Sequence record: SRR33789315_141 | Reading direction: 5' to 3' (one strand) | DNA: 18,787 nucleotides | Part shown: piece after piece, positions 1-18,787 of the stretch | Layout: the number at the start of each line of letters is the position of its first letter | Numbering within the stretch: the first letter of the stretch is position 1 | Translations under genes and position numbers: made by a program | The notes under the pieces: model-generated | Told to the model about the DNA's origin: nothing | Database searches by the model: none | The model's input: only the letters and a program-made list of their open reading frames with translations

Positions 1-798
1 GTATAAACCAGAGCCTGCTGCCAGCTCAGTTACACTTGGGTCTTTTTTTGTCAGATGAAGACTTCCAGTACCGCCGCCGTTAACAAAGGCTAATTGATGA
101 CCATAGGACTCACAAAGTTTAGTCATCGATACGCGTTTTTGAATAACTTGTCTCATTGAAGATTTCTTTAGGAAGCGGATGATAGGATTTAACATTTTCT
201 TGAATGGATTGTTGTCACCTACTCCGGCTATTTGAGCTTCATAGCCCATCACACCTTTTAAATTAAGGTGGTGACAATTTTTTAACAACTCTAGGCGATC
301 TTTCAGAATAGCTTCATCTTTTAAAGATGAGCGATAAACACCAAAGTAAATTCCAAAATGCGACGTTGATAGATCAATATCAAAACAAATATTGATTTTA
401 GTATTTAATCTTTTGGCCATTTCTTCGATGATCTCTAAATGTTCTCTTCGATCAACCATGAAGGTGATCTCATCCCATTCTTTTTTTACCGAAGTTTGCT
501 GATCAAACCAGCGCAGATAAGGATAGCCTACAACAATATCCTTAAGACCTTGTCCTGCCAGCCACTCGGCTTCATCAGGATGAAAGGCTAGTATTCCTTG
601 AAAAATTTCTGAATGGTTTTTAAGGAGTTCCTCAATGACGTAACGACAGCGAATCGATTTACTGGCGATTCTAATTTTTAAAGGCGATGCCATCGCTTTG
701 AGTTGAGCTATATTTTTTTCCAACCTATCCATATCGAGCCAAGCCAATGGCAGTGACTCATTCTCAATAAGTTTTTTAATAGCAGTATTTGTCGTCAT
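1..798 (-). CDS. Fold-type III PLP-dependent enzyme, D-threonine aldolase/D-serine dehydratase (DSD1)-like amino acid deaminase/aldolase; 3' end runs off the window
   Basis: Not in the ORF track; translated by hand from ATG 798: MTTNTAIKKLIENESLPLAWLDMDRLEKNIAQL...IRIASKSIRC (PLP Lys)...GVMGYEAQIAG...FVNGGGTGS...VTELAAGSGLY, 266 open codons to position 1. Motifs match the alanine-racemase-like DSD/D-TA subfamily. Confidence 0.88.
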   Translation of the reverse strand, partial: MTTNTAIKKLIENESLPLAWLDMDRLEKNIAQLKAMASPLKIRIASKSIRCRYVIEELLKNHSEIFQGILAFHPDEAEWLAGQGLKDIVVGYPYLRWFDQQTSVKKEWDEITFMVDRREHLEIIEEMAKRLNTKINICFDIDLSTSHFGIYFGVYRSSLKDEAILKDRLELLKNCHHLNLKGVMGYEAQIAGVGDNNPFKKMLNPIIRFLKKSSMRQVIQKRVSMTKLCESYGHQLAFVNGGGTGSLHLTKKDPSVTELAAGSGLY

Positions 799-804
799 GC
801 CGCT

Positions 805-833
805 ATTTTAAGAGAGGTGAGGTGTTAAATCCA
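805..833 (-). promoter_or_regulatory. Putative sigma-70 promoter for the PLP enzyme, possibly leaderless
   Basis: Minus strand TGGATT-N17-TAAAAT, then 6 nt (agcggc) and ATG 798; no Shine-Dalgarno visible. Confidence 0.4.
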
Positions 834-879
834 TTATTGATAATAATGCAGACGCATATACTCTGGTATAGTTCTTCCC

Positions 880-909
880 TTGGCTTGTTAGATAAAGCAA
901 TCTTATAAT
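880..909 (+). promoter_or_regulatory. Putative sigma-70 promoter for the ceramidase
   Basis: TTGGCT(880-885)-N18-TATAAT(904-909), upstream of AAGGAG and ATG 936. Confidence 0.5.
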
Positions 910-935
910 CTGCTAGCTATATGAAGGAGTGTTTG

Positions 936-2669
936 ATGTCAGATCATCAATGGTTAGTAGGTGCTGCTAAAGCCGATATTACAGCGTTTATTCCTGGCAT
1001 TGTGATGCTTGGTTACGGTAATCCACATAACACTGTGAAATACGTTCACGCACCCTTAAATGCTCGGGTCATTTGGATTGAATCTCGCAAATCTAAAGAA
1101 GTCTCTTTAATGCTTTGCTTAGAAGTCTGTTTTATAACTCAAGCCTTAACTGACTCGCTTTGGGAATTGATATCAAAAAAGTATCCTAACTTAAAACGTG
1201 ATCAAGTCATTATTACGGCACAGCATACTCATTCGGCTCCGTCTGGCTATAGTCATTATGCGCTTTATAGTATGCCGACTCCTGGCTTTTCTCAGCAGGT
1301 CCTAGATATTTTAGTCCTTGGCTGCTTTAAAGCGATAGAGCAAGCTTTCCAAAATAAACGTCCAAGTAAAATTCTCTATAAAGAAGGCCAAGTTCCATTT
1401 GATGCCGACGTGAGCTTTAATCGCTCACTTCGTGCTTATAATTTAAATCCCGAAGTTAAAACTCCATATACTAAGAAGGAGCAGTCCAAGGCAACTGATC
1501 GAACAATGCGATTACTTGAATTTGTTGATGCGCATGGGCCGTTCGCTTCATGGAATTGGTTTGCCGTTCATTGCACTAATATCATTTGGACCAATCACCA
1601 TATCTCACCTGGCAATAAAGGTTATGCGGCGACATACTTAGAAGCCGATCAATCTAAGCTACACGGTCGATCCGAGTATATAGGAGTCTTTGCGCAAGGA
1701 AACTCCGGTGATGTTTCTCCTATTCAAGAGCCACCTTTTTGGGCCCACTGGTTTAAACAACCAGACTTAAAAATGATTACTAAAGCCAAAGAAAATGGTC
1801 TTAAGCAATTTTCATGGGCCAAGAAATTTTTAACTCAAGATGGAATTGAGATCGAAGGAGAAATTGACGGGGAGCTGATCTATGTCGATTTTTCTAATAT
1901 AGAGATCGAAAAATCTCGCCTGGATGGTAAGACTTCATTTGCTTCAACTTCTCCAGCATGTTTAGGTGTTTCCTTTGCTGAAGGAGCTGAGAATGCTGGC
2001 ATCATAGATCCGATTAAATACTTTGCTCGTTTTGTCGCCAACACAATCAAAGTATGGGAATTTGCCATTATGCCTTTGCGCTCAAAGGAATGGGGCAAAC
2101 GGATTCGCTTAAAATATTCAACGCAAAAGCCGAAGCATATTTTTGTTGAAACCGGTGAAAAGAAAGTTTTGGGTACGACTCAAATTATGAGCTTAATTAT
2201 TCCAGGCTGGATTGATAAAAGTATTGGCTATTTTAAACGTATTCACCGTCAAGGTGGTGTTCATGAACACACTTGGACTCAACATGTTTTACCATTATCA
2301 ATTATACGAATTGGCTCACTATCTATGGTGAATATCCCCGCTGAGCCAACCACTATGGCCGGCAAAAGAATTAAAGAGGAACTGACTCAAATCTTAGGTG
2401 GTCAAGTTGTATTATCCCCTTATTCATTAGCTTATTGTGGTTATTTAACAACACCCGAAGAGTACGAAGCCCAATGTTATGAAGGGGGACATACCGTCTT
2501 TGGTAAATGGACCCTTCCAGCTTTTCAGCAAAATATAGTGCGACTCGCCAAAGAGTTAGCGGTTGCTAAAAACCAGAGGGTTTTAGACAAGAGTTTGCAA
2601 CCTCCTCAATTTACGAAGTATGAATTATCTATTCGAAGTTTTGAAACACCAGCTCTTGACCAGCACTGA
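936..2669 (+). CDS. Neutral/alkaline non-lysosomal ceramidase, catalytic N-terminal domain; no signal peptide and no C-terminal Ig-like domain evident
   Basis: Family motifs G-x-A-K-A-D-I-T, MLGYG, HTHSAP, NRS, FAVHCT, NKGYA, GDVSP, PAEPTTMAG, GYLTTPEEY, QCYEGGHT. Start moved from 921 to 936 because AAGGAG (924-929) is an SD for ATG 936. Confidence 0.9.
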   Translation: MSDHQWLVGAAKADITAFIPGIVMLGYGNPHNTVKYVHAPLNARVIWIESRKSKEVSLMLCLEVCFITQALTDSLWELISKKYPNLKRDQVIITAQHTHSAPSGYSHYALYSMPTPGFSQQVLDILVLGCFKAIEQAFQNKRPSKILYKEGQVPFDADVSFNRSLRAYNLNPEVKTPYTKKEQSKATDRTMRLLEFVDAHGPFASWNWFAVHCTNIIWTNHHISPGNKGYAATYLEADQSKLHGRSEYIGVFAQGNSGDVSPIQEPPFWAHWFKQPDLKMITKAKENGLKQFSWAKKFLTQDGIEIEGEIDGELIYVDFSNIEIEKSRLDGKTSFASTSPACLGVSFAEGAENAGIIDPIKYFARFVANTIKVWEFAIMPLRSKEWGKRIRLKYSTQKPKHIFVETGEKKVLGTTQIMSLIIPGWIDKSIGYFKRIHRQGGVHEHTWTQHVLPLSIIRIGSLSMVNIPAEPTTMAGKRIKEELTQILGGQVVLSPYSLAYCGYLTTPEEYEAQCYEGGHTVFGKWTLPAFQQNIVRLAKELAVAKNQRVLDKSLQPPQFTKYELSIRSFETPALDQH

Positions 2670-2705
2670 TTAGATCGACAAACTTGTTTCAGTCTAGGAG
2701 GTCGC

Positions 2706-3188
2706 ATGAAGCGATTAGTGGCCATAGGATTGGCTCTTTTATCAATGAATCTATTTGCATCAAATATCAAGCTTGTTTTATCTCCGCTCGATGAAGTAGT
2801 GGCAGTTAGTGATATTAGTTTGTCACAAATTCAAGCGAAGATTTATTGTCATTTCCAAGATCCACAATCTAAAAAATCAGTCACTAGAGAACGCTATGTC
2901 CTTACTCGATTGGATCGTATTGAAGAGGGCCGTTATAGAGTTCGAACTGGTAAGGCGAATTTGAATGCATGGGTGCCTGAATACGATCTGACGGGTTGTG
3001 GTTATAACCTGATAACACTTGGAGAGGATCTTGATGGCAATCCGCTTATTGGAGAGATTGTGCTACTTGATTCTGGTCTAGGAAAGAAAAACGCTAACTC
3101 CAAACTAAAAAAGAAATTAGCAGCTCTTTTAGTAGGTAAACTGGGCGAGCGTGATAACGCCTATCTTGGCGACATCATTCAAGACTAA
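2706..3188 (+). CDS. Secreted hypothetical protein, 160 aa
   Basis: SD AGGAGG, Sec signal MKRLVAIGLALLSMNLFA, two Cys (possible disulfide); no family recognised. Confidence 0.75.
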   Translation: MKRLVAIGLALLSMNLFASNIKLVLSPLDEVVAVSDISLSQIQAKIYCHFQDPQSKKSVTRERYVLTRLDRIEEGRYRVRTGKANLNAWVPEYDLTGCGYNLITLGEDLDGNPLIGEIVLLDSGLGKKNANSKLKKKLAALLVGKLGERDNAYLGDIIQD

Positions 3189-4094
3189 TTACTTACACTT
3201 ATTTGAATTTAATAAACTTTGCGCTGGTTTTTGATATGTCATAGCAAAGGGTAGCGTTAACACCATTCCAAAACGTTTAACCTGGAACCACATTTTATAC
3301 TGACCAGTTTGAAGCTCATCAATATGAGAATCAAAAGGGTAGTCAAACTCTGAGGCCGTAGCAATTGGTAAAAAGGCATGCAGGTGCTGAAATCTGAGTT
3401 GCTCAAATGGACGCTTTGAATTTTCAATCATTACCGCATGTCCACCCATCTCAAGCCATTTTTCAAATCCCTCAGCAGCAACCCATTCACCATTTTCTAA
3501 TTGTTTTTTGATATTAAGATAAAACTTTGGAACCCAGCGATCACAAAAGTCATAGGTTTCATAATCGAGAATAGCTTTTAAATTTTCTCCATTTTGGGTG
3601 AAGTCATACTCAATGCCGCGATTGGCATCTGGCCAGCTTGTATCAGCACTTGGACCACCTCGTGCTCCATCAGCATAAATCTGATGCCTAGTCGTTACCA
3701 TCACCATTTCGCCACCATCGTGATTGTGAGGCATCGTTTCTGTGAAAAGATAATATTCACCAAACCAAGGGATTGATTCAGCAAGTGCTTGGTTGTCAGG
3801 GTCTGAACTTGTGCCATTGATATTTAATTTAAAGACACCTTTTTTCATATCAAAGTCTGGATGGACATGAGCAAAATGGGATAAATCTTTATTGACGATA
3901 ATCGTATGCATAAGTTTTCCGTGCATACGGTGAAACATCTTATGATTCATGCCATTTGGCATTTTGTATGAAATTTTAAAGTCTGCAACTTGCGATGCAT
4001 GCATCCTCATTTGCTGATCATCATTTAGTGTTGCTACGGGACTAAGTGCCCCGTAAGCCGTATTGATCAATAACAAAAGTAAGATGTATTTCAA
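3189..4094 (-). CDS. Secreted His/Met-rich putative heavy-metal (Cu) binding protein with two repeated H-x-H domains
   Basis: TTG start with SD GAGG; signal peptide; HGKLMHTIIVNKDLSHFAHVHP...GEYYLF and LEMGGHAVMI...FQHLHA...GQYKMWFQVKR, the internally repeated pattern of a widespread secreted metal-associated family; 15 His. Confidence 0.7.
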   Translation of the reverse strand: MKYILLLLLINTAYGALSPVATLNDDQQMRMHASQVADFKISYKMPNGMNHKMFHRMHGKLMHTIIVNKDLSHFAHVHPDFDMKKGVFKLNINGTSSDPDNQALAESIPWFGEYYLFTETMPHNHDGGEMVMVTTRHQIYADGARGGPSADTSWPDANRGIEYDFTQNGENLKAILDYETYDFCDRWVPKFYLNIKKQLENGEWVAAEGFEKWLEMGGHAVMIENSKRPFEQLRFQHLHAFLPIATASEFDYPFDSHIDELQTGQYKMWFQVKRFGMVLTLPFAMTYQKPAQSLLNSNKCK

Positions 4095-4105
4095 GTGAAC
4101 CTCAA

Positions 4106-5137
4106 TTATTCGCGTGCGCTGTCATGTTGAAAAATATAAAGACCTTCTTCAATTGAGCTAGCTAAAATTTTTCCTGATTTAAAGAAGGGAAAAGCTCCCC
4201 AAACAGATACAAATCCTGTTTGTGAACGTTCACCTTCTTGCCAAAAAGCGACTTCGTTCATCGATGCAGGGTTACTGACGTCGTAGATACGAAGACCTGA
4301 GCCATAGTGTGATACAAAAGCATAATCACCCTTGATATGAACATTGTGAGCAAGTGAGCCTGGTGCTAAAATTTCACCAACTTTTTGTACACTTCTAAGA
4401 TCACTGAGATCAAACATCTTCATGGTCTTGCCGCTATTTTCTTCAGTCGTCATGAGGTAGCGGTTATCAGTTGTAGGCCATGCATTGTGAACATAACCCG
4501 CTCGTTGAATTTGAAAACGCTTAACTAGAGTAGGATTGGCAGGATCATCGTAGTTAAAAATTCCGATTGTTCCGTGTCCACCCTCAGATACATAAACGAG
4601 TCCATCTCTAGCAAAAATGTCGTGACATTCAACTCCAAGAAAAGAAAGTTTAGTTGGTGCTAGTGGGTTTTCTAATGAATAAAGTTTTACAGGCTGGGCA
4701 TGATCGCCTTCAGCAAATAAAATTTTACGTTCTGTATCGATCCATAAATTATGTGAAGTTGAAAAATCGGTGAAGGTTGTTGCTAGTGTCGCAACTTCCG
4801 GAAGCTTTGAAAGATCAATGATTTGCATCCCGCCGCCTGACTCGTTGACGACATAGGCATAATGACCAAGAGTTTTAATATCTTTCCATGTCGATCGATT
4901 CGAAGGAATGAATGAGATTTCTTTTGGTGATGAAGCATCAGTAATATCAATAATTGCTGTGCCGTCAACAACACCAAGCAAGGCGTATTCTCTTTGGTCT
5001 GGTGAGGTATAGCCCCAGACATCATTGTATTCTATATTTCTATCGTATTTAAATTTTGCTAGGGGAGTTAGTCGTTGTGATGCCTCCGCGCCAAGAGATA
5101 GTAACAACACCACTACAGTCAGTAACAGTACCTTCAT
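4106..5137 (-). CDS. Choice-of-anchor B family / LVIVD-repeat beta-propeller, secreted
   Basis: Signal peptide; NDVWGY...REYALLG...GTAIIDIT, WKDIK, YAYVVNE...GMQIIDLS, SHN, CHD, YVHNAW, AHN, SHYGSGLRIYDVSNP, WGAFPFF-SG typical of this family; no C-terminal sorting domain. Confidence 0.88.
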   Translation of the reverse strand: MKVLLLTVVVLLLSLGAEASQRLTPLAKFKYDRNIEYNDVWGYTSPDQREYALLGVVDGTAIIDITDASSPKEISFIPSNRSTWKDIKTLGHYAYVVNESGGGMQIIDLSKLPEVATLATTFTDFSTSHNLWIDTERKILFAEGDHAQPVKLYSLENPLAPTKLSFLGVECHDIFARDGLVYVSEGGHGTIGIFNYDDPANPTLVKRFQIQRAGYVHNAWPTTDNRYLMTTEENSGKTMKMFDLSDLRSVQKVGEILAPGSLAHNVHIKGDYAFVSHYGSGLRIYDVSNPASMNEVAFWQEGERSQTGFVSVWGAFPFFKSGKILASSIEEGLYIFQHDSARE

Positions 5138-5210
5138 TAAACACTTCCTATGTGAATGAGTAACTGATCAATGTTATTGGACTAAATAGATTTTGGCATT
5201 AGCTGTAAGA

Positions 5211-5243
5211 AGAAATAAGAAAGCCCCAGAAAACTGGGGCTTT
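5211..5243 (-). terminator. Intrinsic terminator downstream of the S8 protease gene
   Basis: AAAGCCCCAG-aaaa-CTGGGGCTTT perfect hairpin (5220-5243), followed on the minus strand by T-rich CTTATTTCT. Confidence 0.75.
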
Positions 5244-5271
5244 ATAGTCAGGCATCAGAATTTAACCGGAA

Positions 5272-6585
5272 TTACTCTGCGGAAAGAATCTGATAAGCAC
5301 CTTGTACATTTAGTTTACCACCGCTTACTGTTTTGCCGCGAAGGCTTGGCAGTTTTTCACTACCATCGAGCAATGCTTGTTTTACACGTAAAGCTGTGGC
5401 CGCTGGATTTGCTTTAGCAGCATCGCCTAATCCATCAACAGCTGCATAAAGTAGAGCAATTGTTCCAGCAACATGTGGCGTGGACATTGAAGTTCCAGTC
5501 AATGATCCAGTTCTATTACCTGGAAGAGTAGATAAAATATCTGTTCCAGGTGCAGCCAGATCAATACCGACGGCACCATAACCTGAATATTGATATTTTT
5601 CATTATCGATAGTCGTGTTTGTAACTGTGACTAGATAAGGACTTGTACATCCTGTAGGTACATCACCCATTTTATCGATATCTACTTGATCATTGATTGT
5701 GGCAGCTGCTGATAAAATTCCAGCTTCTCCCATGGCAGTATAAACATCATTCCAAAGTCTATAGTCACCACTATCACAACGAGCGCGATCAACGCCAAAA
5801 CTTGAGTTTGTTACTACAACATTGGCACCTTTTGAGCCGTTACTATCTAGCCAAAGTTGTTTTTGAGCTAGTACGTAACCATATCCTTCAAGTACAACTG
5901 ATGTTGTTGAAGAAGAAGCTCCGACACCCATAATTTTGACGTTCCAATTAACACCAGCAACATCACGACCATTATCGCCACGAGCGCCAACGATGCCCGC
6001 TACATGAGTTCCATGTCTTGAAGCAATTAAATCACCATTTGATTGGTAAGCGTTCCAGCCGTGAACATCATCAATATAACCATTATTATCGTCATCAATT
6101 CCATTGCCTGGTATTTCTCTGGTGTTAGTCCAAATATTTTGCTTTAGATCAGCATGTGATACATCAACGCCTTCATCGACAACAGCGACCACATAATCGT
6201 GTGAGCCAACACTTTTTTGCCATACATTTTCAATATTAATATCTGCGCCGTTGTTTTGACGGGCCATGCTCCACTGCGCAGAAAAATCAGGATCATTTGG
6301 CTGCTTTGCTTTTCTAAGACTAACTTCTTCTTCGTAAGTTATAGAATCAATTCCACTAAAACTTTTTAAAGACTGAATTGATTCAAATCCCTGTGGTGCT
6401 TCAACTAGGTAAATGCCAAGTGCGGGAATAACAGCTTTGATAACTGAAAATCCATTATCTTCTAAAGACTCAACAGTCATATTTTTTTGTAATTTTATAA
6501 CAAATTGACCAGGTATTCTTTCGGCGCGAACGTTAGTGGCAAAAGCCATGAGCGCAAGCAGTGCTAAACTAGCAGGTATATTCAC
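5272..6585 (-). CDS. Secreted S8 (subtilisin-like) serine peptidase with propeptide
   Basis: GTG start with SD AAGGAG; signal peptide; triad VAVVDEG / HGTHVAG / GTSMSTPHVAG; IPGNGIDDDNNGYIDDVHGWN insertion; IDLAAPG. Confidence 0.95.
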   Translation of the reverse strand: MNIPASLALLALMAFATNVRAERIPGQFVIKLQKNMTVESLEDNGFSVIKAVIPALGIYLVEAPQGFESIQSLKSFSGIDSITYEEEVSLRKAKQPNDPDFSAQWSMARQNNGADINIENVWQKSVGSHDYVVAVVDEGVDVSHADLKQNIWTNTREIPGNGIDDDNNGYIDDVHGWNAYQSNGDLIASRHGTHVAGIVGARGDNGRDVAGVNWNVKIMGVGASSSTTSVVLEGYGYVLAQKQLWLDSNGSKGANVVVTNSSFGVDRARCDSGDYRLWNDVYTAMGEAGILSAAATINDQVDIDKMGDVPTGCTSPYLVTVTNTTIDNEKYQYSGYGAVGIDLAAPGTDILSTLPGNRTGSLTGTSMSTPHVAGTIALLYAAVDGLGDAAKANPAATALRVKQALLDGSEKLPSLRGKTVSGGKLNVQGAYQILSAE

Positions 6586-6701
6586 CGCGATTCTCCTTGA
6601 GACGACGTAAACTAAATGTCGGATAAAGGCTTATCGAATGAATAAGGTGAAGCTTGTTTTTTGGAGAGTGTTAAGATGAATTAGGGAAGAATATTCTGGC
6701 G

Positions 6702-6727
6702 AAAAAAAGGCGGTCTTAAAGACCGCC
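6702..6727 (-). terminator. Intrinsic terminator downstream of the OMP gene
   Basis: GGCGGTCT-taa-AGACCGCC hairpin (6709-6727) with A7 at 6702-6708 (U7 on minus strand), 9 nt past the stop. Confidence 0.85.
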
Positions 6728-6736
6728 GTTGTATTT

Positions 6737-7315
6737 TTAGATATCTAGTGGCAGGGAAACCGATAGCATTACTTGGTTATAGTCAATTTCACTATTTCCT
6801 GAAAGTGTAGACTTTAGTCCAGATGAGTTGTCTTTGAATTCATCAAAAGTCATCATTCTATATTCAAGGTTTAAGCTTACAAAAGGAAGTCCTGTAAAGC
6901 CAACACCCAGACCATAGCCACTTCCGTTATACTCGTCACCAATTGATGCTCCACTTTGGATCTCGATTGATGTGCTCATATAGTATGCGGCCCAAGCACG
7001 AAGCATGACCGGCAAGTTGTAACCTACAAAAAGTCCAAATGTGCTTTGGTCAGCATCCTGTTTGAAAGTCGTAGTTCCTGACTTTGTTTCAAAATCAGAC
7101 TCTGAACCCATAGTGTAATCAATACCAAACATTAGACCAAGTGTTTGATAGCCAAGTCGTGCACCTAAAAAGGGAGAGTTTTGATCATATTCAGTTTTTA
7201 CAGATGCACTATTTTCACCAGAGCCGATGCTATAACCTAAATAGGGTTCGATGAGAAAGCCTGCTTGAGCACTAGAAGCCGATAGAATTAAGAATAGACA
7301 TAGTATTTTCTTCAT
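6737..7315 (-). CDS. Small outer-membrane beta-barrel protein (OmpA/OmpW-like, about 8 strands)
   Basis: Start moved to ATG 7315 (SD GGAGG); signal MKKILCLFLILSASSAQA; amphipathic strands GFLIEPYLGY, GARLGY, GYGLGVGF, VSLNLEYR and terminal MLSVSLPLDI. Confidence 0.85.
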   Translation of the reverse strand: MKKILCLFLILSASSAQAGFLIEPYLGYSIGSGENSASVKTEYDQNSPFLGARLGYQTLGLMFGIDYTMGSESDFETKSGTTTFKQDADQSTFGLFVGYNLPVMLRAWAAYYMSTSIEIQSGASIGDEYNGSGYGLGVGFTGLPFVSLNLEYRMMTFDEFKDNSSGLKSTLSGNSEIDYNQVMLSVSLPLDI

Positions 7316-7426
7316 AGGTTCCTCCATGATTTGAGTTAGGTGCAATTCCATTGTCCCGCTTCCACTATGACATATCAAGTGAAAGCTTCAATATAGGTTT
7401 GTAATATAGAAAGGGGTGTCTAGAAT

Positions 7427-8137
7427 TTAGACACAGAGCTCTTCATTAATATGCTTGATTACTGTTTGGTATTTGAATTGTAGAAGCAATTGTCTGGCTT
7501 TGATGTTGATAATTTCATCTTCTGTTAGTAGATACTTTCTATCGTTAGCAGTGATGAAGTCTCTCATTTTTGACATAACAATGGCCGCAGCGACAGAAAT
7601 ATTAAAAGACTCGGTAAAGCCAACTGTAGGAATAATTGTACATTCATCAACGAGTTCTAAAGTTTCAGGTGTAACACCTTTCTTTTCATTGCCAAAAACA
7701 AATGCGCGAGGTTTTGATAAATCAAGCTGATCAAATGGAATAGCATCTGATCTAAGAGCAGTGGCGCAAATGGTGTAACCTTTCTTTTTTAAGTCGCTAT
7801 AACAATCACTCGGTCCCTGATAAGTATCGATGGTTACCCACTTATCAGCACCACTTGTGACCCTGGAAGATGATTTAAATTTTTGACTTGGAATATTAGC
7901 CATTTTAGGAAATCCTAAAATTTCTGCTGATCTCATAACAGCATTAATATTACCGACATCATGTATATTCTCCATGACGGGAATACAGTGTTTTGAGCGA
8001 TGATTTAAAACATGGTTTAGTTTAGCGAGGCGAGTTTCTGTAAGGAGAGGTTCGAGGCACTTAACAATAGTGGCAGGCGAGTACTGCTTACCATGCATCA
8101 GATAATTTCCATCACGAGTTAGGGCAAGTGCTGTCAT
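7427..8137 (-). CDS. trmH: TrmH/SpoU family tRNA (guanosine-18 2'-O)-methyltransferase
   Basis: SPOUT motifs ENIHDVGNINAVMRSAE, GADKW, FVFGNEKKGV, IIPTVGFTESFNISVAAA; start moved to ATG 8137 (SD AAGGAG). Confidence 0.88.
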   Translation of the reverse strand: MTALALTRDGNYLMHGKQYSPATIVKCLEPLLTETRLAKLNHVLNHRSKHCIPVMENIHDVGNINAVMRSAEILGFPKMANIPSQKFKSSSRVTSGADKWVTIDTYQGPSDCYSDLKKKGYTICATALRSDAIPFDQLDLSKPRAFVFGNEKKGVTPETLELVDECTIIPTVGFTESFNISVAAAIVMSKMRDFITANDRKYLLTEDEIINIKARQLLLQFKYQTVIKHINEELCV

Positions 8138-8166
8138 TGACGTCTCCTTTGAAAACCACGCATAAT
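8137..8166 (+). promoter_or_regulatory. Putative sigma-70 promoter for the trmB-like gene
   Basis: TTGACG(8137-8142)-N18-CATAAT(8161-8166), overlapping the trmH start and SD on the opposite strand. Confidence 0.4.
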
Positions 8167-8189
8167 GCCAAAAACTTTGGATTTTGGCC

Positions 8190-8756
8190 ATGCGAGAATT
8201 TAAAACAGATCTAATTCCTAAACCCAGAAGCACTATCATAGCGCCACTGGGGAAGTTTGATCTAGAAATTGGATGTGGTGCAGGGCTCCATCCTATTCAG
8301 TATGCTCTGGCTAATTCAGATCGACATCTCATCGCCATTGAGAGAACTCTAGAAAAATTCTTGAAATTTGAAAAACGATGGAAGTCCCACGATTGTCCAA
8401 AAAATCTTGTGCCAATTCATGATGATGCAATTTCTTGGATTTCTCATAATGTAGGCAAGGGACAGCTGGAGAAAGTTTTTATTCTCTATCCTAATCCAGA
8501 GCCCAAAAATAAAAACCAACGTTGGGCCTATATGCCTTTTCTATCACATTTAATTGAGAAGCTTGATGATGAGGGAGAAATTATCCTAGCGTCTAATATA
8601 AAATCCTATGTAGACGAGTGTATTGAATTTTTTCCTGATTATGGGTTAAAGCTATCTTCACTCTCAACACTAGTGTTACATGGACGAACTCATTTTGAAC
8701 GAAAGTATTTAAAAGACGGACAAGATTGTTATAATTTGGTTTTTATTAAAGCTTGA
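8190..8756 (+). CDS. trmB: TrmB-like class I SAM-dependent methyltransferase (tRNA m7G46 family, variant active site)
   Basis: DLEIGCGAG, IAIE, DA, LYPNPEPK (cf. FPDPWxK), RTHFERKY (cf. TxFExK); ATG 8190 preferred over TTG 8184. Confidence 0.7.
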   Translation: MREFKTDLIPKPRSTIIAPLGKFDLEIGCGAGLHPIQYALANSDRHLIAIERTLEKFLKFEKRWKSHDCPKNLVPIHDDAISWISHNVGKGQLEKVFILYPNPEPKNKNQRWAYMPFLSHLIEKLDDEGEIILASNIKSYVDECIEFFPDYGLKLSSLSTLVLHGRTHFERKYLKDGQDCYNLVFIKA

Positions 8757-9352
8757 AATTGTAAAATAAGCTTCTCAACTGTGTGGTTCCAATCGAGTTT
8801 AACTTCTAAATCTTCAAGCGATGTATAAGTGTTGGCACTTAATCCACAAGGGTTAAGCTCACCTAACAAATTTTGATCTATTGGAATCTTATTCAAGTTA
8901 AAGGCAATTCCGTGCCTAGTGACAAATCTTTTTAGTTCGATTCCAATTGAGGCAAGTTTTTGATTTTGGTACCAAAGACCAAGAGGGTTGCGTTTATATT
9001 CAAGTGACAAATCTGATTGGAGAGTATTTTGAAAAGTTTTGGCCAATAGGCACAGGTGTTCATTTAATCCATAAGTTGATGTGAGTTTCATTACTGGGTA
9101 AAAAATGATTTGATTAGGGGCATGAAAAGTTAATCCGCCGCCGCGATTAATGGGAACAACTTGGACTTTTTCAAAGTTGGATTCAAGTTCTAAACTTGTA
9201 TTTTGGCGATCACCTCTGCCCATAGTAAAGACAAGAGGGTGAGAGCACACCATTAATCTCGTCTTTCCATCAATTCTTGTCTTGTCGCTTGCTTCATCTA
9301 GCCACTCTAGATAGTCAGCATAAGGCAATTCTTTGATGACATTAATTTCCAC
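8729..9352 (-). CDS. lipB: Lipoyl(octanoyl) transferase LipB
   Basis: HPLVFTMGR, NRGGGLTFHAPNQIIFYP, KLASIG...VTRHGIAFN, NPCGL; GTG start overlaps the lipA stop. Confidence 0.92.
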   Translation of the reverse strand: MEINVIKELPYADYLEWLDEASDKTRIDGKTRLMVCSHPLVFTMGRGDRQNTSLELESNFEKVQVVPINRGGGLTFHAPNQIIFYPVMKLTSTYGLNEHLCLLAKTFQNTLQSDLSLEYKRNPLGLWYQNQKLASIGIELKRFVTRHGIAFNLNKIPIDQNLLGELNPCGLSANTYTSLEDLEVKLDWNHTVEKLILQFQALIKTKL

Positions 9353-10256
9353 GTGATTCTAACCAGTCAAAATAATCGGCGGCTTTATAGCTTGAGCGAA
9401 CCATTGGCCCTGAAGCGACAAAATCAAAACCTAATTCATAGGCCATATTTTTTAAATCATCAAATTCGACTGGCTTATAATATCTGTCGACTTTTAAGTG
9501 GCGAAGACTTGGTTGTAGATACTGACCAAAGGTTACAATATTAACCCCAACATTTCTTAAATCAATACACGTTTGTTTAATTTCTTCGATCGATTCGCCT
9601 AATCCAACCATGATGGAACTTTTGGTTGCGATATGTGCAAAATGTTCTTTGTAATATTTTAATGCATTCAATGTTTGGTCGTAGCCAGCTCTTCGGTCTC
9701 GTACTGGATGAGTAAGTCTTTTTACGGTTTCGATGTTTTGAGCTATGACAAAGGGATTTGCCTCTCCGATTTTATTCATAGAGGTTGGTTTGCCGTCAAA
9801 ATCAGGAATAAGAACTTCCACTTTAGTCGTTGGATGATTTTCATGAACGGCTTTTATAATATTAGCAAAATGTTCGGCTCCGCCATCTTCAAGATCATCA
9901 CGATCAACACTAGTAATGACGATATATCGAAGGGCCATCATGGCAACCATCTCAACTGTATGCTTGATTTCATTTTGATCAATGAAGCCAGCTGGGTTTC
10001 CTGTCTTAACGTGACAAAATTTACATGCCCTGGTGCAGGTGTCGCCTAAGATCATTACTGTTGCAGTTTGAGCGCTCCAGCACTCGCCAATATTTGGACA
10101 TTTCGCCTCTTGGCAGACAGTGGCCAGTCCTCTGGATTTGAGCTCAGTTTGAAGCTTCGTATAGTTACCACCCTTTGGCAGTGGTACTTTGAGCCATCTA
10201 GGTTTGTTTATAATGTCTTTTTTATCGCTGATTGGCATGAGGCTAGATTGACACAT
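9342..10256 (-). CDS. lipA: Lipoyl synthase LipA (radical SAM); start may be ATG 10238
   Basis: KPRWLK, CQEAKCPNIGEC (CX4CX5C), CTRACKFC (CX3CX2C), ITSVDRDDL, KSSIMVGLGE, GQYLQP, GPMVRSSY. Confidence 0.97.
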   Translation of the reverse strand: MCQSSLMPISDKKDIINKPRWLKVPLPKGGNYTKLQTELKSRGLATVCQEAKCPNIGECWSAQTATVMILGDTCTRACKFCHVKTGNPAGFIDQNEIKHTVEMVAMMALRYIVITSVDRDDLEDGGAEHFANIIKAVHENHPTTKVEVLIPDFDGKPTSMNKIGEANPFVIAQNIETVKRLTHPVRDRRAGYDQTLNALKYYKEHFAHIATKSSIMVGLGESIEEIKQTCIDLRNVGVNIVTFGQYLQPSLRHLKVDRYYKPVEFDDLKNMAYELGFDFVASGPMVRSSYKAADYFDWLESRGN

Positions 10257-10333
10257 CTAATTAAGATTGTCTTGATAAAGTATGTAAGACAAAAGGTGTT
10301 TCTTGAGTCAAACTAGCTGCAAAAGGAGTTATT

Positions 10334-10855
10334 ATGCGTTTAGCCTTAGCTATTTTAGTCTCTTTATTTTTATCAGTTGTTCAAGCCCAAGAGCCTGTTT
10401 TGACTTTAACTCAGCAGCGTTCACAAAAAATTCGTGAAGTTTTTAATAATCTTAGAGCCACTAATACTGAGATTCTTGATAATTTCTATACTCAAGACAT
10501 TGTTTTCGAAGATCCACTAGGTCAAATCAACGGCCTTAATGCCATGAAAGAATACTACAAGGCGATGTATAAAAAAGTTATAGATATTCGCTTTGAATTT
10601 AAAGAGGATGCCATCAATGTTGATCGCCATCTGTGTACATGGATTATGTACATGCGTGTGGAAGGTTTAAATGGTGGCGACGAGGTCGTTGTTCACGGTG
10701 TAAGTGAAATCGAATTTAATAGTGAAGGCGTTCTTGCTATTTATCATCGTGATTATTTTGATATGGGAGAGTTTATTTATCAGCATATCCCAGTCCTAGG
10801 TTCGATTATTAAAATGGTAAGAAAACAGCTCGAACATAAGCCATCAGGGAATTAA
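10334..10855 (+). CDS. NTF2/SnoaL-like domain protein with N-terminal signal peptide
   Basis: SD AAGGAG; signal MRLALAILVSLFLSVVQA; FYTQDIVFEDP...GL...YY, HRDYFDMGEFIYQHIPVLG. Confidence 0.85.
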   Translation: MRLALAILVSLFLSVVQAQEPVLTLTQQRSQKIREVFNNLRATNTEILDNFYTQDIVFEDPLGQINGLNAMKEYYKAMYKKVIDIRFEFKEDAINVDRHLCTWIMYMRVEGLNGGDEVVVHGVSEIEFNSEGVLAIYHRDYFDMGEFIYQHIPVLGSIIKMVRKQLEHKPSGN

Positions 10856-12016
10856 ACCAAGCTTTTGATATTCACTTGCTATAAGAGATTTAGTTTTTTC
10901 ATGGCGAGTGATTTCTCCGTGAGCATCACTGCCAAGATCCTTAGAGATAAATTGATTAATATCAGCGTTATGAATGGGACTGCCATGGATTCCAAACTTC
11001 ACTGGTCCTTTTAGTCCATCGGTATCAACATTTTGATAGACGTTAACACTTCTTGAAACATTGTCTGGTTTGTACAATGTATTTGGCTGACGTCTGGTCC
11101 AAACATTAGGAGGTTTAATTTCAACATCATCAACGAATGGAATAGCGTTATAGATCTCTCGATTAGTATTGCCTGCTATTTGCGAAAGAACTTCTCCAAC
11201 CGCCAAGTGAGCTTCTTTAACTGGATCAATGGTGAGCATTAGGTCAACTTTATCTTCAGGAAATAGCGATTTCATATTTTCTAAAAATTTTACGCTTGAA
11301 CGAGCGCCGCTACTATGACCTTGAATAACAATCTTTGGTGTTATTCCTAATTCTTTGGCACTTTGTCTATAATCTCTATAACAAAGCAATGCTCTATAAA
11401 CTCCACGTGGGAAGATTTGTGAGCTAACAGAGCTATAGCTACTTAGTTCTTTAGGATTGCCTAAAACTTCTGACTCTTCTGAAGCAAATGTAGTCCACCC
11501 AATATTGCTAGAGTCAGCACTCATTGCTAATTGATTTAATGGCCCTGCGGAAAGCGCTGACCAGTTTTCGCTTTGATTATAGGTTTCTTTAACAGCTTGT
11601 ATGGCATGGTAATGAAGGTTTTTACCTAAATCACCATCTCCAACACAGCCCATGAATGTTTTCATTAAGTCTGTTGTCTTTGGCGAGAAAGACCCAGTTC
11701 CTTCAAAATTAATAACAAATGCTTTTTGATTAGCTTTAGCTTTGCAGTTGTTGAGCTTGTCACCAATTTGATGCCTGTTAAGTTGCGAAGTATCGCCTAA
11801 ATTTAGCTTTTGTTGGACTGCCAATGTCTTTAGCATTTCTTTCGCTGACTGCTTTGAAATTGGTCTTGAAATGTTGGCGCAATCTATAAGTGGAGTTGTT
11901 GCAATAATATTTTGGAGGTTATTGATAGAAACATTGCTAACAACCTGTTGTTCACAAAGCTCAGAAGTGTAGCCTGAGTAGTTGATAAATATAGTTAAGA
12001 AAAAAATTTTTTTCAC
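10844..12016 (-). CDS. Secreted alpha/beta-hydrolase-fold protein (putative lipase/esterase)
   Basis: GTG start with signal-like N-terminus; FVINFEGTG, nucleophile elbow IVIQGHSSGA, LMLTIDPV, VNVYQ, C-terminal DAHGEI. Confidence 0.65.
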   Translation of the reverse strand: MKKIFFLTIFINYSGYTSELCEQQVVSNVSINNLQNIIATTPLIDCANISRPISKQSAKEMLKTLAVQQKLNLGDTSQLNRHQIGDKLNNCKAKANQKAFVINFEGTGSFSPKTTDLMKTFMGCVGDGDLGKNLHYHAIQAVKETYNQSENWSALSAGPLNQLAMSADSSNIGWTTFASEESEVLGNPKELSSYSSVSSQIFPRGVYRALLCYRDYRQSAKELGITPKIVIQGHSSGARSSVKFLENMKSLFPEDKVDLMLTIDPVKEAHLAVGEVLSQIAGNTNREIYNAIPFVDDVEIKPPNVWTRRQPNTLYKPDNVSRSVNVYQNVDTDGLKGPVKFGIHGSPIHNADINQFISKDLGSDAHGEITRHEKTKSLIASEYQKLGLIP

Positions 12017-12020
12017 ATGT

Positions 12021-12049
12021 TTTTATCGGAATAGCCGATAAAACCCTGA
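12021..12049. promoter_or_regulatory. Overlapping divergent sigma-28 (FliA)-type promoters
   Basis: Plus strand GCCGATAA (12034-12041); minus strand TCAG(12049-12046)-N15-TCCGATAA(12030-12023). The two -10 boxes form the inverted repeat TTTTATCGG-N5-CCGATAAAA. Confidence 0.65.
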
Positions 12050-12055
12050 GGTAAG

Positions 12056-13882
12056 ATGAAATTTTTATATCTTTTATTATCATTTTTTAGTGTCTCACTA
12101 TTTGCTCAGGATCCTTATCAGGATTTTAATGAAGGATTTAGGCAAATTGGCGAAGTTTTTTTAATTGCTTCTGGAGACGTTGATGCTCTAACTTTAGCCC
12201 GTTCACCTATCGTAGAGCCTTGTAGAGAGAACTCATTTGAACGAGATGAGCCTCAAGCCGTAGACCTAGGAATTACTCCTGAGGATAGCGAGGAGAGTCT
12301 TTGGCGTTTTTCAGTCATGATGACGATGGGTGGACCAAGAGATGGTTTGGCAAAAAATTATGCTCAAAAAGATGAGCGCTACCGCGAAATGGGCGGTGTT
12401 GTTGATGAGCTTATTCTAAGCAATTATAACTCCCATGAAGCGCGCATGAATGCAGTCACAGCAGCTTGTGCAGGTAAAAGTGAACACGATAAAATCGCAA
12501 TGGCGTCGAATCTTGGTGGAAGATTGTCATCCATCTATGACTATGACCGAATCGATAGTGGGCCAAATGTTGATATGGTCGTGAGTTCTCAAAACCAATG
12601 GGATGCTTTAAGAGACAGGGCCAATGGAAATATGCAGGCAACTTCTGGTGTTTGTCGGGATGCCTCTTTAACGGTATCCCAGTTTTTGATAGCCTGTGGT
12701 TTTAAAAATAACCAAGTCTCTATTGAAGGTTATAGAACCGTCGGTGGCGGCCATCAGGTGACTTCTGTTCGAACGAGTGATGGGGAAGTCTATACCATTA
12801 ACTGGAGTGAACTTTACTCCTCAGATGAAAGCGCAAACGCCAATCCTGCGCCAAATCCAAATCTAATCAATTCAGGATTATATTATACAGTGTACGATCC
12901 AGAAACTGGTGAGGTTCGTGAAAGTCGCCGTACTGAACTTGGTGAGGTTTTAAAAAGTGTAACTGGTGGCACTCCAGATGATCCCAATTATTTACCTGGT
13001 TTAATCAAGCTTGAAGCAGGTTATGGAGTCATTAGCGCCAATCTTTTTACAACGGAAACGGCACGTGGAGATATTGCTCAAGGTATTGCGACATATATTC
13101 AGCAGGACAATATTTTTGGTATTTTAGATATTAGTGCTGGAGTTGCTTTTGCTCATAATGAAAGAACTGTAGCAACCTCGCCAACAAGAGAGGCTGAACT
13201 TTCGCAAAATATTGTTTACGCTCAAATTGAGGGCAGATTTAATATTCCAGATCTGATGCTTGTAAATAGAGAAAACCAAAGCCTAGCCTTAAGACCAAGT
13301 GCGATGGTTTCAACTGAAGGATATTACTCCAGTTCAAGAGTAGGAAATACAACACCTGAGGCTAACGGGGATATGTTTACCCAAGCAACAGTAGGTCTTG
13401 ATGCACTTTATAATAATGGCAGAGTAGGTGCTTTTGTTGGTGGAGAAGTTGAATATAATCTTCAGCAAGGTCGATATAATAATGAACGAGGCACACCTGG
13501 ACAAGATGGTTCATCTGGTGGAATTCATGCCTTTGCCAATAGTTATAATGTACATGGTGGCCTGTCTTACGATGGTGAGCGCTTTACGACAGCTCTAACC
13601 GGTGAGTATACAATAGCCCGATCTGGTTCTGTTAGCTCTATTGGAGCGAGCGTCATGGACCATCAAAGCAACGCAAGTGGTTCTGCAGTTTACAGTGTCT
13701 ATAATAGAAATTATGGTACTAGAGAAGATTTTATTATTTTAAGAGCAGAGCGAGATTTTGAGATTCAACGAATGGGTACAGTTAATATTGGCTTAGAATC
13801 TAGATTGCCAGTTGCTAACGACTTTAATCAAGCCACCGTCGGTCTTTCGCTTCGTTTTGTTCCATCGCGCCCTCGTCGCTAA
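12056..13882 (+). CDS. Secreted protein with an N-terminal transglutaminase-like (papain-fold) domain and a C-terminal putative outer-membrane beta-barrel
   Basis: SD GAGGT; signal MKFLYLLLSFFSVSLFA; GVCRDASLTVSQFLIACG (C200), GGGHQVTSV (H233), YTINW (N249); C-terminal ~290 aa of alternating amphipathic strands ending ATVGLSLRF. Confidence 0.6.
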   Translation: MKFLYLLLSFFSVSLFAQDPYQDFNEGFRQIGEVFLIASGDVDALTLARSPIVEPCRENSFERDEPQAVDLGITPEDSEESLWRFSVMMTMGGPRDGLAKNYAQKDERYREMGGVVDELILSNYNSHEARMNAVTAACAGKSEHDKIAMASNLGGRLSSIYDYDRIDSGPNVDMVVSSQNQWDALRDRANGNMQATSGVCRDASLTVSQFLIACGFKNNQVSIEGYRTVGGGHQVTSVRTSDGEVYTINWSELYSSDESANANPAPNPNLINSGLYYTVYDPETGEVRESRRTELGEVLKSVTGGTPDDPNYLPGLIKLEAGYGVISANLFTTETARGDIAQGIATYIQQDNIFGILDISAGVAFAHNERTVATSPTREAELSQNIVYAQIEGRFNIPDLMLVNRENQSLALRPSAMVSTEGYYSSSRVGNTTPEANGDMFTQATVGLDALYNNGRVGAFVGGEVEYNLQQGRYNNERGTPGQDGSSGGIHAFANSYNVHGGLSYDGERFTTALTGEYTIARSGSVSSIGASVMDHQSNASGSAVYSVYNRNYGTREDFIILRAERDFEIQRMGTVNIGLESRLPVANDFNQATVGLSLRFVPSRPRR

Positions 13883-13891
13883 AGGTTTAAT

Positions 13892-14500
13892 ATGAAATTA
13901 TCTCTATTGGTTCTTGCCCTGTTTTTGGTCAGTTCTTGTGCGAGTAAAAATCTAAATCTGGTCGATGAAAACCTTTCACCGCTTGAAGAGTTTTCAAAAG
14001 TTACGATGGTAGAGTCTAGTCCACTTTCTTTTAAGATTAATAATGTAACAGATAAACGTGCCGTTAAAGATCGTGTCGGAATGGGTCGTACAGGCTTGTC
14101 CAACAGAGTGACTCCAATCATTGTTTCCACTGGAGTTGAGTTCTACGTTAAAACAAGTCTTGAACAAGGCTTAAGTGCGCGTGAAGTCCAGGTTGACGAA
14201 AATTCTTTGAATAACTTAAACGTAGATATTCTTGAGCTGTGGGTAGAAGAAAAGAAAGATGGAAATATCGGTGAAGTTTCTGAATGTAAGTTGAAATTTG
14301 CTTTTGATTTACAACTTGCAGATAACCTTAAAGCTAAATGGAATGGTATTGTTGCCGTAAGTGCTGCTTCTAATGGTTCAATTTTAGATGCAACAGCACT
14401 TAATCCTCGGATGATTTCTTCATGCATGAATGAGGCTTTGGAAAAATTTGTCCAGGATAAAGATTTTCAACGAATGTTTAGATTAAAAATTAGAAAATAA
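13892..14500 (+). CDS. Lipoprotein, YajG-like
   Basis: Lipobox LVSS-C16; VTDKR...VG motif and alpha/beta pattern resembling YajG-family lipoproteins; 9 nt after the upstream stop, so probably co-transcribed. Confidence 0.65.
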   Translation: MKLSLLVLALFLVSSCASKNLNLVDENLSPLEEFSKVTMVESSPLSFKINNVTDKRAVKDRVGMGRTGLSNRVTPIIVSTGVEFYVKTSLEQGLSAREVQVDENSLNNLNVDILELWVEEKKDGNIGEVSECKLKFAFDLQLADNLKAKWNGIVAVSAASNGSILDATALNPRMISSCMNEALEKFVQDKDFQRMFRLKIRK

Positions 14501-16397
14501 TATCTAGGAAATTATAGATATTCATGATGAAGGGGTTGTAGCGATTCTTCTTCACCATTTTTTCTTCACGTTCCCAGTAATTTAAGCTTACAGAATTGTA
14601 GACATATCCAAAGCTATAGCTCGTTGGGTTAGGACTTTTGCGATCAAAAAGATTGGCCTCAGGGTAACGCTCAAATTGATTTTTAAAATCTAACATATAA
14701 AGCTTAGCCGATTCTCTTATACTCGCTGCCTGCATGATAAATTGTTCACGAAGGTGAGATTTCTTCTTATGCCTAAGGGCCAGTCTTGTAAGCCAAGCAT
14801 GCTTTATGCGATCATGTGTAATTGAAATCATGGTTTTAAGTTCTTCAGTCTTAATACAGCTAGGGTCTGGTAGTTCAGATAATGCAAATTTAAGTTTTGC
14901 TAATTCTTCACGAAGAAGTTCAGGGTTTTTCGATAATTCTTTAACAGTATTTCTTTCATGTATTCTATGAGTGCTACTAAATTCGTCTTGAAGATTTGGA
15001 AAAGAGATTACAGAAATGAGCTGGTTCTTTTTAAAATGCTTTGTTTGATAATCAATTATGTTTTTCCAGCAAGCAATGTCTTCACCCAATAGCTTTAAGC
15101 CTGCCATTGGATCAAAATCATGCTTCTTATTTGAAAGTAGAGCAACATTCCAGTCCATCAGCCAGTAACCAACTTCATGTCCTGTAGTGAAATTAAAATG
15201 ACCTTCGACTCCATGTTCGGATAATCTTTTCATATCATCGGCTCGTGCCACCAAATAATCCGTGAGAAATAATGGGACATCCATATCCATAAGAATCCAG
15301 TAACTGGTTTCTGGATAATACCAAGTCGGGCGAATGTTTTTTTGTTCAAGAGTGAATTCTCTCATACTGGAAAAATCTTCGTTACCATACATTGGCACTT
15401 GTTTGTCCCAAAGACCATAGAACATAACAGTGTGGGGAAGGATGCCGACTTCTGGGTGGCTGTATTGAGGTAAGAAGTTAAAGTTTCCATAAAAATCATC
15501 ATTTTGATTTGTGGACACATGTACTTTAATCATTAACTTTTTATTTCGTTGCTCTAATGTTGATCTGGCAGCTTCAATCCAATCGAGCGCAGCTTCATAG
15601 TTCACAGATGTAAATTCACTAGTGCCTGCTTCCATCGTTAAAAAATCAAAATCAACTGCATTCATCAGTTTTTTTAGATTTTTCTTTAATAACTTCTCTG
15701 ACCTTATTCCAGTTACAGCTGAGCTTAAGGGTATGAGTTTGTAGCTATTTTGCTGTTGAAGGGCTGCCCCAATCGAAACTCCAACATTGATACCTAATTC
15801 TTGAGCCAATTTGAATGGCGCTTTTAATCTTCTAGAAATATCCGAAAGCTCATCTCTTAATAGGTTGAGATCCATTACATTTTGACCATTTCGCGCTAAC
15901 CAGCGAACGAGTTCAAAAGCAATCTTTGGCTTCTCCATTAAAAAACCATGAACCCATTCATTAGAGTGCAATGTATGCAAATGGAAGCCACGATGAATAA
16001 ATGAAGGATTCCATTCGAATTGAGAATTACATAAATTTAATACATCAACTTTTTTCGGCGAGATCTGAATTCTTGGGTGTGGAAAAAGAAAGCCCAATTC
16101 TTGCAGGCCTTGATAAAAAGTTGATGCCCACTCACTAGGCTTGGCATAGATTTCAATATTGATTGAATCTTTACTGCAAACAAATTTTCCAAAATTTTGA
16201 GTATTAGATTCTGTGAAAGAGAAATTGATAAAATCCTTTTTTAAATTTGCCTTTGTTAGGATTTCATTAAGATCATTTTTTATTGCAGCTTTATGGGCCA
16301 CACGAGGAGTTACACCTAGGGGAACTTTTGAAAAAACTGCATGCATTTGAAGTGAAAGAAATAAGAATAATAAAATTTTAATTGAAAAGAATTTCAA
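14490..16397 (-). CDS. Large secreted uncharacterised protein; GH20-domain-2-like N-terminus plus putative TIM-barrel hydrolase domain
   Basis: TTG start with SD AGGTG; signal peptide; FYQGLQELGFLFPHP then W-x-P-S-F-x-x-R-G-F-H-L-H, the junction typical of GH20/GH67/GH84-like two-domain enzymes; WLARNGQN; WYYPETSYW. Confidence 0.6.
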   Translation of the reverse strand: MKFFSIKILLFLFLSLQMHAVFSKVPLGVTPRVAHKAAIKNDLNEILTKANLKKDFINFSFTESNTQNFGKFVCSKDSINIEIYAKPSEWASTFYQGLQELGFLFPHPRIQISPKKVDVLNLCNSQFEWNPSFIHRGFHLHTLHSNEWVHGFLMEKPKIAFELVRWLARNGQNVMDLNLLRDELSDISRRLKAPFKLAQELGINVGVSIGAALQQQNSYKLIPLSSAVTGIRSEKLLKKNLKKLMNAVDFDFLTMEAGTSEFTSVNYEAALDWIEAARSTLEQRNKKLMIKVHVSTNQNDDFYGNFNFLPQYSHPEVGILPHTVMFYGLWDKQVPMYGNEDFSSMREFTLEQKNIRPTWYYPETSYWILMDMDVPLFLTDYLVARADDMKRLSEHGVEGHFNFTTGHEVGYWLMDWNVALLSNKKHDFDPMAGLKLLGEDIACWKNIIDYQTKHFKKNQLISVISFPNLQDEFSSTHRIHERNTVKELSKNPELLREELAKLKFALSELPDPSCIKTEELKTMISITHDRIKHAWLTRLALRHKKKSHLREQFIMQAASIRESAKLYMLDFKNQFERYPEANLFDRKSPNPTSYSFGYVYNSVSLNYWEREEKMVKKNRYNPFIMNIYNFLDIIF

Positions 16398-16451
16398 GCT
16401 TTCACCTACTTCCGTGTGGTTAGAAGGAAAATAGTATCGAAACTCACTCGT

Positions 16452-16483
16452 AAAAACAACAACGCCTCACTTAAAGTGAGGCG
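16452..16483 (-). terminator. Intrinsic terminator downstream of the 72-aa gene
   Basis: CGCCTCACT-taa-AGTGAGGCG hairpin (16463-16483) followed on the minus strand by TTGTTGTTTTT. Confidence 0.75.
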
Positions 16484-16507
16484 AAGCGTTAAACTGTTAA
16501 TTATAGA

Positions 16508-16726
16508 TTAAGCTTGAGCTGTTGCTTCTTGAGAATCTTCTTCAGAAGTAGATTCTTCAGCTTTCTCTGGTGCTTTTGGCGCTGGAACTTTAATAATTCC
16601 TTCGTCTAAAAGGATTTTGATTTTTTCATTACCGTTAATCCATTTGCCATTAGCGCCTAAAACGCCATAACGACCTGAACGTTTTTTAATTACGGTATAA
16701 GTTTTCGTTTTTTTCACGATTTCCAT
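16508..16726 (-). CDS. Small hypothetical protein, 72 aa, basic N-domain and acidic low-complexity tail
   Basis: Strong SD GGAGG, own terminator; YTVIKKRSGRYGV...WINGNEKIKILLDEGII core followed by a PKAPEKAEE... tail. Confidence 0.8.
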   Translation of the reverse strand: MEIVKKTKTYTVIKKRSGRYGVLGANGKWINGNEKIKILLDEGIIKVPAPKAPEKAEESTSEEDSQEATAQA

Positions 16727-16793
16727 TAATCCTCCAAGTGCAGAATTGATGATGCCATAAAATCCAATGAAATCAACTAGTATTCTTACAGAA

Positions 16794-17351
16794 TTAATTA
16801 ATCATGAGTCTTGCGCACAACATAGACATGAAAGCGAAAAGATAAAATCCAATGCCGCGTATTGCTATCCACCACCAATTGTTTAGGTTAAAGGCTGCAT
16901 AGCCTGTCGCCAAAGCATGTAAGAGCATTCCGATGCCGGTGGTTAGAGTTGTAAGTGTAATAAAGGCCAAATATTGGGGGTTTTGAATATTTTGTCGAAC
17001 TTCGATTGGCAGCATTGCAGCATACTTTTTTATCATTGCCACAAAGACAGGCTCTCCCATGAGCCAGGATATGATCAACCAAGCTCCAAGAGAAAATGAA
17101 ATGAGACTAGGTTGAATTTTAAATATTAATGGAGATTTCTTTTTCCAAGCTAAAAATCCTAAAAATAGAATAAGTAGGAAAGATACAATACTTATTTGAT
17201 CAAGTTCTCCAAATGTGGCCCAACTCCAAATACATTCGATCACTGCTAACGATATAGCAGCTATTAAGCCCGTTTTTAATCCAAAAAAAGAATCGGCTAT
17301 GGCAAAAGCTAGAAGTGGTATTAGGCCAATAATCCATGAAGAACTACTCAT
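16794..17351 (-). CDS. IspZ/YciB (septation protein A)-like inner-membrane protein
   Basis: About 5-6 hydrophobic helices; LIPLLAF...FG, LILFLG...IFKIQPS and GEP motifs resemble the YciB family. ATG 17351 preferred; 17378 and 17387 are alternatives. Confidence 0.6.
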   Translation of the reverse strand: MSSSSWIIGLIPLLAFAIADSFFGLKTGLIAAISLAVIECIWSWATFGELDQISIVSFLLILFLGFLAWKKKSPLIFKIQPSLISFSLGAWLIISWLMGEPVFVAMIKKYAAMLPIEVRQNIQNPQYLAFITLTTLTTGIGMLLHALATGYAAFNLNNWWWIAIRGIGFYLFAFMSMLCARLMIN

Positions 17352-17383
17352 ACTAATAAAATTGATCCTGTATGGCATAAAGG

Positions 17384-17410
17384 TCAAGAATTATTGCTGA
17401 CAACCGATAA
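17384..17410 (+). promoter_or_regulatory. Sigma-28 (FliA)-type promoter, probably leaderless
   Basis: TCAA(17384-17387)-N15-ACCGATAA(17403-17410), then 6 nt to ATG 17417; no SD. Confidence 0.6.
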
Positions 17411-17416
17411 AATCCT

Positions 17417-18787
17417 ATGAAATTAGCTCTCTACTGGCTTCTTTGCGCCAGCCTATTCTCCAGTCAACTCTACGCTAATTGTTTTGATACATTAAATCGT
17501 TTCAGAGTTAGAAAGGCCGTCACAAGCAATATCTTGGTTGAAAACGATGCACGTTTCATGACTCGCTTAAATAAAATTGAAGAGTCTGGCTCATACCTAA
17601 GACGCTTAAGAAAAAATAAATCTCCTGCCATTCATGAAAAAATGAAAAGGCAGCTAGTAAAGCTTGATGGTTATTTATTCACTGGCGACTATGCCACTGC
17701 ACATCGCGAATTAAGACCACTTTTTCGCGAGGTCGAATTTTCAGCTTTGGCCATTAAATCATTAGATGCTCAACTTCAACATGTTAGATCGCTTGATGTT
17801 CGCTCAATTGAGCAGGCAAAAGAAGCCTTGGCAGACATTTCTATTCCTTCACGATTTTGGTTAGATGAAACTTTAAATAAAGCTCAAACTCTTGATGCCG
17901 TCGTTGATGAACTAGTGTTTATTCGCGCTGGTTACGAAAGTAAGCTTGGAAAAAAGTTTCAAGAATACTTGCTAGCTAAAGAACATCTAGAAAGACTTGT
18001 TGAGCCTGGTGCTTGTTCAGCAGAGTGCGCTGAGAGTGTGTCGAGATTGCTTGATTCTTTAGGCGTAAAATATAATTCAGACAGGGTGAGATTTAGTAGT
18101 TTCTTAGAAGCCGGAGATGACTTAACAACAGATGGTATTAGAGATTTAATAGATAACCACCGTGTTGCCGTTATTAATCGTATTAAACATGAGAGAAATG
18201 CAGAGCTTTTTGCTGTCTTTCGTGAGTTTGCAACACAGCCTGCAGTTGTCGAAAAAATAGTTTCACTTCTGGTAGGTATTCCAGGAATGCATAAATTAAA
18301 ATTGGTCAGAGTCTTTAATTTCTTTTTAGATGCAGTCGCTCAGTCAAAACACGTTCCTATTATTAACCAAGTGGTTAGATCTCAAAATGATATTGCCAGT
18401 AAGTTAGATGATCTTTTAATACAAAATGGGAATTTTGGTGGCAACGAACTCTTAATCAGTTTTGCCAGAAGAAACGATCTTGATAGCAAGCGCGTCTGGA
18501 ATCAGCTTGTTTCGTTTGCCGGCGAAAATAATCCTGATATGGCAGATAGACTGTTAAAGGCTGATCAGTTGGCTAGATCTAGAGGTCCCTTAGATTTGTT
18601 ACAAAATAAAACTGTCTTGCCTCGTTGGCTAGTGATGGCAGCATCCGCTGGTGGACTCGGTTATTTTTGGTTTGGGCAAACAAGTTCAGAAATAGAAAGT
18701 ATTGAAATCCCTGAGGATATTCCAAGTAGTGATGGTATTCCAAGAGAAGATGATTTTGTTCAAGATATAGATAGCGTCGTGGATGAA
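17417..18787 (+). CDS. Secreted, mainly alpha-helical hypothetical protein with a late hydrophobic segment; 3' end runs off the window
   Basis: Not in the ORF track; hand translation MKLALYWLLCASLFSSQLYANCFDTLNRF... stays open for 457 codons to the window end; WLVMAASAGGLGYFWF at 18626-18673 followed by an acidic stretch. Confidence 0.8.
   Translation, partial: MKLALYWLLCASLFSSQLYANCFDTLNRFRVRKAVTSNILVENDARFMTRLNKIEESGSYLRRLRKNKSPAIHEKMKRQLVKLDGYLFTGDYATAHRELRPLFREVEFSALAIKSLDAQLQHVRSLDVRSIEQAKEALADISIPSRFWLDETLNKAQTLDAVVDELVFIRAGYESKLGKKFQEYLLAKEHLERLVEPGACSAECAESVSRLLDSLGVKYNSDRVRFSSFLEAGDDLTTDGIRDLIDNHRVAVINRIKHERNAELFAVFREFATQPAVVEKIVSLLVGIPGMHKLKLVRVFNFFLDAVAQSKHVPIINQVVRSQNDIASKLDDLLIQNGNFGGNELLISFARRNDLDSKRVWNQLVSFAGENNPDMADRLLKADQLARSRGPLDLLQNKTVLPRWLVMAASAGGLGYFWFGQTSSEIESIEIPEDIPSSDGIPREDDFVQDIDSVVDE

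Follow-up and report, generated by a model that had tools for sequence, protein, structure and literature searches.

Organization of the locus

The window, an 18,787-nucleotide stretch of DNA, comes from a predatory marine bacterium. Positions 12056-13882 on its plus strand are an open reading frame of 608 amino acids that starts with ATG, with a GAGG 5-8 bases upstream. Table 1 lists the features in and around this gene. The inverted repeat ahead of it was compared between the window and five related loci: the core arms ATCGG and CCGAT are kept and the 5-base spacer varies. The repeat is a possible operator or 5' hairpin. A scan for promoters and terminators returned sites no more often than in shuffled sequences. 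A word-based search for expression gave seven runs, none of them listed as RNA with the gene, and word shares of at most 0.23.

The gene for a YajG-like lipoprotein starts 10 bases after the stop codon of the barrel gene, and the two are possibly co-transcribed. The same gene follows the barrel gene in ten loci (L001-L010, from six records), all close relatives in which the whole neighborhood is syntenic. A tblastn search did not find it in 15 more distant loci, the neighboring ORFs differ in 13 of these 15, and a Pfam scan of 14 neighboring ORFs gave unrelated functions. On these grounds, we do not claim the YajG-like lipoprotein as a conserved partner.

Table 1. Positions of the features in the window
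Feature	Position	Strand	Basis or remark
Conserved inverted repeat, TTTTATCGG-N5-CCGATAAAA	12021..12043	+	13 bases ahead of the ATG, within the 39 bp that separate the divergent genes
Signal peptide, residues 1-18 (MKFLYLLLSFFSVSLFAQ)	12056..12109	+	putative cleavage site after AQ
N-terminal extension, residues 19-82, with conserved Cys56	12110..12301	+	modelled, low confidence
Predicted barrel strand 1, residues 83-92 (WRFSVMMTMG), then near-invariant Gly-Pro	12302..12331	+	full-length model, alternation
Transglutaminase-like (papain-fold) domain, residues ~100-312	12353..12991	+	Foldseek, VIA, sub-threshold Pfam
Cys138 codon, predicted disulfide partner of Cys214	12467..12469	+	co-occurrence
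Cys200 codon, predicted nucleophile	12653..12655	+	conservation; N-terminus of helix 200-213 (model DSSP)
Cys214 codon, predicted disulfide partner of Cys138	12695..12697	+	co-occurrence
His233 codon, predicted general base	12752..12754	+	conservation; in strand 231-239 (model)
Asn249 codon, predicted third triad residue	12800..12802	+	conservation; end of strand 245-249
Predicted barrel strands 2-16, residues 315-603	12998..13864	+	full-length model, Foldseek, VIA
Clade-specific basic tail VPSRPRR (residues 602-608) after Phe601 of the last strand, with stop codon	13859..13882	+	sequence, family C-termini
Downstream gene, YajG-like lipoprotein of 202 aa (lipobox LVSSC)	13892..14500	+	PF03923, E 3.1e-6, 27.4 bits against a cut-off of 25

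The N-terminal region

The protein begins with an uncharged hydrophobic stretch that ends in LFAQ and resembles a Sec signal. In close homologues, the AQ and the DPY that comes next are kept. A Sec signal had been claimed in the earlier note, and a crude test agrees with it, as 102 of 112 family members have a comparable hydrophobic stretch. The motif strings quoted in that note all proved to be in place when the sequence was re-read, namely GVCRDA at residues 198-203, LIACG at 211-215, GGGHQV at 230-235, and YTINW at 246-250. The linker TGGTPDDPNYLP occupies residues 303-314, and the seven strings quoted as strands all lie within residues 357-601.

The extension that follows the signal peptide is modelled with pLDDT below 50 for residues 15-35, 37-40, and 49-78. 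Cys56 is found in 79 of the 82 sequences having a residue in that column. Part of the family lacks the extension: 30 residues or fewer precede strand 1 in 16 of 105 relatives, so that the strand comes directly after the signal peptide.

Family distribution and annotation

The family belongs to Bdellovibrionota and turned up in 66 of the 201 genomes sampled from the class. The 112 aligned sequences, which reach down to approximately 15-20% identity, are 525-727 residues long, with a median of 604. Neither Pfam nor NCBIfam has a model for the family, and every source that names it labels it hypothetical. NCBIfam gave matches at chance level only. The query falls below every Pfam cut-off, scoring 13.3 bits with PF06035 where 27 are needed; matches to PF06035, all sub-threshold, occur in 25 of 34 homologues. 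The cut-off of PF04473 is passed by three of 71 distant relatives, with weaker matches in 19 more, and the family is hence tied to the transglutaminase clan only transitively. A canonical PF06035 gene was not found at E<=0.001 in 21 related genomes; the control genomes gave one match, in Caulobacter. There is also a weak match to DUF6588 (E 0.048), which recurs in five of the 34 homologues. No meaningful PDB match came from sequence searches, whether run with the protein or with the 112-sequence profile.

The combination of a transglutaminase-like enzyme with a barrel had not been recognized as a described family in the earlier note. This stands for the query family, yet the protein atlas suggests, as leads, transglutaminase-plus-barrel proteins in other phyla, with clusters in Calditrichota, Ignavibacteriota, and Spirochaetota. 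A literature search retrieved no work joining 'transglutaminase-like', Bdellovibrio, and 'outer membrane', and a search on transglutaminase-like, beta-barrel, and outer membrane protein gave no such fusion by title or abstract. Among the papers listed for Halobacteriovorax combined with outer membrane protein or cysteine protease, none names Halobacteriovorax, and among those listed for transglutaminase combined with predator genus names, none has the word transglutaminase.

The transglutaminase-like domain

The enzyme domain had been proposed to be transglutaminase-like with a Cys-His-Asn triad, and both the fold matches and the conservation of the triad support this. Its best Foldseek match is LapG (E 2.3e-4, probability 1.00), with further proteins of the transglutaminase fold next in rank. 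In VIA, LapG aligns over 142 residues with a Z of 10.4 and an rmsd of 3.9. An unbiased comparison with 48,161 chains gave LapG (Z 10.4), TglA (9.3), and BDI_1141 (8.3), and almost all of the matches listed at Z>=5 have transglutaminase-like or related papain-like folds, with Z values of 6-8 to many members of the transglutaminase-like superfamily. The hallmark of this fold is a helix that bears the nucleophile and packs on an antiparallel sheet; in the model, Cys200 is at the head of a helix, and His233 and Asn249 sit on neighboring strands.

Loss of the triad in homologues had been named as a reason to abandon the assignment. Cys200, His233, and Asn249 are invariant among 34 close and mid-distance homologues, so the motifs go beyond a chance resemblance. 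Across the 112 relatives, Cys200 is kept in 111 and His233 in all, and the third position is Asn in 106, Asp in five, and Ser in one. The commonest Cys-His and His-Asn spacings in the family are 33 and 16, as compared with 34 and 15 in HvyA according to excerpts of the HvyA paper. Asn as the third residue is no obstacle, since the same excerpts describe the HvyA D241N variant as functional and a C/H/N triad in some BTLCPs.

Within the protein, conservation is highest in this domain. It contains a cysteine pair: both Cys138 and Cys214 are present in 63 of the 112 sequences, neither is present in 49, and a single one is present in none. This perfect co-occurrence fits an exported, oxidised protein.

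The predicted C-terminal beta-barrel

The full-length model has a pLDDT of 89.4 and a pTM of 0.85. Residues 315-603 form 15 long strands, mostly with pLDDT above 90. Foldseek returned 142 matches of this part at E<=1e-3, and those among the matches listed are outer-membrane barrels, with low TM-scores of 0.14-0.35. The highest VIA Z values are to CdiB (16.7), PelB (16.6), FhaC (16.4), BcsC (15.9), PgaA (15.6), and a BamA model (15.5), all of which we take to be 16-stranded barrels. Porins trail these by just 3-4 Z units, so no single barrel family stands out for the query. The atlas features of the barrel part likewise resemble those of OMP families. Hence, the model, Foldseek, VIA, and the atlas features all favor what had been proposed for the C-terminal ~290 residues, a membrane-type beta-barrel and not a soluble sandwich or propeller. 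As far as the model allows, the barrel appears closed and antiparallel.

A second cysteine pair, Cys542 and Cys564, is complete in 12 sequences and missing altogether from 100. The model places the two on adjacent antiparallel strands, roughly facing each other.

The query ends in LSLRF and seven further residues, and the tail after Phe601 had raised a worry about the C-terminal barrel signal. Family C-termini may largely allay it: 36 of 112 relatives end exactly in Phe, Trp, or Tyr, and a phi-x-phi-x-aromatic motif lies within the last 16 residues of 76. VPSRPRR is a short basic tail added by this clade.

A probable barrel strand upstream of the enzyme domain

Residues 83-92 form an amphipathic strand ahead of the enzyme domain, which the earlier note had overlooked and which the full-length model uses in the barrel. 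The segment is a strand with a pLDDT of about 95 only in that model; in a model of the N-terminal domain alone, it is unstructured. Among 105 relatives, its hydrophobic fraction is 0.84 at alternate positions and 0.19 at the positions between. Many barrel alignments in VIA begin at model residues 69-83, where the reported extents give the first and last aligned residue only. From the model, residues 83-92 appear to be the first strand of the barrel.

The model order is therefore strand 1, the enzyme domain, and the remaining strands, with the enzyme domain between strands 1 and 2 and no passenger at either terminus. Strand 1 together with the 15 C-terminal strands makes an even number, and strand 1 would close the barrel. 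If strand 1 is included, the C-terminal side has connections of 2-4 residues (324-325, 354-356, 455-456, 507-509, 536-539, and 571-573), the exception being 397-407. DSSP assigns a seventeenth short strand to residues 400-405, which we placed in a periplasmic turn by judgement. By our reading of the model secondary structure, a long loop (472-489) and polar strand extensions are on the same side as the enzyme domain.

Proposed topology and alternatives

Our preferred reading, with a probability of roughly 0.55, is that the gene encodes a Sec-exported outer-membrane protein with an interrupted 16-stranded barrel, which carries a cysteine hydrolase domain in loop 1 on the cell surface. The signal peptide and a flexible extension of ~60 residues would be followed by barrel strand 1 (83-92), then by the enzyme domain of ~215 residues (100-312), and strands 2-16 (315-603) would complete the barrel. 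The enzyme domain would itself be the connection between strands 1 and 2. It would lie on the cell surface above the barrel because, by the usual rule, both termini and the short turns are periplasmic; by such topology rules, it is probably surface-exposed. The BAM machinery would export it as a giant loop, as proposed for the Helicobacter Hop/BapA 'type Vf'. In the active site, His233, oriented by Asn249, would activate Cys200 at the N-terminus of its helix. Attack by Cys200 on a peptide or another amide would then give a thioester, and its resolution by water would make the domain a protease, isopeptidase, or amidase. The hydrolase rather than transferase chemistry, the substrate, and any role in predation are what we infer for the domain. 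Several observations weigh against this reading, namely the short extra strand 400-405, the seven residues after Phe601, the low Foldseek TM-scores to barrels, and the query's scores below every Pfam cut-off.

The same protein might instead be oriented with the enzyme domain in the periplasm, tethered to the outer membrane by the barrel, and act in a LapG- or HvyA-like manner; its targets, in the periplasm or envelope, might for example be an adhesin stub, proteins linked to peptidoglycan, or the machinery for the capsule. We consider this unlikely. LapG, the solved structure that comes closest, is a protease of the periplasm, which counts against a surface location, and excerpts of the HvyA paper describe BTLCPs as acting on periplasmic or extracytoplasmic targets. 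The predicted Cys138-Cys214 disulfide would form in the periplasm, and it is unusual for a surface-exposed part to be the best conserved. Also counting against the surface location, a domain of ~215 residues with a predicted 76-residue disulfide loop would have to cross the outer membrane, and staying in the periplasm would be easier. However, if residues 83-92 are strand 1 and the N-terminus is periplasmic, the connection from strand 1 to strand 2 lies beyond the membrane, and in the 16 of 105 relatives mentioned above this strand follows the signal peptide directly. Accommodating 16 strands within residues 315-603 alone would need the six-residue strand 400-405 to span the membrane, and that count would leave both the strand extensions and the loop of 18 residues facing the periplasm.

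The earlier note had compared the protein with type V autotransporters such as EstA (Va) and PlpD (Vd). On that reading, the enzyme would be a passenger that threads through a barrel formed entirely by the C-terminal part, and it might then be released. The enzyme domain does lie upstream of most of the barrel, and the barrels of EspP and EstA are among the Foldseek matches (E 6.3e-5 and 1.1e-4). These barrels are presumably 12-stranded, and the best matches are not to them but to the CdiB, PelB, FhaC, BcsC, PgaA, and BamA barrels. The comparison fails on several further points, and we find such an arrangement very improbable. The model has neither a POTRA domain nor a helical linker between domain and barrel, residues 303-314 running straight into strand 315-323, and autotransporter Pfam families are absent from the listed matches even at E up to 1. 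The conserved amphipathic strand precedes the enzyme domain; as the barrel thus seems to start before it, the layout resembles the proposed type Vf and not Va or Vd. The chemistry could also differ within an unchanged architecture, the domain being a transamidase (cross-linker), a deamidase, or an acyltransferase, which might for instance join or alter proteins in the envelope of the predator or its prey. Transglutaminases, protein glutaminases, arylamine N-acyltransferases, and amide synthases share the fold and the triad and were all matched with Z values of 4.5-7.8, and excerpts of the HvyA paper raise transamidation and deamidation as possible activities of the BTLCP domain. Nevertheless, the nearest structures (Z 10.4-7.9) comprise the protease LapG, TglA, and two entries whose titles call them putative proteases, which is a tendency only; we rate a non-hydrolytic activity as improbable.

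The interrupted barrel with a surface hydrolase in its first loop, our preferred reading, has a wider form that we advance tentatively, at somewhat less than even odds. Predatory Bdellovibrionota may have a second, unrelated version of interrupted-barrel display, in which the barrel is pore-sized with 16 strands and a cysteine hydrolase, folded and disulfide-bonded, makes up its first loop. A surface enzyme of this kind would display itself on its own channel, and could cut the envelope of prey, or polypeptides derived from prey, where an uptake pore opens. For predator biology, the family would offer a conserved, single-gene candidate surface enzyme, found in roughly one third of the genomes sampled from the class. 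Should the predicted topology be right, 'passengers' inserted in a loop would not be peculiar to Helicobacter, and could carry enzymes and sit on large barrels. The topology bears on whether type Vf is a genuine mode of secretion and on how BAM moves big domains outward; a folded loop of ~215 residues would offer a new opportunity to examine the passage of large extracellular domains through the outer membrane.

Comparison with known systems

The closest solved fold to the enzyme domain is that of LapG/BTLCP proteins (MEROPS C93, PF06035; PDB 4FGO, 4FGP, 4FGQ, and 4U65), which are likewise Sec-exported and have a Cys-His-Asp/Asn triad with nearly the same spacing. They are stand-alone exported domains of ~200 residues, soluble in the periplasm or membrane-tethered, whereas the domain here lies inside a 608-residue barrel protein. 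LapG-type enzymes are calcium-dependent and have a D-C-E acidic pair; in the calcium site of DvhG, the acidic residues D316 and E318 flank the catalytic Cys (PMC13090378, in excerpt). Cys200, in contrast, is flanked by Val/Ile and Arg/Gly, and across the family by V/I/L/T and R/G/A/S/H, with an acidic residue at either flank in none of the 112 sequences. Given these flanks and the low PF06035 score, a LapG-type (C93) identity was ruled out. The wider transglutaminase-like superfamily (PF01841 Transglut_core and PF04473 DUF553; vasohibins, CPR-C4, TG2/TG3, and PeiW/PeiP) shares the G-x-C-x-D at the helix start and the His and Asp/Asn on the sheet. It differs in that the query and its close homologues stay below all curated cut-offs and that the domain is embedded in a barrel.

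For the barrel, the best structural matches are CdiB/FhaC, PelB, BcsC, PgaA, and BamA (Z 15.5-16.7), with the general porins lower. The query has no POTRA or TPR domains, and the PDB sequence searches showed no similarity to these proteins.

The 'interrupted beta-barrel' of type Vf was proposed for the Helicobacter pylori Hop/BapA family (Coppens et al., 2018, as related in excerpts of PMC6555100 and PMC9289746). In these accounts, the surface domain is situated between strands 1 and 2 of its own barrel, and the 'passenger' is an extended loop, with none at the termini. Type Vf is described there as apparently unique to H. pylori; where checked, the phrase 'interrupted beta-barrel' refers to the Helicobacter Hop work, and most other titles also concern Helicobacter. 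No sequence relation to the query was seen, Helicobacter OMP families being absent from its listed Pfam matches. As described in these sources, type Vf proteins have eight strands, are adhesins, and belong to H. pylori, whereas the query is predicted to have 16 strands and a Cys-His-Asn enzyme fold and its family belongs to Bdellovibrionota. The query model nevertheless has the same order of strand 1, domain, and remaining strands, and by this model the proposed type Vf is the nearest known topology.

Gene and protein family

P0001, the 608-residue product of the frame under study, starts with an ATG preceded by GAGG. All the sequence strings quoted in the earlier note, and its C200, H233 and N249, are found at the positions it assigned to them in P0001, and the N-terminus resembles a Sec signal with LFAQ at its end; what the note observed is confirmed. 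The best genomic matches, at 93%, 86%, 70% and 65% identity, are uncultured Halobacteriovorax or Bdellovibrionales MAGs, and the host is a Halobacteriovorax-like predator; NCBI taxonomy places Halobacteriovorax in class Bacteriovoracia of Bdellovibrionota.

A word-indexed search with P0001 returned 39 proteins of 494–618 residues, whose few named members are called "hypothetical protein". We aligned 34 of them, omitting P0003, P0004, P0006, P0013 and P0014 as near-duplicates of kept rows or short-contig sequences; the invariant residues include C138, C200, R201, C214, G232, H233, N249, W250 and E252. When 1.84 billion representatives were searched exhaustively with HMMER, 117 proteins scored E<=1e-3, among them 55 at <=1e-10 and 31 at <=1e-30, the distant ones being 500–730 residues long and matching chiefly over residues ~126–310. 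The sequences of at least 525 residues from both searches were pooled into a larger alignment of 112. Family matches occur in 66 of the 201 sampled genomes of the class holding the nearest MAG, with two or three in several genomes, and their open frames span 384–880 residues, the majority 550–720. The homologue at L013 1489–3232 (genome G122) is divided between overlapping frames, one 383 and the other 224 residues long, by a frameshift or assembly error.

Coordinates of the P0001 gene, its neighbours in the window and the barrel strands of the P0001 model
Feature	Coordinates	Strand	Details
P0001 ORF	12056-13882	+	open frame, 608 aa
YajG-like lipoprotein gene, 202 aa	13892-14500	+	PF03923; lipobox LVSSC; 10 bases after P0001 stop
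Flanking gene, 390 aa	10844-12016	-	64-91% identity, order conserved in related loci
Flanking gene, 635 aa	14490-16397	-	71-90% identity, order conserved in related loci
Neutral ceramidase	921-2669		PF04734, E 6.7e-95
LVIVD-repeat protein	4106-5137
S8 subtilase	5272-6585
Small barrel protein	6737-7378		PF13505; ends ...SLPLDI
Barrel strands, first part (residues)	315-323, 326-334, 340-353, 357-373, 379-396, 408-429, 435-454, 457-471		DSSP of model
Barrel strands, second part (residues)	490-506, 510-521, 524-535, 540-551, 556-570, 574-585, 594-603		DSSP of model

Enzyme domain

P0001 reaches no Pfam cut-off. Its top sub-threshold matches are PF06035 (BTLCP; 13.3 bits against a cut-off of 27, residues 191–245) and DUF6588. 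The weak signal recurs throughout the family, with PF06035 in 25 of 34 homologues (best E 8.1e-5) and PF04473 in 15; among 71 distant relatives, PF04473 is matched at E<=0.01 in 22, three of them above its cut-off. For structure comparison we used a model of residues 19–315 (pLDDT 83.7). The first Foldseek match is Legionella LapG (E 2.3e-4, probability 1.00, TM 0.50 on target), followed by Rad4, transglutaminase 2, CPR-C4, N-acyltransferases and vasohibins. The structural aligner VIA-align gave LapG a Z of 10.4 (rmsd 3.9, 142 aligned), as did an independent comparison with 48,161 chains, only three of which attain Z 8: LapG, S. pyogenes TglA and BDI_1141. Z is at least 5 for 36 chains, and among the matches listed nearly all have transglutaminase-like or related papain-like folds.

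The catalytic-Cys column, C200, holds Cys in 111 of the 112 sequences and Ala in one, the H233 column is His in all, and the N249 column has 106 Asn, five Asp and one Ser; Asn/Asp exchange is the pattern expected of a third triad residue. In the model, Cys200 starts helix 200–213, His233 lies within strand 231–239 and Asn249 ends strand 245–249; this predicted placement is the canonical arrangement. The spacings, 33 for Cys–His and 16 for His–Asn, are the commonest in the family. Cys138 and Cys214 are both present in 63 of the 112 sequences and both missing from 49, and neither ever occurs alone. This co-occurrence points to a predicted disulfide, which would imply an oxidising compartment. 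Subfamily-specific cysteines, six in each, occur in alignment columns 218 and 282 (P0001 numbering).

LapG is the closest enzyme to this domain. According to an excerpt of PMC4241560, the BTLCP HvyA has a C192/H226/D241 triad, its D241N allele is functional, and C/H/N is found in some BTLCPs. LapG-family enzymes, as described in PMC13090378, need calcium for activity, and the acidic residues that flank their catalytic Cys on both sides (in DvhG, D316 and E318) make up the site that binds it. Cys200 is preceded by V, I, L or T and followed by R, G, A, S or H, with acidic residues in none of the 112 sequences. Because acidic flanks are absent the domain is not LapG-type; two of LapG's defining features, its calcium motif and its existence as a soluble, free-standing protein, are missing from the P0001 family. 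The computational evidence supports well a Cys-His-Asn domain that has a transglutaminase fold, forms a family of its own and lies nearest to LapG. Hydrolase chemistry seems reasonably probable.

Barrel

The full-length model, built from the 112-row alignment, has a mean pLDDT of 89.4 and a pTM of 0.85, and is poor at residues 15–78 only. DSSP assigns 15 long strands to residues 315–603, plus a six-residue piece at 400–405. At E<=1e-3 Foldseek matched 142 structures, and the listed ones are barrels of the outer membrane, including LptD, OmpU, FecA, CdiB, FhaC, EspP, FapF and AlgE. The TM-scores are low, 0.14–0.35, as expected because the matched barrels differ in size. With VIA-align, CdiB comes top (Z 16.7, rmsd 4.6, 289 aligned), followed by PelB (16.6), FhaC (16.4), BcsC (15.9), CymA and PgaA (15.6) and a BamA model (15.5), all of which, CymA excepted, we take to be 16-stranded; ordinary porins rank lower, at Z 12–13. 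Language-model features of residues 313–608 resemble outer-membrane barrel families only, which serves as a lead. On these models, the assignment of the C-terminal part as an outer-membrane barrel is well supported computationally. A cysteine pair in columns 542 and 564 (P0001 numbering), complete in 12 of 112 sequences, absent from 100 and never single, falls about opposite on adjacent strands 540–551 and 556–570 of the model, an independent hint at the strand register.

The last strand ends in VGLSLRF601 and is followed by VPSRPRR, which the earlier note called atypical for a BAM beta-signal. This caveat loses much of its force: the tail is specific to a clade, in 36 of the 112 family proteins the very last residue is F, W or Y (for example GFGFKF, GGWKF and VGFQIKW), and 76 carry a hydrophobic-x-hydrophobic-x-aromatic motif within their last 16 residues. 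Judged by these endings, the tail is a clade feature and hardly speaks against a barrel.

Proposed interrupted topology and probable orientation

The earlier reading of an enzyme followed by a barrel is partly supported: both parts are borne out, and a strand ahead of the enzyme was missed. Residues 83–92 form a strand in the full-length model (pLDDT ~95) and are unstructured in a model without the barrel (pLDDT 50–60). In the 105 relatives that have residues aligned at this place, hydrophobic cells make up 84% of its columns at alternate positions versus 19% between. Strand 1 of ordinary outer-membrane proteins directly follows the signal peptide, and in 16 of these relatives the strand starts within 30 residues of the protein start, right after the signal peptide. 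Many VIA barrel alignments start at model residues 69–83 and near the target's own first strand, which would favour 83–92 as a barrel strand; being alignment end points only, they are supportive, not conclusive. Counting 83–92 brings the tally to 16. Model, alternation, position, alignment starts and even tally together argue for the order strand 1, enzyme domain, strands 2–16, and we give this interrupted 1+15 topology a probability of about 0.75.

Outer-membrane barrels usually keep short turns inside and long loops outside. If strand 1 is counted and the C-terminus is periplasmic, the connections that face the periplasm would be 324–325, 354–356, 397–407, 455–456, 507–509, 536–539 and 571–573, each of 2–4 residues save 397–407, which holds the short strand 400–405. 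On the opposite side are the enzyme domain, the 18-residue loop 472–489, loop 586–593 and the polar extensions of strands 357–454. Because the long loops share its side and the short turns lie opposite, the model modestly favours an extracellular enzyme domain. The chief counterargument is that this placement would require the outer membrane to be crossed by a folded domain carrying a disulfide loop of 76 residues; intimin is a precedent for export of a disulfide-bonded domain.

Cys56 (window 12221–12223) is a lone cysteine in the otherwise poorly conserved, low-confidence N-terminal extension; of the 82 sequences with a residue in that column, 79 have it. It is left without a partner because Cys138 is predicted to pair with Cys214 and Cys200 to be the nucleophile; it could belong to a pro-segment or plug, or form an intermolecular bond.

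Genomic surroundings

The PF03923 gene, whose product has a Cys132/Cys178 pair invariant in six sequences, keeps its place beside the homologue only in the close relatives L001–L010, where the entire neighbourhood is syntenic. It was not found at the more distant loci examined, whose neighbour genes are mutually unrelated, and because neighbours differ there, the P0001 gene is best viewed as a stand-alone unit. Neither flanking gene matches a Pfam family at E<=0.001. At L022, the locus of one distant relative, a permuted papain-like amidase gene (568–1401, +; PF05708, C92, E 8.6e-14) precedes the barrel gene on the same strand, so that a second putative thiol amidase gene would adjoin the first.

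The divergent genes are separated by a 39-bp gap that contains a perfect inverted repeat, TTTTATCGG-N5-CCGATAAAA (window 12021–12043), 13 bases 5' of the start codon. Its core arms ATCGG/CCGAT are conserved in five related loci while the spacer varies, a conservation pattern as for a candidate dimeric regulator site.

The ceramidase, LVIVD-repeat, S8 and PF13505 genes encode envelope proteins and exported hydrolases of the kind that predator genomes typically carry, and share no operon with the P0001 gene. A link of P0001 itself to predation is speculation.

Comparison with known systems

In the literature searched, no paper described an outer-membrane barrel into which a transglutaminase-like domain is built; as a lead, a protein atlas points to transglutaminase-plus-barrel proteins in other phyla, with other arrangements. 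The main relevance of P0001 is to outer-membrane biogenesis. Among the topologies described so far, the nearest is the proposed type Vf of Helicobacter, an interrupted 8-stranded barrel with a surface domain inserted between its first two strands; in PMC6555100 and PMC9289746 it appears confined to Helicobacter pylori and has its autotransporter status questioned. The two would have the order of parts in common; unlike type Vf, P0001 has 16 predicted strands and an enzyme-fold cargo, belongs to another taxon and shows no sequence relation to it.
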